Virus record (IMG/VR): IMGVR_UViG_3300028832_000095
Span: 1 to 64,000 of that record
DNA: 64,000 nucleotides
Strand: one strand, 5' to 3'
DNA from: a virus
Taxonomy: Duplodnaviria; Caudoviricetes
Positions 1 through 64,000 of this stretch are shown one piece after another (within the stretch, counting starts at the first letter, position 1; the number at the start of each line of letters is the position of its first letter). The notes beneath the pieces are model-generated. The model did no database searches. It was not told the origin of the DNA and saw only the letters and a list, made by a program, of their open reading frames with translations. Both the position numbers and the translations under genes were made by a program.

Positions 1-9
1 TCATATGAA

Positions 10-576
10 ATGTGTATAAGCATTCATGACGGGGATGATTCAGTATATCTTTCTAAATATGTTGATATCTTTGATTGGGATAAGGAAAAAGAAGTTTCCA
101 GTATTCCAAATACATCCGGAGTAACTGAATTCAGAACTCCACAAGATGTTAAAAAGTTTACACAGTGGTTCAAAAGACTTGGTACTTCATTCTCAACAAA
201 AGAATCTGTAAAAGTTAGAAAGAGAAAACAAACAATAGATGAAGGGGTAGCTGCATCACTTCTAACCATTAAGAATCAACTAATGAATAAGCTCGGAAGT
301 GCTTTCAAATCAATTGGTGGTTCTATGAATCCAAAGGTAACTGTTTATCGTGAAGATGATCCAGATACTTCCTTCGATATCACAACAGACGGAAAGAACG
401 TAGACATCGTTCCTAAATATGACGGAATTCCGGATACCGTACATAAAAAGCGTGGAATTGCTTTTATGAGAGCCGTAAATGTTCTTTATGACTTTATTAT
501 GGATACTCTTAGAGGAAATGGAAAACTTGCTACAGAGAATGTTCGTGTTCACAAACGTAAAAAGAGAAGAAAGTAA
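10..576 (+). CDS. hypothetical protein (possibly 5'-truncated), candidate head-packaged protein
   Basis: 188-aa ORF at the window edge; basic C-terminus; xxE-S/G/N motifs (STKES, TIDEG, LATEN); followed by a terminator. Confidence 0.6.
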   Translation: MCISIHDGDDSVYLSKYVDIFDWDKEKEVSSIPNTSGVTEFRTPQDVKKFTQWFKRLGTSFSTKESVKVRKRKQTIDEGVAASLLTIKNQLMNKLGSAFKSIGGSMNPKVTVYREDDPDTSFDITTDGKNVDIVPKYDGIPDTVHKKRGIAFMRAVNVLYDFIMDTLRGNGKLATENVRVHKRKKRRK

Positions 577-592
577 ACTATATACTTTTATA

Positions 593-629
593 AATGGAGT
601 AGGTTTTACCGAACCTACTCCATTTTTTG
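593..629 (+). terminator. intrinsic terminator
   Basis: AATGGAGTAGGTT / AACCTACTCCATT 13-bp stem followed by a T-run. Confidence 0.85.
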
Positions 630-675
630 AATGTGAAAGTTTATTTGTTAAAAATAAAAAATTTTTGAAAAACGC

Positions 676-713
676 TTGACAAATTCTCTATAATGTGTTA
701 TACTATATTTACA
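676..713 (+). promoter_or_regulatory. sigma-A/70-type early promoter
   Basis: TTGACA-17nt-TATACT with extended -10 TG, then ATATTTACA; same design at 43184, 44194, 48235, 53971. Confidence 0.85.
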
Positions 714-743
714 GGATAGATAATGTATGTATGGAGGTAGTAT

Positions 744-968
744 ATGAATAAATTACAGTTCAAAACAGAAATCACATACTTACAGATCGAAAGTGGAAAA
801 GTTGAAAAAGGGTCAAGACACTTTGCTACTGTTAAGACAGCACAAAAGAGTATTGATAGAGCTATTGAAATTGAGAATAAGGGTATCAATAAGCAATACG
901 GCAGAAAGATACTTGGATGGAAGATTATTGATACTTCCACCAATGTTGTTATCAAGGAAGGAGAATAA
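744..968 (+). CDS. small early hypothetical protein
   Basis: GGAGG RBS; directly downstream of the early promoter. Confidence 0.7.
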   Translation: MNKLQFKTEITYLQIESGKVEKGSRHFATVKTAQKSIDRAIEIENKGINKQYGRKILGWKIIDTSTNVVIKEGE

Positions 969-970
969 AA

Positions 971-1807
971 ATGGATATTCAGAAAATTCAGGATCAACTT
1001 GATAAAATTAACGCTGATATTGAAAAGCGTGAAGAAAGAATTAAGACACTGGAAGCAAGAGAACAGAAGAAAAAAGAAGCACTTGAAAAAGTTACTGGAA
1101 TGGAAGTATCTGACTACGATAAATATTCCAATTATAGTAGATATAACAAAAAGCCGAATTCTATGGGTCATAGGTTCTATGATGAACTTGGTGACATTGA
1201 TTTTGGTATTTCTAGTGAAGTAGCACATGAACATTGGAAAGAATACTATGATTTGATTTGTGTTATTCGTGATCAGCTTTCCTGTTGGAACAAGATATTT
1301 GAACTTGAAGATAAGAAAACAAAGTGGGAAACACAACTTCAAATGGAAATTGCAAAACAGAAGTCTGTTGATGATCTTCCTCCTATTATGAAAGAACTTA
1401 AAGATGGTATTTATGAGATGCTTCTTAATAGGTATACAAAGTATCGTGATATTGCAAGTGAAGTTGCTAGAAGACTGTCTGGTTTATTTGGTTCTGCAAA
1501 GCAAAAGGAAATGAGGAGCCTTGCATATGAGTACGGTGCCGTTGCCGTAGATTATGAATATTGGCTTGATATTTCCGATGAGACACTTGAAAAAAGAGCC
1601 AAGAAAGATTCTGATTTCTATGTTCTTGATCTTGTTCGCAGAGTTACAAAAAAGGTCGGAGCTATTCAGGATTATAGAAATCTTACAGTGAACGGTCCGG
1701 CAATCAATGGTGTTATAATTGGAGAAAAAGGATCTACAAGACTTGAAACAATCATTGCCGGAGGATATAATATTCAAAGGGAGCATTATAGAGTAATCCT
1801 TCACTAA
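971..1807 (+). CDS. conserved phage hypothetical protein (coiled-coil N-terminus, AGGYNIQxxHYR C-terminus)
   Basis: 278-aa ORF with GGAG RBS; C-terminal motif recalled from phage hypotheticals. Confidence 0.75.
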   Translation: MDIQKIQDQLDKINADIEKREERIKTLEAREQKKKEALEKVTGMEVSDYDKYSNYSRYNKKPNSMGHRFYDELGDIDFGISSEVAHEHWKEYYDLICVIRDQLSCWNKIFELEDKKTKWETQLQMEIAKQKSVDDLPPIMKELKDGIYEMLLNRYTKYRDIASEVARRLSGLFGSAKQKEMRSLAYEYGAVAVDYEYWLDISDETLEKRAKKDSDFYVLDLVRRVTKKVGAIQDYRNLTVNGPAINGVIIGEKGSTRLETIIAGGYNIQREHYRVILH

Positions 1808-1903
1808 TTCTTGAATATATGGGAGTTGGTTCTTGCGTTGAGAAGCCTATGCTCCGGCAAAAAGAACCAACCCCATTTTATTAGAGAGAGGGGTGCCGTA
1901 AAC

Positions 1904-2725
1904 ATGAAGTTAGAGTTTGAAGGAATCAGAAAAGATGGAACTGGTCGTTATGTATTCGATGATGAATTCGATTTTGATTCAGATATAATTTATCTTTGTT
2001 CAGATACAAGCGGGATGAAAACAGTCGGTGATTTAACATATTATTATGGGTTTGAATTTAATCCAAACTCAGATAATAAACAGCAAGCCGAGTTTAGAAA
2101 TGCCTTGAAGCATAAAATGGATGATGACCATGTGTTCTACGGCGAAGAAGCAAGAAGATTTATTACTGATGGATTATATAGATTAGATGAAATGAAACGT
2201 CTTACTGATTTTGGTGTTGTTATTTCTACGGCATTTGAATATGGTGAAAGAACCTTACCTGGTTTGATGTGTGAAATTATATTCGATGAAGCACCAGATG
2301 ATGCACAGGTATATGATATCCAACTCATTAAAAGAATGTGTTCCGATGTAACCTTTGATGAAAATAGAGCAAGGGAAGCCCTGAGTAAAACAGAAAGATA
2401 TGGAAATAATCCAAATAGAATAGAATCGGCTATAAGGTCACTAAAAGCACAGTTTGAGGAAGCTAAAAAGAACAATGAGTTATTTAAGATGAAAAGATAT
2501 AAACCTGTTGCCGGAAGATATGGTTTTATTGATTTTCTTAGATTTGGAAATCCTTATGATCAGGAAACATACGAAAGACTAAAAGATGGAACAGAAGTTC
2601 TTATATGTGATGATTTTATTACTTCCGGTTCAACCGTTAAAGAAGTTATTCGATTTCTAAATACAATAAATCCAAATACAAAAATATCTGTATTTGTTCT
2701 TGTAAATCAAATGCGTGATTATTAA
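1904..2725 (+). CDS. phosphoribosyltransferase-domain protein
   Basis: C-terminal PRPP-binding loop VLICDDFITSGST; start placed at ATG 1904 after GAGGGG. Confidence 0.7.
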   Translation: MKLEFEGIRKDGTGRYVFDDEFDFDSDIIYLCSDTSGMKTVGDLTYYYGFEFNPNSDNKQQAEFRNALKHKMDDDHVFYGEEARRFITDGLYRLDEMKRLTDFGVVISTAFEYGERTLPGLMCEIIFDEAPDDAQVYDIQLIKRMCSDVTFDENRAREALSKTERYGNNPNRIESAIRSLKAQFEEAKKNNELFKMKRYKPVAGRYGFIDFLRFGNPYDQETYERLKDGTEVLICDDFITSGSTVKEVIRFLNTINPNTKISVFVLVNQMRDY

Positions 2726-2843
2726 AAATAGAAAACATAAATAAAATATCTATTTATATAAATAAAAAACAACAATTCAAAACAATAAAGGTGTGTGTTG
2801 AGAAACACACGATATATAAGAGTGGTATTTAAGGAGTTAAAGA

Positions 2844-3242
2844 ATGAGACTTATATTTGAAAAAGAATTTGTATGTAAAGATTGTGGGTTTGAATTTGAT
2901 ATTCCAGAGAATGACGATCTTTGCCCTGATTGTTTTAGTTCAAATATTGGACATACAAAGAATACCAGAATAGAACCATTACAACATATTGAATTCTTTC
3001 CAAATGGTAAGAGATCAAAAACATATACGATGCGACGAACCCAAGAAGTTCCAGATGCATTATACTTTATTCTTGTATCAAGATATGGTTATGTAGATGG
3101 GAAGAATTATACACCAGAACTTCAACAAGCTACCTTATATACTACAAAAATAGTCGCAAAAAAGAAAATAGAAAATTCACCTCTTAGAGGTTTGTCCGTA
3201 AAAGAGGTTGAAGTAAGAAACAATGTAATTAAATTAAAATAA
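2844..3242 (+). CDS. hypothetical protein with N-terminal CxxC...CxxC zinc ribbon
   Basis: CKDC/CPDC; AAGGAG RBS. Confidence 0.7.
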   Translation: MRLIFEKEFVCKDCGFEFDIPENDDLCPDCFSSNIGHTKNTRIEPLQHIEFFPNGKRSKTYTMRRTQEVPDALYFILVSRYGYVDGKNYTPELQQATLYTTKIVAKKKIENSPLRGLSVKEVEVRNNVIKLK

Positions 3243-3255
3243 GGAGTTGTTTATT

Positions 3256-3483
3256 ATGGCAGTTAAGAAACTTAGATTAAGAGAAGATTATGATTACGAT
3301 GAGGATTTCTATTCCGACCTTAAACCTGTGACCCCACAGATTCTAGATGATCTGAAATCAGATCTGTATAAGGCAGTTGCGGATGCTATGTTCGAATATA
3401 GAGATTTTGATATTTCCCGAGAAGTGTTAGATGATATCATTCGTAAGAATATGGACAGATTTTATGATCAGAACTGGATGTAA
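3256..3483 (+). CDS. small acidic hypothetical protein
   Basis: AAGGAG RBS; N-terminus KKLRLRED. Confidence 0.65.
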   Translation: MAVKKLRLREDYDYDEDFYSDLKPVTPQILDDLKSDLYKAVADAMFEYRDFDISREVLDDIIRKNMDRFYDQNWM

Positions 3484-3507
3484 TTAAAGGGAGAGGGGGG
3501 TATTATT

Positions 3508-3882
3508 ATGTTAAACAAAAAGAATACGAGAGTGACTATTTTTGAAACAGGAATGGATAAAGGAATTTATATTCATGATTCTGGAACATTATATGTTTAT
3601 GATACTGATACTCGAACTATGGATTTTATTATTGTAGATGTAGACTTAGAACAAGCTACTGATATTATGAAATTCTGTGATACAGAGGGTGACGAGTCCC
3701 TGGAAAGAAAATATAATTTTGATGACTGGGATTATATTTTCAGTCGCGTAGGTGACAGAGAATCTTTTGCTGAATACATACTTGTAGAATTAGGTGTTAT
3801 AGACAGCATGGATCAGGTACGATGCGATGTTGACGATGACAAAGCATTAGGTGACCTTATGGAAGATGGTTTTTATATCTGA
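3508..3882 (+). CDS. acidic hypothetical protein
   Basis: 124-aa ORF with G-rich RBS. Confidence 0.7.
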   Translation: MLNKKNTRVTIFETGMDKGIYIHDSGTLYVYDTDTRTMDFIIVDVDLEQATDIMKFCDTEGDESLERKYNFDDWDYIFSRVGDRESFAEYILVELGVIDSMDQVRCDVDDDKALGDLMEDGFYI

Positions 3883-3900
3883 TAGAAAGGAAGAATGTAA

Positions 3901-4713
3901 ATGAAACTTACATTAGAAGATCGTAGGTCTGATCTTATTGCTGCTAGGGATGCTTGGGATGCCGAGTATAATAGAGTAAAAGATCAGTTTGATTCCGAGG
4001 TAGATGCTTGGAATGATGCCAAAGACGAAATAAGTTTATTTGTGGAAGATCAAGTAAAAGCGGCATTAGGTAGGGCAGGAAAAGATTTACAAGTAAGCGC
4101 TGAGTTCGCTTATGGTGAATTAGCCCGTGTAGAAGTTGGCAACGGAACTTTTGTTAATCACGACTTCCCACTTACCTGGAATTTTAAGGTAACACTTGAC
4201 AAAGACGGTGAAGTTAAAAAAGAAACAGGTTCTTGGTCCGGACTGGATGCTACATCTTTAGAAGATGTTAGAAAATTAAGAGACATTGTCGATGTACTAG
4301 AAATCTTAAATAGCATGGATTGGTATACTGTTCTCTCTAATATGAAAGCACAGTACCCTGATTGGAAAGAGTATGTAAAGACAAAAACAATTGATAGAGG
4401 TACAAGACCTAATTTCGAAGCAGATCTTCAAGCATTAGACATTGATGACGCCATTGGAAAAGAAGTTCTAATCAAAGGAAAACCTTTACGGTATGATACA
4501 AGATTCAATCGTGAAAGCTACTATATCATTCGTAAAAGAACACCAAAACAGATTTCTGTTACAGAATGTTCTGTTGCATCTGTAGATAGATATAAGAAAA
4601 ATAATCCGGAAGACAGTCTGTTTGATATCGTACAGCGTTATGGTATGGATTATAATATAACAGCAGATAAGTTCTATAACATTCTGCCAAATGATATTGA
4701 GTTTATTAGATAA
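3901..4713 (+). CDS. hypothetical protein
   Basis: 270-aa ORF, AAGGA RBS, N-terminus MKLTLED. Confidence 0.75.
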   Translation: MKLTLEDRRSDLIAARDAWDAEYNRVKDQFDSEVDAWNDAKDEISLFVEDQVKAALGRAGKDLQVSAEFAYGELARVEVGNGTFVNHDFPLTWNFKVTLDKDGEVKKETGSWSGLDATSLEDVRKLRDIVDVLEILNSMDWYTVLSNMKAQYPDWKEYVKTKTIDRGTRPNFEADLQALDIDDAIGKEVLIKGKPLRYDTRFNRESYYIIRKRTPKQISVTECSVASVDRYKKNNPEDSLFDIVQRYGMDYNITADKFYNILPNDIEFIR

Positions 4714-4716
4714 GGG

Positions 4717-5445
4717 GTGCCAAATATGAGAAAAAGATATGCAAGATTAAAAGAAGCAAAAGGTTCTGTTTATGATATGATCAATGCCCTCGAGAATAGA
4801 ATTGAGGAACTTGAAAACGGTTATTATGGTGAAAGTGTAAATCTTAGGGAAGACTATTCGGATGATGATGTCAGAGAGCTAGTTCTTTATATCACAAATA
4901 AAGCAGAGCTTTATAACCAAATCAAGTCTACTATTAGAAATATGAAGAGAAAGATTGCCCGTAATCAGTATGACCCGGAGCGCGCAATTGATGCCTTTGT
5001 ATATGTTGCTAAAGATGGAGCAAAGATGTATGATAAGGAATTTGGTTCCTATAATGGATCTAGTACATGGTTAAATAAAGATACTATTCGTGAAGTTGCA
5101 AAACAGCTTAGAGATTATTACGAAGAAGATATTATGGAAAATGAAGTGACATTCGAATCTTTTAGAAAAAGCAGAAGATCCCGTACACCTAGAAGAAGAA
5201 TGACTGAATCTAGTAGACGCAGATATACTCAGAGAGAACTTAGAAATCTTGTTAGAACTGGTGAAGCAGAGGATATCACAAACTATTCTTTTGAAGATGC
5301 TAATGATCTCTATGAGCGTGGATATGATGTTGTAGGTGTTTCATCTGGTACATATGGTATGAATGGTGCTTTACTTAAAATGAGAGATACCGGAGATCTA
5401 ATGGCTATTTGTGCTAGAAACTCTACTCTTATGCAACTTGTTTAA
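4717..5445 (+). CDS. multi-module hypothetical protein
   Basis: 242 aa; two compact domains separated by basic linkers ending in LRED/TFES/MTES. Confidence 0.75.
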   Translation: MPNMRKRYARLKEAKGSVYDMINALENRIEELENGYYGESVNLREDYSDDDVRELVLYITNKAELYNQIKSTIRNMKRKIARNQYDPERAIDAFVYVAKDGAKMYDKEFGSYNGSSTWLNKDTIREVAKQLRDYYEEDIMENEVTFESFRKSRRSRTPRRRMTESSRRRYTQRELRNLVRTGEAEDITNYSFEDANDLYERGYDVVGVSSGTYGMNGALLKMRDTGDLMAICARNSTLMQLV

Positions 5446-5460
5446 GGAGTGTGAATAGAA

Positions 5461-6102
5461 ATGGTTAAGAAGTTAAAAGAATCTCCAAGAAGAACTTATG
5501 TTGCTCAGTCACTTAGAAACTCAGGACTTACAGAAGTAACAGATAAAGCCAGTATAATTTCAAAATTGAGAAGGATAGTTACAGATATTGAACGAAGAGG
5601 AGAACTAGCTTTAGATAAGTACGGTTTGATTGATATGGATAAATTTTTATCAAGATCTCAGTTTTCAAGAATGAGAATATTAAATGATACTGTAACTGAT
5701 TTAAAAAATATTGAAACAGAGATTCGCAGAGATGGAAAGGCAAAAATAAGATCAAGGCTGTACGCTGATTTCTTACGTGATCTCGGATTCGATGTAACAG
5801 ATGATGGTAATTATGCTTATATTGTAGAAAATATTAAAGCAAATTCATCTAAAAGAAATAAATTTAGTAGAGATAAAAAACGCAATATTAAAGAATCATC
5901 CGGAAGATTTCAATATGAAAGTGTTTCTGATGTTGCAATAGATATAAAGAATTGTATTAAAGAAGCATATGATCTTCTTGATTCCGGAACAGAAGGTCTT
6001 ACAGAAGAAGATAATAAGTACATCCACAGATCAATAGACTTACTTATTTTTGCATATAATGCTTGTTTAGATTTATGTGCTGAACTTGAAAACTATTCGT
6101 AA
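5461..6102 (+). CDS. hypothetical protein
   Basis: 213 aa, AAGGAG RBS, KKLKES and NIKES motifs. Confidence 0.75.
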   Translation: MVKKLKESPRRTYVAQSLRNSGLTEVTDKASIISKLRRIVTDIERRGELALDKYGLIDMDKFLSRSQFSRMRILNDTVTDLKNIETEIRRDGKAKIRSRLYADFLRDLGFDVTDDGNYAYIVENIKANSSKRNKFSRDKKRNIKESSGRFQYESVSDVAIDIKNCIKEAYDLLDSGTEGLTEEDNKYIHRSIDLLIFAYNACLDLCAELENYS

Positions 6103-6161
6103 TTTGGAGTGGTGCTGTGATTATTAATTATCTCATCTACCATGTGTAGAAGGAGTTCCCG

Positions 6162-6199
6162 AAAACGTCAGACTGAAAAATGTCTGGCGTTTTTTGTTT
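6162..6199 (+). terminator. intrinsic terminator
   Basis: AAAACGTCAGAC / GTCTGGCGTTTT stem plus T-tract. Confidence 0.8.
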
Positions 6200-6317
6200 T
6201 AAGTATATAAATAAAATAGTAAAGTAAAACTTTTACATCCATTTAAGTTATAAATTTTATAAGTCCTCTAACTATATCTGTATACGGAAATATGCAGATA
6301 TAAGTTGGAGGGCTTTT

Positions 6318-8750
6318 TTGCGTATGTTTACACTTGATGATATTATACATATCAGTAATGAAGAATTTTCAGCACTGTCTAAAGAGAATAAAGAGCTTAT
6401 TTTAACTATTCTACGGGAGTATCAGGAAACAGGAAATTCAAAAACTCTTTTAGATATATGGAATGAAGATTATGAAGAAATACCTGTTCCAATAGATGAG
6501 TTTATTTGTAATCCAAATTATCTAGGTAAAGCTACTGGAAATGGAGAACAGATATACCCATATTGGAGAAAAACATATAGAAAAATATTCGATCCAGCCC
6601 TTGCATATGAAGAAATAATCTTCACAGGGGCTATCGGTGTTGGAAAGACAAAAACCGCTGATGTTTGTTTAGCATATAAACTGTATGAACTAATGTGTCT
6701 TAAAAATCCTCAAAAGTATTTCAAGATGTTAGAAGGAGAAGAAATAGCAATATTCTTCTTAAACATTACATTACCTCTTGCAGAAGGTGTTGGATATAAA
6801 ACTCTACACAAAATGCTTTTAGATAGCCCTTGGTTCATGGAAAGAGGATTTGAAAGTGGTAGGGTTAAGCGTTTATATAATCCTCCAAAAAAGATAACTA
6901 TTAAATTTGGTTCTAAATCAGATCATGCTTTAGGTCAGCAATGCTACTGCGCACTTCTTGATGAGGTTGACTTCACAAGGGGCGGAATCAAAGGAGCTAG
7001 TGCATTAGACATAAAGAATGGAATCATGCAAACATATACCGCTATCAAAGAACGTATGAATTCACGTTTTATTAAAAACGGTAGACAGTATGCTAGATTA
7101 TTCCTTGTTTCTTCAAAAAAATCAGATCAAGACTTCATCGAAGCATATATAAAGAAAATGAAATCTGAAAGCCAAGATAAACATATGCTTATTATTGATG
7201 AACCACAATGGGTTATCAAACCGGATAGCACATTCACAGGGAAGAAATTTCCGGTTGCGGTTGGAAACAAATCATTGAAATCTATGATTCTTAGTGAAGA
7301 TATGACAGCAGAACAAGAAGAAGCATATAAAAAACAGGGTTATAGAATTTTAATGGTTCCGGTTGAATTAAAGCAAAGTTTTGTGCTTGATGTAAATACC
7401 GCCCTTATGAACCTAGCCGGAATATCTGTTATTGGAGCAGTTACATTCTTCAATTACGATATGTTCTCTAAATGCTATATAAAAGACTACGAGAATCCAT
7501 TTGTAAATGATGTTATTACAATAGGTATGAATGATGACTTGCAAATAGAGAACTTCTTTCAAATAGATAAAATACCTATGGCAGTTAGAATGATGCCACA
7601 GTTTATCCATATAGATGCTTCCTTAACAGGAGATAAAACAGGTATTTCTGATGTAGGAGCTTCGGGAGTAAAAGAACTTCAAACATATAATGGGGCAGAT
7701 GAATCTGTTGTTACAGAAATGACATATAAACATATCTTCACAGTTGCAATTCAAGCTCCGAAGGGTTCTGAGATATCCTTTGAAAAGACAAGACGATTCA
7801 TATATTATCTGAAAGCAAATGGATTCAATATCGTTGGTGTTTCACTTGACGGATATCAATCTGCTGATACAAAACAGTTACTCATTCAGCAAGGGTACGA
7901 TGCTAGTATACTATCTATGGATAGATCACCAGAAGGATATTTAACTTTACGTTCTGCTATGAATGACGGTAGAATAGGTCTAATTCAAATAGATTTATTG
8001 GAAAAAGAATTGATTGAATTACAAAGAGATGTTTCATCCGGAAAGTTAGACCACCCTACCGATGGATGTTTCACAGCAGATACAGAGATTCATCTTGCCG
8101 ATGGAAGATCAGTTCCAATAATACAACTACTGGAAGAACAAGAAAAATATGGTATCGTAAACTATGTATATACTGTAAACGAAAAAGAAAACATAATTGA
8201 AAAAAAGCCAATCAAAAAAGTTTTCAAAACAAAATTCGTTACAGAACTAATGGAAATAACATTAAATAATGATAAGATAATACATTGCACATTAGAACAT
8301 CCATTTATGTTATTAGACGGTTCTTATATTCAGGCACAGGAACTTAGAGAATGTTATCTACTAAGACCGTTATTCTTTGAACTGCTTGCAGTAAAATCAA
8401 TAAAGAAAATTCAGAGATCCTGTTATGTGTACGACATGGAAATATATGATAATCATAATTTTGCATTATCTGCGGGTGTGTTTGTTCATAATTCTAAGGA
8501 CTGTTCTGACTCTTTGGCAGGAGCTTTATGGAATGCTACATTACACAAACAGTCGTTGCTTGATAGTTTACAACTATTATCAACAATGGCAGATGTAAAC
8601 TCCGATATAGACCCAAGAGCGGATTTCCTACAAGATTTAGAAGATTCTATATCATATAATAGGAGCGCAAAACAAAGGTCACAACAAGCATCAAATAAAT
8701 TAGATGACTTGTTAAATAGTTATGGTTCAAGTGATATTTTAGTTTGGTAA
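6318..8750 (+). CDS. terL: terminase large subunit with mini-intein
   Basis: Walker A GAIGVGKT, Walker B LLDEVD, nuclease motif HIDAS and DHP..G|SKDCSD once the intein is removed; directly upstream of portal. Confidence 0.9.
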   Translation: MRMFTLDDIIHISNEEFSALSKENKELILTILREYQETGNSKTLLDIWNEDYEEIPVPIDEFICNPNYLGKATGNGEQIYPYWRKTYRKIFDPALAYEEIIFTGAIGVGKTKTADVCLAYKLYELMCLKNPQKYFKMLEGEEIAIFFLNITLPLAEGVGYKTLHKMLLDSPWFMERGFESGRVKRLYNPPKKITIKFGSKSDHALGQQCYCALLDEVDFTRGGIKGASALDIKNGIMQTYTAIKERMNSRFIKNGRQYARLFLVSSKKSDQDFIEAYIKKMKSESQDKHMLIIDEPQWVIKPDSTFTGKKFPVAVGNKSLKSMILSEDMTAEQEEAYKKQGYRILMVPVELKQSFVLDVNTALMNLAGISVIGAVTFFNYDMFSKCYIKDYENPFVNDVITIGMNDDLQIENFFQIDKIPMAVRMMPQFIHIDASLTGDKTGISDVGASGVKELQTYNGADESVVTEMTYKHIFTVAIQAPKGSEISFEKTRRFIYYLKANGFNIVGVSLDGYQSADTKQLLIQQGYDASILSMDRSPEGYLTLRSAMNDGRIGLIQIDLLEKELIELQRDVSSGKLDHPTDGCFTADTEIHLADGRSVPIIQLLEEQEKYGIVNYVYTVNEKENIIEKKPIKKVFKTKFVTELMEITLNNDKIIHCTLEHPFMLLDGSYIQAQELRECYLLRPLFFELLAVKSIKKIQRSCYVYDMEIYDNHNFALSAGVFVHNSKDCSDSLAGALWNATLHKQSLLDSLQLLSTMADVNSDIDPRADFLQDLEDSISYNRSAKQRSQQASNKLDDLLNSYGSSDILVW
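8067..8492 (+). mobile_element. cis mini-intein (142 aa, no endonuclease) in terminase nuclease domain
   Basis: G|CFTADT start, block B CTLEHPF, end VYD...NHNFAL..GVFVHN|S. Confidence 0.92.
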
Positions 8751-10531
8751 AGGAGGATATTGTTTTGGGTATTAGACAATTTTTTGAGGATGCCCTCAGA
8801 ATTAAAAGAAAGCCTGTTCCGGGTATAGATGCTACACTACCAATAGCTCCGGAAAAACAAGACCTGACATATAAACAGTTAATGTCAGGAGGTTCTGGAT
8901 CATTATTAGATACTGAAGCGATATCAAAATTCAGAACACTATCAACAAACAGACAAGAAAAGTATCAGGAGTTTGAAAATCTACTATCAGATGCCACTAT
9001 TGCGGCAGCTATTGAAATGTACGCCGATGATTCTACTCAATATAATTACAAGGATGGAAAAGTTATATGGGCGGAATCAGATGATGTAGATATTCAAAAA
9101 GCAGCGAATAGACTCATTGATATTCTAAGAATAAATGAAAAAGCGTGGACGCATATATATGCTCTATGTACCTATGGTGATGTTTATCTTAGATTATATC
9201 GTGACGGTGATATTTCTGACTATGCTGAAATGTATGATAGTACAAAAAGGGGTCAAGCTGTTGTTCGTGTAAAACCAAAAGACGGATCAAGAAAGATAGA
9301 AGAATATGTTGAGTATGTAGATGACCCCGCTACCATGTATGATTTACAGGAAAGAGATAAAACCTGTGGATTTGTAAGAGTTAGCGGAACACAAGATAGT
9401 GGTGATTCATCTGTTGCCGGAACATATTTATCCTCTTTTTCAAAAGCTGTAAATGTTAGCGACATTGATTTGTATGATGCCACTAGCTTTGTTCACATTT
9501 GCTTGTCTGGAAATATTGACCGTCATCCAGAACTAATGACCGTTACAGATTCTAAAACAGGCGTAACATCTGTATATAAAGTAAAAACAGGAAAATCTAT
9601 TTTAGCAGATGCATATCCGGCATCACAAACAGTTTCATTGCTTGAAGATAGTCTAATGTTAAACAGACTTACAAAATCTGCCCTTATACGAATTCTTCAA
9701 ATAGAAGTTGGTAATATGCCAAAGGCAGAAGCCGAATCTGTTTTAAGGCGTGTTAAAAACCTAATAGAACAGAAGATAGCCCTGAACAAACAAAATGGAC
9801 TTGTAGCATCATATAATTCACCCGGTCCTATGGAAAATGTTATCTACGTTCCTACAAAGGGAGGTAATGGTGTAATTACACCTACAAATCTAGGTGGAGA
9901 TGTAAATGTAAAAGATATAGTAGACATTGATTACTTCAATAATAAGAAACTATCAGCACTTAAAATACCAAAACAATACTTAAACTACGATGCTCCGGAA
10001 GGACTTGGTAATGGTACTTCTTTAACAAAATTAAGTTCAAGATATGCTCATACAGTAATGCGTATACAGAATGCCTATAAATCAGGAATCACTACTTTAT
10101 TAAATATAATTTTTGCTGATAAAGGTTTAGATTATATTAACAAATTTACATTAAAAATGGTATCTCCATCAACATTAGAGGATACAGAACGTGATGAACA
10201 GATTAACTCACGTTTAGATCAGGCATCATCTATTTTACAGATGCTACAAGATCTTGTTGATGAAGCTGGAATTAAGGAAGTTCTTGAATGGTTATTAAGT
10301 GATTATTTAAGTCTTTCTGATATTGCAGAAATAGTTAAAAAATACTCTGTTGATAGATCACCAGAAACAGGTGGTAATGGTAGTGACATGGATTTTGATA
10401 TTGACCTTCCAACAGGTTCTCCTTCTGGAGAAAGACAACCATTTGATATGGATATGTCTTCCGAAACAAGTTTTGAGTCTGAACCAATGGAAGAACCAAC
10501 ATCAGAACCTACTATTACACCAGAATCATAA
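8744..10531 (+). CDS. portal protein (T4 gp20-like)
   Basis: LEDSLMLNRL, IEVGNMPK, DIDYFNNKKLSALKIP motifs; follows terminase; start may be TTG 8765. Confidence 0.88.
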   Translation: MVKEDIVLGIRQFFEDALRIKRKPVPGIDATLPIAPEKQDLTYKQLMSGGSGSLLDTEAISKFRTLSTNRQEKYQEFENLLSDATIAAAIEMYADDSTQYNYKDGKVIWAESDDVDIQKAANRLIDILRINEKAWTHIYALCTYGDVYLRLYRDGDISDYAEMYDSTKRGQAVVRVKPKDGSRKIEEYVEYVDDPATMYDLQERDKTCGFVRVSGTQDSGDSSVAGTYLSSFSKAVNVSDIDLYDATSFVHICLSGNIDRHPELMTVTDSKTGVTSVYKVKTGKSILADAYPASQTVSLLEDSLMLNRLTKSALIRILQIEVGNMPKAEAESVLRRVKNLIEQKIALNKQNGLVASYNSPGPMENVIYVPTKGGNGVITPTNLGGDVNVKDIVDIDYFNNKKLSALKIPKQYLNYDAPEGLGNGTSLTKLSSRYAHTVMRIQNAYKSGITTLLNIIFADKGLDYINKFTLKMVSPSTLEDTERDEQINSRLDQASSILQMLQDLVDEAGIKEVLEWLLSDYLSLSDIAEIVKKYSVDRSPETGGNGSDMDFDIDLPTGSPSGERQPFDMDMSSETSFESEPMEEPTSEPTITPES

Positions 10532-10630
10532 GATAAGTTATTATGTTAAACCCATAAAATCAACAATAAGGAAATTATACTATCTCCTTATTGTTGATTA
10601 TTGGGTGCCTAATATTTGGAGGATAAAATA

Positions 10631-11077
10631 ATGCTAGCAAGCAAGCATGAGTGTTTTAACATTCTGAGAGATCTTGAACAAGAAGGATATAATATATCCG
10701 AAGATATCAAAGTAGTTATGCAGAATAAAACGCCAAAAAGTGTTGTAAATGTTCTTAAAGAACAGAAAAACCCTGTAATAGATTTCTATACAATGCTAAA
10801 TAACAAAGCACATAAAATCATAAAAGAGATTTTAACTTGTGATGGAAAACCCATAAATAACTATATTAAAATAGCAACCAGTATCATAACTCAAAGTGCG
10901 ATCACTCTTGAACATTGCTTTGAAGATGATGTGGATGGTCAGAATGTGTTTATAAAAAATATGGGATTGGAAAACTTATCCAAAGGATTGTATGAATATT
11001 TTTCAACAGGAGATTACACTTTATTAGTTGATTCTGTTTTAGCTAATAAAGAAGACGTTAAATCTATATTAGATTGA
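10631..11077 (+). CDS. hypothetical protein in head module
   Basis: GGAGG RBS; lies between portal and protease. Confidence 0.7.
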   Translation: MLASKHECFNILRDLEQEGYNISEDIKVVMQNKTPKSVVNVLKEQKNPVIDFYTMLNNKAHKIIKEILTCDGKPINNYIKIATSIITQSAITLEHCFEDDVDGQNVFIKNMGLENLSKGLYEYFSTGDYTLLVDSVLANKEDVKSILD

Positions 11078-11129
11078 TACGTTTTCTTTTTTACATATAT
11101 TTATTATATGAAGAAAGGGGTGATACACG

Positions 11130-12836
11130 ATGGGAAAGAAAGTCTTAATTGAGACTAGAATGAATTCATTAAAGCTGAATGAAAGTAAAGCCCCTAAAAA
11201 GGGTTGCCTTGGTAGACTTGAAGGTGTATGTGCAGATTTTAAGAATCCAACAAGAAATGGACGTTTATATCCAATAAATCTTTGGAAAAAGGTTTTTGAT
11301 GATTCTTTGTTTAAGGAATCACTTCAAAACAAAACTCTTTTCGGAGAATTGGATCACCCAGAGGATAGATTTGAACCACTAATCTCCGAAGCCTGTGTTG
11401 TTATGACTGATTACACGATTGATGAAGATAAAGGTTTAATTTATGGTGGTTTTGATATTCTGGATACACCAAAAGGAAGAATCCTTAAAAGCATTGTAGA
11501 CTATGGCAGTGTTGTAGGTGTATCAAGTAGAGGTCAGGGTGATATTATAGAATCTGCTGACGGCGAACGTGTAGATGAAGACTCTTATGAGTTTGCTTGT
11601 TTTGATGTTGTATCTACACCAGCAGTTGAAAAGGCACGACAAAATGTTATGGAATCCATTAAGAGGGTTAAAGATGTTAGCTTTAAGGAATCCATTAACA
11701 AACAGATTGAGGATGCAGAAACAGTTGCAGACCTTAATATTATTAGGTCGGTTGTCAGATCCTCAAACTTAAAAGAATCCGAAATGGATACTATTATAGA
11801 ATCCATTGAAGATAGATGTGAAACCTTACAAAAGGTAGACAAGACTATTGTTGCCAGTGAGGAAGATTCTACAAAAACTCTTAAAGAATCTGCTAAGACT
11901 ATTAGAGATAACAAAAAGCTGTATAGCTGTATTAGGAGTTTACGTTCTCAGGTAAATGCTTATAAACATAGGGAATCAAGATATGTTGACACTATTCAAG
12001 AGAATAAGCAACAGATTGATAACTTAAAGCAAAAACTTAGAGAGCAGAGAAAACGTGTTGCTGAATCTGTAAAGAAACAGGAACATCAAGATCGGGTTCT
12101 AACAGAAAGAATTAGATCAAATAATTCTAGTCTTAATGAATCCAAAAAGACAATTTCAGAACTTAGAAGAAGAAATTCTATGCTGTCAGAACAGTATAAC
12201 AATCTAACAAATACATCACAAATGTATAAAGACAAGTTAGATTCAAAGTCAAAGCAGTTAGATAGTTTGAATGAGGAAGTTTCAAAACTTAATGAAAAAC
12301 TTTCTAAGTCCTCACAAAGAGTGACATATCTTGAAGGTCTTTTAGATAAGTCACAGGTAGAACATTCAACAGAAATCAACTCACTTGACAAAGAAGTTTC
12401 TGATTATTCTTCTTTACTACAAGAAGCACAGCAACGCTTAGAATCTAAAACATCAACAATTAAAGAACTAAGTGAATCTGTAACAAAACTAAAAGAAGAA
12501 AATGAAAAGAATAAGTCTTTAACACAAGCACTTATGACTCAAGTTGGTAATTATCAAAAACAGCTTGTAGAGAATTTAGCAAACACACATGACGTTGATC
12601 CTTCAATAGTTATGAAAAGTGTTACACCAAAGACAACTCCACAAGGGGTTAAGAAATTGGTAGAGAGTGTAAGAGACAAGATGGATAGGTACAACCAACT
12701 TCCAATTTCTTCAAATAGCATAACAGATTCAGATAATGTTATTTTAGAGAAGTTTTCAAAATCTTCTATGTCAGATGATGAAAAGGAAGATTTAAGACTA
12801 AGCAATTTTATTGAAGCCGTTTCAAATTCTATGTAA
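11130..12836 (+). CDS. prohead protease (T4 gp21-like) fused to long coiled-coil scaffold
   Basis: NGRLY, GELDHP, GVSSRGQG, FDVVSTPA motifs; C-terminal ~380 aa coiled coil rich in xxES motifs. Confidence 0.88.
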   Translation: MGKKVLIETRMNSLKLNESKAPKKGCLGRLEGVCADFKNPTRNGRLYPINLWKKVFDDSLFKESLQNKTLFGELDHPEDRFEPLISEACVVMTDYTIDEDKGLIYGGFDILDTPKGRILKSIVDYGSVVGVSSRGQGDIIESADGERVDEDSYEFACFDVVSTPAVEKARQNVMESIKRVKDVSFKESINKQIEDAETVADLNIIRSVVRSSNLKESEMDTIIESIEDRCETLQKVDKTIVASEEDSTKTLKESAKTIRDNKKLYSCIRSLRSQVNAYKHRESRYVDTIQENKQQIDNLKQKLREQRKRVAESVKKQEHQDRVLTERIRSNNSSLNESKKTISELRRRNSMLSEQYNNLTNTSQMYKDKLDSKSKQLDSLNEEVSKLNEKLSKSSQRVTYLEGLLDKSQVEHSTEINSLDKEVSDYSSLLQEAQQRLESKTSTIKELSESVTKLKEENEKNKSLTQALMTQVGNYQKQLVENLANTHDVDPSIVMKSVTPKTTPQGVKKLVESVRDKMDRYNQLPISSNSITDSDNVILEKFSKSSMSDDEKEDLRLSNFIEAVSNSM

Positions 12837-12872
12837 CTTGAAAATTTTATAATGAAAGGATTGTAAATTATT

Positions 12873-13706
12873 ATGGCATCTATGATTAACGAAGCCCTGC
12901 TTGAAAATCAGGCAAAGGGTAAAAAACTAATCGAAAGATTCAGCAGAAATATTCGTATTGCTGAGTCCGTACAGAAGAAGAAGGGTAGCACCCTTACACT
13001 TGAGAAGAAGATGGCTCTTGCACAGGTTCTTTCAAACACTCAGCAGAGACTTGCTGAGGCTACTAATTCCTCTAACATTCCTAGCAAGACATTCTTTATG
13101 GATATGCTGACCGCAGTTGTTCCAAACCTTATCGCTCCTGATATCGTTTCTACTCAGGCTCTTGAGTCTAAGGCAGGTATGATTTCTTACCTCCGTTTCT
13201 CCTATGGTACTGATAAAGGAACTGTCAGTGCAGGTCAGATGTTTAACAACTCCCTTTACACCGGACAGTCCAACACCTATTATTCTTCCAGAACAATTGA
13301 TGAGGAGCCTGTTGCAACTGGTGTGAACTTTGAGTTTGTTCCAATTCTCCCAAAGACTATTGTTATTTCACTTCCAGATGGTACTCGTTATGTTGATGAC
13401 GGTACTGGTAATCTTGTTGATCCACTAACTGCAACTCAGGTTGGTACTATTGACTATGCAACTGGTGCTTTCACTTGTGCATCTGCTACTGATGGCACAA
13501 CTGCTACATATGAGTACAACAATGAGCAGGTTCCGGATCTTAACGTTCCAGAGATCAATATGTCTCTCGCACAGATTCCAGTTTATGCAAAGAGCAGAAA
13601 ACTTGCTGCTTACTGGGGCTTTGATGCAGCTTATGATCTTAAACAGCAGTATGGTACTGAGATTCTTGATGTTATGTCCACTCAGGCTGCTGGTGAGATT
13701 GCCCAT
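12873..13706 (+). CDS. major capsid protein (T4 gp23-like), exon 1
   Basis: VPNLIAPDIVSTQ, AKSRKLAAYW, DLKQQYG, GEIAH; joins exon 2 as GEIAH|EIDMEVI. Confidence 0.92.
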
Positions 13707-14726
13707 AAACAACTTGTGGCTTAATCTGGTGACAGATTATGAAAAACCATGTGAATTTCTGGAAAAGCATATAAGAAGTCATATCACTTATATGCCAATC
13801 AGAAGCCAAGATAATTATAATTGAGGTAGTTTATATGTATGGTTACATTTACATGACAACAAATAATATCAATGGCAGAAAATATATCGGTCAGAAAAAA
13901 TCTAATAAGTTTCTCAATGAAAAGTATTTAGGTTCTGGAAAGATACTGAAACAAGCTATTGAATTATATGGAAAAGAGAATTTTTCAGTTCAATTGTTAT
14001 GTGAATGCGAATCAAAAGAAGAGCTTGACAGAATGGAAGTTTATTATATTTCAAAGTACAATGCAAAAGATAGCAGAGAATTTTATAATATATGTAAAGG
14101 TGGAGAAGCCGGACCTGGTGGAGATAAGTTCAGAGGTCATAAGCATACAAATGAAACAAGAGAGCTTATGAGTAAAAACAGATCTGGTGAAAAGAATTCA
14201 AACTATGGAAACCATTGGAAATATAATGAAGTTCAATTAGAGAATAGACGAAAACTTATGTCAGGCTCAGGTAATCCGATGTATGGTAAAAAACAATCGG
14301 ATGAGACAAAGAAAAAGATAAGTGATAAACTTAAAGGAAGATTAAATGGAAAAACAAGAGTTACAAACGGAGAAATAAATAAATTCATTGATGTTTGCGA
14401 TCTTGCCTATTATGAATCTTTAGGATATCACAAAGGTATTTGTCGAAAGTCAAAATAAACTACAAAATTATAATTATAAGGTTCAGAGACTATCGAAAGC
14501 TAGACAATCGCATTTGTAGAAATACATAAACACATAAGCAGATGTGGGCGATTTGAAAATAAGGCTATTATAGCACGAAGCAAGTAGAGTAGGATTTAGT
14601 AAATCCGAAGTGCATGGGTTCTCATATATTTGGTAATAGAATATTTGAGAATGTGATATAGTCCGATCTATACAAAATACATAATGTATAGAGAACTATG
14701 GGAAACGCATAGTTCGTAACATAATG
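13707..14726 (+). ncRNA. group I intron 1 of capsid gene (carries GIY-YIG endonuclease gene)
   Basis: 5' exon ends in U pairing with IGS GUGG (13716-19); Q AATCAGAAGCCAAG, R GTTCAGAGACTA, S GATATAGTCC; ends in G14726; in-frame junction. Confidence 0.88.
13835..14458 (+). CDS. GIY-YIG homing endonuclease with NUMOD3-like repeats (intron-encoded)
   Basis: GYIY...KYIG, YLGSG, FYN; HKHTNETRELMS and KKQSDETKKKIS repeats. Confidence 0.9.
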   Translation: MYGYIYMTTNNINGRKYIGQKKSNKFLNEKYLGSGKILKQAIELYGKENFSVQLLCECESKEELDRMEVYYISKYNAKDSREFYNICKGGEAGPGGDKFRGHKHTNETRELMSKNRSGEKNSNYGNHWKYNEVQLENRRKLMSGSGNPMYGKKQSDETKKKISDKLKGRLNGKTRVTNGEINKFIDVCDLAYYESLGYHKGICRKSK

Positions 14727-15102
14727 GAGATTGATATGGAAGTTATCAGCAAACTCTATCAGGGTGCTGCTGCTGGTCCAGAACTTACTTGGTCTAAGAT
14801 TCCACCTCACGGTGTAAATGCACTTGACCACTATGATTCCTTCTTTGTAAGACTTACAGAGGGTGCAAACATTATCTTTGGTGCAACCCAGAGAGTTCAG
14901 CCGAACTTCATTGTTTGTGGTATCAATGTTGCTGCTGTTATTGAAGTTATGAGAAACTTTGATGGTACTGGTGCATCTGATGCAGTTGGTCCTCACTTCA
15001 TTGGTACTCTTGGTGGTAAGTACAAAGTTTATGTTGCTCCTAACATGGGTGAGGATACCTTTGTTATGGGTTATAAGGGTACAAACTTCCTCGAAGCTGG
15101 AT
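14727..15102 (+). CDS. major capsid protein, exon 2
   Basis: EIDMEVI...NFIVCG...GTLGGKYKVYV...GYKG: gp23 family. Confidence 0.9.
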
Positions 15103-15502
15103 TAACGGATTATGCCGTTGCTGCGTAATACAAGTCCAGGGTAAACCTCGTGAACTGCTGGAAAGCTCGTAAGTGAGTCAATCAGCAGCCAAGCACTATT
15201 GAATAAATAGTGAAGGTTCAACGACTATCGAAAGCTAAACAACCACATTTACAGAAATGTATAAATAGTTGTTACTAGGTGGTTTGAAAATAAGGTTATA
15301 AATATAACACGAAGCAAGTAGAGTACAGCCTTTATTAAAAAGGTTAGCCGTAAAATGATATTAGTTTTACATAAGTCTGTTAAATGGAAGTGCGAGGGTT
15401 TCTATTAGCTTGGTAACAGAGTTGATAGATTCATGATATAGTCTGATCCCCATAGTGATATGGGAAATATACACTATATTACAAAGTGTATAAACATAAA
15501 TG
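15103..15502 (+). ncRNA. group I intron 2 of capsid gene (ORF-less, 400 nt)
   Basis: IGS AUACAA-GUCCAG pairs with CUGGAU|UUGUAU (U.G at splice site); P/Q/R/S core TGCTGGAAA, AATCAGCAGCC, GTTCAACGACTA, GATATAGTCT; ends in G15502; junction gives EAGFVYAPY. Confidence 0.92.
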
Positions 15503-15645
15503 TTGTATACGCACCGTATATTCCTGTTTGCACAACAGACCTTCTTATGCCAGCAGATTTCCGTGGTCAGCAAGGTTATGCTACCAGTTATGGTATGAAA
15601 ATGATTAACGGAAAAATGTATCTTAGAGGCAGAATAACAGGTTGA
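15503..15645 (+). CDS. major capsid protein, exon 3 plus C-terminal copy A (used if intron 3 is not spliced)
   Basis: FVYAPY-IPVCTTDLLMPADFRGQQGYATSYGMKMINGKMYLRGRITG*; total protein 450 aa. Confidence 0.85.
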
Positions 15646-16957
15646 TAGCAAACAATAAGGTATGTACCTTCATATAGTGATATATGATTGTAGTAACAAA
15701 GGTGAATTCAGGGAACATCCTTAGAGCTTAAACTACCAAGCATATACAGTAATGTGTATGTGGATGAAGTAATTACTCATGTACGGTAACAAGGTTTAAG
15801 ATTGGATAACCACTGAGCCAAGCATCCAATTTGTTTTTGGATGAAGGTGCAACGACTATGGGGTGGTGCCCAGTAGGTTCAAATGAACCGAAGTTCCTTT
15901 GGGCTTTGTTTGTAAAGAACAAAGTTTATGATATAGTCTAGCCTTAGTTGATACGAAATTCAACAACCTATTAAATAGGTTTCCGAAAGGATGAGCATCT
16001 TAAAAATGACTGAGAGGTTTATATGATAAAATGCTGTGTATGTGGGCAAACGGTGACATCTAAACGTGGTTTAGCGTTTCATGTGAAGAAACATGATATA
16101 CAGTCTGTTGATGATTATATTAAAATGTTTCCAGATGAAGAACAAACACTGAATCCAAGCATAGATGGACTACTTAGCTGCCCGATTTGCGGAAAGAAAA
16201 ACTTGAAACAACTCACACAACATTTGACATGGATTCACGGATTATCACGATCTGAATTTGAAACTAATTACCCAGAGCAGATATTGTTTATTCCAGAAAT
16301 AAGCGATAGATGTAAAAAAGCGACTGCAATAGGTCACGAAAAATATCTTGAAAATGTAAAAAACAATCCTGAACGATATAAGAAAACCTACCTTGAACGC
16401 GCTGCAAAGATTCGTGAACGATATCCGAACTTAGGAAATCGTATATCGAATAAACTAAGAGAGAATGGAACGTATGCCAGACTTTCCGACATAACGAGAA
16501 AAAAATGGAACGACGAATCTTATCGCAGAATGCAATCAGAAAAGTGCAAAAATCAACATAAGAACGGTTTAACTGAAATAGTTGTTAAGAAATCTTGTAA
16601 TAAAAATTACGTTAAATTTGCTACATTTAATGGAAAGACATATAGATTCCGATCCTCATACGAGTTGAAGTTCGCTGAAATATTGAATAATCTTGGCATT
16701 TCATTCATGTACGAGGAGTTAAAAATAAATTATTTTTATAATGGATTGTTTCATACATACTACCCTGATTTTGCAATACCAAACACGAATATTGTGTTTG
16801 AGGTAAAGCCATATTTTAGAATTCAAACAAAAATGAATCAGGCAAAACAAAGATACTGCGTAGAAAATGGGTATAGTTTTAGATACATAACAGAGTACGA
16901 ACTAAATAATCCAGAATCAATAAATCTCAAAGGATGTTTTTAAGCGTAATAAAAGCA
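15520..16957 (+). ncRNA. group I intron 3 of capsid gene; 5' part holds a duplicate terminal exon, P9 region holds an endonuclease gene
   Basis: Core at ~15700-15940 (GAATTCAGGGAA, CTGAGCCAAGC, GTGCAACGACTA, GATATAGTCT); IGS AGGUAU-GUAC 15658-67 pairs with GUAU|AUGCCU; boundaries inferred. Confidence 0.75.
16023..16943 (+). CDS. intron-encoded putative homing endonuclease: C2H2 zinc fingers plus PD-(D/E)XK nuclease
   Basis: CCVC..HVKKH, CPIC..HLTWIH; RSSYE...YYPDF...FEVK. Confidence 0.8.
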   Translation: MIKCCVCGQTVTSKRGLAFHVKKHDIQSVDDYIKMFPDEEQTLNPSIDGLLSCPICGKKNLKQLTQHLTWIHGLSRSEFETNYPEQILFIPEISDRCKKATAIGHEKYLENVKNNPERYKKTYLERAAKIRERYPNLGNRISNKLRENGTYARLSDITRKKWNDESYRRMQSEKCKNQHKNGLTEIVVKKSCNKNYVKFATFNGKTYRFRSSYELKFAEILNNLGISFMYEELKINYFYNGLFHTYYPDFAIPNTNIVFEVKPYFRIQTKMNQAKQRYCVENGYSFRYITEYELNNPESINLKGCF

Positions 16958-17083
16958 ATGCCTATACTTTCCACCGACCTCTTAATGCCTGCTGACTTCC
17001 GTGGACAGCAAGCTTATGCAACATCTTACGGTATGAAGATGATCAATGGTAAGATGTATCTCCGTGGTAGAATTACTGGTTAA
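16958..17083 (+). CDS. major capsid protein, terminal exon copy B
   Basis: MPILSTDLLMPADFRGQQAYATSYGMKMINGKMYLRGRITG*; 36/41 identical to copy A; absent from the ORF track. Confidence 0.82.
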   Translation: MPILSTDLLMPADFRGQQAYATSYGMKMINGKMYLRGRITG

Positions 17084-17100
17084 TTTCTATCCTATTGAAT

Positions 17101-17137
17101 GTGGTTATGTGGCATTTCAACTATGCCACATAACTAC
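17101..17137 (+). terminator. stem-loop after capsid gene (terminator or mRNA stabiliser)
   Basis: GTGGTTATGTGGCAT / ATGCCACATAACTAC. Confidence 0.7.
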
Positions 17138-17177
17138 TGTAAAATAAAAAATATTTTAATTGAAAGGACGATTCTAT

Positions 17178-17750
17178 ATGGCACTTACTACTTATACCGT
17201 TACGATTACCAATCAGAATACTGATCCAAGAGTAATCGCAGGTACTGTTGATACTACTGTTATTTCTCCAACTGGTATCACTACTCCTCAGACTCCTTTT
17301 GAAGAGTACATTTCTGATAGCCAGACAATCAATGACGGTTCTATCCTAGTTCCACTTTTCCAGAAGTTCTTTGATTTCAAGTTAAAGGCATCCTCTATTC
17401 TTACTCTTACTACTGAGGATAGTGAGGAAGCTGCTTACTACTCCAATCTTAAACTTGATGGAGCACTTGTTGCTGTTACCACTGATCCTGTTGTCACTGT
17501 TAGTGTTACACTTTCCGAGACTACTGCTGAGATCACCACTAATGGCGGTACAAAGGCACTTTCTGCTACCACAACTCCTGCTTCCGGTGTTACTGTTACA
17601 TGGGCATCTTCTGATGAGACTGTTGCAACTGTATCCAGTGGAACTGTTACCGCAGTTGGTAATGGTACTGCCGTTATTACTGCAACTGGTACTATTGATG
17701 GTGTAACCGCTATTGCTACTTGCACTGTTACTGTTTCCGGTCAGTCTTAA
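17178..17750 (+). CDS. Ig-like (Big_2) domain virion decoration protein
   Basis: VTWASSDETVATVSSGTVTAVGNGTAVITAT motif; directly after the capsid gene. Confidence 0.85.
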   Translation: MALTTYTVTITNQNTDPRVIAGTVDTTVISPTGITTPQTPFEEYISDSQTINDGSILVPLFQKFFDFKLKASSILTLTTEDSEEAAYYSNLKLDGALVAVTTDPVVTVSVTLSETTAEITTNGGTKALSATTTPASGVTVTWASSDETVATVSSGTVTAVGNGTAVITATGTIDGVTAIATCTVTVSGQS

Positions 17751-17862
17751 TTAAATTGGATTAGAGTAAATCACTCTTTTCTGATAGGTATAGGTGTGGG
17801 TGTTCCTCCAGCCCACACCTTAACCGTAAATTGATTGGAGGATTTCTAAAGTGGAGGAACAT

Positions 17863-18333
17863 ATGAAAATTGCTGTAAGAAATCTAAAAAATTCACATCA
17901 TACAATAAGCAGAATAAATGGACAGGTTATCAATATTGAACCGAATAGCTTTATTATTTTAGATACTGATGATGAAGCAGAAGTTCAATATTGGTTAAAC
18001 TGTGATAAGAAGGTTCTGAAAAGATGTGGTTTGTCTGTTGTGACAGATGACAGACAGATAAATAGTTTAGCATCAAGTGTTGGTGTTTCTATAAAGAAAG
18101 ACGTATCTGTGGTCGATGGATTTGCTTCTCCGATTGTTGAAGAAGAATCTAAAACAGTTATTAAAGAGAGCACAAATGTTGAGCAGAATGATAATCCTTA
18201 TTCTGAAGAATCCTTATTGAAAATGGATAAGGAAGATCTATTTAATTTGTGTGATAACTTTAATATCAAATATAAAAGAAGCAACTCTGTGAAGACTTTG
18301 GTTAATTTGATTCTGGGAAGTGGTAAAGTATGA
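17863..18333 (+). CDS. hypothetical protein with C-terminal HeH/Rho-N-like motif
   Basis: YSEESLLKMDKEDLFNLCDNFNIKY. Confidence 0.6.
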   Translation: MKIAVRNLKNSHHTISRINGQVINIEPNSFIILDTDDEAEVQYWLNCDKKVLKRCGLSVVTDDRQINSLASSVGVSIKKDVSVVDGFASPIVEEESKTVIKESTNVEQNDNPYSEESLLKMDKEDLFNLCDNFNIKYKRSNSVKTLVNLILGSGKV

Positions 18334-19022
18334 CACTTGCAGAATATACTGATGATATTATTTTTACTCTAGGTGGCACAGTTGTTGACTTAGAAATTGA
18401 AAAAGATATTCCTAGATGTGTAAACAAGGCGTTCAGAGAGATAAAGCAATATGTGACAACTCCTGCCTATATGACACTTCCTTACGGTGCTTCCGAACAT
18501 GGAATTGGTACTACAATTGATCTAAAAGATAAGAATGTGTATAGTGTAATAAATGTCATGCGCCCGAACACATATAACAGTCTGTCAATGAATACATTGG
18601 ATGTATTTGGATTAAACGCCACCTATAATGCTGTTACAAATGCAGAAGCATACGCAAACAGAATGCTATTGCTTCAACAACTTAATACAATATCTACTGA
18701 TTTAGATTTTGTATGGGATATGCATAGAAAGCAATTGAGTGTTACTATGAATCCACCTTTTGTTAATGCAATAACAATTCAATATATTCCGGATTATAAG
18801 GATGTAGAAGAAATACAAGATCCATTTTGGGTAGATAAGATATTAAAACTAGCAACAGCATATGCTAAACAGATATTAGGTAGAATTAGAAGTAAATATA
18901 CTTTGAATTCTGCTCAATATAATCTTGATGGTGAAACATTATTGAATGAAGCTAATCAAGAAATACAGGAGATACGAACATTTTTAGATACAAATGTAGA
19001 TCTTCTGTTACCTATTGATTAA
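18330..19022 (+). CDS. neck / head-tail adaptor (T4 gp13-like)
   Basis: LATAYAKQILGRIRSKY...LDGETLLNEA..EI motif; position. Confidence 0.72.
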   Translation: MTLAEYTDDIIFTLGGTVVDLEIEKDIPRCVNKAFREIKQYVTTPAYMTLPYGASEHGIGTTIDLKDKNVYSVINVMRPNTYNSLSMNTLDVFGLNATYNAVTNAEAYANRMLLLQQLNTISTDLDFVWDMHRKQLSVTMNPPFVNAITIQYIPDYKDVEEIQDPFWVDKILKLATAYAKQILGRIRSKYTLNSAQYNLDGETLLNEANQEIQEIRTFLDTNVDLLLPID

Positions 19023-19052
19023 ACATTTTATATGAAAGGATGTTATTTGATT

Positions 19053-20210
19053 ATGGCAACTTTAAATGTTTTTGAACTTACAAATCAGGAGCTGCGTAAG
19101 GACGAGAAGCAGCAAGCTAAACAGGAAAAGAAAACTGTTAAGGAGTCCGTTTCCAAAGTTTCTAAGAAAAAAGCACCGTTTGCTATTCCTGCCAAAAAGC
19201 TAAAGTTTGAGTCCCTTTCAAAATTCCGTGAGCTTTTAGAGGACGACAATACTGATGATAGTGACGTTGTGGCAGATTATACTCCGGATGATGAAGTGGT
19301 TCTCGTTATTGATCCAGATATGGACGAAGTTCCAGAGGATGTAGAAGAGGCTGAGGATGCTGCTGAAGAACTTATTGGTGCTCATGTTTGCAAGTGTGCT
19401 ATTTGTGGTGCAAATTATGTTACTGATGAGGAACTTTCAGAGGATATGGAAGTTGTAGACGAAACTTGCCCTGTTTGTGGTGAGGAAGGAGATCAGATTG
19501 TTGTTGGTGTTATTACTGCAACTGATGAACTTTCTGACGAGGACAAAGCAGACATTGATGATGTTGATGTCGAAGATGAAGTTACTGAGACTGAGGATGA
19601 CGGTGAGGTTGACTTCGAGGAAGATGAAGACGTTGACTTTGAGGAAGAGGAAGACGAGGACTTTGAGGAATCCGTTAAGCGTTCAAGAATGCGTACTATG
19701 AAACGCAAGGCTGAGTCTATCAGAAGAAAGCCTCTTGCTAGAAAGCCTGTTGTTCAGAAGAAAAAGGCATATAAGGAAAGCAACGCTTCCGATATTTCTT
19801 TTGATGAGGTTACATTCAACAGAATGCTTACTACATTTGCAAAAGAGAATTATGCAAATGTCAAGTTTGTAAAGGTTTCTAAAGGTACTGTTCGTGGTAA
19901 GAAACTCACTCTTGAAGGTGTTGTTACTACTACAAAGGGTTCTAAGCGTCCAATCAAGTTTGTCTGTGAGAACTTTAAGACTAACAGAAAGATGACACTG
20001 AACTTCAAAGAGTTTGGTCCTTTCACTGAGTCTGTAAAGAACACTGGTGCAACATTTGTTGTTGAGTGTGTTACCATGAGAGGTAAGATTACTCCTGTAT
20101 CCCTCCGTTATTCTTTCAAAGCAAAGAATGCTGGTATCAAGGAGAGCAAGAATCTTTACTCCGTGACAGGTAAGGTTTTAAGTGAATCTGTTCGTAGACG
20201 CAGAAAGTAA
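19053..20210 (+). CDS. acidic zinc-ribbon protein with many xxES motifs, putative internal head protein
   Basis: CAIC/CPVC; D/E tracts; VKES, KFES, FEES, YKES, IKES, LSES. Confidence 0.6.
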   Translation: MATLNVFELTNQELRKDEKQQAKQEKKTVKESVSKVSKKKAPFAIPAKKLKFESLSKFRELLEDDNTDDSDVVADYTPDDEVVLVIDPDMDEVPEDVEEAEDAAEELIGAHVCKCAICGANYVTDEELSEDMEVVDETCPVCGEEGDQIVVGVITATDELSDEDKADIDDVDVEDEVTETEDDGEVDFEEDEDVDFEEEEDEDFEESVKRSRMRTMKRKAESIRRKPLARKPVVQKKKAYKESNASDISFDEVTFNRMLTTFAKENYANVKFVKVSKGTVRGKKLTLEGVVTTTKGSKRPIKFVCENFKTNRKMTLNFKEFGPFTESVKNTGATFVVECVTMRGKITPVSLRYSFKAKNAGIKESKNLYSVTGKVLSESVRRRRK

Positions 20211-20241
20211 TATAAAATAATCATGAAGGGAGTTTTATAGT

Positions 20242-20835
20242 ATGAATAATTATTATAAAACTCCCTTGAATGAGATAACACGTTGGGAAATAATAAGAAG
20301 ATCACAAAGGGAATCCCCTGAAAGGTTTAATAAAAGTAAAGCTCGTATTTATAAACCAAAAGATTTTGATAATGTGGATTTTGAAAAATTATTTTCCAAT
20401 GACTCATTTGTATGGCGTTCCAGAGTTGGAGGCTACATTGTTACAATCTCATTCGAGGGTGCCTTTGCAAACTTATATCAAGTTATCAGAGGTTGGTCTG
20501 GAAAGAATAGGTGGAAAAGAATAACTCTTAAAATTCTTACTGATTGTTTATCTAAAGCTCTTGACGAGGAAGATTTACAAGTTGACTGTTACGATTGCCC
20601 AGATTTCAAATACCGTTTTGCGTACTATCTATCACAACCTAAAATTGATGGAAAGTATGGAGTAAAACAAAACGTAGAACCAACGGTAAGAAATGTCAAA
20701 AATAATAAAGGTTATGTATGCAAACACATATTGGCTGTATTATATGGAAAAAGATGGGTTCCTGCTGCTGCTAAAGCATGGCTACAGTATATTCAAGCTA
20801 ACCCAGAATTAGCGGAAGAACTTATCTGGGGGTGA
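20242..20835 (+). CDS. SWIM-like zinc-finger protein
   Basis: CYDCPDF...CKHILAVL. Confidence 0.65.
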   Translation: MNNYYKTPLNEITRWEIIRRSQRESPERFNKSKARIYKPKDFDNVDFEKLFSNDSFVWRSRVGGYIVTISFEGAFANLYQVIRGWSGKNRWKRITLKILTDCLSKALDEEDLQVDCYDCPDFKYRFAYYLSQPKIDGKYGVKQNVEPTVRNVKNNKGYVCKHILAVLYGKRWVPAAAKAWLQYIQANPELAEELIWG

Positions 20836-21320
20836 TTTTAATGGGTTTATTGACACAGAAAGATTCTACAATATTTAGACAATTCTTTAAGGAAATGGCT
20901 AAACTGCGTGGAATAACTGTAATATATCAATATCCAATAGATATGGACTTTACAATATATGCGGAAGAAAATCCAAAAGGATATTCAGAAGAAATACTAA
21001 TGGATATTATATTTAATGAAAATCCAAAAATCACTACTTTAAGGAAATACGGGTGGGTTTCCGAAATACCAGATGATAAGCCATATACGGCAGAACTTCC
21101 ATATGATGCTAAGAATCTATGTAAAGGTTGTAGAATTAGTATTGTTCCACCACTTCCACTAGCACCAAAAAGAACATTTGTAATAACAGATATTCAAGCA
21201 AACCTAGAATTTCCGGATAGTTGGATTTGCAAATTAGCTCCTGTTTTTGAAAAGAAAACACAAGAAAAACTGAAAGGCTATAAAGATAAGAACAATGTGT
21301 TTATGAATATAGAGGACTGA
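20832..21320 (+). CDS. putative head-closure/neck protein
   Basis: position in neck module; weak resemblance only. Confidence 0.45.
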   Translation: MILMGLLTQKDSTIFRQFFKEMAKLRGITVIYQYPIDMDFTIYAEENPKGYSEEILMDIIFNENPKITTLRKYGWVSEIPDDKPYTAELPYDAKNLCKGCRISIVPPLPLAPKRTFVITDIQANLEFPDSWICKLAPVFEKKTQEKLKGYKDKNNVFMNIED

Positions 21321-21323
21321 ATA

Positions 21324-21761
21324 ATGTTACAAGTCAGATATCCATTAAATATGGCTGAATCAGACAGAGACAAACAATCATATATTAGATTGTGTTTGTT
21401 AGATTTGGCAACCTTTAAGATCATACTTAGACAGTATATGAATATACCAAGACTTATAGCCTTACAAGGAACCTTTGATAAGAGTAAGGTGTTAAAAACC
21501 ACCTTTTTAAGAACTAATACTAAACATACTGTTCTTATCGCAGATCAGTTTATAAATGAGTTAAGATGTAGATTTGACGAACAAAGCGGATACTGTTATT
21601 ATTACATACCTAGAACAATAAGATGTATTGGAACAAATATATCTTTATTGTATATAATAAAACTTATCGAATATGGAAATGATGTCATACCTCCTTTCGG
21701 GTGGATATCACACAGCTACTTAAAGTTCAAAGATTATCTGAAAGAGAGGAGTATGACATGA
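21324..21761 (+). CDS. hypothetical protein
   Basis: 145-aa ORF, GAGGA RBS, coupled to next gene. Confidence 0.6.
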   Translation: MLQVRYPLNMAESDRDKQSYIRLCLLDLATFKIILRQYMNIPRLIALQGTFDKSKVLKTTFLRTNTKHTVLIADQFINELRCRFDEQSGYCYYYIPRTIRCIGTNISLLYIIKLIEYGNDVIPPFGWISHSYLKFKDYLKERSMT

Positions 21762-22342
21762 GTGTAAAAAGTTATGATGATGCAATCATAGATAAATTCA
21801 GAGAAATTTTCAATGATGAAACTATATCCATACTCCCTGTTGAAAATGCTATTAGATTTTCAGCACAACTTAGAAAAGATGATGTTACATTTCCAATGAT
21901 ATCTACTACACGATTAGGATACTCTTTAAGAAATTCTGATGTCAATTTCAATGCCAAGATGATTGGTGGATTTGTAGGAAGAAACGGATTAAACGACAAT
22001 ATTTTTGAACAAGTGCTTCCAATACGAATAGAATATCAATTAGATGTTTTTACAGTTGACAGAGAATCTTGTGATGAAATAGTTAGAGAATTGGTATTTT
22101 TCTTACACCAACATCCAACATTAAAAGCACATTTTGAATACGGTCTTGATGTGGATCATAATTTCAATTTGTTCCTAAACGATGATATAGTTGATAATTC
22201 AGATACAGTTGATCATTATGATAAAGGTGTTTTATTTAGAAACACATTGACTTTTTACACTGATGATGCCGTTCTTGTTAGGAGTAAAAAACAAAAACAA
22301 GGTGAAATAAAGGCATCTGTAAAACCAATGCGAAGAAAATAA
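21758..22342 (+). CDS. putative tail terminator / sheath stabiliser (gp15-like)
   Basis: FPMIS...PIRIEYQLDVFT...DEIVRE pattern; upstream of sheath. Confidence 0.6.
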   Translation: MSVKSYDDAIIDKFREIFNDETISILPVENAIRFSAQLRKDDVTFPMISTTRLGYSLRNSDVNFNAKMIGGFVGRNGLNDNIFEQVLPIRIEYQLDVFTVDRESCDEIVRELVFFLHQHPTLKAHFEYGLDVDHNFNLFLNDDIVDNSDTVDHYDKGVLFRNTLTFYTDDAVLVRSKKQKQGEIKASVKPMRRK

Positions 22343-22361
22343 TAAAAGGAGGTTTATATAG

Positions 22362-22817
22362 ATGTTCGCTATTAAAAACCTTACGGGCAGAAATGTAATT
22401 TTTCAAGGAATGACTATTTTACCTTATGCACAGGTTATGGTTTCTTCCATTTATGATTTTACGGCTCTGTCTAAATTTACAAACGCTGGCAAACTTAGTT
22501 ATACCAGAGTTGAACCCAAAAAAGAAGAAGTAAAGAAGGAACCTGTAAAAGTTGAATTTCCTGTTATTAAGGAAGATGTGAAACCTGTTGTAGAGGTTAA
22601 ACAAGAACCTAAAAAATATGAGATCAAACAGGAGTCTAAAAAGGAAGTTAAAGAGGAAGTCAAACCTGTTGAGGTAGAATCTGTTGAGGTAGAACCTGTT
22701 GTCGAGGAAACTAAAACGGTTGACAAGGTAGAGGAAAAGGTAGAAGAAAAAGAGGTAAAGGATACCAAGAAGAAAAACACTTCTTCCAAAAAATATAATA
22801 AAAAGTGGGATAACTGA
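22362..22817 (+). CDS. hypothetical protein with K/E/V/P low-complexity tail
   Basis: AGGAGG RBS; repetitive EVKEEVKPV. Confidence 0.7.
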   Translation: MFAIKNLTGRNVIFQGMTILPYAQVMVSSIYDFTALSKFTNAGKLSYTRVEPKKEEVKKEPVKVEFPVIKEDVKPVVEVKQEPKKYEIKQESKKEVKEEVKPVEVESVEVEPVVEETKTVDKVEEKVEEKEVKDTKKKNTSSKKYNKKWDN

Positions 22818-22851
22818 TTCGCCAAAATAAACTTTGAAAGGGGAAAAAGAT

Positions 22852-25374
22852 ATGCCTCAGATTAAAGTCAATGAAATTGACCAAAGTGTTGTAACAAGAG
22901 TTGTTTCCGATGATAAGGTAAAAATTCTTGTACCTATTATTGCATCCTTTGGTCCAACACTCCAAGATTCTGATGACGGTGAACCGATATCTGTAAATAC
23001 TTTTACAGATATTACTGATTTTAACCGTATGTATGGATATACAGAGGTTGAATTCAATCCGTTTAAGGAAGAGTATTCACGCAACTATGCCGCACAACTT
23101 ATTCAAAAAGGCGGTGCTGTTTCTGTTGTTAGAGTGAATAAGGGTGATACTGCATCCTTTAAGCTTGCTCCAGATGAGGCTGATAGAACAAATCCATCAG
23201 CAAATACTGTTTGTCCTGCTACATTAGAGGAAGACTATTACGATAATGTTTCACTAAAAGACAAAACAACATTTGTTACAACATTAGATAATACTGACAT
23301 TGTTCCGGGTACTGTTAATATCACATATACTGTTTCCGATGGAACTGTTTATACGGTTGTTGATGTTCCAACAGAAGCAGCAACAATTACATCTGGTACA
23401 ATTACAGCCGGCGCTTATGTTGGAACTATTACTTATGCGACAGGTGCTATTTCTTGGACAGGTACACCACCAGAACTTAAATCAAATACAAAAGTTCTGT
23501 ACGATTTCAAAGTAAAGAACTTTGTTAAAGGTACTTTCTGTCCTCAGATCGCAAGCATTGAAGCAAAATATGACGGTTCATTCGGTAATGATATTATGAT
23601 CGGAATTACACAGCTTACAACCGCAAATGTTTCACAATCTTATCAATATGCAAATATTTCTGTATACAGAACTATTAAGAATATTGTGAAACAGTCTGAT
23701 GGAACATATAATACAGTAATTTCTGGTATCTCTGTTCTTGAAACAAAGCGTGTTACGACTGATCCGGATAGTCCATATTACTTTGAAGATGTTGATTTTG
23801 ATTTCATTAAGATACTTGGAACACCTACAGCAAGAGAGGAACTGAGTATTATTTGGAGTAATATTTCTACAAATCCTGAAACATCTCCAGTAAAATATTC
23901 TGGTTTTCCATCAGTCCGTGTTAGATATAACACATCTACTGGAATGGTATATAATACAAATGCATTACTTTCGGATGGTTCTGACTTTGCAGGATATAAG
24001 CCAGAATTACTTGAAAAGCTGAGAAAAGGATTTAAGGGTTATTATTCTGGCAGCACATGGACACTTTTCGATGTTTATGAATATCAGGAAGAGACATATG
24101 GAAGCAATACTGCTGTTGTTCCATATATTTACAAATCAATAGCAAACATATATAAGAACTTCACAGACCCATATGTATACGATTTTGATTTCATTACAAG
24201 TGGTGGATTTGTTTATACAAAGTATAGTGAAACCGTTGTGACAACACAAACAACTGTTGAAGATGAAAAACTCACATCTACTCTCACACTTGCTAATGGT
24301 TCAGTTAAACCTGGAACAGTTTCTTTCACAACAGGTGGTGCTGACTATTCCGATTCTCAGGATGAGAATAATCCCTATGTTGGAAAAATATACACAGGAA
24401 CAAGTGATCCAATTGGGTACATTGATTATTCTACGGGTGTTCTAACTAATGTTAGTGGTAGTACAGTTATTGCTGCTAATGTTGAAGTGACATATTCATA
24501 TATTACAAGTGTTACACCTCAGATTCCACAGATTCCAATTACCGGAGATGCAACAAAGAAATATTCAACATACTACGATAAGGTTAATGATATTCATGCA
24601 GAAATGAGGAATCTTGTAGAAACAAGACAGGATTGTATTGCATTATTTGATGTTCCATATGATTATGATACAAGTCTTATTGTCGATTATTCTGGAATGT
24701 TAAATACTTCTTATGGTACTATCCATCATCCGTGGTGTTGGGTACAACATCCAACAATTGCTAATAAGCAGATCAGAATGGCTCCATCCTATATCTTCCT
24801 TTACACATTCTTATCTAATCTGATTGACAATGTTGATTCTCAAAAGTGGTTCCCACCAGCTGGTGTTAAGAGAGCTACTGCAAGAGTTGTAAAGCGTCCT
24901 GATTATGAGATCGGTTCTGTTATCCTTAATATGTGGCAGAATGATAATATTTCCAGAGTCAACCCGATTATGAAGTTAAAGCAGTACGGATATGTTATCT
25001 ACGGTCAGTACACTACTTTACAGGCAATTGATCTTTACACACATTCTGCATTAGAGAGCCTTAATGTAAGACTTATTTCAAATGTTGTTAAGAAGAAGAT
25101 ATTTGATGTTTGTCTTAACCTTGCATTTGAGCCAAACACTTCTACACTCTGGTTGAAGTTCTTTGCTCAGATGGATGAGTTCTTACGTTATATGAAGTAT
25201 AATGACGGTGTGTATGATTATAAGATCAAGATGGATGAATCTACTGTCACAACGGATGATATCAACCACCTGAGATGCCCTGGTAAGGTATGGATCGCAC
25301 CTACAAGAACAGCAGAATTCTTTGATATTGATTTCATTATCACAGAAGCTGGCGCACTGTTCCCAGAAGACTAA
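22852..25374 (+). CDS. contractile tail sheath protein
   Basis: PQIKVNEIDQS start; WFPPAG, RVNPI, LNVRLI, FEPN, IAPTRTAEF motifs. Confidence 0.92.
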   Translation: MPQIKVNEIDQSVVTRVVSDDKVKILVPIIASFGPTLQDSDDGEPISVNTFTDITDFNRMYGYTEVEFNPFKEEYSRNYAAQLIQKGGAVSVVRVNKGDTASFKLAPDEADRTNPSANTVCPATLEEDYYDNVSLKDKTTFVTTLDNTDIVPGTVNITYTVSDGTVYTVVDVPTEAATITSGTITAGAYVGTITYATGAISWTGTPPELKSNTKVLYDFKVKNFVKGTFCPQIASIEAKYDGSFGNDIMIGITQLTTANVSQSYQYANISVYRTIKNIVKQSDGTYNTVISGISVLETKRVTTDPDSPYYFEDVDFDFIKILGTPTAREELSIIWSNISTNPETSPVKYSGFPSVRVRYNTSTGMVYNTNALLSDGSDFAGYKPELLEKLRKGFKGYYSGSTWTLFDVYEYQEETYGSNTAVVPYIYKSIANIYKNFTDPYVYDFDFITSGGFVYTKYSETVVTTQTTVEDEKLTSTLTLANGSVKPGTVSFTTGGADYSDSQDENNPYVGKIYTGTSDPIGYIDYSTGVLTNVSGSTVIAANVEVTYSYITSVTPQIPQIPITGDATKKYSTYYDKVNDIHAEMRNLVETRQDCIALFDVPYDYDTSLIVDYSGMLNTSYGTIHHPWCWVQHPTIANKQIRMAPSYIFLYTFLSNLIDNVDSQKWFPPAGVKRATARVVKRPDYEIGSVILNMWQNDNISRVNPIMKLKQYGYVIYGQYTTLQAIDLYTHSALESLNVRLISNVVKKKIFDVCLNLAFEPNTSTLWLKFFAQMDEFLRYMKYNDGVYDYKIKMDESTVTTDDINHLRCPGKVWIAPTRTAEFFDIDFIITEAGALFPED

Positions 25375-25395
25375 TCAGAAGGAGAGTGAAACTAT

Positions 25396-25962
25396 ATGGC
25401 AAATATTGCAAATGCACCACTTCATCTTGGTGCTTATCATATGATTGGTGATGATAATTGGGAGCCTCAAAGAACGAATAACTTTGAAATACAGTTTCCT
25501 AACCTTGGTCAGCTAACCAGTATTGATACAGGTTTGGCACTTCCGGGTAATGCGAGTGATCTATTAACACTTTCTGTAAAGAGTGTTTCATATCCGTCTA
25601 CTAACATTGATAAACTAACTGTTCAATATGGAAACAACTCTGTAAACTATGCCGGAAAGCCTACATATGGTGATGTGGAGATTGTTGTTAATGACTTTAT
25701 TGGTATTCAGACAGAAAGAATTATCATGGCATGGAGCAAGCTCGTTTACAATCCGAAGAATGAGACAGTTGGTTGGGCAAGTCAGTATAAGAGAGATGGA
25801 TATCTTTTAGAGTATTCTCCTGACGGAACAGTTGTTAGAAGAACACAGCTTCAGGGATGTTTCCCCGGAACAGTTTCTCCCGGTAACTTCGATAACGAGA
25901 ATAATTCTATTAGAGAGATCTCAGTGACATTCTATGTTGATGTGGCAATCCCACTTGACTGA
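25396..25962 (+). CDS. tail tube protein (gp19-like)
   Basis: RTNNFEI...YAGKPTYGD...YKRDG..LQGCFP; follows sheath. Confidence 0.88.
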   Translation: MANIANAPLHLGAYHMIGDDNWEPQRTNNFEIQFPNLGQLTSIDTGLALPGNASDLLTLSVKSVSYPSTNIDKLTVQYGNNSVNYAGKPTYGDVEIVVNDFIGIQTERIIMAWSKLVYNPKNETVGWASQYKRDGYLLEYSPDGTVVRRTQLQGCFPGTVSPGNFDNENNSIREISVTFYVDVAIPLD

Positions 25963-25986
25963 TAGTTTGTTAGATTTATTATGAAC

Positions 25987-26025
25987 AATGGGTGCTAAGT
26001 AAAGATTAAACTTAGCACCCATTTA
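25987..26025 (+). terminator. stem-loop terminator
   Basis: AATGGGTGCTAAGT / ACTTAGCACCCATT. Confidence 0.75.
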
Positions 26026-26113
26026 TACATTTTAAGGATATTTGAACTATAAATATACAGTTTTTAGGTAACTGTAAACGGAATCTTATATGTTTATTTT
26101 GGAGGAAATAAAT

Positions 26114-26890
26114 ATGAGTAATCTTATCACAGAAAATCTAGTATTACCTAGTGCTTCCACTCATCTTTATGGAAGTAATTTTGACGGTCACATAACGCTT
26201 AGAGCTATGACAACAGATGAAGAAAGAGTAAGACTTAGCGGACAATCTTTCTTTGCTACCATGTCAAGAATTGTAAATGATTGTATTGTAGATAATAAGA
26301 ATCCGGACGGAACTTATAAATTAGACAGTACATCCCTTACAGATTTTGATTTCTTTGCTGTATGTGTCAAACTTAGGATTATGTCTTATGGTAAGATGTA
26401 TAAGACAGTATGTACTTGTTCTAAGTGTGGTCATCAATTTATTAAGAAGGTTGATTTATCTGATCTTACCTATAACCTTGTTCCGGAAGATTTCTCAGAG
26501 CCTTATGAAATCGGACCTCTGCCGTCAAGTGGAGATACATTAGGTTGTAGATTTCTTAGAGTGAAAGATATAATCGACATTGAAAAGAAAAAAGAAATTC
26601 TTCTAGCAAAGAATCCAGACTATGTAGGTGATCCCACATATAACATGGAGATGGAAAGAAGAATTATGACTGTAAACGGTCAGGATATGGACTATATCAA
26701 AGCAGAAGATTATGTTCATAAAATGATTGCTATGGATAGCTATGTATATCATGATAAGATTGATAAACATGGATTTGGTGTTATTAGAGTGAACTTTACA
26801 AATTGTGAAAGTGCTCTTGGTTGTGATGGAAGTGCTTATTGGGTGTTGAAGCCCGACAGGGAGTTTTTTCGACCCTGTTTTGATGATTAA
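26114..26890 (+). CDS. tail assembly chaperone / gp26-like hub assembly protein
   Basis: LPS..LRAMTTDEE, LRIMSYG, CSKCG, LPSSG, terminal FFRP; between tube and tape measure. Confidence 0.7.
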   Translation: MSNLITENLVLPSASTHLYGSNFDGHITLRAMTTDEERVRLSGQSFFATMSRIVNDCIVDNKNPDGTYKLDSTSLTDFDFFAVCVKLRIMSYGKMYKTVCTCSKCGHQFIKKVDLSDLTYNLVPEDFSEPYEIGPLPSSGDTLGCRFLRVKDIIDIEKKKEILLAKNPDYVGDPTYNMEMERRIMTVNGQDMDYIKAEDYVHKMIAMDSYVYHDKIDKHGFGVIRVNFTNCESALGCDGSAYWVLKPDREFFRPCFDD

Positions 26891-27116
26891 AGGCAGACCG
26901 TACAGTTCTTTACAATATGAAGATATATTGAAAGAACAACTTTTAATCGCTTATTTATCTAAAGGTGCTATAACAATCACAGAGACAAATAATATGCCAA
27001 TAAATGATAGAAAAATTCTTCTACATACACTTCAACAAGCAGAAGAAGCTAAAAGAAAACATATGGAAGAATTGAAAGAAAAACAAAAATATAATAAGTT
27101 ACGAAATAAAAAATAA
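26880..27116 (+). CDS. small chaperone-like ORF, possible +1 frameshift extension of upstream gene
   Basis: overlaps upstream ORF in +1 frame; NMPINDRK motif; weak own RBS. Confidence 0.6.
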   Translation: MMIKGRPYSSLQYEDILKEQLLIAYLSKGAITITETNNMPINDRKILLHTLQQAEEAKRKHMEELKEKQKYNKLRNKK

Positions 27117-27131
27117 TGGTGGTGAGGTTTA

Positions 27132-30100
27132 ATGCCTGATATCAATAATAATGGACAAGGAAATCCGATGAATGGTGGGTACAATGGCGGAAATAACCCT
27201 ACCGATATACTTTCTACAATCACACAAACCTTGACTCAATCATTAGGATCAGTAGAAAGACAACTGCAAAATATATCTACGCAGCTCATAAATTTGAATG
27301 GGCAAACAACACAGGCAAATAGGAATAGCCAGAATTTTATTCGTAACTTCACGGGAAATAGACGTTCTCGTGGTATGGCATATCAAGAAAAAACATTAAA
27401 TAATTTATATAGTGAATTAAAAAAATTAAGAAATGACACAAAGGTATCTACAATTGGTAATGGTTACGGTAAGGGTATTGATGGAGCTATTGCATCTGGG
27501 TTCAATAAGATACAGAAGAAGTATCAGGAATCATTAAATAAGATACAACAAAAACTTCAAACAGATTCAAACATACAACAATTGCAACAACTTGTAACCA
27601 GAACAGCACAAGGCTTGGAACGTGTACGACAACAAAAAACACAGGCAGAACAATCTGGAAATACCACAGAAGTACATAGGTTAGAACAAATAATACAAAG
27701 TAGAGAAAATGCACTAACACAACAACAGCAAAACCTTGATTCGCAAATGGCTAGATATACACAACAAATGGAAGATGCCTACGAAGAAAATTCAAGAGCC
27801 GTACAAGCTCTACAACAAAGCTACGAAGCATTAAATGAAGTTAATTCAAAATTATCAGGTGCTTACTCAGACTTATCTTCTATATCTCCGGCTTTTGCAA
27901 ACTTTATTGAAAATCAGGATAAACTTTCAAAGAAAGATCAGTATAAAGAAGCTGTTAATAAGGCTATCGAGGTTGTCACAGAATCAATAACACAACTAGA
28001 AGAAAAAATAGCTTCTCTAAGTGATGAAGATTCAGAACAAAAAGAGATACTTGAAAAACAGCTTAAAAATGCAAATGAGCAAAAAGATTATCTTAAAAAT
28101 CTAAAACCGATAAAAGATAATACAAGACAAATGTGGACATCACTAAAAGATGTTGGTGGAGCAGTTATAAAAGGTGCTTTAACTGGATTAAAGAACAGTC
28201 TTGAAAATAGATATCTTGATACATATGCCGAAGGATTCCAAAGAGTATATGATTCTGTAGAATCTACAAGAAATGAAATTTCCGCAAGACTGAGATTTAA
28301 TCAAGGTCAGTTTGATGATATGCAAAATAACATTCAAGCTGAGATAAAAGCACAAGGTCTTGAAGGAGCTATTTCATTAGTAGATGTTAATGAAGCCGTG
28401 CAAGGTCTTGTAGCTGCTGGTATTACAGATCAAGAGACTATTGAAAAACTTGCTTTTGAACAAGCTAAGTTAAAATATATGGGAAGTCCTTTTGATCTTC
28501 AAAATGAAGGAAACCTTTCCTACATCATGAGTGAAATAAACAAAGGAACTGATATAGACACTATTGTTCAAGGTTTTGAAACATTATCTGCTACTGCAAG
28601 AACATTAGGAGAAGAGTATGGAAACACAATGGCTCTTGCTAATGGTGGCGCACAAACAACACTAAGTCAGATATTTTCAATGGGAGAAGCTGCCGGAAAA
28701 AGTTACGAGCAGATAATATCAGATGCACAAGATGCAATGATATCCCAAATGAGTTTGGCATCATATAATGTTTCTTCTGATTTATTAACATCAATGCTAA
28801 AAGAAATACAGGAGCAAAATATTAGCAGTACATCTCCATTTAATCAATACTTATTGCAACAAGGTTTAAGTGCTGATACAATGAGATATCTTTCTGTTGG
28901 TGAACAACAAGATAAACTTGTAAGAGCTTTACAAGAAGCTACTGATCAAGGAGGGGAAGTTCCAAACTGGCTAAAGCCTTTAATGGAAACATGGGGTATT
29001 GGAGCACAATATACCGATATTGCAAATTTTCTACAAGGTGCAAAATCTCAAAAAGGAATACAAACATCTAATACACCACAACAGCAAAAAGAAATAGAAA
29101 AACTACAAAAAGAAGATCAAGAAGCAATGCAAAAAGCATTGTATAAATCTCAAACAGAAAAAGTAAACACAGAATATGAAAATAAAATGACAGATTTAGC
29201 ACAAAATGCAGAACATTTCTTTGAGGGCGATACTATTTTTATGTCACAAATAAATAACATAAAAAATGGTATTGATTCTATTATTGATATTCTTGCTACT
29301 TTTGCATGGTCTTCTATAACTGGTGGAGCTAGAGGATTATTTGGTGGTGGAGGTGCTGGTGGAGCCGGAGGTACTGGCGGTGCCGGTGGAAGTTTATTAT
29401 CTGCGACCAATGTTAAAGACTTTATGACTGGTTCAGGTGGAACAACAGCGGGAGCACTCGGAAAAGCCGCAGGAATTGCCTATGGAGCATATAATTTCGG
29501 TTCTGCATTAGCATCAAATGTGCAAAGAAACGATGATGGTTCTATAAACTATTTGCAAACAACTGTTGAAACTCTCTCAGATAAACAAGCGTTAGAAGGA
29601 ATTATGGAGGGTGTTGGTGGTGCCGTTGCAGGTCCTATTGGTTCAGCCGTTGGAAAGTTGTCTGTTGATTTAGGAACAGCAGTAGATCAATTTTTTGGAA
29701 TCAGTAAAGGATTGGTTGAATGGGATCCTCTTGGATTAGCAGGTGAAGATGACGGATTTAATAGTTTATTAAATAGTTTTCAAGAAGCTGCTGATAAATT
29801 AGGTGAAGCCGCAAATGCCCAATTAGATAGTGCTCAAACAAGTCTTAACGATTTTAAGACAATGAATGCCGATCAAAAGAAAAATATATTGTTACAACAA
29901 GCTCGTCAAGGTGAATTATTGGACGAGCAAAGTAATAAAATAGAACTTGAAACAATAAACGCTATGAACGAAGAAGATATAAATAAACTATTTGCGAATA
30001 CAGTTGAAAAACAATATAAATTACAGGAAGAGCAAGCAAAAGCAGATATTGAAAAAGCAAATATGCAAGCCGCTATTGCTACACAACGAGCAACAGTTGC

Positions 30101-31004
30101 ATCCGATATTAAAAAATATGCAGATAAAGGGTGGGCATTTGATACTGAATATGGTGGAGATACTTCAGAAGCTACACAAAAGATGCTTGGAAGAAATATA
30201 AAGAACTACGAACATCTAGCATCTGAAATGTCCTCCGATACAAGAGCACAAATATTCTCATCATACAAAACAGCAAAAGGAATGGGTAAAAATATAGATG
30301 CTTACTTAGCGGAATATTTTCCAGATGCTAGTGAATCCGAAAAGAATTATTATAGAAACTTATTAATGGTCTATGATACAAACAAAGAAAAATATGATAA
30401 ATCTATGGAGGAGTTTCACGGTTATTGGAAAGATGCAGAAGAGGCATCCGAAAATAAAGATACCGTAGCTGTGTGGTTGAAGTATCAAGAAATGCGTGGT
30501 TTAGATAAAGATTATAGTGGTATTGAAATGGGAGCTTATGGTGTTCCTGAAATAGATCCAGAAACAAATATGCCGTTTCTTAGAAAAGGTTATGCTGATC
30601 TACTTCAACCGGAAGCATACGAAGGAAAGTTTAAGTCTGGTTTAACAAGAGTTCCTAGTAATAATTATACAGCAGTTCTTCATGAAGGAGAAAGAATACT
30701 AACAAAGAGAGAAGCAGAAGTATATAATAATATAATTCCAGATATAGTAGAAGCTGCTACAACAGAACAATATTTCAGAACAGATAGAAGTTCATCTAAT
30801 GTTATGAATACAAATGTTTATGGTTCTTCTGATAGTGAATTACATAAAGATATTACAGATCAAACATCTTCACTGACAGATGTTCTTAATAAGATATTAG
30901 AAGCACTTAGATCTATAATGGTAACTTCTTCTGTAAAATCCGGAATAAATAGAAATATACTTGCTATGAATTCTGATGTGGTTCAGGTGAACACATCAAG
31001 ATAA
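27132..31004 (+). CDS. tape measure protein
   Basis: 1290 aa, helical Q/A/G-rich; C-terminal GLTRVP..AVLHEGERILT; position. Confidence 0.85.
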   Translation: MPDINNNGQGNPMNGGYNGGNNPTDILSTITQTLTQSLGSVERQLQNISTQLINLNGQTTQANRNSQNFIRNFTGNRRSRGMAYQEKTLNNLYSELKKLRNDTKVSTIGNGYGKGIDGAIASGFNKIQKKYQESLNKIQQKLQTDSNIQQLQQLVTRTAQGLERVRQQKTQAEQSGNTTEVHRLEQIIQSRENALTQQQQNLDSQMARYTQQMEDAYEENSRAVQALQQSYEALNEVNSKLSGAYSDLSSISPAFANFIENQDKLSKKDQYKEAVNKAIEVVTESITQLEEKIASLSDEDSEQKEILEKQLKNANEQKDYLKNLKPIKDNTRQMWTSLKDVGGAVIKGALTGLKNSLENRYLDTYAEGFQRVYDSVESTRNEISARLRFNQGQFDDMQNNIQAEIKAQGLEGAISLVDVNEAVQGLVAAGITDQETIEKLAFEQAKLKYMGSPFDLQNEGNLSYIMSEINKGTDIDTIVQGFETLSATARTLGEEYGNTMALANGGAQTTLSQIFSMGEAAGKSYEQIISDAQDAMISQMSLASYNVSSDLLTSMLKEIQEQNISSTSPFNQYLLQQGLSADTMRYLSVGEQQDKLVRALQEATDQGGEVPNWLKPLMETWGIGAQYTDIANFLQGAKSQKGIQTSNTPQQQKEIEKLQKEDQEAMQKALYKSQTEKVNTEYENKMTDLAQNAEHFFEGDTIFMSQINNIKNGIDSIIDILATFAWSSITGGARGLFGGGGAGGAGGTGGAGGSLLSATNVKDFMTGSGGTTAGALGKAAGIAYGAYNFGSALASNVQRNDDGSINYLQTTVETLSDKQALEGIMEGVGGAVAGPIGSAVGKLSVDLGTAVDQFFGISKGLVEWDPLGLAGEDDGFNSLLNSFQEAADKLGEAANAQLDSAQTSLNDFKTMNADQKKNILLQQARQGELLDEQSNKIELETINAMNEEDINKLFANTVEKQYKLQEEQAKADIEKANMQAAIATQRATVASDIKKYADKGWAFDTEYGGDTSEATQKMLGRNIKNYEHLASEMSSDTRAQIFSSYKTAKGMGKNIDAYLAEYFPDASESEKNYYRNLLMVYDTNKEKYDKSMEEFHGYWKDAEEASENKDTVAVWLKYQEMRGLDKDYSGIEMGAYGVPEIDPETNMPFLRKGYADLLQPEAYEGKFKSGLTRVPSNNYTAVLHEGERILTKREAEVYNNIIPDIVEAATTEQYFRTDRSSSNVMNTNVYGSSDSELHKDITDQTSSLTDVLNKILEALRSIMVTSSVKSGINRNILAMNSDVVQVNTSR

Positions 31005-31018
31005 CGAGGTGATAATAC

Positions 31019-31918
31019 ATGGGATTAAATTTTGGTGACAAGAGTTTATTGATAAGATATATACAGCAATATATAAAAGAACTGTATAACAGCAATATCT
31101 ATATTACAAGTGAATACTATACTCATTTTGAGATGAACTATGGTATGGCACATTTTATTGCGAAATATCTTGATTATAAATATCCCGTGTTAGATAAGGC
31201 TACGAAAGATGCTTATTCTAATATCAAGGACGGGCAAACTAAAAATATAGATACTTGTATATCTGTGATGAATTACTTTTTAAGTGATAATAAAGGAAAC
31301 AGACTGAAATTTAATTCCGTGTATACCTTTGATGATGATACAAGAAGATATGTTCCACAGGCTAATCCACAAGGTATGGATTATATACAATATCATCCAT
31401 ATAATGAGATATATAATGATTATATGATTGTTGCGAATGTTATCAACGAAAACGGAACATCAACTTGCAGACCTATTTATCAAAAATTTGTTGTAGATAA
31501 TGATCTTCCATTATTTGTAACAAAAAATGATGATGAGACATATAACATAGATCAAAACATAATATTCAAACTTCAATCATGGTCAATTCCAAAAAAGATA
31601 TGTGAACTGGATGAATTTGTTATGTCATATCTTTTAGGACAAACAATAACACCAGATTCTTCAATGGAAGATATATACTATGCCCAACAGCTTGTATATC
31701 AACAAGAGATTGATAATGTTCATAAAGGTATTTGGTGTTTACCCGGTGAAGAAGGTTCTTATTATGACTTGACTTCTGCAATTATACAATACCAGCAACA
31801 AAAGGTAAATAAATTAAGTAAAATACCATTATTTGTTACAGGGTATTTTGATATATTTACAGAAGCATCACTTTTAAGGGATTTGGGTGAGAGTGAAAAT
31901 GGCATCACTGGATTATAA
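31019..31918 (+). CDS. hypothetical baseplate-region protein
   Basis: 299-aa ORF, GAGGTG RBS. Confidence 0.65.
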   Translation: MGLNFGDKSLLIRYIQQYIKELYNSNIYITSEYYTHFEMNYGMAHFIAKYLDYKYPVLDKATKDAYSNIKDGQTKNIDTCISVMNYFLSDNKGNRLKFNSVYTFDDDTRRYVPQANPQGMDYIQYHPYNEIYNDYMIVANVINENGTSTCRPIYQKFVVDNDLPLFVTKNDDETYNIDQNIIFKLQSWSIPKKICELDEFVMSYLLGQTITPDSSMEDIYYAQQLVYQQEIDNVHKGIWCLPGEEGSYYDLTSAIIQYQQQKVNKLSKIPLFVTGYFDIFTEASLLRDLGESENGITGL

Positions 31919-32678
31919 TTATACCGAAATAGAAACATTCAAACAAATAGCCGATAGGTGTCAGACAACAGTAGATCAGATAATGTTATTGAATAATATT
32001 CAACCCCCTTATTCTGCAAGACCTTATGATATGTTCGGAGCTGGTGGAGTTATAAAGGTTCCGCAGGTATATTCCGGTGGAGAGACATTTGAAAACACAG
32101 GAAAACAAAACAATAAACAAAAGTATCTTCAAAAACCTAGTAGTAAAAAATCAAGTTCCGATACTATAAGACCAATAGTACAATTAGGAAACGCTGTTCA
32201 ACGGAAATGTTGGATAAAGGTCAACGAAACGACTTTATGTTTTCCATGTTTTCCTGAAAGTTATACAGATTCACATACGGCATCTGTAACACCTATGAAT
32301 ATATTAGGACGATCCGAACCGTTTCAAATCTATCAAAATTCAGGTCCTAGAACTGTGAGTGTTTCATTTAGAATGGACAGAGAAATGAACAGAACGTGTA
32401 ATATTCAGAATATCATTGCACTTGTTCAAAGTGCTTGCTACCCAATACATACATATCCAATTATTCCAAGATGCACTCTTGTTATTGGAGCTAATTGTTC
32501 TATCACGGGAATTATAACTGATGTTTCTACTGATTGGGGAGAAACCTTATTATCTGTTACAGATAGCTCTGGAAATCAAAATTTTGTATATTCGGTTGCA
32601 ACACTTCAATTTTCTGTAACAGAATGTACTGGAAGTCCTAAATGGCAACCTCAAGTAGCATCGAGTGGAGGTGTTTGA
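31899..32678 (+). CDS. LysM-like plus tail tube initiator-like baseplate protein
   Basis: ETFKQIADRCQTTVDQIMLLN; ILGRSEP..YQNSGPRTVSVSF. Confidence 0.65.
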   Translation: MASLDYNYTEIETFKQIADRCQTTVDQIMLLNNIQPPYSARPYDMFGAGGVIKVPQVYSGGETFENTGKQNNKQKYLQKPSSKKSSSDTIRPIVQLGNAVQRKCWIKVNETTLCFPCFPESYTDSHTASVTPMNILGRSEPFQIYQNSGPRTVSVSFRMDREMNRTCNIQNIIALVQSACYPIHTYPIIPRCTLVIGANCSITGIITDVSTDWGETLLSVTDSSGNQNFVYSVATLQFSVTECTGSPKWQPQVASSGGV

Positions 32679-32683
32679 TTAAA

Positions 32684-33019
32684 ATGAGATATGCAATGCC
32701 AAGAAAATATAAAAATATTTCAAGATACAGTATTTACAGACAAATACTTGATGATGATAAAGAACTATATCTTGAAACAGTAAATCAAACTCCTGTTGAT
32801 GATTCTGAGCTTGATAGATATCATAAAGTATTGAAAGAGGAAGAAAACAGATTAGATATTATCTCAAATAAGTATTATGGAACACCTGAGTATTATTGGG
32901 TTATCGCACTAGGTAACAATTTGATTGATCCTATGGTTGTAAGACCGGGTGAAATTTTAAGAATTCCAAACTTTACTTCTTTGAAGAATTGGAAAGGTGC
33001 TTTGTGTAATAGACTATAA
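32684..33019 (+). CDS. LysM-type baseplate wedge protein (gp53-like)
   Basis: RLDIISNKYYGTPEYYWVIA..N....PGEILRIP. Confidence 0.8.
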   Translation: MRYAMPRKYKNISRYSIYRQILDDDKELYLETVNQTPVDDSELDRYHKVLKEEENRLDIISNKYYGTPEYYWVIALGNNLIDPMVVRPGEILRIPNFTSLKNWKGALCNRL

Positions 33020-33040
33020 AGATAGGGGGATACATTAAAG

Positions 33041-34540
33041 GTGAATTCAATATTGAAAGAAGGTTTTGTATCCCCGTGGATACGTTTTGAATTTGAAAGT
33101 GGGGATGCATTAGATAATTATATTGATACAATTCCTCCAAGATACTTTGTAAGTTTCAATCAAGTTAGAACTGTAAAAGAAGCGTGTTCATTTACATTGA
33201 CAATTATGTATGCACCAGGTAATTTCGGGGAATCTACTGCTTCTTTAATGCATCAATTATTATTATCTAATGCGAATACAAGAGTTAAATATGAATATGG
33301 ATATAAGATACCGGGTGGAGAACATATACCTCAAGGACAAACATATGTTGGTATCTTTACAAAATATACAGAAACAATAAATGAAGGTTATCTTACTTAT
33401 ACAATAACAGGTATTTCAAGAGCCGTTGATATCTCAACACCGGAAGTATCTGTTTCTGAATATTTTGCAGATTTAATAAGAACAAGAGGTGCAGATGGAA
33501 CAAGAAAACCAAGCACTGTTATTTGTTCATTATTAAGAGGTGGAGGAGATCCGAAAATTAAAGAATTCTTCAATGGATTTGATTGGTCTGACATAGATTG
33601 TTCCGATGAGGAAATAACAAATTCTTCTTTCCAACACTTTGTAAATCAACAGAACATTTCGATTCATGATCTTATTATGGGTCAATCTAAGGCAGACGGA
33701 ACACAAATAGTAACAGGAATTGCAAATTTAGGATATAAAAACTATACTCCAAATCAAGCTATCAGTGCTGGTTTAATATCATCCTCAAATGTGAATATGA
33801 GAATGTTAAATCAGTATTTTCTAAAAACACGTTATGGTATATCAAGTCAAATAACGGCACAAGAACAATCAGCTTACAACACTTATGAAAATGTTGCTAA
33901 GATGAAATATATAGCATTTTTTGATAATCTAGCTAATATGGAAGGTAAATACGGTTCGTTTCACTATGTTCCTCAATCTGGAAGGGATACGAATAATATC
34001 TTTGTTTATAATTATGGAAACAACTTTATAGACAGTGATGTTATCAGTTTCAGTTGTGACGTAGATTGGACTGCGGCATTAGCATCATATCCGGCAGTTG
34101 CAAATACAAGAGTTTGTATTGATGCAAAAGGTAATAATGTCGGTTCAAACTATGTAACAGATGTTATACCAGGTTTTAATAAAACAGTATTTAATACTCC
34201 GTCAGGATTTGATACATCTGCTTTTATAACAGAAACGACACTTGCAAGAGCATTGAATTTTCCATTTAGTGCAACAATGACAGTTGTTGGTCAAACAGAT
34301 TGTAATCAACTAATGGATAAAATAACTGTAAATGTTTTTGTAAATGGTTTAGAACACCTCGGTCTTTCCGGACAATATGTAATAATGGGAATTGAAGATG
34401 ATTTATCTGATAGTGGGTTTACAACAAAATTTGATTTAACGAAACTTGTATCAAAACAAACTCCTTCACTTCCGGGTGTTTATAAAGCTGGATCTTCTGA
34501 AACAGAGATTGCAATGCAAAATGATTATGCAAGGACATAA
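33041..34540 (+). CDS. baseplate hub protein
   Basis: C-terminal LSGQYVIMGIEDDLSDSGFTTKF; precedes spike. Confidence 0.6.
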   Translation: MNSILKEGFVSPWIRFEFESGDALDNYIDTIPPRYFVSFNQVRTVKEACSFTLTIMYAPGNFGESTASLMHQLLLSNANTRVKYEYGYKIPGGEHIPQGQTYVGIFTKYTETINEGYLTYTITGISRAVDISTPEVSVSEYFADLIRTRGADGTRKPSTVICSLLRGGGDPKIKEFFNGFDWSDIDCSDEEITNSSFQHFVNQQNISIHDLIMGQSKADGTQIVTGIANLGYKNYTPNQAISAGLISSSNVNMRMLNQYFLKTRYGISSQITAQEQSAYNTYENVAKMKYIAFFDNLANMEGKYGSFHYVPQSGRDTNNIFVYNYGNNFIDSDVISFSCDVDWTAALASYPAVANTRVCIDAKGNNVGSNYVTDVIPGFNKTVFNTPSGFDTSAFITETTLARALNFPFSATMTVVGQTDCNQLMDKITVNVFVNGLEHLGLSGQYVIMGIEDDLSDSGFTTKFDLTKLVSKQTPSLPGVYKAGSSETEIAMQNDYART

Positions 34541-34561
34541 TTATAAAAGGAGGATTTAATT

Positions 34562-34924
34562 ATGGGCTTATATAAAATGTCTGGAATATGCAAAGGAATT
34601 GTGATTGATACAAACGATCCAGCCGGATTTAATAGAATTCGTGTTCGTATTCCAGAACTGCATGGTCCTGTTGATCCTACTATATTTAATAACATGGATC
34701 AAGCAAGCATAGGTGGAACTATTTCGCAAACATACTGGATTCCTGATGAAGATATACCTTGGGCAGAAGTAAATTATCCTTTTGGTTCTACTACACTGCC
34801 AGAAGTAAATCAAGTTGTAACGGTAGGATTTTTTAGTGGTGAAACATCTCAACCAGTTGTTCTAGGTTGGTTAGGATATGATTATACAGACTCAGAACAA
34901 CCTTTTTTAAGGAAGTGGGGTTGA
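34562..34924 (+). CDS. baseplate spike, gp5/gpV N-terminal OB fold
   Basis: GIVIDTNDP...RIRVRIP...PWA...PEVNQVVTVGFFSGE..PVVLG. Confidence 0.8.
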   Translation: MGLYKMSGICKGIVIDTNDPAGFNRIRVRIPELHGPVDPTIFNNMDQASIGGTISQTYWIPDEDIPWAEVNYPFGSTTLPEVNQVVTVGFFSGETSQPVVLGWLGYDYTDSEQPFLRKWG

Positions 34925-34931
34925 TTCATAA

Positions 34932-35336
34932 ATGATATTTACGACTTCAATAAAATATCCAATAACATTTGATTATATATCCGGAAAGACAAATCTGGAT
35001 GATTATGTAATATCTATAAATAGATGCATTGCCTTGACACTAACTTCCGCAAAGATGGAGTTATTAGGTGATCCTGATTTTGGTTCCCGATTATATGAGA
35101 TGTTATTCGATCAGTATTCAGATTCATTACAATACCTGATTAAACAAGAAATCGTTGAATGTGTAACGAAATTTGAGTCCAGAATAACTATAACAGAAGA
35201 GGACATAGATATCATTAAAAAAGAAGATGGAAATAGAAATTCTTTTTTGATTCATATAAAATATACGATTTCAAGAACAGACGAATCTTATGAAACCGAA
35301 GTTTTATTAGAGGAGGATACGCCAAATGCCGAATGA
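34932..35336 (+). CDS. baseplate gp25-like protein
   Basis: DPDFGSRLYEMLFD...FESRI. Confidence 0.85.
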   Translation: MIFTTSIKYPITFDYISGKTNLDDYVISINRCIALTLTSAKMELLGDPDFGSRLYEMLFDQYSDSLQYLIKQEIVECVTKFESRITITEEDIDIIKKEDGNRNSFLIHIKYTISRTDESYETEVLLEEDTPNAE

Positions 35337-37653
35337 TATTTTACAGTACACAAGTAGAGATTATAACTCTATAAAAACAGACCTTATAAACTCAATATCC
35401 TCTTTAACAAATCTTTGGACAAGTAGAGAGGACGGAGATCCGGGTATTGTTTTAGTTAAACTCATGTCTGCATTAGGAGATATGCTTTCTTTTAATTTTG
35501 ATAAACAAGCCCTTGAATATTACGGTCCTACGGTAACACAAAGAAAAAATGCATCAAGATTATTTGAACTGATTGGATATAAGATGCATTGGTATAAAGC
35601 TGCCGTGACAAATGTTTCACTGACATATAAACCAAGTGTTCCGGATTTTATTAGTTTTTATAAACGTATTGTAGACGGAGAAAATGCCGTTGATGTTTAC
35701 TATGATTATAGAGACTATTATGTTTGTGATTTTGACAGTACCACAACTTCATATAAGATATCACTCCCGCCAATCACAAATGGGTCTGGACAAATACCGT
35801 TGATTGATGGAATGAATGAAAGAGATACAATCTTAAATATTCAAAATGAAATATCAGATTGGCAACAAGGTCAAGATGTTAGAGTTACACCCTCAGTTAA
35901 AGAAAATGATACATTTATAGCAAATGCAAATACATTTGCCGGATATGCAAAAGAAGTATATTCCCTTTGGCAAAAAGCAAATAGAATAGGAATTCACACA
36001 TACATTGAAGATCCTCAAATATCTTTACTTTTATATTCTTCGACATATGCAGAACCCGCATATTCCCTTATTCCTGTTGAAGAAGCATCAATTGATTCTA
36101 CAACCGGAACATATATGCCAACATTATACCTACTGCCTTACGAGACAACACAACAAAAAGCAATTCAAGGTTCGATGTGTTCTGTGAACTTTACATCAAG
36201 ACAATTAAAGAAAAATTGCTTTTATTTACCGGATTCAAACGTAGACCAAGATTATCTGTTCTTAGGATATAAGACATCAAATTCAAATATCACAGATCAA
36301 CCTACAATCTTTATAGATAAAGTAGATAATCTATTAACGGAATCTGATGGAAAACTTCATTTTCAGTTCGGTGTTGATGAATTTGATTATCCATACATAG
36401 AGCTTTCAAGTTATTGGGTTGATACATTAGGAGATCAAGCTGTTACATTTACACTATATTATTTCAGAACGCAAGGAAAGTTCGGAAACATAACAGAGAA
36501 CTATCTTAAAAGATTAAATGGTACTCAATCTGGTAATATTGATGTTACAAATATGGAAAATACAGACTATCATGTAGATAACTTTGGAAATACGATTTGT
36601 GCTCCCGGTTATAATCCTGAAACAGCACCGGAAGCATACAAGAATTCGTTAAACTATGTCATGACATATGATACAATTGTAACGATATATGACTTCATGC
36701 GATTTACAAAAAGACAAGATGGTATATCAAATGCCTTTGCTTGTGACGGACAGTATGCAAAAGACCTAAATGATAAACAATTAGAACTATGTCAATCTTA
36801 TACAAGAGAACAACTTATCAATATTCTAGGAACAGATGTTGGTGGAGCTACAACAGATCAATTAGCTCAATATCTATTCAATATAAGAAAGATAATGCCT
36901 AATTACAAAAATAATATAGTGACGATTAGTCAGGCACAAACTCCTCCGTCAGTTCCAGATTTTATCAATTACAGCATAAACATTTATCCAATTGTAAATG
37001 ACTATGATACCTCGCAAGATAATGAACAAGGTATTTCATTTGAAATTGCTAAATTCTCAAATGATCCGGGTGTTGGCTTGGAATATCCATATAAAGTATA
37101 TAGAATAATAACAAGTGAAGATGATGGAATGACACCGGATAACTATAAAATTGAAACTCAACTTGACGAAGCATTTGAGGAAGTTCATGTTGCAAATGTA
37201 AAACCTTTTTATAATGGTTGTAGAGTTTTTGATTGGCGTGTTTGTGGAACATTACATCTCAAAAAAGCAGTCACTCCGGAAGAAGCAGATGATATTATAA
37301 GAACTGTTATAAATACGATTGCATCTGTTTATAGTGTTGGAAATGTTCAGTTTGGAGAAAAAGTGAATTATATGGAACTGATTGATGTGATTGTGTCGAG
37401 CCACAACAATATTAGATACTTTGATGCTGGTATGGGAAATAAGAAACTTATTGAATTTGAAAATCCTGTTGATCCAGAACATAGGAATGAATACTTTATA
37501 CCGGAAGCATATTTTAATGATGAAAGTATTATGAGATATGCACAGTCAGCAGATGAATGTTTAGGTGATCCAACAAGCAATTATTATAAATATATAACAA
37601 TTGACCCAACATATATCATAAAATCAAATGATCCTAGTAATACAAATACATGA
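35326..37653 (+). CDS. baseplate wedge protein (gp6/J-like)
   Basis: YTSRDYNSIK..L...W...DPGIVLV...GDMLSF..D. Confidence 0.82.
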   Translation: MPNDILQYTSRDYNSIKTDLINSISSLTNLWTSREDGDPGIVLVKLMSALGDMLSFNFDKQALEYYGPTVTQRKNASRLFELIGYKMHWYKAAVTNVSLTYKPSVPDFISFYKRIVDGENAVDVYYDYRDYYVCDFDSTTTSYKISLPPITNGSGQIPLIDGMNERDTILNIQNEISDWQQGQDVRVTPSVKENDTFIANANTFAGYAKEVYSLWQKANRIGIHTYIEDPQISLLLYSSTYAEPAYSLIPVEEASIDSTTGTYMPTLYLLPYETTQQKAIQGSMCSVNFTSRQLKKNCFYLPDSNVDQDYLFLGYKTSNSNITDQPTIFIDKVDNLLTESDGKLHFQFGVDEFDYPYIELSSYWVDTLGDQAVTFTLYYFRTQGKFGNITENYLKRLNGTQSGNIDVTNMENTDYHVDNFGNTICAPGYNPETAPEAYKNSLNYVMTYDTIVTIYDFMRFTKRQDGISNAFACDGQYAKDLNDKQLELCQSYTREQLINILGTDVGGATTDQLAQYLFNIRKIMPNYKNNIVTISQAQTPPSVPDFINYSINIYPIVNDYDTSQDNEQGISFEIAKFSNDPGVGLEYPYKVYRIITSEDDGMTPDNYKIETQLDEAFEEVHVANVKPFYNGCRVFDWRVCGTLHLKKAVTPEEADDIIRTVINTIASVYSVGNVQFGEKVNYMELIDVIVSSHNNIRYFDAGMGNKKLIEFENPVDPEHRNEYFIPEAYFNDESIMRYAQSADECLGDPTSNYYKYITIDPTYIIKSNDPSNTNT

Positions 37654-37668
37654 TTGGTGGTGTGTTAA

Positions 37669-38361
37669 ATGTTAATGCAGACAAATAAATACATACCACA
37701 AGTATATGCAAAAGAGAGAACGATTCAGGTTTTCACAAAGTTGTTAGATATCATACTTACTGCGTGTAAGTATGATATTGACAATATTGGTAATGTTTAT
37801 GATGCTTATCAATGTCCGGAAAATCTACTTCCTTTACTTGCATATACACTAAATTATGATTATAATTTTCGTGACACTGTTTCTACCAACAGAGCCGTTA
37901 TAGATAGTTTTGCTATTATGGAAAGGTGGAAAGGTAGTAAACGTGGAATGAAAATGGCTACTGCTTTAAGTCTAACTTCTTTGGATATATCACAAAACAA
38001 TGCAGAACTTCTTTCTGTGTCTACTGATTACCTAACTGCTTTATCTCAAATCCATGTTGTGTACGATTATGAACACGCAAAAATAATTATTGACTATCCA
38101 AATGTATATACTCTTGTTAGTTATCTACTAGATTATGTAAGACCAGTTGGAATGTGGTTAGAGCTTAGAAGCATTGTTGGACACAATATTAATTCTGATG
38201 TTATGTTATTATTTGGAAATGCTCAAACAAATGTTCATGAGTATAATCCGGATGTTGATTCAAAAGTAAATAGATCTTTTGTAAACTTTTCCACTCCGAT
38301 TGATTATGAATGGCTTGACAATATTTCCAATAATGATACATTTACAGTGATAGGAGAGTGA
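37669..38361 (+). CDS. baseplate protein (P2 gpI-like)
   Basis: CPENLLPLLAYTL...RWKGS...VRPVG. Confidence 0.65.
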   Translation: MLMQTNKYIPQVYAKERTIQVFTKLLDIILTACKYDIDNIGNVYDAYQCPENLLPLLAYTLNYDYNFRDTVSTNRAVIDSFAIMERWKGSKRGMKMATALSLTSLDISQNNAELLSVSTDYLTALSQIHVVYDYEHAKIIIDYPNVYTLVSYLLDYVRPVGMWLELRSIVGHNINSDVMLLFGNAQTNVHEYNPDVDSKVNRSFVNFSTPIDYEWLDNISNNDTFTVIGE

Positions 38362-38365
38362 TTAT

Positions 38366-39196
38366 ATGGCAATAGATAAATCACCATTAGCATTCTACAT
38401 TACGAATAATGTCTACATAACAGTTTTAGATAAATTCGGAAACATAAAAAAGGAAATAGAAACTCATAATAAATGTAATCGAACAATGGTGACTGGAATA
38501 CTTAGATTCTTGTGTGGACATTTTACAGATACAAACTGCAATGAAAATCCTCCTTATAATACGGCTAAAAATTATATTCCTTGTTATTTTGGTGTTGGTG
38601 ATGGTGGTGTTGAATTAGATACAACAGACGCACAAAATCCATTTCCAAAATCAAAACCGGGACATCCAAATATTCCAAAATTAGTTAGTGAGTGGAATCA
38701 AGAAGTAAATTACTTAGACACATCACTCGAAAGAGAATTTTTTGTTTTAGCTGATGGAACAACTACAAACAGTCGAACAAAATTTCAAGATGTAACGACA
38801 ACAATTCTTCAACCTTCCGTTGCATCAATGGACAGCATTTATTTTTATTGTCAAATACCTCCTGCAAAACTAAATGAATTCTACGGTAATAGGAATGTGT
38901 TTGTTACTGAACTTGGTTTATTTTCTGGAAATGTTTGTGGTACACATGATTTATTAGCAAAAGTAAAATTAGCTAACTATAAAGAAAATAAAGAAAATGA
39001 AGAAAATGAAGAGGAGCAAACAAATGCACTTTATGTAAGACCACAAGATACAGTTGTGGTTAGATGGATAGTATCAATTGCATCAATTGGTATTGATGAT
39101 ATGTTTGAATCTCCGGTAGAAAATGAATACGGAGACAGAATAAAAACTGATGTAACCCCTGTAACCGGAGAAATGGAATTTGAGATACTTAATTAA
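38366..39196 (+). CDS. baseplate / tail-fibre attachment protein
   Basis: YFGVGDGG...TELGLF...LLAK motif typical of fibre N-termini. Confidence 0.55.
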   Translation: MAIDKSPLAFYITNNVYITVLDKFGNIKKEIETHNKCNRTMVTGILRFLCGHFTDTNCNENPPYNTAKNYIPCYFGVGDGGVELDTTDAQNPFPKSKPGHPNIPKLVSEWNQEVNYLDTSLEREFFVLADGTTTNSRTKFQDVTTTILQPSVASMDSIYFYCQIPPAKLNEFYGNRNVFVTELGLFSGNVCGTHDLLAKVKLANYKENKENEENEEEQTNALYVRPQDTVVVRWIVSIASIGIDDMFESPVENEYGDRIKTDVTPVTGEMEFEILN

Positions 39197-39210
39197 AGGA
39201 GGATATACAT

Positions 39211-42200
39211 ATGCCAAATACAAGTAATTTTTTTCCAGAAGTAAATGATTCAATTATGGAAAGTTTACCTGTAAGTAATGTTAAAGCAAGTCCATCAATA
39301 AATTCAGCAAATGATGGATCTTTTAACTCAGAAGAAAATTTAAAGTGGTCGAATAGAAAGTTAGCACAAAAACCATTTATTGTTGGGGAGACATCTGAAG
39401 ATATTCGGAAATCTTTTGCTTTTATTCAAAATGATGGTGATAACATTAGAATTTCTCCCGGTATGTTGAGTGCAGACGGATATCTTTTTAAGATATCGGA
39501 TACAGAAAATATATCTTATGATCAAGACCCGTCCGAGAATTTTAGTTTAGATGTAACAACAAAGTATATGACAAAGTTTATTCAAGGTTTAACAAAACAA
39601 ACTGACGAAGAAACAAAAATATCTACCAATATAAATGATTTTGTTTTTAGCGAGTATAGAACAAATGATCCTGAAAATGCTGAGTTTCAAACTAATTGGT
39701 TTGAAGCCTCTGCAAATGAAGGAACGCTTGTGGGTTATATTGTAAACACCTATGGTGGTATAAGTCCTGACGAATATTTTAACTCACTTGAAATCGGGGA
39801 TACAACAGACGAGGATGTTCCAGATTATGTAACATTTTCAACAAATTCTATTGTAATTGCAAATTCAAATAATTCTAATATTATGGGTTCTTTAACAGAG
39901 ATAACTGATATAGATGATATAAAGCAATTTAATGAGAATGAGTTTTTTAAGATAGGAGATCCATTTGCATTATACACTGACGGTGAGAACAAGATCATAA
40001 TATACTATCCTGTAAAGATAACATATAAGAATATTTTTAATAAAGAAACAGGGAAATATGAAAACAAATTTATGCTTGCATATACTAATATTTTTGGTTT
40101 ATTTAATTACTTCGATACTCCAATTATTGAAAGTAGAACATACCCAAATACATTTTCTTCAATGTGTACTATGAAAATAAATCATCCTCTTGATGATATT
40201 GGATTTGCTGATTGTAATAAACTAACATGGGCTAAAACAATGTATGACTTAGATATGTTTTATAGTGATAGTTATCAGAGGTATAAGAAGGAAGATTTTA
40301 ACTTATTACCACCCCCATCTTTTAATGTTCATGGAATTGCCGTTGACGGTCAAACATCTGGAATATCAACATATGATAAAATATTAAATGACATTTTTGA
40401 AAGAGAAACCGCATTATCAGTAGCAAATAAATACATACCGGAAAACTCTGATATACAATATCACGAAGGAATATTTGATTACCTTTGTATTAAAGACATA
40501 TCTAACGAATGGAAACAACAAGTTACAGTTGGAGGTGTCACAAAATATGTTCCTGTTTGCTTTATGACAGAGGACGGAATTCTTTGTCCTTATGGATTCA
40601 CATATGGAGATGATAATAGTCATGTCACGAATGATTATCCAGTTGAAGGATATTTACATTTTATAAAAAGACTATACTGCCAATACAAGTTACAAATAAC
40701 TCCTACCGAACAGGATATAAAAAATGTCACTGCAAAACAACTTACTGGATGGACTTCCGGAACACCTAATTTTTACTCCTTATATAAGAAGATCATGCCA
40801 TATATAGGATTTTATATGCAACTTTGTTATTCTTCAAACATTGATAATGTTTTATTTATCAACGAAAACACAGATTACAAGAATATGAATTTTAATGGTT
40901 GTGGTGTAGCTCTGGCAGAAGCAATATCAGAAGATCCAGAAAGTAATGATTTTTATACATACATGACAGTTACAACAAATAATGGAGCCATACAAAAAGG
41001 GGGAAGTCAGTTTACAGTCACAAGTGCCAATACTACTCAAAAATATCAAAAGGATATAAGTTCCGATAAATATAGAATAGTGAATAGAATTGATGCCTTA
41101 AATAACGGACAAACACTTGTTCCAGGTCAAATCACAGAAGATAATACAGAAAATATAAATTCTTCTGTTTATGATTATTACTCTTCCCCAGAAAAAACAG
41201 TTAATGGAACAAATGTTGAACTAATTGGAATTGAAGATCCAATCAGTTACATTAGAAGATGTTATTTTGTTTGGGACTACAATGTTTCCATAAAATCAAA
41301 AAGAGACACTTATGCCTATCTAAGAAAGAAGGATGACAATTTTACATTTACCTTATATCAACTATATTATGATGAAAACGAAGATAAATTTATACTAACT
41401 CCTGTTGATACAGATATAATGTGTAAAAATGTTCCACATTATTCCTCAAACAATCCTTCTGGAAATATCGTTATAGATGAATATCTAATGCCAAGAAAAC
41501 TGCCGAAAGAGGATTGTCCTGAATATATATATACTCCGGATGATGCTGGTTCCATAAGTAATTCTGAACCAATTTTATTTGAAGATTCTTATGATGCGTG
41601 GTTTGAAACAAAAATGCAATATAATAACACAACCCAAGAAGAATATTCAACAATTGCTAATGGTATGAACTTGTGTTGGAGACAATATTCTTGGAAAACT
41701 GCTGTACCTTATGTGGTAGAAACTCAATATGATGCATTGGGATATCTTAGAGGAAGCGATATTGAAAGTATATCTAATTATAAAGGATTAAAGATGTATT
41801 ATAAATTCCCAGAAGAAATAGAATCAGATGATCTTGTAATCTTTAATGTGTTATTTTCAAATATTGCAAGTAATGCTAATTTTGATGTTGATTCTAATAA
41901 TATTGATTTGGATACAGATTGGGAAGATTCTAATTCCAAAAGAGAAACATATATTAGTGCAAACAAAATATATGGTATGTCTAATAATATTATAAACAAT
42001 GTTACAAATATCACAAATGTAATAGGAGATCAATCAACTGACAATGTTATTCAAGCATTACCTTTCGCTGAAGTGGTATATCTAACAAGTTTTATTTCGG
42101 GTTTTGACGATTTAAGTGATGAATGGACACAACTAAGAGAAATACTTAATGATCCTACATTATCACCTAATAGTTCAAGGTTCCGTTACACTGACAAATC

Positions 42201-42840
42201 TCAACTCATTACTATTCCTTTGAGAACATATAAAAATGACTATTGTTTTGGATTAGTTACAGTAAGATCATTTGAAGACCCAATAGAACTTAAAGGAAAA
42301 GAAGACTATACACAAACAGACTTGCTTCATGTAACACTTAACAAATATCCAGTTCTTGCAAATACAGTTGATATAAATAATAATACTTACATTGATAATG
42401 ATCCAAGAACTATTGGCGGGGTATACAAAGGCGATATTATTGAAAAATCAACAAATAACATAGTTGGTACTATTTACTATAATACAGGAGAGATTGAATT
42501 TGATTCTGACATAGAAGTTACCGGAGTTTCATATTCAATGAGTGTTACATTTTCCACAGACCCTATGAATATAGACATGCAACAATATGTTGATACAAAC
42601 GGCATTAAGGAAATTCATTTTAATATTCACAACACACAATTTCATAAAACATTTGAACATAAAGTTCTTATACAAGATGATGGTATGGCTGAACCACAAG
42701 CTGTAAATATACAAGTACCATACACACCTCCTTTTGGTTATAAATATTTTACAGTTATGTTACTTCGTGTAAATGCAGAAAAATTAAAATCTTATGGTGT
42801 AAATATAGGTATTGACTCATCTATATCTGCTGATTATTAA
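39211..42840 (+). CDS. large putative baseplate / receptor-binding structural protein
   Basis: 1209 aa, last gene of tail module, N/T/Y/D-rich. Confidence 0.55.
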   Translation: MPNTSNFFPEVNDSIMESLPVSNVKASPSINSANDGSFNSEENLKWSNRKLAQKPFIVGETSEDIRKSFAFIQNDGDNIRISPGMLSADGYLFKISDTENISYDQDPSENFSLDVTTKYMTKFIQGLTKQTDEETKISTNINDFVFSEYRTNDPENAEFQTNWFEASANEGTLVGYIVNTYGGISPDEYFNSLEIGDTTDEDVPDYVTFSTNSIVIANSNNSNIMGSLTEITDIDDIKQFNENEFFKIGDPFALYTDGENKIIIYYPVKITYKNIFNKETGKYENKFMLAYTNIFGLFNYFDTPIIESRTYPNTFSSMCTMKINHPLDDIGFADCNKLTWAKTMYDLDMFYSDSYQRYKKEDFNLLPPPSFNVHGIAVDGQTSGISTYDKILNDIFERETALSVANKYIPENSDIQYHEGIFDYLCIKDISNEWKQQVTVGGVTKYVPVCFMTEDGILCPYGFTYGDDNSHVTNDYPVEGYLHFIKRLYCQYKLQITPTEQDIKNVTAKQLTGWTSGTPNFYSLYKKIMPYIGFYMQLCYSSNIDNVLFINENTDYKNMNFNGCGVALAEAISEDPESNDFYTYMTVTTNNGAIQKGGSQFTVTSANTTQKYQKDISSDKYRIVNRIDALNNGQTLVPGQITEDNTENINSSVYDYYSSPEKTVNGTNVELIGIEDPISYIRRCYFVWDYNVSIKSKRDTYAYLRKKDDNFTFTLYQLYYDENEDKFILTPVDTDIMCKNVPHYSSNNPSGNIVIDEYLMPRKLPKEDCPEYIYTPDDAGSISNSEPILFEDSYDAWFETKMQYNNTTQEEYSTIANGMNLCWRQYSWKTAVPYVVETQYDALGYLRGSDIESISNYKGLKMYYKFPEEIESDDLVIFNVLFSNIASNANFDVDSNNIDLDTDWEDSNSKRETYISANKIYGMSNNIINNVTNITNVIGDQSTDNVIQALPFAEVVYLTSFISGFDDLSDEWTQLREILNDPTLSPNSSRFRYTDKSQLITIPLRTYKNDYCFGLVTVRSFEDPIELKGKEDYTQTDLLHVTLNKYPVLANTVDINNNTYIDNDPRTIGGVYKGDIIEKSTNNIVGTIYYNTGEIEFDSDIEVTGVSYSMSVTFSTDPMNIDMQQYVDTNGIKEIHFNIHNTQFHKTFEHKVLIQDDGMAEPQAVNIQVPYTPPFGYKYFTVMLLRVNAEKLKSYGVNIGIDSSISADY

Positions 42841-42846
42841 AAACAT

Positions 42847-42882
42847 AAAACACTCTCTGAGAAATCAGGGAGTGTTTTTTTT
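42847..42882 (+). terminator. intrinsic terminator ending the structural module
   Basis: AAAACACTCTCTGA-GAAA-TCAGGGAGTGTTTT plus T-run. Confidence 0.88.
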
Positions 42883-42921
42883 ACAATTAGTAGATATCGT
42901 TAAAAAATATACAGACAAAGA

Positions 42922-42972
42922 GTTACAAATCTTAACCCTTGTAGAGCCGATCATAGTGTTAAGATTTGTAAC
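42922..42972. repeat. perfect 15-bp inverted repeat, 21-nt spacer
   Basis: GTTACAAATCTTAAC ... GTTAAGATTTGTAAC. Confidence 0.85.
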
Positions 42973-43129
42973 ATAAAATATTTATTATATACTACAAAAA
43001 CAAACACAAAAATCAATAATAAAACAATTTGTAATAATCATAATACAATAAAACATATAGTAATATAAGATATACTATATATAATACTTTTAGTTGTTTG
43101 TTCTTTTGTTTTTTAATTATAAGGCACAC

Positions 43130-43170
43130 GGTTACAGACCAATTACAGAATAGTTACAAAATAGTTACAG
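43130..43170 (+). repeat. four TTACA-core direct repeats at 11-bp period
   Basis: GGTTACAGACC AATTACAGAAT AGTTACAAAAT AGTTACAG. Confidence 0.75.
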
Positions 43171-43183
43171 TTGCAAAAAACAC

Positions 43184-43221
43184 TTGACTTTTGAAAGATA
43201 ATGTGTTATACTATATTTACA
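43184..43221 (+). promoter_or_regulatory. sigma-A-type early promoter
   Basis: TTGACT-17nt-TATACT-ATATTTACA. Confidence 0.85.
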
Positions 43222-43269
43222 AGGTTAGATAACCTAAGTCAAACAAAAAACTTTATGGAGGTAACTATT

Positions 43270-44160
43270 ATGAGAACAGCTACATGGTCTACTATCGGAA
43301 CGAAGGTTGATACTTGTGCGGATATTGCACAGGTACTTGAAAAGTCTGGACTGAACTACAAGGTTAGCAAATCCAAGATTCAGTTGCCGAACGGAATTGA
43401 GATTCCGGATCGTATGGCAACAGTAAAGGAAGACGGTTCTTATATCGGTGTTGTATCTAACGGATATGAGATTTGTCAGAACGAAGATGCCTTTGATTTT
43501 GCTAATAACATTGAGGGCATTGAATTTGAGAAAGCCGGAGAAACCGGAACTGGAATGGTCTACATTATCGGTAAACTTCCGGATGTTACAGTTCTTGGTG
43601 ATACCTTTACACCGCACCTGATTCTCCAGAACAGCCACAACGGAAGATATACTCTCAAAGCTACAATTTGTCCTCTTAGATTTGTATGTCAGAACCAGTT
43701 TTCCATTAGCTTCCGTAACATGAAAAACTCTGTGACAATCAGACATAGCAGACAGCTTGCATCTAAGATTGCACAGGCAAAACAGCTTCTTAACCAGACA
43801 GCATCGTATATGTCCGAATTCAAAGGAACTGCGGAAGATCTGGCAAGAATTAAAGTTTCTGACACTAATCTGTATCACATTGTAGATAAGTTCTTTGATA
43901 TGGCAAATGAGGAAATGACAGAAAGACAGCGGCGCGAAGTTGAAGAAAGAAGAAGTGCTTTCTTTAAGTGTTACAATGCCGACGATAATCAGAACTTCCT
44001 CGGAACAGGTTGGGGTATTGCAAATGCAATGTCCGATTATGTAACTCACAGAAACCGGAAACAGACAGCAGGAGTTAATGACACAAGATTTCTTGATGTT
44101 ACATTCGATAATATGATTATGCCGAAACTGATTCAGGCTGTCAAGGAGGTAGCCAGATGA
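43270..44160 (+). CDS. DUF932/DUF945-family phage-plasmid protein
   Basis: GVVSNGYEICQNEDAF, NSHNG, PLRFVCQNQ, IRH, GTGWGIANA..DY..H. Confidence 0.85.
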   Translation: MRTATWSTIGTKVDTCADIAQVLEKSGLNYKVSKSKIQLPNGIEIPDRMATVKEDGSYIGVVSNGYEICQNEDAFDFANNIEGIEFEKAGETGTGMVYIIGKLPDVTVLGDTFTPHLILQNSHNGRYTLKATICPLRFVCQNQFSISFRNMKNSVTIRHSRQLASKIAQAKQLLNQTASYMSEFKGTAEDLARIKVSDTNLYHIVDKFFDMANEEMTERQRREVEERRSAFFKCYNADDNQNFLGTGWGIANAMSDYVTHRNRKQTAGVNDTRFLDVTFDNMIMPKLIQAVKEVAR

Positions 44161-44193
44161 GTTAGTTAAAAAATAAAAATTATCAAAACCCTC

Positions 44194-44222
44194 TTGACAA
44201 ATTATCAATTATATGTTATACT
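44194..44222 (+). promoter_or_regulatory. sigma-A-type promoter
   Basis: TTGACA-17nt-TATACT. Confidence 0.8.
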
Positions 44223-44249
44223 ATAATCAAAATAGGAAACATATAATAT

Positions 44250-46166
44250 TTGTCAGGAGGGTTATGGTTGGTAGATATCAGAGTTAAAGATCATACTTTA
44301 TATGTTAAATCGGAGTATAATCAAAATATCGTTAAATTTATGCGATCAAGACCAGTTCGTAAATGGAACATAAATACTAGGCAATGGGAAATTCCGGAAC
44401 AAGAATTAGAAAATTTAATTCCGATATTAAATGGATTGGAGTATAAGATAAAATACGAGGAAGCTCCAAATCCAATAAAGGAAATACCAGAAACATATAA
44501 CTTCAAAACAAAGCCATTTGAACATCAAAAGGAAGCAATAGCTTATGGGTTAAAGCATAACAAGTTTCTTCTTGCTGATGAGCAAGGATGTGTTGACGGC
44601 GATATGGAAATATCATATAATCTGTCTGGATCATCACAAAAAGTTAAGCTGTCTGAATTTTACAAAACTTATCAGAAATCAAGAGTAAAAGATAAGTTTA
44701 AGGTCAGATGCCTGAAGAATAATATCTTTGGTCTGAATTCTGTTAAGAATGTTGTGTTTTCTGGAATCAAGGATGTTTACAGACTGTCAACTAATGATGG
44801 AAAATCCGTAAATGTAACATTCGATCATGAAATACTAACTGATAAAGGATTCAAGAGTTTATGTGATATTTCTGTTGGTGATACAATAATTACAAATGGC
44901 GAGGTCTTAACTTGTCCTATTTGCGGAACAACTGAAAACATTGTCACATACCCATATGCTAAGTTTTATGGATACTGCAAATCCTGTATGTACTCCCAAA
45001 GAGATGGAAAAAAGTATAATGGTGATGAGATTGGTCGTGTTGTTGGAAAAGACGGATATATCTTCCTATATGGTAAAAAATACAGAAAACATCCTAGATA
45101 CACTCCGAATGGGATACCAGAACACGTTGTTGTGGCAGAAGAGAAGATTGGTAGAATGTTAAGAGATGATGAAGTTGTGCATCATATAAATAGATGTGTT
45201 TCTGATAAATCACCAGATAATCTAATGGTTCTAACAAAACAAGAACATTATCTAATACATGATCCAGAAACGCACTTTCATAGAGATTATGTTCATTCTT
45301 CTGGTTCAACAGTTGTTGTTATTCCAAAAAAATCTACTGTATCTTCTATTGAGTATATTGGAAAAAAGGAAACATATGATATAGTCATGGAAGATCCGTA
45401 TCGTAATTTTGTTGCGAATAAGATAGTTGTTCATAATTGCGGAAAATCAAAAACAGTTCTCGATCTTGCTTGTATATTCAAACAGGAAAGAAAGTATAAG
45501 CACGTTTTAATCATCACTTGTGTAAACTCAATTAAATATAATTGGCGAAATGAAGTTCAAAAACATACAAATGAAAACGGATATATTTTAGGAACAAAGA
45601 TAACTAAAAAAGGAACAGAGTATATAGGTTCTAACGAAGATAGATTGGCAGATATACAAAGGATTGAAACAAATCCAAATTATTTCATAATTACTAATAT
45701 TGAAACTCTTAGATATAACAAGAAGATAGAAATACCCTGTAAAACAAAGAAAAATGGGGTTCAGAGGTATAAGAAAAAGACAATATTTCCAATTGTTGAG
45801 GAGTTGCAGAAGCAGTTAAAAAATGGAAATATCTCAATGATTATCGTTGATGAAATCCATCGGTGTTTGGCTCCGGAAACAAAAATAAAGACGGATAGTG
45901 GATATGTTGAAATCCAAGAAATTTTTAACAATAGAAATTATATGGTTGCTACACTGTGTTCTGATGGGGATATTGAATATGTAAAACCTAGTAACTATTT
46001 TGTAAATCCTGTTTTTGATAATATGATAAGATTATCATTTTTAACAGACGAAGGAGAAGAAAAAGAAATTGTATGTACCAAAGATCATAGATTTTTAACT
46101 AAAAATAGAGGTTATGTGTCTGCGGAAGATATAACAGAACAAGATGAGGTGGTTTGTCTTGATTAA
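44250..46166 (+). CDS. SNF2-family helicase, N-terminal half (cis HNH intein plus N-half of split intein)
   Basis: PFEHQ, LADEQG|CGKS Walker A after intein removal, IVDEIHR Walker B followed by intein start CLAPET. Confidence 0.88.
   Translation: MSGGLWLVDIRVKDHTLYVKSEYNQNIVKFMRSRPVRKWNINTRQWEIPEQELENLIPILNGLEYKIKYEEAPNPIKEIPETYNFKTKPFEHQKEAIAYGLKHNKFLLADEQGCVDGDMEISYNLSGSSQKVKLSEFYKTYQKSRVKDKFKVRCLKNNIFGLNSVKNVVFSGIKDVYRLSTNDGKSVNVTFDHEILTDKGFKSLCDISVGDTIITNGEVLTCPICGTTENIVTYPYAKFYGYCKSCMYSQRDGKKYNGDEIGRVVGKDGYIFLYGKKYRKHPRYTPNGIPEHVVVAEEKIGRMLRDDEVVHHINRCVSDKSPDNLMVLTKQEHYLIHDPETHFHRDYVHSSGSTVVVIPKKSTVSSIEYIGKKETYDIVMEDPYRNFVANKIVVHNCGKSKTVLDLACIFKQERKYKHVLIITCVNSIKYNWRNEVQKHTNENGYILGTKITKKGTEYIGSNEDRLADIQRIETNPNYFIITNIETLRYNKKIEIPCKTKKNGVQRYKKKTIFPIVEELQKQLKNGNISMIIVDEIHRCLAPETKIKTDSGYVEIQEIFNNRNYMVATLCSDGDIEYVKPSNYFVNPVFDNMIRLSFLTDEGEEKEIVCTKDHRFLTKNRGYVSAEDITEQDEVVCLD
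44589..45437 (+). mobile_element. cis intein (283 aa) with HNH endonuclease in helicase Walker A
   Basis: G|CVDGD, TFDHEILT, EHVVVAE..VHHINR..DNL..EH, TYDI..NFVANKIVVHN|C. Confidence 0.92.
45864..46163 (+). mobile_element. split intein N-fragment (100 aa)
   Basis: R|CLAPET, block B CTKDHRFLT, ends AEDITEQDEVVCLD-stop with no C-terminal blocks. Confidence 0.88.
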
Positions 46167-46335
46167 GATATGTAAGCATTGTGGAAATGAATTTATGTCT
46201 GATACAGATAGGATGTATTGTAGTGCAAAATGTCAACATAAGTCTATGGAAACACATCCGGATTGTTACAATAAAAAATGCTTGTTTTGCGGAAAACCAA
46301 TATCTTATAGGAGGGCATCTTGTGGTAGAATCTAA
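46144..46335 (+). pseudogene. Cys-rich zinc-finger remnant, likely a decayed free-standing endonuclease
   Basis: CKHC..YCSAKC..CLFC, no nuclease domain; lies between the split-intein halves. Confidence 0.5.
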
Positions 46336-46370
46336 AGAACAATTCTTTGTTTGTTGGAGGAATGATAGAA

Positions 46371-47462
46371 ATGAAATTAATAAAAAAAGAGGTAATTGAA
46401 TCAACAGGAATTGCATATGATATTGAGATACCTGAAACACATAATTATATTGTTGATGGAGGAATAGTATCACATAATTGTAAAGACCCAAACAGTCTTC
46501 AAGGCAGATCATTACTAGCATTAGACTGTGATAATAAAATAGCAATGACAGGAACTCCTGTTATGAATAATCCAATAGATTTGTATGAAATTCTATATTG
46601 GCTTGGTTATGAAAATCACAGCTTGTTTGCTTTTAGAAACCATTATTGTATTATGGGAGGTTTTGGAGATCATCAAATAGTAGGATATAAAAATCTACCG
46701 GAGTTACAGTCTGTTGTAGATAAGTGTATGCTTAGACGATTAAAAGAGGATGTATTGGATCTCCCTGAAAAAATCTATATTGACGATTTTGTTGAAATGA
46801 CAAAACCTCAAATAAAGATATATGAAGAAGTTCTCGATAGTATTATGTCTGAAATAGACAGAATAAAATTAAGTCCTAATCCATTAACAATGCTTATAAG
46901 ACTTAGACAAGTTACAGGAAATCCTTCATTACTTAGTTCTAAAATAAAGGATAATCCAAAACTTGATAGATTATTGGAAATCGTAGAAGATGTGGTAGGG
47001 AGTGGGGAAAAATGTATAGTATTTAGCAACTGGACTAATGTTATCAATCCAGCTTATGAATTACTTAAATCAAAAGGATTTGATCCTGCATTATATACAG
47101 GTGAAAATAGTAAAGATAGAGAGGCAGAAAAACAAAGGTTTAAGACGGACACAAAATGTAAAGTTATTCTTGGAACCATAGATGCTATGGGAACAGGCTT
47201 AACTCTAACAGAAGCCACAACTTGTATATTCCTAGATGAACCTTGGAACAGGGCAAAAAAAGATCAATGTGAAGACAGAATACATAGAATCGGAACAAAG
47301 AAAAAACCAAACATAATAACGCTAATGTGCAAAGGAACCATAGATGAAAAAATACATAACATCGTATACAGAAAAGGGAAGATAGCGGATATTATAATAG
47401 ATAGGGAAGAAGATATTTTTAAGAATCCTAAATTACTAAATTATCTATTATCACAAACTTAA
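46371..47462 (+). CDS. SNF2-family helicase, C-terminal half preceded by 36-aa split-intein C-fragment
   Basis: own GGAGG RBS; MKLIKKEV..YDIEI..HNY...SHN|CKD; then MTGTP, MLRRLK, GTGLTL, QCEDRIHRIG. Confidence 0.9.
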   Translation: MKLIKKEVIESTGIAYDIEIPETHNYIVDGGIVSHNCKDPNSLQGRSLLALDCDNKIAMTGTPVMNNPIDLYEILYWLGYENHSLFAFRNHYCIMGGFGDHQIVGYKNLPELQSVVDKCMLRRLKEDVLDLPEKIYIDDFVEMTKPQIKIYEEVLDSIMSEIDRIKLSPNPLTMLIRLRQVTGNPSLLSSKIKDNPKLDRLLEIVEDVVGSGEKCIVFSNWTNVINPAYELLKSKGFDPALYTGENSKDREAEKQRFKTDTKCKVILGTIDAMGTGLTLTEATTCIFLDEPWNRAKKDQCEDRIHRIGTKKKPNIITLMCKGTIDEKIHNIVYRKGKIADIIIDREEDIFKNPKLLNYLLSQT

Positions 47463-47483
47463 TTAAAAATGGAGGAATAAAGA

Positions 47484-47789
47484 ATGAGTAAAAATGAGAA
47501 GAATCTAACAGCATACCAGGTATGCAATGAATTGAATGTGAGTGTCAAAACATTAACAAATTGGTATAAATGGTATAATGATCCGTCTTTTGAAAAACCA
47601 AATAATATGCCAGCTCTACCGAAGTATGAGCAATCACATGAAAAAGGACCTAGATATTGGAGTAAAGAAGATATTAAAACTCTAAAAGTATTTAAGGAAT
47701 CACTTCCAAGAGGTAGAAATGGTATTATGGGAGAATTCAATAAGCGTTATTGGTCTACAAAGGAAAAGGAGAATAACAATGAAGGATGA
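47484..47789 (+). CDS. MerR-like HTH DNA-binding protein
   Basis: LTAYQVCNELNVSVKTLTNW...RYWSKEDI. Confidence 0.75.
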   Translation: MSKNEKNLTAYQVCNELNVSVKTLTNWYKWYNDPSFEKPNNMPALPKYEQSHEKGPRYWSKEDIKTLKVFKESLPRGRNGIMGEFNKRYWSTKEKENNNEG

Positions 47790-48198
47790 GATTATTCTTA
47801 CACAAGAAGAAAAAGAAAATCTTGAATCTCTGTGTGAGGACTATAATGTAGCGTGTGAGGAAGCATCTTCTTACGATAATAAGAAGAAAGCCCTAAACGG
47901 TTATATCAAACAAACAATGGCGGATTATGGAATTGATCAGTTTGTTTCTTCTACAGGTCTTAGTCTGAGTATTTCAACAAGACCAAATGTTAGTTGGAAT
48001 GAGGATGCTCTAACCGTGTATTGTGAAACACTTAATCATCCTGATCTTGTAAAGACAAAAAAGTATGTAGACTTTGATGTATTAGAAGCACTTATATATA
48101 ATGGAATTGTAAAACCGGAAGATTTAAAACCGTTCAGACAGGAAAAACCTGATATTGTTACATTAAAATGCACACAAAAGAAAATCCTAAAAGAATGA
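47779..48198 (+). CDS. hypothetical protein (helical N-terminus, beta C-terminus; similar layout to 54062)
   Basis: AAGGAG RBS, 139 aa. Confidence 0.65.
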   Translation: MKDEIILTQEEKENLESLCEDYNVACEEASSYDNKKKALNGYIKQTMADYGIDQFVSSTGLSLSISTRPNVSWNEDALTVYCETLNHPDLVKTKKYVDFDVLEALIYNGIVKPEDLKPFRQEKPDIVTLKCTQKKILKE

Positions 48199-48234
48199 TT
48201 GTTTTGTAAAAAACATAGAACCATAAAATACCTA

Positions 48235-48263
48235 TTGACTTTTTATTAGATTTGTGCTATACT
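48235..48263 (+). promoter_or_regulatory. sigma-A-type promoter of initiator operon
   Basis: TTGACT-17nt-TATACT with TG extension. Confidence 0.8.
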
Positions 48264-48280
48264 AATAACAACAAGGAAAC

Positions 48281-48402
48281 AGTATGTCGGGCGGATATAC
48301 TACTTCTTGATATAAGTTAGCATTCAGATGCTGCCATCTGTTTACTATACAATTATACATTATCACCCTGTAAGGTGCCGCCCGCCCTTATAGGGTGATT
48401 TT
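48281..48402 (+). promoter_or_regulatory. structured 5' leader: two hairpins with complementary loops
   Basis: AGTATGTC-GGGCG-GATATACT and ATCACCCTGTAAGG-TGCCGCCCGC-CCTTATAGGGTGAT. Confidence 0.6.
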
Positions 48403-48427
48403 GTATACAATTTTGGAGGTTCAATGT

Positions 48428-48958
48428 ATGACACCAACTGAATATGAAATTATTGAAGATAAAAATGTAAGTATTACTAAAAAGAAACAAATCATTGATA
48501 AATATAAAAGTAAAGCAGATAAGCTGGATCAGAAAATTAGTGAAGAAATTCTACAAGGTGCTACGGATGAATTTCGTAAAAACTATGTTCCATTTCCGAT
48601 AAATAAAATTCCTTCACCAGTAAGAATCCCTTGTTGGATGTTCAAGGAATTCAAGTATGATCCTGATTTTCAGTTATCGGATATTGAGAAGGTAACATTG
48701 GCTCATGTTATTCATTTCACAAGACCTGATAATCCAACTGGATATATGGAATGTTCTGGGGATATTGAAAATTGGTGTAAGGTATCCCCATCTGTTGTCC
48801 ATGAAACACTTATGAATCTTGTGAAGAAGAATTTGATATTTGAAAAAGAAGCACCGGAAGAGATGAGAATGGGTCATGAAAGAAAAAGTTGCTACACTGT
48901 AAACGTAGATTATATGCATACAATATTATCTACCTATAATACAGATATTTGGATTTGA
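48428..48958 (+). CDS. winged-HTH protein, paralogous to initiator N-terminus
   Basis: LSDIEKVTL...DIENWCKVSPSVVHETLMNLVKKNLI. Confidence 0.7.
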   Translation: MTPTEYEIIEDKNVSITKKKQIIDKYKSKADKLDQKISEEILQGATDEFRKNYVPFPINKIPSPVRIPCWMFKEFKYDPDFQLSDIEKVTLAHVIHFTRPDNPTGYMECSGDIENWCKVSPSVVHETLMNLVKKNLIFEKEAPEEMRMGHERKSCYTVNVDYMHTILSTYNTDIWI

Positions 48959-48989
48959 TGTAAATTATAAGTTTTGGAGGCGGTGTTTT

Positions 48990-50582
48990 GTGCAAACGAA
49001 AAGTAAAAATCCAATGCCAAACATTATTGTATGGTCTTGGATGCGTACTGTTCTAGGATTAGCAGGAACAGAGATTCTTATATTTTCATATATTTATTCA
49101 CAGTCTTTTGATTCCGTTCATAAGTGTTATACTCCGTTGAATGAGATGGAGGATTGGTTTGGAATTACAAGACAAACAATATCAAGGAATATTGAAAGAC
49201 TGGAATCAAAAAAATATCTGATTAAGAACACATTTCCAGATAAACATAATAAAATGATCAAACATAATTCATATGGAGTTGATATGGCTACGGTAAGTGA
49301 TTTGTGTGAAAAGTCAGATTATGATAGTTATAAGAATTTCATAGAAAGCTATTCCTATGTTCTGAAAAATAAGTTTCCGGCACAAAGCATTGAAATTGAC
49401 AGCTATTTAGAAAACCTTTTAAGATGGCATCAAACAAAGGATATCACTATAAAAGTGACTTTGAATGAGTTAGCAGAAGTTTTACAGAGTGATAAAAAAG
49501 ACTATACGCTAACAGAACTTCTTTCAGGTTTAACATCAAAACAAATAAAGAAAACAGTAAAGGAAGTTACAAAGAAACCTGAAAAAACAGACAAGCTGTT
49601 CGGTGAAACAAAGAAAAAGTCTACACGAGCTACTAAGAATGAGTGGTTAGCTACAAAACAGGAGATTAGCAAAGAGTTTGTATTTCTCAAAGCAGGAGGA
49701 AATCTTGATCTATTAAATGCCCTTTGTGATTTTCTTGGAACTAAAAATGGTATGAGTTATACTCCTGTTCAGTGGCAGAATCAACTTGATAATCTGTATA
49801 AGTATGGAAGAACCGTAGAACGAATGATTGAAGGTGTTCGTACCTCATTTATGAATAATTATCGTTCTCTTTATATAGTAGACAAATCAGAAGTTGACAT
49901 TGATAAAAAACTGTCTGAGATTGACAAGTATGTTTCAGAGCAGTGTGAAAATAACGAGGAACTTAAAAAATGGTTGTGTTTGTATGTGACAGAAGTTCCG
50001 AAAGGAAAATCTAGCACGATCACACAATTCACACTGATGCTTGAAAATCTTTCCGATATATGTAAAACTACACAATCTAAAATAGACAGTGTTAAACTTT
50101 CGTATACAAATTCTTATTCAGCACTTGCATATAAAAATACATCCTCTACTGGAACAGATACAGAGATTGAAATTGAGGAAAAGGAAGCTATTGTTCATAA
50201 GTTCGTTACAGATGGGTATTATCAACTCTGTGATAATCTTGAACAATCACTGTTAGATTATATACACACAACTTCAAATGGAAAATCAATGGACGCAAAA
50301 TCATTTGATGTTATTTTATGTAATTTAAGATTGTTCTGTTTGGACGATACTGAAAAAGTATCTAAGGTTATGATGGCAACACAAGCAAATCGAACATATT
50401 TTGCAACTGAGGATTTTGCTGAAACAAAACAGTTGCATTCACGACTTGAAACAAGAGAATCTATGGCAAATAGCATGGACAGATCAAGACGATTGAGAGT
50501 AGAGCAGGAAAAAAGAAAACATCCAAATGATCCAAGATTAAAGGATATAGTCTTACCACAGGTAAAAAAGAATTTTGTTTGA
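48990..50582 (+). CDS. putative replication initiator (N-terminal wHTH plus three helical repeats)
   Basis: EMEDWFGITRQTISRNIERLESKKYL; directly upstream of DnaC/DnaB. Confidence 0.7.
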   Translation: MQTKSKNPMPNIIVWSWMRTVLGLAGTEILIFSYIYSQSFDSVHKCYTPLNEMEDWFGITRQTISRNIERLESKKYLIKNTFPDKHNKMIKHNSYGVDMATVSDLCEKSDYDSYKNFIESYSYVLKNKFPAQSIEIDSYLENLLRWHQTKDITIKVTLNELAEVLQSDKKDYTLTELLSGLTSKQIKKTVKEVTKKPEKTDKLFGETKKKSTRATKNEWLATKQEISKEFVFLKAGGNLDLLNALCDFLGTKNGMSYTPVQWQNQLDNLYKYGRTVERMIEGVRTSFMNNYRSLYIVDKSEVDIDKKLSEIDKYVSEQCENNEELKKWLCLYVTEVPKGKSSTITQFTLMLENLSDICKTTQSKIDSVKLSYTNSYSALAYKNTSSTGTDTEIEIEEKEAIVHKFVTDGYYQLCDNLEQSLLDYIHTTSNGKSMDAKSFDVILCNLRLFCLDDTEKVSKVMMATQANRTYFATEDFAETKQLHSRLETRESMANSMDRSRRLRVEQEKRKHPNDPRLKDIVLPQVKKNFV

Positions 50583-50596
50583 TCTGAGGTGATGAG

Positions 50597-51352
50597 ATGC
50601 GAGATGAAAATTATGTGCGAAAATCTGATGTTTCAAACTGTTGGTATAAAGATATGTGTAATAACTATGATACCGATATGTGTAAAGAAACGTGTAAGAA
50701 ATTCACACAAACAGATTATTTATTTCAAATGAGTAATCTACCAAAAAGCTGTTGGAAAGCACAAAGACTTGATGATTCTTGTTTAGATGATGCCGTAAAA
50801 GAAGTCTTAAATACAATCGTTGCAGACTGTGAATTCTTTGTCAAGAAAGGGTTCAATCTGTATTTATATGGAGAAACAGGTTGTGGAAAAACAAGTTGGG
50901 CAATTAAAATAATGAATAATTATTTTGCAAGTATTGCAGAATATAATGATTTCACGACAAGAGGGCTGTATATAAATGTAGCAAGTTTCTTACGAGATGC
51001 AAAACTTAATATGACATATAAATCAGAAAACTATTATCAGCTTCTTGAAACCATAAAACAATGTGATATTGTTATCTGGGATGACATCGGACAAACAGAT
51101 CCGACAAATTATGAATCACAGTGGATGTATTCTTTTATAAATGAAAGATTATTAGCAAAGAAGTGTAACATATATACAAGTAATCTATCACCACAGCAAC
51201 TAGAAAAAGTAGATAAGAGATTAGAATCCCGTATATGTAAAGGATCAGACTGTTTAGAAATAACAGGTTTAGACATGAGATCGAATAATACATATACAGC
51301 ATTCATGAACAGTTCGGAGGTTGAGTATGGTTCAAGCACAGATTATAAGTAA
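50597..51352 (+). CDS. DnaC/IstB-like helicase loader ATPase
   Basis: GETGCGKT, IWDDIG, INER, TSNL, SRI. Confidence 0.88.
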   Translation: MRDENYVRKSDVSNCWYKDMCNNYDTDMCKETCKKFTQTDYLFQMSNLPKSCWKAQRLDDSCLDDAVKEVLNTIVADCEFFVKKGFNLYLYGETGCGKTSWAIKIMNNYFASIAEYNDFTTRGLYINVASFLRDAKLNMTYKSENYYQLLETIKQCDIVIWDDIGQTDPTNYESQWMYSFINERLLAKKCNIYTSNLSPQQLEKVDKRLESRICKGSDCLEITGLDMRSNNTYTAFMNSSEVEYGSSTDYK

Positions 51353-52646
51353 GATACTGAAATCAAAATCTCTGGACATTGTTTTTGATAATGATCTAAC
51401 CGAAGCACATTTTGGAGATTACTCTCCGGAATACAATTTTATATATAATCACTATAAGCAGTATGGTAATGTTCCGGACAATGAAACATTTTTAGATAAT
51501 TTTGAGGACTTCAAAATCCTTGATGTAGAAGAAAGTGACAGTTATCTAATAGATAAAATAAATGAAGACTACCAATACAGAGTTCTTGTTCCGGTTATCA
51601 ACAAAGCTGCGGAACTGACAAAAACAGATTCCATTGAAGCCGTGGATTATCTTAAATCAATGTTAGCTCAGATTCAAATTCTTAATGCCACAGAAGGAGT
51701 AGATATTATTTCTCAGGCAGAATTAAGACTTGAAATGTATATAAAGAAAAGAAACTCCAAAGAACCTTGGATGCGTCCAACAGGTTTCAAGGAACTTGAT
51801 GAAGCTATCGGAGGATTAAGTCCGGGTGAAGAATTCCTTGTTATCGTAGCTAGAACTAATAATGGTAAATCTTGGATTCTTACAAAAATTCTGGAACATA
51901 ACTGGAAGATCGGAGGTAATGTAGGATATATAAGTCCTGAAATGAGTGCCGAATCTGTTGGATACAGATTCGATTCACTGAATGAGCATTTCTCTAATTT
52001 TGCTTTGTATGCTGGTAGGGAAGTTGAAAATTATGAACAATATATTAAAGATTTAAAAGAAAAGTCAAAAAACAAATTCATAGTAGCAACACCTCTTGAC
52101 TTCAATAAGAAAATAACTGTATCAAAACTAAGAAAATTCTGTTTGCGTAATAAATTGGATATTCTTGGTATTGACGGTATCACATACCTTACGGATGAAA
52201 GATATCACAAAGGGGATAATAAAACAACATCACTAACAAATATCAGTGAGGACTTAATGAGTCTTAGTTGTGAATTAAAAATACCTATTATTGCAGTTGT
52301 TCAGGCAAACAGATCTGGTGTTGAGGAAGATGGCAGTGTTCCGTCTTTGGAGAGTATTCGTGATTCAGATGGTATCTCACATAATGCATCAAAAGTTTTG
52401 TCTATAAGACAACAGAATAATAAACTTAAAATGGAAGTCACAAAAGCTAGAAACTGTAAGGTAGGAACAAAACTTTGCTATGATTGGACTATTGATACAG
52501 GTGAATTTTCATATAACGCTAGTCCGGAAGAGTATTCAGAATCATCAAAAACTGAATCTAGGTATTCAAGACATAACAATAATGAGGAAGTTGAAAATAA
52601 ACAACCTATAATGCCAAGACGAGGTGGATCACAGACACCATTCTAA
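51321..52646 (+). CDS. replicative DnaB-like helicase
   Basis: TGFKELD..IGG, ARTNNGKS, SPEM, QANR, SDGISHNA. Confidence 0.9.
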   Translation: MSMVQAQIISKILKSKSLDIVFDNDLTEAHFGDYSPEYNFIYNHYKQYGNVPDNETFLDNFEDFKILDVEESDSYLIDKINEDYQYRVLVPVINKAAELTKTDSIEAVDYLKSMLAQIQILNATEGVDIISQAELRLEMYIKKRNSKEPWMRPTGFKELDEAIGGLSPGEEFLVIVARTNNGKSWILTKILEHNWKIGGNVGYISPEMSAESVGYRFDSLNEHFSNFALYAGREVENYEQYIKDLKEKSKNKFIVATPLDFNKKITVSKLRKFCLRNKLDILGIDGITYLTDERYHKGDNKTTSLTNISEDLMSLSCELKIPIIAVVQANRSGVEEDGSVPSLESIRDSDGISHNASKVLSIRQQNNKLKMEVTKARNCKVGTKLCYDWTIDTGEFSYNASPEEYSESSKTESRYSRHNNNEEVENKQPIMPRRGGSQTPF

Positions 52647-52662
52647 CTATTGGAGGATTATT

Positions 52663-52935
52663 ATGAAGGGCGTTAAAATAGTACCAAAGAAATTTTCAAA
52701 GCAGTACCTTAAAGATCACAGCAATATGATTTTCAAAAATCGTGAATTGATTGTTGAAGAAGAAAAAGGAACAGATAAAGATTCCACAGTTCTTCGGTTT
52801 AAGATCGGTGATGGTGTAACACCTTATTACTCCTTAAAGTATGCATCTTCTTTATATGCTCTGTTCCCTGAAATTGTTTTCTACGATGAAGGTTATGATA
52901 ATTACATTGCAGTTGATTTTGGTGGTGAGAAGTAA
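52663..52935 (+). CDS. small protein with tail-fibre-like KIGDGVTP motif
   Basis: RFKIGDGVTPYYSLKY; GGAGG RBS. Confidence 0.6.
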   Translation: MKGVKIVPKKFSKQYLKDHSNMIFKNRELIVEEEKGTDKDSTVLRFKIGDGVTPYYSLKYASSLYALFPEIVFYDEGYDNYIAVDFGGEK

Positions 52936-53952
52936 GTGTTTACAGCTTTTGGTCAACCAATATTAGCGGATGAAATGGATGTCTTGATTGAACTGAGAGA
53001 TCAGTTAAATCTAAATGGGATTGACAGACTTCGATATATGAGGAGACTTCCAAACAGTATTCAAGTGTCGTGCCCATTTCATAAAGGTGGTCAAGAAACA
53101 AATCCGTCATGTGGAATAACAACCACTGATATTAAAAAAGGTGATAGAATAGTCAAAGCAGGTTCCGTTCATTGCTTTACTTGTGGATATATTTCTACAC
53201 TTGAAGAAATGATTAGTAGGATGTTTGGTCGGGAGGATTTTGGAGCTTTTGGAGCGCAGTGGTTAAGAAAGAATTTTTTAACTGTTGAATATGAATCAAG
53301 ACCGGATATTACATTAGATATGTCAAGATCATCGAAAAGCACAAAAGAAGAAATAAAATATGTCTCAGAAGAAGAATTAGATAAATATAGATACACTCAC
53401 CCTTATATGTATAAGAGAAAACTAACAGATGAAGTTATTGATATGTTTGATGTTGGATACGATTCTGACTTTGAGTTGAAAACGAAGAACGGAGTTAGGA
53501 ATATCAAGTGTGTTACATTTCCGGTAAGAGATGAAACTGGTGAAACCTTGTTTGTAGCTAGAAGATCCGTTGAAGGTAAATTCTTTAATTATCCTAGTGG
53601 GGTTCTAAAACCTATTTATGGTATATACGAGCTTTCAAAATTAGATACTTTTCCGGATGAGATTATTATATGCGAATCTATATTCAATTGTCTAACGTGT
53701 TGGGTATATGGTAAATATGCAGTAGCATTAAATGGAACAGGATCTTCCACTCAATATGAACAGTTATTGAAAATGCCAAATCGAAAATTTATTCTCGGTC
53801 TTGATCCAGATAAGGCAGGAAATTCAGGAAGAAGGAAGTTACACGATCATTTAGGCAAAACAAAAGTTATCACAGATTTAATAATACCTAACGGAAAGGA
53901 TATCAATGATTTAAGCAAGGAAGAATTTGAAAATTTAGAAGAAATTTTTTGA
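52936..53952 (+). CDS. DnaG-type primase (CHC2 zinc finger plus TOPRIM)
   Basis: CPFH..HCFTC, ICES, LDPDKAG, KDIND. Confidence 0.9.
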   Translation: MFTAFGQPILADEMDVLIELRDQLNLNGIDRLRYMRRLPNSIQVSCPFHKGGQETNPSCGITTTDIKKGDRIVKAGSVHCFTCGYISTLEEMISRMFGREDFGAFGAQWLRKNFLTVEYESRPDITLDMSRSSKSTKEEIKYVSEEELDKYRYTHPYMYKRKLTDEVIDMFDVGYDSDFELKTKNGVRNIKCVTFPVRDETGETLFVARRSVEGKFFNYPSGVLKPIYGIYELSKLDTFPDEIIICESIFNCLTCWVYGKYAVALNGTGSSTQYEQLLKMPNRKFILGLDPDKAGNSGRRKLHDHLGKTKVITDLIIPNGKDINDLSKEEFENLEEIF

Positions 53953-53970
53953 AAAATTTTCAAAAAACAC

Positions 53971-54008
53971 TTGACAAATCAAAAAAAGTATGTTATAATA
54001 TATTTACA
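53971..54008 (+). promoter_or_regulatory. sigma-A-type early promoter
   Basis: TTGACA-17nt-TATAAT-ATATTTACA. Confidence 0.88.
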
Positions 54009-54061
54009 GTAAAACACAGAAACCAAAAACCATAAAACCATAAAACAGGAGGAAAACGAAA

Positions 54062-54376
54062 ATGACTAACACAAAGACTTCCAATCAGGTAATCACCATT
54101 ACTGATACTGAACTTCTTAAAGTAGTTGAGGAGTATCAGTCCTACAAGAATCTCATTGACGAAGCTACGGCAATTGTCAAGGAACTTGGTGCTAAGATCA
54201 CCGAAGCCGTAGAAAACAGTGGAACAAATACAATCAATGTCGGATGCCACAAGGTATCGCTTTCTAAGTATACCAGAGAGAGTGTTTCGGCAAAGGATGT
54301 TAAAGCACTTGTTTCCGCAGAAGTCTTTGAGAAGTTAGTTTCAAGAACTATGACCACAAGGCTTACTGTGAAATAA
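54062..54376 (+). CDS. small early protein in its own transcription unit
   Basis: AGGAGG RBS; bracketed by promoter and terminator. Confidence 0.75.
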   Translation: MTNTKTSNQVITITDTELLKVVEEYQSYKNLIDEATAIVKELGAKITEAVENSGTNTINVGCHKVSLSKYTRESVSAKDVKALVSAEVFEKLVSRTMTTRLTVK

Positions 54377-54392
54377 CAGTAAGCCTTTTTTC
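54358..54392 (+). terminator. intrinsic terminator
   Basis: AAGGCTTACTGT / ACAGTAAGCCTT plus T-run. Confidence 0.85.
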
Positions 54393-54460
54393 ATTGGTAT
54401 ATTCTGCTTAAGCAGTTTATATAAATCAAAACATTAAAAATTAGAAAGGGCGTATGAAAC

Positions 54461-55153
54461 ATGAAGTTCAATGCAAAAAACGATTTGGAGAAGTATGCAC
54501 CGGATCAAACTGGTTATTTCTCCCTGAAGGATGACGGAGACTCTTGCAGAGTTCGTTTCCTTTATGAATCTCTTGATGATGTGGAAGGATATTGTGTTCA
54601 CAGAGTCAAAGATAAGTATGGCAATTTCAAGTATGTGAATTGCATTAGAGATTACAGCGATCCACTTGATGTTTGTCCATGCTGTTCTTCTACAGAAGAT
54701 GCTGACAGAAAGACAATTACAAAGTTCTGGATCCCTCTTTACAAAGTAGACGAACACGAAGCGGTTCTTTGGGATCGTGGTAAGGCAATGTATAAACAGC
54801 TTGCAACCCTTATGGTTGAAAAAGGTGGAGCACCGTTCTGTGGTCACATATTTACTATTGAAAGACATGGAAAAGCAGGTGATTTTGATACAACATACGA
54901 GATCATTGATGAGGGTGTAGATGAAACTGTTTTGGATGATATTCTCGAAGAAATTGAATCTATTCCAACACCGGAAGGTTCTCTTCTTATGGATATTGAT
55001 TATGATGCAATGAAGAAGTTTGTGGAAACTCGTAGCTTTGCTTCAAATTCTGATTCTAGTGATGTGCCGGAAGATATTCCAATTCGGCGTAGAGAAAGAT
55101 CCACAAATGACGATATTCCAAGACGGCGCGGAATTCAAAGACCTGATACCTAA
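54461..55153 (+). CDS. single-stranded DNA-binding protein (gp32-like)
   Basis: FSLKDDGD..VRFL, H..C..CPCC, ERHGKAGD.DTTY, charged tail. Confidence 0.75.
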   Translation: MKFNAKNDLEKYAPDQTGYFSLKDDGDSCRVRFLYESLDDVEGYCVHRVKDKYGNFKYVNCIRDYSDPLDVCPCCSSTEDADRKTITKFWIPLYKVDEHEAVLWDRGKAMYKQLATLMVEKGGAPFCGHIFTIERHGKAGDFDTTYEIIDEGVDETVLDDILEEIESIPTPEGSLLMDIDYDAMKKFVETRSFASNSDSSDVPEDIPIRRRERSTNDDIPRRRGIQRPDT

Positions 55154-55165
55154 TGGTGAACTATT

Positions 55166-57538
55166 ATGGCAGGGTTCTTTGGTTTAAGCTCTGCAAGGTC
55201 TACAAAGAAACGTGATCAGAAGTTAGCAAAATCAGCTTCTAAAACAGTACAGAGTTCCACTGCCGTTAAAATAAAGGGCAGTGGAACACTATTAGATAAA
55301 ATACAAGCAATCAAATCACTTGTAAAGTCTAAGTTTGAGGGTAAAGAGGATGAATTAAAACTAATCGTCACGGAAGCAGATCTTAAAGAGTATATTGATA
55401 AAAGTATAGAAAATGGAGTAATAAGTATAGATACTGAAACAACAGGTCTTGATCCAATACTAGATCAACTTGTAGGTATTTGCATTTATACTCCAGGTCT
55501 TAAAGCAGCATATATCCCGGTAAACCATATAAGTTATATCACACAAATCAAGTGTGAGAATCAACTTCCAGTTGAAATACTCACAAAGTATTTTCAGATG
55601 CTTGTTGATGAAAATGTCAAAACTATATGGTTTAATGCACCCTTTGATATTCGATTTTTAGGAAATCATATCAATGTTTGGTTCACGGCATATTTCGATA
55701 CTTCTATAGCATCTAAATGTTTGAACAGTGCCGAACCAGAAGGTTCTAGAACACTCAAAGCCCTACACAAGAAATATTGCTGGGGAAACAGAGGAGAAGC
55801 CTTAACATTCGGAAAACTGTTTGAGAATATTCCATTCAATCTAGTTCCAATAGATGTTGCATATTTATATGCGGCAAGTGATGCTATTTATACATATGAA
55901 TTGTATGAATTTCAGGCACAGTATCTGGAACCAGATGGAATATATTATGAATCTCATAATATGCAAAGACTTTCTTCTTTGTTCTTTAATGTAGAGATGA
56001 AGTCTATGGTAACATTTATATCTATGGAGCAACAAGGTGTTTGTTTTGATTATGATCATGCAAAGAAACTTTCTGAGCAATATCATGAATTAGCCGATAA
56101 GGTAGAACAGAACCTCAATACTGTTTGTGAACCATATATGAATAAGATAAATGATTATCGTAGGACACATCCTAATTGTAAACTAACAGATCCAATCAAT
56201 TTTGGTAGCCCAACACAATTAGCAATAATTCTGTATGATATCTTAGGAATGAAATCTCCGGATGTTAAAAACCCAAGAGGAACAGGTGTTGACATACTAG
56301 AACAGATGGATCATCCTTTGTGTAAGGCAGTTTTGGATAATAGAGCCTTTTCCAAAGTTCTTAGCACTTATATTGATAAACTTCCAGAGGAAGCATCAAA
56401 GTATCCGGATAAACGAATACATTGTAAGTTTAATCAGTATGGTGCAGATACTGGTCGTGTTTCTTCCAATTCACCTAATCTACAGAATATCCCTAGTAAT
56501 CCTTTTGTTCTTAGTGATGGAACAAAGATTGATTCGGGTCACGATGTAAGACAGTTGTTTACCGCAACCCCTGGTTATGTTTTACTTTCTTGTGACTATT
56601 CTGGACAGGAAGTAAGAGTTACCGCACATCTAAGTAATGACCAAAAAATGATAAAGGCATACCAAGATGGTAAAGATGTTTATTCTGAAATAGCAGCGCT
56701 TGCATTTAATACCACCTACGAAGAGTGTTGTGAGTACAGACCTGATGGAACTGCTAATCCAGACGGAAAAAAACGTAGAGGAGAATCGAAGAAAATTGTT
56801 CTTGGAATTCTTTATGGACGTGGTATTCCTTCTATTGCAGAACAATTAGGAAAGTCTGTTCAGGATGCACAAAAAATCTATGATAAAGTTCTTTCAAAAT
56901 TTGAAGGTCTTGCTAAGTTTATTTCTGATTCCGAAGATATGGCCAGGGAACTAGGTTATGTTGAAACCGTATGGGGTAGAAGGCGTCAACTCCCAGATAT
57001 GCAATTACCTTATTATGAGTTTTCTTATAAGAGTGGGTATAATCCAGACTTTGATCCTCTTAATGACGATGTTGAAATGTCTTCGGAAGTTCCAGAAGAT
57101 GTTGTAAGAACATTAACTAAAAAACTCTTGAATTGTCGGAGTTGGAAACAAAGGGAATCGTTAAAAGAGCAAATCAGAAATCAGGGTATTAACATAAAGG
57201 ATAATAGCTCTTTTATAGCTCAGGCACAAAGGCAGTGTGTTAATGCAAGAGTTCAGGGGTCTAGTGCAGATTTGACAAAACTAGCACAGATAGAACTTTA
57301 CAATAATCAAGAACTTAAAGATCTTGGTTTTCGAATGTTAATTCCAGTACACGATGAAATCATCGCTGAGTGTCCTGTTGAAAATGTAAAAAGATGTTCT
57401 GAGTTAATGAGTTATTGTATGGTTCACGCAGGAAAGGATCTTTGTGTTCCCCTTAAATGTGATGTGGCACTATTTAAGAGTTGGTACGGAAAAGAATTAA
57501 GTGTTGAAGAAGTTCTGGAACAGTTGGGGAGTGATTAA
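55166..57538 (+). CDS. polA: family A DNA polymerase with 3'-5' exonuclease
   Basis: IDTETTG, FNAPFD, YAASD, TGRVSS..PNLQNIP, DYSGQEVR, K....G..YG, QGSSAD, VHDE. Confidence 0.95.
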   Translation: MAGFFGLSSARSTKKRDQKLAKSASKTVQSSTAVKIKGSGTLLDKIQAIKSLVKSKFEGKEDELKLIVTEADLKEYIDKSIENGVISIDTETTGLDPILDQLVGICIYTPGLKAAYIPVNHISYITQIKCENQLPVEILTKYFQMLVDENVKTIWFNAPFDIRFLGNHINVWFTAYFDTSIASKCLNSAEPEGSRTLKALHKKYCWGNRGEALTFGKLFENIPFNLVPIDVAYLYAASDAIYTYELYEFQAQYLEPDGIYYESHNMQRLSSLFFNVEMKSMVTFISMEQQGVCFDYDHAKKLSEQYHELADKVEQNLNTVCEPYMNKINDYRRTHPNCKLTDPINFGSPTQLAIILYDILGMKSPDVKNPRGTGVDILEQMDHPLCKAVLDNRAFSKVLSTYIDKLPEEASKYPDKRIHCKFNQYGADTGRVSSNSPNLQNIPSNPFVLSDGTKIDSGHDVRQLFTATPGYVLLSCDYSGQEVRVTAHLSNDQKMIKAYQDGKDVYSEIAALAFNTTYEECCEYRPDGTANPDGKKRRGESKKIVLGILYGRGIPSIAEQLGKSVQDAQKIYDKVLSKFEGLAKFISDSEDMARELGYVETVWGRRRQLPDMQLPYYEFSYKSGYNPDFDPLNDDVEMSSEVPEDVVRTLTKKLLNCRSWKQRESLKEQIRNQGINIKDNSSFIAQAQRQCVNARVQGSSADLTKLAQIELYNNQELKDLGFRMLIPVHDEIIAECPVENVKRCSELMSYCMVHAGKDLCVPLKCDVALFKSWYGKELSVEEVLEQLGSD

Positions 57539-58423
57539 GTGGGATTTGACATTTATTTTGCTGGAAGTCAAAATAAACTTGCCGAAGATTATATGATGAA
57601 TAATGGTTGTAATAGACTTCTTTCCTATTACAGTGATAAATCTATTATTAAATCTTGGGTGGATTTCAAAAAGTCTACCCAAGATACCACAAACAAGTTA
57701 TTTATAGACTGTGGTGCCTATACGGCATTTACTCAAGGTGTTACAATAGATATAGATAATTATATTCAGTATATAAATAATATTATTGATTATATTGATA
57801 TATTTGCGAGTTTGGATATTATTGGGGGTGGGGATGTTCAGGACTCGGATAAGAAAAGTTACGACAACTATTTATACATAAAAGAACATTGTAAAGGTAA
57901 GCATAAATTACTTCCCACATATCACCAGGGGGATGATATTCAATATTTGTATAAGTATTTAGAGGATGATGATATTGATTATATTGCTCTGGGAGGTTTA
58001 GTAGGAAGTACAAAAGGTGTTCTTGATAACTTTTTTCAAACTTGTTATAAAGTTATACAAAAAGTAAGACCCGGAATTAAGGTTCATGCATTTGGTATGA
58101 CTTCAAAACCTCTTTTAAAATCCTACCCATTTAAAAGTGCTGATTCCACAGCGTGGATTATGACAAGTGCCAATGGAGGTATAATGTCACCTTGGGGAGT
58201 TATCAATATTAGTGAAAAACAAGATCATTTGGTAAAAAATTATGCCAATATGCGGAAAGAGGAACAAGAACAGGTTCAACAGTATTTACAGTCTCTTGGT
58301 TTTACTGTTCAACAATGTATGGAAGATTATAAAATAAGGTGTCTCGTTAATATTATGTATTTACAACAATTCGCAGATAACCATGAACGTAAATTAAAGG
58401 GTTTAAAAAAATCCTTATTTTGA
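57539..58423 (+). CDS. dpdA: DpdA-like DNA 7-deazaguanine transglycosylase (TGT fold)
   Basis: FIDCGAYT, LDII, PTYHQG, IALGG, HAFG, SADSTAW; adjacent to que genes. Confidence 0.78.
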   Translation: MGFDIYFAGSQNKLAEDYMMNNGCNRLLSYYSDKSIIKSWVDFKKSTQDTTNKLFIDCGAYTAFTQGVTIDIDNYIQYINNIIDYIDIFASLDIIGGGDVQDSDKKSYDNYLYIKEHCKGKHKLLPTYHQGDDIQYLYKYLEDDDIDYIALGGLVGSTKGVLDNFFQTCYKVIQKVRPGIKVHAFGMTSKPLLKSYPFKSADSTAWIMTSANGGIMSPWGVINISEKQDHLVKNYANMRKEEQEQVQQYLQSLGFTVQQCMEDYKIRCLVNIMYLQQFADNHERKLKGLKKSLF

Positions 58424-58435
58424 AAGGAGCTTTTT

Positions 58436-59692
58436 ATGTGTACTATTTGTGGTGGAACTGCCCTAAATGAAAACTTTCTTCCTATATTTCAAACATCCCT
58501 AGATCGCGGCCGAGATTATAGTAATGTTTTTTATAGAAAAGGAAGTTGGATTTGTAACCACCGGGCAGTTCCTACAACTGAAGTTGAGAACGCAGAATTT
58601 AACCAACCTTTCGGAACTGATTATAAAATAGTGCATAATGGAACTATTAGCAACGATAAAGAATTAGGTAACCCGGACGGTATGATTGATAGTTATATTT
58701 TTAGTAAAGTTCTTGACTTTACAAATATCCATTCACTTAGGGATAGTTTATATAAAGTGGTGGGAGCCTATGCCCTTGGAATTCTAAGACCAGATGGAAA
58801 TTTTTATTTGGCCTGTAATTATAAACCCATTTTTTATACATACGATAAACAAGGAAGTTTTTATTTTAGTTCCTACGAACATCATCTAAGCTCCGTTGGG
58901 GACGTTAAGAGAGTTCCTCCCTATTCAGTAATGGATTCTAAAACAGGGGAGATCGTAAGTATTAAAAGGGATATTCAGGATAGGGCCATTGTTATCGCCT
59001 CTGCCGGTTTGGATAGTACCGCGGTAGCGGCGTATGCCTGTGCCACACATAAAGAAGTGACTTTATTGCACTATAATTATGGTTGTTTGGCGGAAACACC
59101 TGAATTGATTCGAATTAAAAAGATTCAGGAATCCCTCAACCACACATATGGAAATTGTTCTTTATATGTAATGGATTTGGACCTACATTTTATGGCTCAT
59201 GCTAGTACAATTTTAGACGGTAAAGAAAACATTGCAGAAAGTGTTTCTGGAAGTGAATATGCCCATGAGTGGGTTCCTGCCCGTAACCTTATTATGATGT
59301 CAATGGCCGTGGGGTATGCGGAAGCAAATAATTTTAGTTATATTTACCTTGGTACAAACCTCGAGGAGTCCGGGGCATACCCAGACAATGAGGAACAGTT
59401 CATTAAAGACTTTAATAGATGCTTGTATGGGGCTGTTCAGAATGGTAAATATGTTGAAATTAGAACTCCTGTGGGTAATTTAATGAAACATGAAATTATT
59501 CCATTTGGTCTTAAATATAAGGCACCTTTTGAGCATACCTGGTCTTGTTATAGAAACGGGGATAAAGCCTGTGGACATTGTGGACCTTGTTTTATGAGAC
59601 AGAAAGCATTCTTCCGAAACGGTTTAGTAGATCCTATTGAATATGAAGAGCGTTTAGATTTTGAGGATAAGGAAAAAGATTATGCTAAATGA
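58436..59692 (+). CDS. gat-queC: Gat-QueC fusion (Ntn glutamine amidotransferase plus preQ0 synthase)
   Basis: N-terminal Cys2, HRAVP, HNGTI; SAGLDS, VPARN, YPD, TWSCY..CGHCGPC. Confidence 0.9.
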   Translation: MCTICGGTALNENFLPIFQTSLDRGRDYSNVFYRKGSWICNHRAVPTTEVENAEFNQPFGTDYKIVHNGTISNDKELGNPDGMIDSYIFSKVLDFTNIHSLRDSLYKVVGAYALGILRPDGNFYLACNYKPIFYTYDKQGSFYFSSYEHHLSSVGDVKRVPPYSVMDSKTGEIVSIKRDIQDRAIVIASAGLDSTAVAAYACATHKEVTLLHYNYGCLAETPELIRIKKIQESLNHTYGNCSLYVMDLDLHFMAHASTILDGKENIAESVSGSEYAHEWVPARNLIMMSMAVGYAEANNFSYIYLGTNLEESGAYPDNEEQFIKDFNRCLYGAVQNGKYVEIRTPVGNLMKHEIIPFGLKYKAPFEHTWSCYRNGDKACGHCGPCFMRQKAFFRNGLVDPIEYEERLDFEDKEKDYAK

Positions 59693-60068
59693 TAGGGATA
59701 AAAAAGATATAACTCCAGAAAAGGTATATGTAACATGGGATGATGTTGAAGAGTTCATAACTTGTGCATCTTCTTATCTAGGATTAGAAGCATTTTCTAA
59801 ATCCTATACAGGTGTATATGGACCTGCCCGAGGAGGACTTATATTTGCAGTTATACTTTCTAATAGGTTTAATCTTCCTTTTCTTGGGGCACCTCAGGTG
59901 GGTTGCATTTGTGTTGATGACATCTGTGATACAGGAGATACAGCCTTAGCATGGAGAAATAAGGGATATACTATTGCCACTATGTTTTATAAGAAAGGTG
60001 CTAAGGTTACTCCTGATTATTGGGCGAAAGAAAAAGAAGATAAGTGGATTGTATTCCCTTGGGAGTGA
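59682..60068 (+). CDS. purine phosphoribosyltransferase (Gpt-like)
   Basis: VTWDD, ARGGL, VDDICDTGDT, WIVFPWE. Confidence 0.85.
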   Translation: MLNDRDKKDITPEKVYVTWDDVEEFITCASSYLGLEAFSKSYTGVYGPARGGLIFAVILSNRFNLPFLGAPQVGCICVDDICDTGDTALAWRNKGYTIATMFYKKGAKVTPDYWAKEKEDKWIVFPWE

Positions 60069-60074
60069 ATTATT

Positions 60075-60554
60075 ATGTATAATGATAATATTATGAAGAC
60101 TACATCTAAGCATGCTTTGCTTGGATGTAGTCACAATAAAGGTGGACCTTTTGGTGCTTGTGTGGTAAAGGACGGAAATATTGTTTCACTTGATTATAAT
60201 TCTGTTTTAGTAGATAAAGATCCAACGGCTCATGCTGAGGTGAATGCAATAAGAAATGCTTCTAAAAAACTAGAAACATACGATCTTTCCGACTGTGAAT
60301 TATATGCAACAGGTTATCCTTGTCCAATGTGTTTAGGAGCTATAATGTGGGCAGGTATTAAGAAAGTATATGTTAGTGGATTACTTGAAGATGCCGAAAA
60401 GATTGGGTTTAAAGATAAAATTATATACGAGACTATTGACAATCTGAAAGATTTATGTTATAATACAAATAACTTAGAGCTAGAGTTTGTTGATAGAAGC
60501 ATAGCACAAACTCTATACGATAAGTACGAAAAACAAAAAGGAATTATTTATTAA
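60075..60554 (+). CDS. zinc-dependent nucleobase deaminase (GuaD-type guanine deaminase-like)
   Basis: GGPFGA, DPTAHAEVNAIR, PCPMC, C-terminal Tyr. Confidence 0.85.
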   Translation: MYNDNIMKTTSKHALLGCSHNKGGPFGACVVKDGNIVSLDYNSVLVDKDPTAHAEVNAIRNASKKLETYDLSDCELYATGYPCPMCLGAIMWAGIKKVYVSGLLEDAEKIGFKDKIIYETIDNLKDLCYNTNNLELEFVDRSIAQTLYDKYEKQKGIIY

Positions 60555-60565
60555 GGAGGTTTACC

Positions 60566-61024
60566 ATGAGTCGAATTAGTGTTTGTAGACACGTTGACTT
60601 CGAAGCAGCCCATATGTTAGAGGGGTATGTTGGTGGGTGCGGTTCCTGCCATGGACACTCGTATGGATTGGAAATTATTATTTCCTGTCCAGAATCTTCC
60701 AGAAAGGAAGGAAGATTTGGGTTTGTTTTAGACTTTAAGGAACTTGACAAAGTAATCAAAGAAAATGTTCCAGATCATATGTTTATGTTTAACGAAAATT
60801 GTAAAGAAGGTTCTGTCGAATATCAGATTGTTCAGATTCTTAAATCAAACAATCTCAGAACATGGGGATTTACTGATGTTCCATCTGCCGAGAATATGGT
60901 AGAGGAATTAGCATTTAACTTCCAAAGAGTGTTTGACTTATTTTATCCAGACTTACAAATCACGGTGGATGAACTTAGACTTTGGGAAACTAAGAACTCA
61001 CACGCTATATGGAAGAGGGGATAA
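60566..61024 (+). CDS. queD: 6-carboxytetrahydropterin synthase
   Basis: FEAAH, C...HGHSY, LDF, DH, PSAEN, LWET. Confidence 0.9.
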   Translation: MSRISVCRHVDFEAAHMLEGYVGGCGSCHGHSYGLEIIISCPESSRKEGRFGFVLDFKELDKVIKENVPDHMFMFNENCKEGSVEYQIVQILKSNNLRTWGFTDVPSAENMVEELAFNFQRVFDLFYPDLQITVDELRLWETKNSHAIWKRG

Positions 61025-61027
61025 CAC

Positions 61028-61729
61028 ATGAAAATAACAGAGTTATTCAAATCAATCGAAGGGGAAGGTATTAGAACTGGAAGAGTGTGTACTTTTGTCA
61101 GGAGTTTTGGATGTCCCCTCCGTTGCATCTACTGTGATTCTATGTACTCTAATGAAATAACTCCCGATCAAATCATACTGGATATGAGTGTTGAGGAGAT
61201 TGTAAACGAGTGTAAAAGAATGAAAACCCCTTATGTAACACTCACCGGTGGAGAGCCCTTAATTCAACCTGAAATAAATGAACTTATAGAATCCTTATTG
61301 GAAAATGGCTTTGAAGTTAATATAGAAACAAGTGGAGCTTGCGATATATCGACAGTACACGAATATCTTGCAAAAAAGAAAAAACATCCTCTTATGGATA
61401 AACTCATATTTACAGTAGATTATAAATCTTATTCCAGCAAATGTACTGGTATGATGATCATTGATAATTTCCTGAAACATATCCGGCCAACAGATGTTGT
61501 TAAATTTGTAGTAGGTTCTAAACAGGATCTGGATCAAATGAAGCACGTCGTAGAACTTATACAGGATTCTAAAAAGGAGTTTCAACCACATTTTTATGTA
61601 AGTCCTATTTTTGGAATGATTGAGCCTAAGGAGATTGTAGAGTACCTAAAAGAAAACGATCTTTTTGATGTTCAAGCTCAATTGCAAATTCATAAATTCA
61701 TTTGGGATAAAAATATGAAAGGAGTTTGA
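61028..61729 (+). CDS. queE: 7-carboxy-7-deazaguanine synthase (radical SAM)
   Basis: [32 protein letters not shown]. Confidence 0.92.
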
Positions 61730-62325
61730 TTGTTTTGGAGAAGAAAAAGAAGATCAATAAAAAACTTATTGAAAAGAGTGTAAGAAACATCCTTCTTGCA
61801 CTCGGGGACGATCCGGATAGAGAAGGACTTCTGGAAACTCCAAAAAGAGTAGCAAAGATGTATGAAGAAGTATTTGAAGGAATGCTTTATACAAATGATG
61901 AGATTGCTACTATGTTTGATAAGTGTTTTGAAGACACCACTATGGGGGATTTGGTAATTGTAGACGATATTCCTATTTTTAGTTATTGTGAACATCATAT
62001 TGCGTTGATGTACGATCTTTCAGTAGCAGTAGCATATATTCCAAAGGGTCGTGTTATTGGGCTTTCCAAAGTAGCCCGTATTGCTGATATGGTAGGTAAG
62101 CGTTTACAGCTTCAGGAACGTATTGGTAGTGATATAATGGAAATTATGCAAAAGATTCTTAAAACAGATGATGTTGCTGTTATTATTCAAGGTCGTCATA
62201 GTTGTATGGCGGCAAGAGGAATTAAGAAACCTAGCATTACAAGGACTTGTGCATTGGGTGGAGAGTTTAGAAACAATGCAGCTCTTCGTCAAGAACTGTA
62301 TTCAAATCTTAACCATAAAAATTAA
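61726..62325 (+). CDS. folE: GTP cyclohydrolase I
   Basis: [30 protein letters not shown]. Confidence 0.95.
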
Positions 62326-62340
62326 GGAGGAAAATAAACA

Positions 62341-63429
62341 ATGGGATCTTTAACAATCAAAACTGGTGTTCTGCAAAACCTTATGTCGAAGGCAGTAAAG
62401 GGAGCATCAAACAGTAAATTCAATGTTCTTACAAGTCTGATGCACGTTAAACTGGAAAACGGGATTCTGTCTATGACAACGACTGACAGTGATAATTATC
62501 TTACACTTAAACAGAAGGACGTAACAGGTGATAACCTTTCATTTACTGTAAATGTAAATACATTCAGTAAACTTGTGTTTAAGACAAGCTCCGAAAATAT
62601 CAAGATCTCTGTTACAGATGATACGATTTCTGTTTCAGGAAACGGTACTTATAAAATTCCAATTCAACTGGATGTTGACGGATCTGAGATTAAGTATCCA
62701 ACTCATGAAATCAATAATCCTGAATATTCCGGAACAGTTAAGACATCTGTTCTTAAAACAATCGTTCAGTATAATAAACCGTCTCTTGCACTGACAATGG
62801 AGAAACCGTATCTCACTCGTTATATGTGTGCCGATGATTGTGTTATTTCTGGTGATGAGTATAATATTTGTAGAAATAATGTATCTACTTTTGGAACAAA
62901 AATTTTAGTATCCCCGGTTGTAATGGAACTTCTTTGTATGTGTGAGGAAGAGGATATTTCTTATAAGATTTATCAGAATAATGCATTGTTTGAAACAGAA
63001 TCTATGAAGCTGTTTGCAATGCTATCTGATGGAGTTGAAGAATATCCAGTAGACCTTATTAAAGGGATCACGGAAGCGGAATACCCATCTGATTGTGTGA
63101 TTCCAAAAACAACTATGATCAATGTCATTGATAGACTTTCAATCTTCATTAACGACGATGATCAGAATGGACTTTACATGACATTTACAAAGGACGGCAT
63201 TAAGATGGAGTCTATGAAGAATGACGGAGTGGAGTCTGTTCCATATCAAGGAAGTAATAACTTTAAGGACTTCACTTGCTGCGTTGGTGTTGATTCATTT
63301 AGAAAGCAGCTCGCATCAAGAACAGGAGAATCTGTCCATATCTATTATGGTGACGATTCTACACTCACTCTCAAAGAAGGAAATATTATTCAGGTAATTT
63401 CTTTACAGGAAGATCCTAGAATGGAATGA
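62341..63429 (+). CDS. DNA polymerase III beta-clamp-like sliding clamp
   Basis: 362 aa, DnaN-like layout (LSMTTTD..YL, YP, LIDRLS-type segments). Confidence 0.72.
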   Translation: MGSLTIKTGVLQNLMSKAVKGASNSKFNVLTSLMHVKLENGILSMTTTDSDNYLTLKQKDVTGDNLSFTVNVNTFSKLVFKTSSENIKISVTDDTISVSGNGTYKIPIQLDVDGSEIKYPTHEINNPEYSGTVKTSVLKTIVQYNKPSLALTMEKPYLTRYMCADDCVISGDEYNICRNNVSTFGTKILVSPVVMELLCMCEEEDISYKIYQNNALFETESMKLFAMLSDGVEEYPVDLIKGITEAEYPSDCVIPKTTMINVIDRLSIFINDDDQNGLYMTFTKDGIKMESMKNDGVESVPYQGSNNFKDFTCCVGVDSFRKQLASRTGESVHIYYGDDSTLTLKEGNIIQVISLQEDPRME

Positions 63430-63440
63430 GGTAAATAAAT

Positions 63441-64000
63441 ATGCCCAAGATGAAATCACTTTTTAATGTGGATCGTCTTGTAAGTGGAAAGGATACCCCG
63501 ATTGAGGTATCCTTTCTACAAGATTTCGATTTCACACAAAGAAAGATGAATGAGTATGTTCCTCACTATTACTTTAAGAAAATAACACTCTCTGACTATC
63601 ATTCGGAAGACAAGATGACAAACATTGTTTGTTTAGATGTACTTCCAGAAGAATGTAAACCAGAAATGGTATATGAAACAAGTGATATTATATATCATAC
63701 AAATGATAATAATTATTATATTGGATGTTATTCTGATGGTAAACCTTCAAGAAGATATAAACCATCATTACTTCATTGTATCCGTCAAATGTATTATCAG
63801 ATAACTGGTGCGAATATGGATAAACAAAGTTCCAAGACAGGAGAGTTTTTATCCATATGTGAGTCCGGAACAGATAGGCATAAACGTATTCAAGAAGTTA
63901 TTTGTAATATGAAGAAACATGGCATTGATTGTGAGTATATTGATGTAGCAGATTATATTAAACAAAATAATTTGAATCTGGAAGTTGTAAGCAAAACAGA
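63441..64000 (+). CDS. PD-(D/E)XK / Cas4-like exonuclease, runs off the window end
   Basis: open frame from ATG 63441; PSLLHCIRQMYY...GTDRH; not in the ORF track. Confidence 0.6.
   Translation, partial: MPKMKSLFNVDRLVSGKDTPIEVSFLQDFDFTQRKMNEYVPHYYFKKITLSDYHSEDKMTNIVCLDVLPEECKPEMVYETSDIIYHTNDNNYYIGCYSDGKPSRRYKPSLLHCIRQMYYQITGANMDKQSSKTGEFLSICESGTDRHKRIQEVICNMKKHGIDCEYIDVADYIKQNNLNLEVVSKT

Follow-up and report, generated by a model that had tools for sequence, protein, structure and literature searches.

A gp23-type phage capsid gene with three predicted group I introns, the third of which carries a recoded copy of the last exon

Analysis of a 64,000-nucleotide stretch of the Caudoviricetes record IMGVR_UViG_3300028832_000095 (hereinafter, the window) makes it, in our judgment, highly probable that the sole gp23-type major capsid protein (MCP) gene of this phage consists of four exons separated by three mobile group I introns, with a recoded copy of an exon carried by the third (Table 1). 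The exon structure, the ribozyme folds, the P1 and P10 pairings, the native status of the downstream copy of the last exon (copy B) and purifying selection on both copies are demonstrated in silico; actual splicing, the specificity of the endonucleases and the isoform present in virions are inferred, without RNA or protein evidence.

Table 1. Predicted features of the capsid locus (positions in the window)
Feature	Positions	Strand	Details
MCP exon 1	12873..13706	+	codons 1-278; Pfam PF07068 Gp23, 67.9 bits, profile positions 8-183
Intron 1, group I	13707..14726	+	P1 CCAU-..GUGG (13703-13719; hyphen, splice site), U13706.G13716; terminal G14726
Intron-1 homing endonuclease, GIY-YIG + NUMOD3	13835..14458	+	located between P6 and P7
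MCP exon 2	14727..15102	+	codons 279-404 and base 1 of codon 405; Gp23, 77.9 bits, profile positions 185-316
Intron 2, group I, without ORF	15103..15502	+	guide AUACAA-GUCCAG 15128-15139; terminal G15502
Micro-exon, 17 nt	15503..15519	+	remainder of codon 405 to codon 409, F-VYAPY
Intron 3, group I, with homing endonuclease gene	15520..16957	+	follows codon 409; last base A16957
Copy A, recoded in-frame duplicate of the last 41 codons + TGA	15520..15645	+	in the P1 loop of intron 3
Closing stem of the copy-A insert	15525..15654	+	UGUUUGC 15525-15531 with GCAAACA 15648-15654; MFE fold
Intron-3 ribozyme core	15634..15959	+	RF00028, 52.2 bits; P2 hairpin 15671-15686 (GUGA loop), then P3-P9, P7.1/P7.2-like hairpins
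Intron-3 homing endonuclease candidate	16023..16943	+	C2H2 zinc fingers and T7 endonuclease I-like PD-(D/E)XK domain
MCP exon 4 = copy B	16958..17083	+	codons 410-450 + TAA; native 3' end of the gene

Exon structure and identity of the capsid gene

The four exons that an earlier note had delineated from the sequence were borne out: joined in frame, they encode a 450-aa protein of the Gp23 family that aligns end to end with an uninterrupted 450-aa homolog (P0004), with no gaps and with 86-87% identity. The Pfam profile runs unbroken across the junctions, from exons 1 and 2 into exon 3 (profile positions 318-349, 17.6 bits), and the segments together cover positions 8-349 of 376. The gene meets the criterion for membership in this family, that is, scores above the curated cut-off, coverage of the whole fold and a neighborhood of head genes: it occupies its place in the canonical order of portal, protease-scaffold and MCP, with a Peptidase_S77 prohead protease encoded immediately 5' of it. 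The junction peptides GEIAH-EID and EAG-FVYAPY, which the same note had foreseen, occur exactly in intact homologs; no spliced-form capsid protein of this phage was found among the database protein matches. The MCPs annotated in phages of Listeria, Bacillus and Streptococcus share 36-39% identity with this Gp23, the capsid proteins of cultured phages being all distant (at most 39% identity), and a megablast search of GenBank phages with the capsid locus yielded no match.

The micro-exon is delimited on both sides as had been proposed. Its 5' edge is the 3' splice site of intron 2, supported by the terminal G and by P10, and its 3' edge is defined by the covarying P1 of intron 3 with its invariant U.G pair. 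The same 17-nt exon is found in the six loci that have introns 2 and 3 (the window, L001, L002, L016, L025 and L040).

Introns 1 and 2

The unspliced frame ends five codons into intron 1 (283 aa) and eight codons into intron 2 (412 aa), so both introns must be removed. The previous estimate of at least two splicing events is therefore exact, given that intron 3 is optional for an intact frame. The identification of all three intervening sequences as group I introns rests on the agreement between the Rfam covariance model, covariation, and precise presence or absence among relatives, splicing itself being inferred. Introns 2 (positions 15093-15465, 59.6 bits) and 3 exceed the RF00028 gathering score of 50. 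Intron 1 is split by the endonuclease gene, which is why the model recognizes just its 5' half in the window (22.9 bits, E 0.0023); a homolog of intron 1 that lacks this gene (L025:871-1220) matches the model from end to end with 48.0 bits, 2 bits below the cut-off, and the 3' half of intron 1 aligns to, and is homologous with, intron 2. A U.G pair is present at the 5' splice site of all three introns (U13706.G13716, U15102.G15134 and U15519.G15664).

Intron 1 is precisely missing in the relative L040, the flanks of which are 94% identical, and is present in L002 and missing in L003. Its P1 covaries (CCAU/GUGG vs CUAU/GUAG in L006), and its P10 is weak, with about 3 bp. The encoded protein matches the Pfam families NUMOD3 (54.8 bits), SegE_GIY-YIG (27.1 bits) and GIY-YIG (23.2 bits), along with PHROG 314, annotated as 'homing endonuclease' (E 1.6e-42). 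In intron 2, the internal guide pairs in both directions just as the earlier note had predicted, with CUGGAU (15097-15102) to GUCCAG (15134-15139), where the U.G falls at the splice site, and with UUGUAU (15503-15508) to AUACAA (15128-15133), a P10 of 6 bp. Compensatory changes are seen in 29 of the 87 predicted pairs (7 loci), and P10 itself covaries (UUGUAU/AUACAA vs UAUUU/AAAUA in L006 and L007).

The ribozyme and the endonuclease of intron 3

The 5' splice site of intron 3, U15519, pairs with a guide located 140 nt downstream: P1 is formed by GUAU-AU (15516-15521, the hyphen marking the splice site) and AUGUAC (15662-15667), with just 4 base pairs on the exon side. Across 12 distinct sequences, 100% of the cells in this helix are paired, the U.G is present in 12/12, two of the five pairs show compensatory changes, and covariation is found at positions -4 and +1; slid controls fall to 3-74% paired. 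Compensatory changes also affect 54 of the 97 pairs of the core (RNAalifold consensus, 9 loci). P10 is formed by AGGUAU (15658-15663) and AUGCCU (16958-16963), 6 bp; within the clade of the window it comprises 6-8 bp (8 bp in L001 and 7 bp in L038, which covary from A-U to G-C) and is weak (about 3 bp) in the clade of Q/F-type introns. An equivalent of the stem that closes the copy-A insert is predicted in all 12 loci tested, with a duplex energy of -10.3 kcal/mol for cognate vs -7.9 kcal/mol for non-cognate strands (permutation p 1e-4), and the nearest relative, L040, shows a compensatory change from C-G to U-A in this stem.

Other splice site assignments were tried and rejected: U15522 with G16960, and U15642 or U15643 with G16960, provide no U.G in a helix or else would shift the frame, leave two C-termini in tandem or delete one codon. 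A G at -3, which is not conserved, was likewise discarded as the 3' splice site. The same ribozyme subfamily is present in other genes (L019 and L028), with no exon copy there.

The endonuclease candidate of intron 3 matches Phage_endo_I (38 bits, cut-off 29.1), a TnsA-like N-terminal domain and zf-C2H2 in Pfam, and T7 endonuclease I in the PDB (E 3e-6). Homologs are encoded at the same position in L001, L002, L008, L014, L030 and L037-L040; in L016, L025 and L027, the gene is gone or survives as a remnant. Intron 3 is present in L002 and L008 and missing in L003 and L010, respectively. As far as can be judged from sequence comparison, precise presence or absence at the same site combined with encoded nuclease genes meets the criteria for mobile introns, the cleavage specificity being inferred.

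Two copies of the last exon

Exon 3 need not end at 15519: the reading frame runs on through 15520-15645 to a TGA, giving a complete protein of 450 aa. Thus, because intron 3 opens with a synonymously recoded duplicate of the last exon in the same reading frame, RNA that retains this intron already encodes the full-length capsid protein. In the window, copies A and B are identical at 88% of the amino acids and 73% of the nucleotides; they differ at 5 of the 41 residues, four of which lie within the first five codons, and can be told apart by the C-terminal peptides GQQGYATSYGMK (copy A) and GQQAYATSYGMK (copy B). Both copies are intact in 13/13 loci, copy A with a constant length of 126 nt.

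In relatives, copy B shows 98% nucleotide identity to the single C-terminus of sisters free of intron 3 (L002 vs L003, L008 vs L010), compared with just 73-79% for copy A, which identifies copy B as the native exon. In agreement with this assignment, copy B begins with ATGCC, as do 9/9 alleles free of intron 3. Residue 410 is M in all 9 of these alleles and I, Q or F in 12/12 copy A sequences (I also in L040); this rule foretold downstream endonuclease genes for P0004, P0023 and P0052, all three of which were found. The dN/dS ratio is about 0.1-0.2 in both copies, indicative of purifying selection, and the amino acid identity between copies A and B is higher within a genome (0.94) than between genomes (0.83; p < 5e-5), synonymous sites being saturated.

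The terminal A of intron 3 and alternative explanations

Introns 1 and 2 keep the terminal G, and G followed by ATGCC is found at the 3' splice site of intron 3 in 8/13 loci; in the window and in L001, L037, L038 and L040, intron 3 ends in A. The P7 G-binding helix is unaltered in these terminal-A introns. Exon ligation by group I introns requires a terminal G, and the third ligation in this phage is doubtful for this reason; the second splicing step of intron 3 may be weak, inefficient or lost, in which case isoform A may predominate. In addition, 12 nt separate the copy-A stop codon from the P10 segment that starts at 15658, so that terminating ribosomes could occlude the guide.

The terminal A, shared by the window and four relatives, also speaks for an explanation that we consider unlikely but worth weighing at length, namely, that intron 3 is here a non-splicing cassette, made up of the recoded C-terminus, the ribozyme and the endonuclease gene, that replaces the 3' end of the gene, having homed into codon 409/410. 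The capsid gene would then end at 15645 and copy B would be a displaced, untranslated remnant, its intact appearance due solely to repeated homing of the cassette to sites beside fresh native exons. That copy B is intact in every locus, and that L016, L025 and L027 still have the ribozyme and both copies after losing the endonuclease gene, is difficult to reconcile with this scenario; moreover, the core, P1, the closing stem and P10 still covary, even within the terminal-A clade, and a ribozyme confined to its initial reaction would leave the capsid mRNA cleaved. The composition of copy A speaks for the cassette: its GC3 is below that of copy B in 12/12 loci and it uses AAA for Lys, like the mobile element. 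As an indication of which copy is highly expressed, codon adaptation is weak evidence: the difference in CAI is marginal (Wilcoxon p 0.064), and only GC3 and the Lys codons clearly differ. The differences between the window and L040 in copy B cluster near the junction, as in a co-conversion tract, and the signal of purifying selection on copy B could accordingly stem from other genomes. The cassette is further consistent with the complete 447- and 450-aa proteins finishing in copy A that gene callers annotate, and with the analogous case of Tremella mitochondria, where several such 'introns' proved to remain unspliced (PMC7315562).

We attach very little weight to the possibility that the third ribozyme is an intron in the 3' UTR, with the 5' splice site in the copy-A stop codon after U15643. 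The Rfam alignment, which begins at 15634 and has P1 drawn on CAGGUUGAU, would suggest this placement, but the resulting helix has about 4 pairs, lacks the U.G and is not conserved in relatives, in which neither the region of the stop codon nor its spacing from the core is conserved; no nearby G used as the 3' splice site gives an in-frame or sensible product, and it is the upstream P1 that covaries instead. A second intact capsid gene, which according to the earlier note would refute the split structure, was not encountered, there being just one Gp23 match in the 201,895-bp record; because this record is estimated to be 84% complete, such a gene is not absolutely excluded. That the missing part holds the functional gene, the split one being a pseudogene in decay or a chimeric product of assembly, can nonetheless be virtually dismissed in view of the same architecture in 13 independent contigs from different samples, the in-frame conservation of the exons, the single match and the canonical gene order.

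A tentative model of optional splicing

The interpretation that we favor for the gene as a whole, four exons with three mobile introns, implies conventional roles for introns 1 and 2: self-splicing by the ribozymes would remove both and permit synthesis of the capsid protein. From the resulting RNA, retention of intron 3 is predicted to give a capsid protein of full length with copy A at its end, and its excision the same protein with the native copy B end. We propose, with less than even confidence, that intron 3 is 'splicing-optional', that is, the stem-closed exon copy provides for functional capsid protein from both mRNAs, the two isoforms co-assemble, the selfish element is freed from the demand for efficient splicing in a top late gene, and the terminal-A clade represents ligation in the process of being given up. 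We also infer that the exon copy spares the phage a reliance on introns being spliced efficiently from its most abundant late mRNA. We likewise infer that the divergence of copy A is concentrated beside the junction because no target for the PD-(D/E)XK endonuclease of the intron may be regenerated there, the specificity of this enzyme being itself inferred.

Spread of the introns and implications

Among the 120 closest clusters of capsid proteins, about 72% bear traces of one or more of these introns: 47 end at approximately 283 aa in intron 1, 25 at approximately 412 aa in intron 2, and another 15, seemingly 'complete', finish in the intron-borne copy. Most capsid genes are thus mis-called in this large uncultured phage family, in which contigs with the capsid gene reach about 120-350 kb, and capsid-based classification and structure prediction will carry over these mis-calls.

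A virion protein that is needed in hundreds of copies appears to require two or more ribozyme reactions for each mRNA, making this gene a demanding natural test case for the efficiency of splicing in translation-coupled late expression. Intron 3 would illustrate how a mobile element can neutralize its own cost via a spare exon. Given that constraints at the RNA level (the closing stem and P1) and at the protein level coincide in the same 126 nt, the question of the cost of splicing becomes directly testable.

Comparison with known systems

Introns in capsid genes, phage genes with three introns and fungal mitochondrial introns with a copy of the following exon are already published; our literature searches found no phage precedent for an exon-carrying intron, which does not prove that none exists. 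The introns described here share with those of T4 td, nrdB and sunY (subgroup IA) what we take to be the same ribozyme core, in which additional hairpins lie between P7 and P3, and presumably also the looping of ORFs out of the core, homing by the encoded endonuclease and, in introns 1 and 2, an in-frame stop shortly past the 5' splice site. Unlike the T4 introns, intron 3 accommodates 126 coding nucleotides in its P1 loop and encodes a T7 endonuclease I-like PD-(D/E)XK enzyme. Three introns are reportedly present in orf142 of phage Twort, an observation attributed to Landthaler and Shub in 1999. The DNA polymerase and terminase genes of Bastillevirinae contain up to three group I introns, and a term search of the respective article revealed no intron-borne exon duplicate ('duplicat' occurs 0 times) (PMC11878797). 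Like the gene analyzed here, these genes and orf142 harbor several group I introns of related subfamilies; they are, however, not capsid genes.

The counterparts of the exon copy are organellar rather than viral. In Tremella fuciformis, mitochondrial introns of nad4, cox1, nad3, nad5 and cob encode at the 5' end, like intron 3, an analogue of the following exon, with 72.5% and 81% similarity in the two cases quantified; the introns are present in some isolates and absent in others, and the cDNA tests were mixed, with both spliced and unspliced cases (PMC7315562). The section of that study considered here contains no analysis of a covarying P1 or closing stem over the insert, or of protein-level co-evolution of the copies. 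With respect to the gene affected, the closest parallels are the major capsid genes of mycobacteriophage LittleE and lactococcal phage Tuc2009, which are likewise interrupted by a group I intron that encodes a homing endonuclease; for LittleE, RT-PCR and N-terminal sequencing of the protein demonstrated that splicing takes place (PMC3706429). These capsid genes have one intron each, whereas the gene described here has three, along with a 17-nt exon and an intron that carries a copy of the downstream exon.

The capsid gene and its exons

The gene at 12873-17083 is the only Gp23-family capsid gene in the 201,895-bp virus record (CheckV 84% complete), and a prohead protease-scaffold gene (Peptidase_S77) is located directly upstream. 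The latter consists of a single 568-aa ORF (11130-12836) in which the Peptidase_S77 domain takes up residues 6-167 and a coiled-coil, scaffold-like tail of roughly 400 aa is fused to it. The capsid frame is open in four pieces, with no gap in the Gp23 profile at the exon breaks. An earlier note had proposed four exons, including a micro-exon, separated by three group I introns; all its coordinates are right, and the joined exons encode a 450-aa protein that aligns without gaps with P0004, an uninterrupted 450-aa homolog (86-87% identity). We consider the observation on the capsid gene confirmed and the group I interpretation supported, in both cases from sequence and in the absence of RNA-level evidence.

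Features of the capsid gene region, with diagnostic sequences and predicted peptides (isoform A ends in copy A, with intron 3 unspliced; isoform B ends in copy B)
Feature	Positions	Details
MCP exon 1	12873-13706	Gp23 profile positions 8-183
Intron 1	13707-14726	
Intron-1 GIY-YIG/NUMOD3 endonuclease gene	13835-14458	splits intron 1
MCP exon 2	14727-15102	Gp23 profile positions 185-316
Intron 2	15103-15502	
MCP exon 3 (micro-exon, 15503-15519)	starts 15503	Gp23 profile positions 318-349
Intron 3	15520-16957	
Copy A	15520-15645	recoded duplicate of the last 41 codons plus TGA
Intron-3 endonuclease gene	16023-16943	C2H2 fingers and T7 endonuclease I-like domain
MCP exon 4 (copy B)	16958-17083	
Exon-exon junction peptides		GEIAH-EID (exons 1/2); EAG-FVYAPY (exon 2/micro-exon)
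Junction sequences		intron-free allele GCACCGTAT-ATGCCTAT; copy-A junction GCACCGTAT-ATTCCTGT
Isoform-specific peptides		A: APYIPVCTT, GQQGYATSYGMK; B: APYMPILST, GQQAYATSYGMK

Introns 1 and 2

Intron 2 yields a full-length match to the Rfam model RF00028 (59.6 bits), and the guide pairings predicted for it are present, namely CUGGAU/GUCCAG with U15102.G15134, UUGUAU/AUACAA, which is P10, and the terminal G15502. Across seven loci, compensatory changes are found in 29 of the 87 predicted pairs, and in the related loci L006 and L007, P10 and the 3' exon have changed in concert. Intron 2 is ORF-less in the window; in L006 (8277-9429), it holds a GIY-YIG endonuclease gene that is kin to the intron-1 one, consistent with cycles of endonuclease gain and loss.

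For window intron 1, Rfam detects only the 5' half (22.9 bits, E 0.0023) because the endonuclease gene splits the intron. A HEG-less homolog in the relative L025 matches the full RF00028 model (48.0 bits), and the 3' half of the window intron aligns with this homolog as well as with intron 2. P1 covaries (CCAU/GUGG vs CUAU/GUAG in L006), the P2 hairpin shows compensatory changes around its GUGA loop, and in L040, the nearest relative found, exactly 13707-14726 is absent between flanks that are 94% identical.

If left unspliced, the frame would stop after KQLVA in intron 1 and after LTDYAVAA in intron 2, so that removal of both is obligatory. The proposal that the capsid protein requires at least two splicing events accordingly holds by reading frame, with no RNA-level evidence. 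The two read-through peptides (13707-13724 and 15103-15128; KQLVA and LT..A.AA) show conservation in dozens of database proteins, since the codons for them make up the P1/guide-sequence region, and they are handy markers for spotting truncated capsid calls.

Intron 3 carries a copy of the following exon

A second RF00028 match (15634-15959, 52.2 bits) starts at a stop codon. From the micro-exon, the frame stays open across 15520-15645 up to ...RGRITG-TGA and supplies a full capsid C-terminus (copy A), which is followed by the ribozyme, the endonuclease gene and then the same 41 codons at 16958-17083 (copy B). The endonuclease ORF has C2H2 zinc fingers at the N-terminus and a T7 endonuclease I/TnsA-like PD-(D/E)XK domain, a composition that is uncommon among intron-encoded homing endonucleases; it is listed under PHROG 22215 as 'unknown function'.

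From viral, metagenome and run-assembly collections, 13 loci with the intron-3 arrangement were gathered. In all 13, the 5' exon ends (G/C)UAU, and an intact copy A of exactly 126 nt is followed by a 6-14-nt linker, GUA(C/G), a GNRA-capped P2 and a well-conserved core. The Rfam placement of P1 on the stop codon is not conserved in the relatives and was rejected. P1 is formed by pairing of the GUAC element with the five bases around the splice site, four from the exon (up to 15519) and one from the intron (15520). In this helix (12 distinct sequences), all cells pair and the splice-site U.G is invariant, with position -4 switching from G-C to C-G and position +1 among A-U, C-G and U.G; slid controls bring the paired fraction down to 3-74%. 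A closing stem is formed in addition between codons 2-5 of copy A and the linker past the stop (UGUUUGC, 15525-15531, with GCAAACA, 15648-15654, in the window). An equivalent stem of different sequence is present in all 12 loci tested, cognate pairings being more stable than non-cognate ones (-10.3 vs -7.9 kcal/mol; permutation p 1e-4; stem alone, p 1.6e-4), and L040 (94% identical) displays a compensatory C-G to U-A change in it. The covarying P1 and closing stem imply selection for an RNA fold in which copy A is looped out as a closed domain and U15519 is brought to the ribozyme. Together with compensatory changes in 54 of 97 core pairs, they bear out the 15519/15520 boundary, and with it the 17-nt micro-exon.

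Origin and selection of the two copies

In the window, the two copies share 88% protein and 73% DNA identity. Each single-copy C-terminus of the intron-3-free relatives resembles copy B more closely than copy A; for the sister pairs L002/L003 and L008/L010, identity to the intron-free allele is 98% for copy B vs 73-79% for copy A. All nine intron-3-free alleles read Y-M-P-(I/V), encoded TA(T/C)|ATGCC; where these have M (residue 410), copy A carries I, Q or F in the 12 loci gathered first and I in L040. Used predictively, this rule held for three homologous capsid proteins with I410 (P0004, P0023 and P0052; 447 and 450 aa), all followed by an endonuclease gene and copy B. The amino acid differences between copies A and B fall mainly within the first six codons, which might reflect a requirement that the junction not recreate the endonuclease target. 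In all 12 loci compared, a set that leaves out L040, GC3 is lower in copy A. For Lys, copy A favors AAA, and copy B, like the capsid exons, uses AAG; in CAI, the two copies differ only marginally.

Neither copy is disrupted in any of the 13 loci, and their between-genome dN/dS is about 0.1-0.2. Over codons 7-41, amino acid identity between A and B is 0.94 within the same genome vs 0.83 between different genomes (permutation p < 5e-5), and 10 of 12 copy A sequences find their best match in their own copy B. At synonymous codons, identity is almost the same within (0.46) and between genomes (0.43), and dS between the copies is saturated. Thus, the copies track the same lineage-specific protein and yet stay distinct at the DNA level. 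Homing among close relatives with co-conversion could contribute to this tracking, given that the copy B differences between the window and L040 are clustered beside the junction. The observed pattern fits the possibility that both copies are translated.

The 3' end of intron 3

The base directly before ATGCC at the start of copy B is G in 8 of the 13 loci, L002 and L039 among them, and A in the window, L001, L037, L038 and L040. In the window, the guide segment AGGUAU (15658-15663), which adjoins P1, pairs with AUGCCU (16958-16963) to form P10; in L001, this helix is 8 bp long, and in L038, where G-C replaces an A-U pair, it has 7 bp. The terminal-A clade thus still keeps the 3' exon aligned, and the P7 helix does not differ between the terminal-A and terminal-G clades. 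Exon ligation by group I chemistry needs a terminal G, so completion of intron-3 splicing cannot be asserted here. On sequence evidence alone, intron 3 is structurally real and optional for an intact reading frame; in the window phage, it may be impaired at ligation. The 3' ends of all three introns (14700-14726, 15480-15502 and 16930-16957) are similar, CGUAAC-A-nAAnnG|, with degeneration in window introns 2 and 3, which suggests common ancestry and an element common to the 3' termini (of P9.0 type or making a tertiary contact, with the pairing partner unidentified).

Spread across related phages

Among the 120 closest capsid protein clusters, 47 hold proteins of about 283 aa with the intron-1 read-through peptide at the C-terminus, 25 hold proteins of about 412 aa with that of intron 2, 43 are about 450 aa long, including 15 with a residue other than M at position 410, and 5 have other lengths. 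The 283-aa, 412-aa and non-M410 classes imply that at least 87 of the 120 bear the mark of one of introns 1-3. In locus L009, a group I intron occupies a fourth site in the capsid gene, five codons past the intron-3 site and after codon 414 (6215-6669; flanks AGT|taa...cgg|ACAGAC; Rfam 53.3 bits, 6245-6566); it opens with an in-frame stop codon and lacks an exon copy. The 3'-terminal 50 codons of the capsid gene form an intron hot spot.

The intron-3 ribozyme subfamily is also represented in two other contigs, in neither case with an exon copy: in L028 (4540-5890), it interrupts a DNA polymerase-like gene and contains a GIY-YIG ORF, and in L019 (5430-6700), it interrupts a very large ORF (1800 + 615 aa) and contains a LAGLIDADG-like ORF. 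Both share an exact 23-26-nt core motif with intron 3, so the same ribozyme is paired with three endonuclease families. A gene upstream of the portal gene in L040 (1-378) encodes intein-splicing domains (PF14890), and phages of the window/L040 kind look unusually rich in self-splicing elements.

Comparison with known systems

Three introns in one phage gene are reportedly present in Twort orf142. In the literature searched, no example was found of a phage intron carrying an exon copy, nor, in the sections consulted, of a ribozyme P1 shown to span an exon-copy insert; absence is not proven in either case. Single group I introns in capsid genes are known from LittleE, for which splicing has been shown, and Tuc2009 (PMC3706429), and three introns per gene are described for Bastillevirinae polymerase and terminase genes (PMC11878797). 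In Tremella mitochondria, the 5' end of the intron carries an analogue of the following exon, with mixed results of cDNA tests (PMC7315562).

Follow-up and report, generated by a model that had tools for sequence, protein, structure and literature searches.

The major capsid gene of a rumen bacteriophage probably carries a fail-safe mobile group I intron, one whose RNA, even when left unspliced, would still yield a functional capsid protein. The gene lies in a 64,000-nucleotide stretch of viral DNA, referred to here as the window (W in comparisons among loci), which belongs to a 201,895-bp IMG/VR virus record from bovine rumen samples. The last exon of this gene is present twice: as the native exon (copy B) and, further upstream within the third intron, as an in-frame version spelled with different codons (copy A). 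Under the proposed mechanism, a mobile group I intron that encodes a PD-(D/E)xK homing nuclease would have inserted in the capsid gene, its P1 loop holding a synonymously reworded copy of the whole downstream exon together with a stop codon. Read-through of the unspliced 5' splice site would then give a capsid protein of normal length and near-native sequence, and splicing would give the native protein. Such a spare exon could make the intron nearly harmless in a gene where truncated subunits might poison the assembly of a multimeric capsid. The rewording would keep the two copies too unlike to recombine readily, limiting deletion of the element; the altered first codons of copy A also differ from the intron-free junction, and the rewording may help to avoid the nuclease.

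The capsid gene (12873-17083) is of the T4 type (Pfam Gp23) and is divided into four exons, whose ends were set by tblastn alignment of the intron-free L182 capsid protein (Table 1). The exons total 450 codons, in keeping with the earlier expectation that both the read-through and the spliced product would be 450 residues long, and gene callers annotate a complete Gp23 of 450-451 aa that ends in copy A. The ribozyme core of intron 1, split by its endonuclease ORF, was not detected by Rfam, and intron 2 is missing from four related loci (L006, L008, L009 and L182). A megablast search of the region against 50,697 phage records returned no match; the nearest capsid proteins from cultured phages, those of Bacillus, Listeria and Streptococcus phages, are about 40% identical. 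A scan for promoters and terminators gave none above shuffled background.

Table 1. Features of the capsid gene and its introns, in coordinates of the window
Feature	Position	Strand	Basis and remarks
Capsid (Gp23-type) exon 1, 278 codons	12873..13706	+	PF07068, 68 bits; last base U
Intron 1	13707..14726	+	Gap relative to intron-free relatives; predicted boundaries; ends in G14726
GIY-YIG/NUMOD3 endonuclease ORF inside intron 1	13835-14458	+	Pfam matches to GIY-YIG and NUMOD3
Capsid exon 2	14727..15102	+	PF07068, 80.8 bits; alignment to L182 capsid protein
Intron 2, group I, without ORF	15103..15502	+	Rfam RF00028 at 15093-15465, 59.6 bits; ends in G15502
Micro-exon 3, 17 nt (..VYAPY)	15503..15519	+	Alignment to intron-free relatives
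Intron 3	15520-16957	+	Between Tyr and Met of ..YAPY/MPIL..
Copy A, in-frame surrogate last exon inside intron 3, 41 codons (15520-15642) + TGA	15520..15645	+	
P1 extension helix, 5' strand GUUUGC (copy A codons 3-4)	15526..15531	+	MFE fold
P1 extension helix, 3' strand GCAAAC, directly after copy A stop	15647..15652	+	MFE fold
Internal guide sequence AGGUAUGUAC (AGGUAU-GUAC)	15658..15667	+	Sequence and fold
Group I ribozyme core, P2 to P9	15658..15959	+	Rfam RF00028 match 15634-15959, 52.2 bits (gathering 50)
Homing-endonuclease candidate, 306 aa	16023..16943	+	Two C2H2-like zinc fingers and a T7-endonuclease-I-like PD-(D/E)xK domain
Intron 3 3' tail, 14 nt	16944..16957	+	P9.0 bases G16955-C16956; A16957 at the omega position
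Copy B, native last exon, 41 codons (16958-17080) + TAA	16958..17083	+	Same type as the single copy of intron-free relatives

The duplication was originally described from the sequence alone, and a re-count found that description exact. Copies A and B each span 126 nt, neither is disrupted, and 90 of 123 nt are identical between them, as are 36 of 41 amino acids, with differing codons at 21 of the 32 identical residues other than Met. As had also been stated, a complete group I core and a zinc-finger nuclease gene lie between them, now backed by matches to Rfam (52.2 bits) and PF05367 (38 bits). At the protein level the copies are told apart by their opening residues (IPVCT.. in copy A, MPILS.. 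in copy B) and by a later stretch (..GQQGY.. and ..GQQAY.., respectively); the peptides IPVCTTDLLMPADFR and GQQGYATSYGMK are specific to copy A, and MPILSTDLLMPADFR and GQQAYATSYGMK to copy B. A Gly19-to-Ala change is unique to copy B of the window, Gly being found in every other copy examined at these positions.

The earlier judgment that copy B is the native end of the gene also holds. All five intron-free relatives read YAPY/MPIL[ST]TD (the slash marking the insertion site), which is the copy B type, and copy A is therefore taken to be the element's own. Around the insertion site the intron-free allele reads CCGTAT/ATGCCTAT, with CCGTATATGCCTAT as the intron-free site sequence. The predicted element, inserted at CCGTAT/ATGCCT, runs from copy A through the ribozyme and the nuclease gene to a tail of 14 nt. 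Directly after YAPY, the opening codons of copy A vary by lineage, encoding IPVCT, IPITS, QPVLT, QAVAT, FPVLT or LPVAT.

A metagenomic contig with a repeat of about 73% identity could in principle be mis-joined, and a chimera of two phage strains was an acknowledged danger to the original reading. Such an artefact is now vanishingly improbable. A second run of this sample gave separate contigs that cover positions 15400-15850 (copy A and ribozyme) and 16611-17200 (the end of the nuclease gene and copy B), matching both junctions with 0 differences, and independent JGI, ENA, Logan and NCBI assemblies supply 15 other distinct loci with this order.

Loci related to that of the window were gathered from contigs of viruses and metagenomes and by searching for proteins similar to the nuclease. 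The layout copy A-ribozyme-nuclease-copy B was found in 15 distinct close loci and in one distant locus, L193, from a phage whose capsid exon 2 is only 37% identical. In 15/15 close loci each copy has exactly 41 codons and a stop, and both copies are intact in all 16 when L193 is included; nuclease identities across this set extend down to 32%, and none of its members has a decayed copy B. One of the close loci, L005, has lost the nuclease ORF; its copy A, ribozyme, 3' tail and copy B are retained. A contig scan with AAGGTGCAACGACTAT as probe proved unspecific, matching generic group I cores and adding only L129 (= L131).

Mobility of the element is suggested by its distribution among near-identical phages. 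In two pairs of loci, L004/L003 and L008/L009, the flanks are about 96-97% identical and the element is present in one member and absent from the other at a single site, the pattern expected of a homing element. Copy B of L004 is the same as the single copy of L003 over codons 8-41, as is copy B of L008 with respect to L009. Copy A is missing from the intron in two relatives, L132 and L192, where the intron occupies the identical site, has the same P1 and P10 and ends in G. The P1 loop in both is short, and reading on from the upstream exon leads to a stop after 8 codons (KQEESLAA-stop and EENQVMAA-stop), so a whole capsid protein in these phages should require splicing, and the intron family would accordingly be one that splices in vivo. 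L132 also carries a second element.

The product of the nuclease gene matches PF05367 above the cut-off (29.1 bits) and T7 endonuclease I in the PDB with E = 3e-6. Residues E231, P248-D249 and E260-V-K262 (E260-x-K262) are invariant in four nuclease homologues, and the catalytic motif of this PD-(D/E)xK nuclease encoded inside the intron is intact. About 55 close homologues occur in gut metagenomes, and 11/11 of the close-homologue loci retrieved have the same context.

The ribozyme bears the marks of a maintained structure. Those of the relatives score 51-64 bits in Rfam, and compensatory changes were found at 55 of 102 predicted core pairs in a comparison of seven loci, a pattern which argues that the ribozyme is under selection. 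The sequence-only reading had placed copy A in the P1 loop, by pairing the guide that follows it with the end of exon 3, and had set the splice junction at CCGTAT/ATGCCT. The same pairing emerged de novo from an unconstrained RNAfold prediction of 15510-15700 (z = -2.13), in which GUAUAU (15516-15521) pairs with the guide segment UAUGUAC and the helix is extended through CCU/AGG and then GUUUGC/GCAAAC. P1 proper joins GUAU (15516-15519), the last four bases of the micro-exon, to GUAC (15664-15667), with a U15519.G15664 pair at the 5' splice site. At position -4 exon CCGUAU occurs with guide GUAC, and CCCUAU with GUAG in L008 and L192 (G-C to C-G), and the first intron base covaries with the guide as well (A/C/U opposite U/G/G). 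The AGGUAU portion of the guide can pair, as had been proposed, with AUGCCU at the start of copy B to form P10. Covariation in P1, in its extension and in P9.0 (see below) all supports the proposed placement of copy A and of the junction.

The P1 extension is formed across the loci by codons 2-5 of copy A and the bases at or just after its stop. Its sequence varies widely, with GUUUGU/ACAAAC, AAUUU/AAAUU, UGCUU/AAGCA, AACUG/CAGUU, CUGUG/CACAG, CUAUAUUA/UAAUAUAG and CUGUAUUAA/UUAGUACAG all found in relatives. Cognate strands form duplexes with a mean of -8.5 kcal/mol, compared with -5.1 for non-cognate ones, and none of 20000 permutations reached the cognate mean; relatedness among the sequences inflates this test, and the variety of pairs is still plain. 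RNA pairing can therefore account for the unusual residues that copy A has in codons 1-5. The helix would close copy A into a loop, bringing the distant 5' splice site beside the guide. The local P1 drawn by Rfam (CAGGUUGAU with AUGUACCUU), which would put the 5' splice site close to the stop of copy A, was rejected, being poorly paired and not conserved in L008, L179 and L005.

The recoding of copy A is real and systematic. Lysine is encoded by AAA at 26 of 36 positions in copies A, by AAG at 34 of 34 in copies B and by AAG at 18 of 19 in single-copy genes; A occupies 32% of third positions in copies A, compared with 17% in copies B and 16% in single-copy genes. Copy B and the single-copy genes share the codon style of the other capsid exons, and copy A is A-rich. 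Over codons 5-41, 0-4 amino acids separate copy A from its own copy B, and 6-10 separate it from the copies B of other lineages. Among identical residues, the fraction with different codons between copy A and its own copy B is 0.42-0.74, and the longest identical run between the copies is 8-26 nt. By these comparisons copy A is under purifying selection and follows the amino acids of the local capsid.

This tracking is well illustrated by the window and L182, in which copy A and the ribozyme are 96-100% identical, the nuclease genes 54-86% and the capsid bodies 82%. The two copies A are the same at every synonymous site, and their single difference, AGA to AAA at codon 36 (R36K), mirrors the residues of their copies B (CGT and AAG). 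We read this as selection for fit to the resident capsid, which would imply that copy A is translated and important. Gene conversion was considered as the source of the amino acid match and is unsupported because local codons have not been copied: synonymous differences from the resident copy B (0.42-0.74) are no lower than those from foreign copies B. That copy A gained local amino acids without local codons is a point against the fail-safe reading, which does not account for it. The non-preferred codons of copy A (AAA, ATA, AGA) would also be odd if it were the main translated C-terminus of the most highly expressed gene.

One detail absent from the earlier finding bears heavily on how much the window phage splices. 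Group I introns are characterized by a terminal guanosine, and the last base of intron 3 in the window is A16957. Omega is A in the window and in four relatives (L181, L182, L183 and L184), their nucleases sharing 56-72% identity with that of the window; it is G in 11 of the 16 copy-A loci and in both loci lacking copy A (L132 and L192). The position itself seems secure. G16955-C16956, directly before the last intron base, pair with a G-C of J7/9 to form P9.0, which covaries in both clades (GC/GC, UC/GA, GA/UC, UU/AA, AG/CU and CC/GG), and P9.0 and P10 still define the omega position in the window. Shifting the splice sites by 3 nt, such that the G of ATG becomes a terminal omega-G, was rejected on account of the sole P1 U.G pair, at U15519, and of the covariation in P9.0 of the two bases directly before the A.

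P7 (GACUA/UAGUC) is kept in all loci, with a compensatory GACCA/UGGUC (U-A to C-G) in L184 and L186. Its G-C pair, which we take to be the G-binding site by comparison with P7 of Tetrahymena, is unchanged in the omega-A clade. A terminal A should bind the G-binding site poorly, strongly slowing exon ligation. The proposal that spliced RNA yields the copy B isoform is therefore doubtful for the window phage, since its intron, like those of four relatives, ends in A and not in the conserved G. Splicing to copy B may be weak or absent throughout this clade, where the capsid C-terminus probably comes mostly or wholly from copy A. That said, covariation persists within the omega-A clade in the core, P1, the P1 extension and P9.0, and the retention of P1, P9.0, P10 and the core there is not explained by the fail-safe model alone. 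Either ligation with a terminal A is tolerated in these phages, or the second step of splicing is weakened and copy A carries the load. A literature search for natural omega-A introns gave nothing usable. Contigs from an RNA run, X17, of a relative about 97% identical fall on exons 1 and 2 and on 17008-17198, which takes in the end of copy B; none falls on copy A, the intron or a junction, a result uninformative either way.

The main rival to the fail-safe reading, as regards the window phage, is a plain replacement cassette with a dead ribozyme. An endonuclease cassette would have brought a substitute end for the gene, the ribozyme would no longer complete splicing, and copy B would be an unexpressed leftover, looking intact only through repeated invasion of fresh intron-free genes. 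This account, which is unlikely, suits the terminal A of W, L181, L182, L183 and L184, the unique Gly19-to-Ala change in copy B of the window, and the complete protein ending in copy A that gene callers report. Moreover, the identity of copy B to the gene of near-identical intron-free phages over codons 8-41 means that no time for decay need be supposed, and the intactness of copy B may reflect such fresh invasions rather than use. Decay of copy B in relatives had been put forward at the outset as the sign of a simple replacement, yet copy B is intact in 16/16 loci despite the wide divergence of their nucleases. The compensatory changes within the omega-A clade itself, in the core, P1, P1 extension and P9.0, point to selection on splice-site recognition, and the relatives without copy A must splice.

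The sequence-only reading had offered a choice between a fail-safe intron and ribozyme-based alternative splicing of the capsid, and the fail-safe option is the better fit of the two. An adaptive two-isoform capsid, in which regulated splicing (for example through ribosome traffic over copy A) sets the ratio of subunits, would agree with the conservation of both copies and of all splice-site elements. With the copy A stop located within the P1 extension and 13 nt upstream of the guide, translation might compete with P1 formation. It is nonetheless very unlikely that two functional isoforms are maintained in this way, because selection makes copy A resemble copy B, not diverge from it. The constant differences, in codons 1-5, track RNA pairing and vary by lineage (IPVCT, QPVLT, FPVLT, LPVAT), L193 has a copy A that starts with MPVSS like the native exon, and a single capsid form suffices in the intron-free relatives. 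A rather unlikely further scheme, confined to the omega-A introns, is that they ligate with omega-A or with a weakened second step and that ribosome traffic then gives a self-adjusting balance of read-through and spliced capsid.

The fail-safe intron proposed here has several relatives among known mobile elements. In T4, the td, nrdB and nrdD introns are of the mobile group I kind and have homing endonucleases. Endonuclease-bearing group I introns of phages, some of them in capsid genes, have been described in Cluster J mycobacteriophages (PMC3706429) and among the mobile elements of the T4 family (PMC2988022). The present element resembles them in its core, in the U.G pair at its 5' splice site, in the endonuclease ORF within the intron, in its conserved site in an essential gene and in its presence or absence among close relatives. 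In known phage introns, however, the upstream frame stops soon after the 5' splice site, hence splicing is needed, whereas the P1 loop here is a complete in-frame exon substitute of 126 nt, with an additional covarying helix to close it. Further differences are the nuclease, of the zinc-finger PD-(D/E)xK/T7 endonuclease I type, and the terminal A of the window's clade.

Replacement of gene ends has its own precedents. In Allomyces, a mobile endonuclease ORF reportedly created a hybrid atp6 gene. Fungal mitochondrial mORFs make hybrid genes in atp6, atp9, cox2 and nad3 (Glomus, PMC3630166). As in those cases, the rumen phage element supplies an in-frame foreign C-terminal part with a stop and an endonuclease ORF, and the displaced native end lies downstream. 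The mORFs have no splicing element and leave the native end as a decaying remnant, whereas here a conserved ribozyme is predicted to be able to rejoin a native end that is intact in 16/16 loci, and the match between substitute copy and host protein is maintained. The endonuclease F-CphI and a psbA intron are said to engage in collaborative homing, with endonuclease-driven exon duplication in phages. That system is similar in that intron and nuclease move together, bringing exon sequence; its duplicated piece of exon is a dead scar outside the intron, unlike copy A, which is a selected part of the P1 loop. Our literature searches found no account of a group I intron whose P1 loop holds a recoded and translated version of the downstream exon.

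To our knowledge, mobile introns have been thought to persist in essential genes only through self-splicing. An intron able to supply a functional replacement for the displaced exon would have a second, independent route to harmlessness, and would bridge self-splicing introns and the endonuclease cassettes that replace gene ends. It would also provide a natural test of how far splicing decays when it is not needed, a stage that the omega-A clade may represent. Coding sequence, ribozyme structure (in the form of the P1 extension) and the avoidance of recombination between repeats would all bear on a single stretch of 126 bases. The number of such elements in phage genomes is probably underestimated, since gene callers annotate the copy A form and miss the intron.

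To judge from how its parts compare between genomes, the element in intron 3 of the capsid gene is a mosaic. Across the recoded copy A and the ribozyme, the window (15503-16943) and L182 (1983-3421), a relative with the same two-copy layout, share 96-100% identity, which drops to 54-86% in the nuclease ORF. The nuclease gene thus differs from the ribozyme module in its recent history. In copy B, the native last exon, the window carries GCT (Ala) at 17012-17014, where all other copies examined at these positions, whether A, B or from single-copy genes, encode Gly; with this substitution, selection on copy B of the window may be starting to relax.

Exon 3 of the window is only 17 nt long and separates the 3' splice site of intron 2 from the 5' splice site of intron 3; a few shared bases must therefore serve the exon pairings of both introns. 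Introns 1 (13707-14726) and 2 (15103-15502) look like paralogues, because they share long similar stretches, for example around 14470-14600 and 15215-15345. The core of intron 1 is interrupted by its own GIY-YIG ORF and was missed by Rfam; in L007, another relative, a GIY-YIG ORF is present in introns 1 and 2 alike.

L132, a distant relative with the same intron at the same site, may hold a second element with a spare gene end 3' of its capsid gene stop, in another arrangement of parts: the ORF comes first, then the group I core and then the recoded copy. Canonical splice sites for this second element were looked for and none was found. In the distant phage L193, the capsid gene is followed within a few kb by an IS200/IS605-type pair.

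Coordinates of the short capsid exon and of features downstream of the capsid gene in two other phages
Genome	Feature	Position	Remarks
Window	Capsid exon 3	15503-15519	17 nt
L132	Region 3' of capsid gene stop	3909-5158	ORF, group I core, recoded 19-codon copy
L132	Second zinc-finger PD-(D/E)xK ORF	4034-4732	3' of capsid stop
L132	Second group I core	4698-5052	Rfam 52.6 bits
L132	Recoded copy, last 19 capsid codons	5096-5158	MYGKVLLNSKMYIKGVITP*
L193	IS200/IS605-type pair	5107-5840	Y1 transposase and TnpB/Cas12f-like ORF

Follow-up and report, generated by a model that had tools for sequence, protein, structure and literature searches.

A mobile group I intron in a phage capsid gene with a predicted terminal A and an internal copy of its downstream exon

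The terminal guanosine of group I introns is treated as universal and as mechanistically essential. The locus described here raises the question whether the third intron in the capsid gene of a phage ends in A and, if so, what this may mean for the joining of its exons. The locus lies in a window of 64,000 nucleotides (the whole stretch of DNA that was analysed) from an IMG/VR virus record of 202 kb; the source of this assembly was a bovine gut sample. A whole-locus Megablast against GenBank phages gave no match. The closest named relatives of the encoded capsid protein, with about 41% identity, are those of the Bacillus phages HSE3 and SP-15 and of Listeria phage LIS04. The borders between exons and introns were set by aligning the exon translations to the HSE3 and LIS04 capsid proteins, whose genes are intron-less. 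In this alignment exon 1 ends with the residues ...GEIAH; intron 1 has a GIY-YIG/NUMOD3 ORF inside and G14726 as its last base. Two group I introns score above the Rfam threshold, one at 15093-15465 and one at 15634-15959, the second with an RF00028 score of 52.2 bits against a gathering score of 50 (relatives score 35-64 bits). The parts of the gene needed for the following are:

12873-17083, plus strand: gp23-like major capsid gene (Pfam PF07068)
14727-15102, plus strand: exon 2, from the alignment to the HSE3 and LIS04 proteins
15103-15502, plus strand: intron 2, from the same alignment
15503-15519, plus strand: micro-exon of 17 nt between introns 2 and 3, from the alignment to intron-less capsid genes
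15520-16957, plus strand: intron 3 (1438 nt), at the site between YAPY and MPI, last base A16957
15520-15645, plus strand: copy 3a, 126 nt at the start of intron 3, in the P1 loop; in-frame, recoded last 41 codons and TGA (15643-45)
16023-16943, plus strand: ORF of 306 aa for a putative intron-encoded endonuclease with zinc-finger motifs and a PD-(D/E)xK fold (Phage_endo_I / TnsA-N-like, Pfam)
16958-17083, plus strand: exon 3b, the native last 41 codons and TAA stop; starts AUGCCU, which pairs in P10

From 15503 the frame is open to the stop at 15643-45, so that copy 3a is a complete in-frame C-terminus, exactly as long as that of HSE3 and of the same length as in LIS04. After this stop follow a second ribozyme, the 306-aa ORF, whose stop codon lies 14 nt upstream of the 3' splice site, and, with a stop of its own, another copy of the last 41 codons that has diverged from the first (16958-17083). 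Since 3a with its stop codon lies in the P1 loop, the unspliced mRNA already codes for full-length capsid protein.

Exact-peptide patterns from the endonuclease gave no match in IMG/VR, and an alignment-based search was needed to find relatives. The endonuclease has 25 homologs at E <= 1e-20, the window's own protein excluded. The comparisons were made with 20 further ribozyme-endonuclease copies and with intron-free alleles from IMG/VR, JGI, ENA and Logan assemblies. A degenerate DNA pattern covering intron tail and exon gave one new member, L086, which has intron 3 without the endonuclease ORF, together with chance matches (L081, L083, L085). At this one site intron 3 is present in 20 relatives and absent from L007, L009, L013, L008, L010 and a DNA contig of run X4. 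We class intron 3 as a mobile, phage IA2-like group I intron; the marks of mobility seen in the assemblies are the polymorphism of the site and the intact ORF of 306 aa for the predicted endonuclease.

The alleles also place the intron. The five intron-3-free relatives L007, L009, L013, L008 and L010 have a single exon 3 which reads ...CCGTAT/ATGCC... and is translated YAPY/MPI (the stroke marks the site), and in the contig of run X4 AAATGTTGTATACGCACCGTAT is joined straight to window position 16958, an intron-less allele. All downstream 3b copies start with ATGCC, and those of L012 and L011 hardly differ from the native exons found in L013 and L010, respectively, which lack intron 3; this holds for the sequence after the stop as well. 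L022 has a classical intron in the same site without an exon copy (...CCGTAT/AAACAAG...TTTCGG/ATGCCG). The intron-less alleles, the match of 3b to the native exon and L022 together give 15519/16958 as the insertion site and place 3a inside the intron. Ligation of 15519 to 16958 would code for the peptide YAPY-MPILSTDLLMPADFR. G16955 was considered as terminal base and rejected, as it would break the reading frame. Among RNA data, run X17 was the sole metatranscriptome with matching contigs; these cover exons 1 and 2 in part as well as sequence downstream of 3b, and with their thin coverage leave the intron and the junction uncovered.

On the 5' side the intron is defined by an extended P1.

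15516-15531, plus strand: P1, 5' strand, consisting of exon GUAU, the splice site and the intron start AUUCCUGUUUGC; duplex with 15648-15667, -15.1 kcal/mol
15648-15667, plus strand: P1, 3' strand, containing GCAAACA (closing helix of the 3a insert), AGGUAU (15658-63, P10 guide) and GUAC (15664-67, internal guide)

The guide GUAC, starting at G15664, pairs with exon GUAU (15516-19) in three Watson-Crick pairs and the canonical U-G wobble; its U15519 is both the last base of the micro-exon and the 5' splice-site U of intron 3, and the wobble with G15664 is kept in the intron family. On the intron side the helix is extended by AU (15520-21) with AU (15662-63), by CCU with AGG, and by UGUUUGC (15525-31) with GCAAACA (15648-54). 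The last of these is seen in the minimum-free-energy fold and closes the 126-nt insert 3a as a loop, which makes the P1 loop unusual with about 135 nt. An equivalent, covarying P1 duplex (-10 to -17 kcal/mol) was found in all nine introns tested. L012 carries a compensatory change (exon CUAU, guide GUAG), and the closing helix covaries to UGUUUGU/ACAAACA in L006, UGUAUUA/UAAUACA in L017, CCUAUAUUA/UAAUAUAGG in L018 and CUGUG/CACAG in L086. The P1 proposed by cmscan at the 3a stop codon (15638-15670) was rejected because it is not conserved; L006 reads GACUAA there.

The 3' side decides which base is the last one, and the elements that bear on it are:

15941-15942, plus strand: P9.0, 5' strand (GC), pairs with 16955-56; covaries in 21 introns
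15947-15964, plus strand: P9 hairpin, stem covaries; its loop UACG (15952-55) pairs with CGUA 16945-48
16945-16956, plus strand: intron 3' tail with CGUA (to the P9 loop), a spacer and GC 16955-56 (P9.0, 3' strand)
16957, plus strand: terminal intron nucleotide (omega position), A instead of the canonical G; 7 introns of the family, the window's included, have A and 14 have G

The original prediction took introns 1 and 2 as the standard, and these do read AUAGUC-CG-AU and AUAGUC-UG-AU, both with AU-G at the 3' end, as it had claimed. In intron 3 AUAGUC (15933-38) is followed by UA (15939-40) and GC (15941-42), and the 3' end reads AAAAGC-A16957/A16958UG. The layout is thus the 3' strand of P7, two nucleotides and the 5' strand of P9.0, whose partner is the dinucleotide directly before the last intron base. 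A match of 2 bp is weak in one sequence; it becomes strong because of the covariation among relatives. With 16957 as the last base, 37 of the 42 P9.0 pairs in 21 related introns are formed, in eight dinucleotide types. Among the first eight introns 15 of 16 pairs form in this register, but only 1-8 when it is shifted by 1-3 nt. The types are:

GC/GC: window, L006, L089, L090, L093
AA/UU: L011
GG/CC: L012, L017, L021, L086
AG/CU: L018
GA/UC: L091
UC/GA: L092, L100
CU/AG: L094
GU/AC: L096
imperfect (five): L022, L095, L097, L098, L099

P10 has 6 bp in the window, AUGCCU (16958-63) with AGGUAU (15658-63) directly 5' of the guide G15664, so that the agreement of P10 claimed in the prediction was found; it is longer in L006 (8 bp) and shorter in L022, L091 and L092 (5 bp), and in the A-ending introns other than the window's its length is 5-8 bp. 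The pairing between P9 loop and tail changes from UACG/CGUA to UAUG/CAUA in L092, L100, L097 and L093. The predicted 3' splice site 16957/16958 is therefore fixed by four independent lines: intron-less relatives, the P9.0 register in 21 introns, P10 and the pairing of P9 loop and tail. All of them agree with the proposed end at A16957 and its GC/GC P9.0.

An end at the canonical G16960, in frame as YAPYI/PILST (5' site after U15522), had been mentioned in the prediction as an alternative that pairs less well; with the same end the 5' site could also lie after U15519, which deletes the Met codon. Both solutions are in frame, there is a U at 15522 (the window, L006 and the closest relatives start 3a with AUU), and model introns with a mutated terminal G reportedly use a cryptic G nearby. 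However, U15522 faces U15661 and no G, the conserved wobble being U15519-G15664; P9.0 keeps one of its two pairs in the window, and the +3 register gives 8 of 16 in the eight introns, while the register of P10 is lost. Moreover, in every G-ending relative the G stands directly before AUG, and the native alleles all keep the Met codon. The lower quality of the pairing is thereby confirmed, and we regard an end at G16960 as very improbable.

Could A16957 be an error of sequencing or assembly? The exact sequence is covered by the source run alone, and this is the one point in favour of an error. As proposed together with the prediction, the base was looked up in reads and relatives: the source run has A with no variant at 16957, and A is also found at the homologous position in six other assemblies, from different samples and studies and with diverged flanks; the endonucleases of these A-ending introns are only 56-72% identical to the window's. 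A terminal A in seven independent assemblies means that it is not a sequencing error, and an error of either kind has a practically negligible probability. The A-ending introns are those of the window, L006, L089, L090, L091, L092 and L100. A terminal G is found in 14 introns by count, the names given being L011, L012, L017, L018, L020, L021, L022, L086 and L093-L099. The window and six relatives thus lack the canonical terminal G, and in the window the terminal A is defined by structure and by exon homology, as in introns of the ND5-717 type. Judged by these assemblies, A16957 is an inherited state of several intron lineages.

How often the A arose was read from two trees. In the tree of ribozyme cores the A-ending introns form three well-supported groups: window, L006, L089 and L090; L091, which is sister to the G-ending L094; and L092 with L100, sister to the G-ending L097. 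Well-supported branches of this tree force three changes of the terminal base. The best tree of the endonucleases has at least two changes, and one origin remains compatible with it. By these trees the terminal A is found in two to three separate lineages of the intron family. The terminal A had seemed linked to an A at 15940, the second base past P7, but with more introns this link was rejected: L091 ends in A and has G at 15940, and L094, L096 and L098 end in G and have A at that position.

The ribozyme itself was compared in the same relatives.

15670-15687, plus strand: P2 hairpin with GUGA tetraloop; of its seven pairs, six show compensatory changes in relatives
15701-15938, plus strand: ribozyme core P3 to P8, from the RF00028 match and RNAalifold covariation

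P7 is formed by G15855-A15859 with U15934-C15938. The normal G-C pair that had been claimed for it is present as G15855-C15938, the presumed guanosine-binding pair; this closing pair is kept in 19 of the 19 relatives whose P7 was read, and the remainder of the helix is unchanged or compensated (GACCA/UGGUC, GAUCA/UGAUC). RNAalifold on eight introns predicts 91 pairs; compensatory changes occur in 56 of these, and 87 are kept in the window. When L006, which also ends in A, is set against the window, 8 pairs differ in both partners and 2 in one partner with the pairing preserved; there are 5 real mismatches and 2 gap artefacts. P9.0 has both pairs in all seven A-ending introns, in the three types GC/GC, GA/UC and UC/GA. 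From these compensatory changes and the perfect P9.0 it follows that the RNA structure, elements of the 3' splice site included, would still be under selection. This argues that the ribozyme is under structural selection in the A-ending lineages, and such continued selection suggests that splicing still matters there.

This evidence bears on the possibility that the second step is dead, with 3a on unspliced mRNA as the sole source of capsid protein and with 3b left over as a displaced relic of the original end of the gene. The second step is taken to require a terminal G, and 3a makes splicing dispensable. On the other hand, a useless ribozyme is not expected to keep a perfect, covarying P9.0 in 7 of 7 introns, or eight pairs with compensatory changes in both partners when two A-ending ribozymes are compared, and a first step alone would destroy the capsid mRNA and should be selected against.

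Of the 20 relatives in which the 5' part was read, L022 alone lacks copy 3a. In the window 3a and 3b differ by 0.86 in synonymous and by 0.10 in non-synonymous sites; within the same genome generally, 60-87% of synonymous sites differ and only 4-14% of non-synonymous sites. A 3a copy matches the 3b of its own genome with a mean of 1.84 mismatches against 5.63 for other genomes, and none of 5000 shuffles was as low. In the A-ending clade there are parallel replacements in 3a and 3b at codons 29, 35, 36 and 41, with a synonymous flavour that is specific to each copy. These patterns of substitution show 3a to be a functional coding sequence adjusted to its host. The low dN/dS and the concordance of residues were also considered as proof that 3b is translated; this was rejected, as an adaptation of 3a to its host, with 3b merely native, explains both.

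The most altered part of 3a is its first five codons (IPVCT against MPILS), which lie within the closing helix of P1. Together with the 5' exon they may rebuild a sequence like the presumed target of the endonuclease, and the P1 helix and this target would both constrain them. The two copies can be told apart by peptides: those spanning the junction would be ...YAPYIPVCTTDLLMPADFR from 3a and ...YAPYMPILSTDLLMPADFR from 3b, and a second discriminating pair is the window-specific GQQAYATSYGMK (3b) and GQQGYATSYGMK (3a).

For a relic 3b it can be said that 3b equals the native sequence of intron-free sister phages and could simply be young, and that the 3b of the window has a unique Ala (GCT, 17012-14) at a Gly which is invariant in 58 other 3a, 3b and native copies and in two distant phage capsid proteins. 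The change from Gly to Ala is a weak hint of relaxed constraint on 3b or of its lesser use. The RNA contigs contain no junction, at a coverage too thin to weigh. Against a relic stands that none of the 21 copies of 3b that were read has a stop or a frameshift. Taking the ribozyme and both copies together, we consider a dead second step unlikely.

Tetrahymena mutants with the terminal G changed to A are said to lose normal exon ligation unless the pocket is also changed. This work on G414 mutants and pocket swaps is that of Price & Cech 1988, Michel et al. 1989 and Been & Perrotta 1991; it concerns the question also raised by intron 3, namely the fate of step 2 with a terminal A and the G-C pair of P7 kept, but G414 was changed in the laboratory, whereas the terminal A of intron 3 occurs in nature, has recurred and has lasted long. 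A natural group I intron with A instead of G at its end is ND5-717 in the mitochondria of hexacorals (sea anemone, mushroom coral), where the terminal A is conserved in the lineage and exons are correctly ligated in vivo (PMC6545197, PMC8146996). ND5-717 is obligatory, vertically inherited and organellar, has no homing endonuclease and carries whole genes in P8. Intron 3, in contrast, is optional, mobile and in a phage; it has a PD-(D/E)xK ORF and a copy of the downstream exon, and its A arose two to three times beside G-ending sisters.

The likeliest reading, to which we would give about an even chance, is that exon ligation in intron 3 is slow or inefficient and that this is tolerated through 3a. 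The first step, an attack by free guanosine behind U15519, would be normal. During the second, A16957 would fit poorly into the unchanged guanosine pocket, and ligation of 3b would be slower or less efficient than in the G-ending relatives. Three tethers, namely the perfect P9.0, the pairing of P9 loop and tail and a P10 of 5-8 bp, would probably give a partial rescue. Full-length capsid protein coded by 3a on unspliced mRNA would buffer the cost, and selection on the terminal G would be relaxed, which would explain that a change from G to A arose or was kept two to three times. The reading fits the Tetrahymena terminal-G mutants, and the A arises two to three times in the family. For a link between the A and the exon copy there is only one relative without a copy (L022), too few for statistics. 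Three considerations go against impaired ligation. By analogy with ND5-717, which ligates in vivo, a terminal A need not impair much, so a strong defect may be doubted; a normal first step followed by slow ligation would cut the capsid mRNA in its coding region, which should be costly for a late gene; and the ribozyme is still under selection in the A-ending lineages. This structural selection and the ligated exons of ND5-717 in vivo also argue against simple decay.

The terminal A could instead be adaptive, or neutral but competent, with ligation about as in the G-ending relatives and with the A curbing hydrolysis at the 3' splice site and full-length circularisation, side reactions that would compete with ligation or cut off the 3' end of the mRNA. 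In favour of this, the A arose two to three times and persisted through a deep divergence (seen in the identities of the endonucleases to the window's), with ribozyme, P9.0 and P10 intact through compensatory changes and with all 3b copies intact; ND5-717 provides a precedent and the rationale of hydrolysis and circularisation (PMC8146996). However, a compensating change in the P7 guanosine pocket of the A-ending introns was looked for and not found. Likewise, none of the ribozyme-core columns that were compared separates A-ending from G-ending introns; the second P9.0 base comes nearest, with C in 6 of the 7 A-ending ones. The Tetrahymena G-to-A mutants, reportedly blocked in normal exon ligation while the pocket is unaltered, go against competence as well, and recurrence is equally expected under relaxed constraint. 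A competent A is in our opinion possible but doubtful. With similar reserve we consider that the A may be useful and for this reason recurrent, giving either a slow or conditional intron which makes two capsid C-terminal isoforms in a set ratio (3a unspliced, 3b spliced), or a suppression of hydrolysis. If this were true, a ribozyme would work with a terminal nucleotide other than G and an unchanged guanosine pocket.

Among known systems intron 3 is most naturally compared with the phage IA2 introns (T4 td, nrdB and sunY; Bacillus SPO1-like and Twort; RF00028). It shares with them the P7 region CAACGACUA / GAUAUAGUC, a 2-bp P9.0, an ORF looped from a peripheral element, and presence or absence at a fixed site in a conserved phage gene. 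It differs from them in that they end in G and in that its ORF lies instead between P9 and the 3' strand of P9.0. We know of no phage IA2 intron with an in-frame copy of the remaining exon in its P1 loop. Insertions of homing endonucleases that bring along a duplicate of the gene end occur in atp6 of Allomyces and in atp6 and cox2 of Glomeromycota. There, as here, a mobile element near the 3' end of a gene supplies its own in-frame C-terminal segment and the native one is displaced downstream; those endonuclease genes, however, are free-standing and have no ribozyme, whereas the copy in intron 3 lies inside a conserved group I intron that could in principle splice to the native exon. The capsid intron of Bacillus phage SP-15 (KT624200, SP15_032-034) is in the same gp23-like family (about 41%) and has an ORF in PF05367, but its insertion site is elsewhere, near the position of the window's intron 1. 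No report of a phage intron with a terminal A was found in the literature, where ND5-717 is the only natural case found. As far as found, three features are new: that a phage intron which is mobile ends in A, that this A originated repeatedly next to sister introns with G, and that it occurs together with a copy of the downstream exon inside the intron.

Intron 3 is thus a natural test of the role assigned to the terminal guanosine. The family offers matched natural pairs with few other differences: the window with L095 or L096, L091 with L094, and L092 with L097. Such pairs allow the part played by the terminal G in the second step and in the choice of 3' splice site to be measured, and with it whether strong P9.0, P10 and tail tethers substitute for it. 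The locus also bears on how an intron becomes "optional" for its host gene, by carrying a spare copy of the downstream exon inside itself.

The 3' end of intron 3, the group I intron in the gp23-like capsid gene, lies close to the stop codon of the endonuclease gene which the intron carries, with only 14 nt between this stop codon and the 3' splice site (window 16941-16957). The loop of P9 pairs with the tail of the intron:

15952-15955 (UACG) with 16945-16948 (CGUA), P9 loop-tail pairing, spanning the 0.9-kb endonuclease ORF

In the related loci L092, L100, L097 and L093 the pairing is UAUG/CAUA instead of UACG/CGUA. It has the look of a tertiary contact or pseudoknot that returns the 3' splice site to the core. 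It should be noted that the tail pairing is overlapped by the endonuclease ORF. A ribosome terminating at the endonuclease stop would sit over P9.0 and the terminal base of the intron, and endonuclease translation and exon ligation should therefore be mutually exclusive on one intron 3 RNA molecule.

At the other end of the intron the 126-nt exon copy (3a, a recoded version of the last capsid codons) is shut into the P1 loop by a long-range helix:

15525-15531 with 15648-15654, P1 closing helix, found at equivalent places in L006, L011, L012, L017, L018, L021 and L086

The partners are codons 2-4 of 3a and the sequence at or directly after its own stop codon, and the helix covaries strongly among these relatives. 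Base pairing in this helix is probably the reason why the recoding of codons 2-4 extends to the amino acids themselves.

The copy 3a (window 15520-15642) was compared with 3b, the native codons downstream of the intron (16958-17080). They differ at 86% of the synonymous sites in the window and at 60-87% in relatives, so that the 75% expected at saturation is surpassed in the window and in several relatives. This excess suggests either selection keeping two direct repeats unlike or very different codon preferences; the gain from unlike repeats might be protection against deletion by recombination or against cleavage by the endonuclease. At 17012-17014 the 3b of the window codes for Ala (GCT). 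The residue is Gly (the G in GYATSYG/GFATSYG) in all remaining 3a, 3b and native copies of the comparison, and also in Listeria phage LIS04 and Bacillus phage HSE3.

Other arrangements are found among the relatives. In L086 (reverse strand, 1277-1994) intron 3 has lost the endonuclease ORF and retains 3a, ribozyme, 3b and a terminal G; unusual residues (YIAGEIL) are common to both exon copies. L022 has a classical intron 3 without a copy and a second element 3' of the capsid stop codon (3533-4660), which contains:

3570-4208, endonuclease ORF
4198-4552, group I core (52.6 bits)
4590-4658, the last 23 codons once more, as a partial copy

The design with an exon copy inside an intron seems to have had a second origin, at a different site, in L022.

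Intron 1 of the same gene was delimited by homology to intron-less capsid genes:

13707-14726, intron 1
13835-14458, its ORF, a GIY-YIG/NUMOD3 endonuclease

The 3' end reads AUAAUG|GAG (G14726), giving the spliced protein GEIAH|EIDMEV; the preceding CUAUG at 14696-14700 is not the splice site. L007-L010, L012 and L013 are without intron 1. In Bacillus phage SP-15 (L002, KT624200; 1565-2371) the annotation joins the capsid gene from two pieces, with an ORF between them that belongs to the Pfam family of the window's intron 3 endonuclease (Phage_endo_I); the insertion site is close to that of intron 1 in the window. It therefore seems that nucleases of the Phage_endo_I fold recur as passengers of introns in the gp23-like genes of Firmicute phages.
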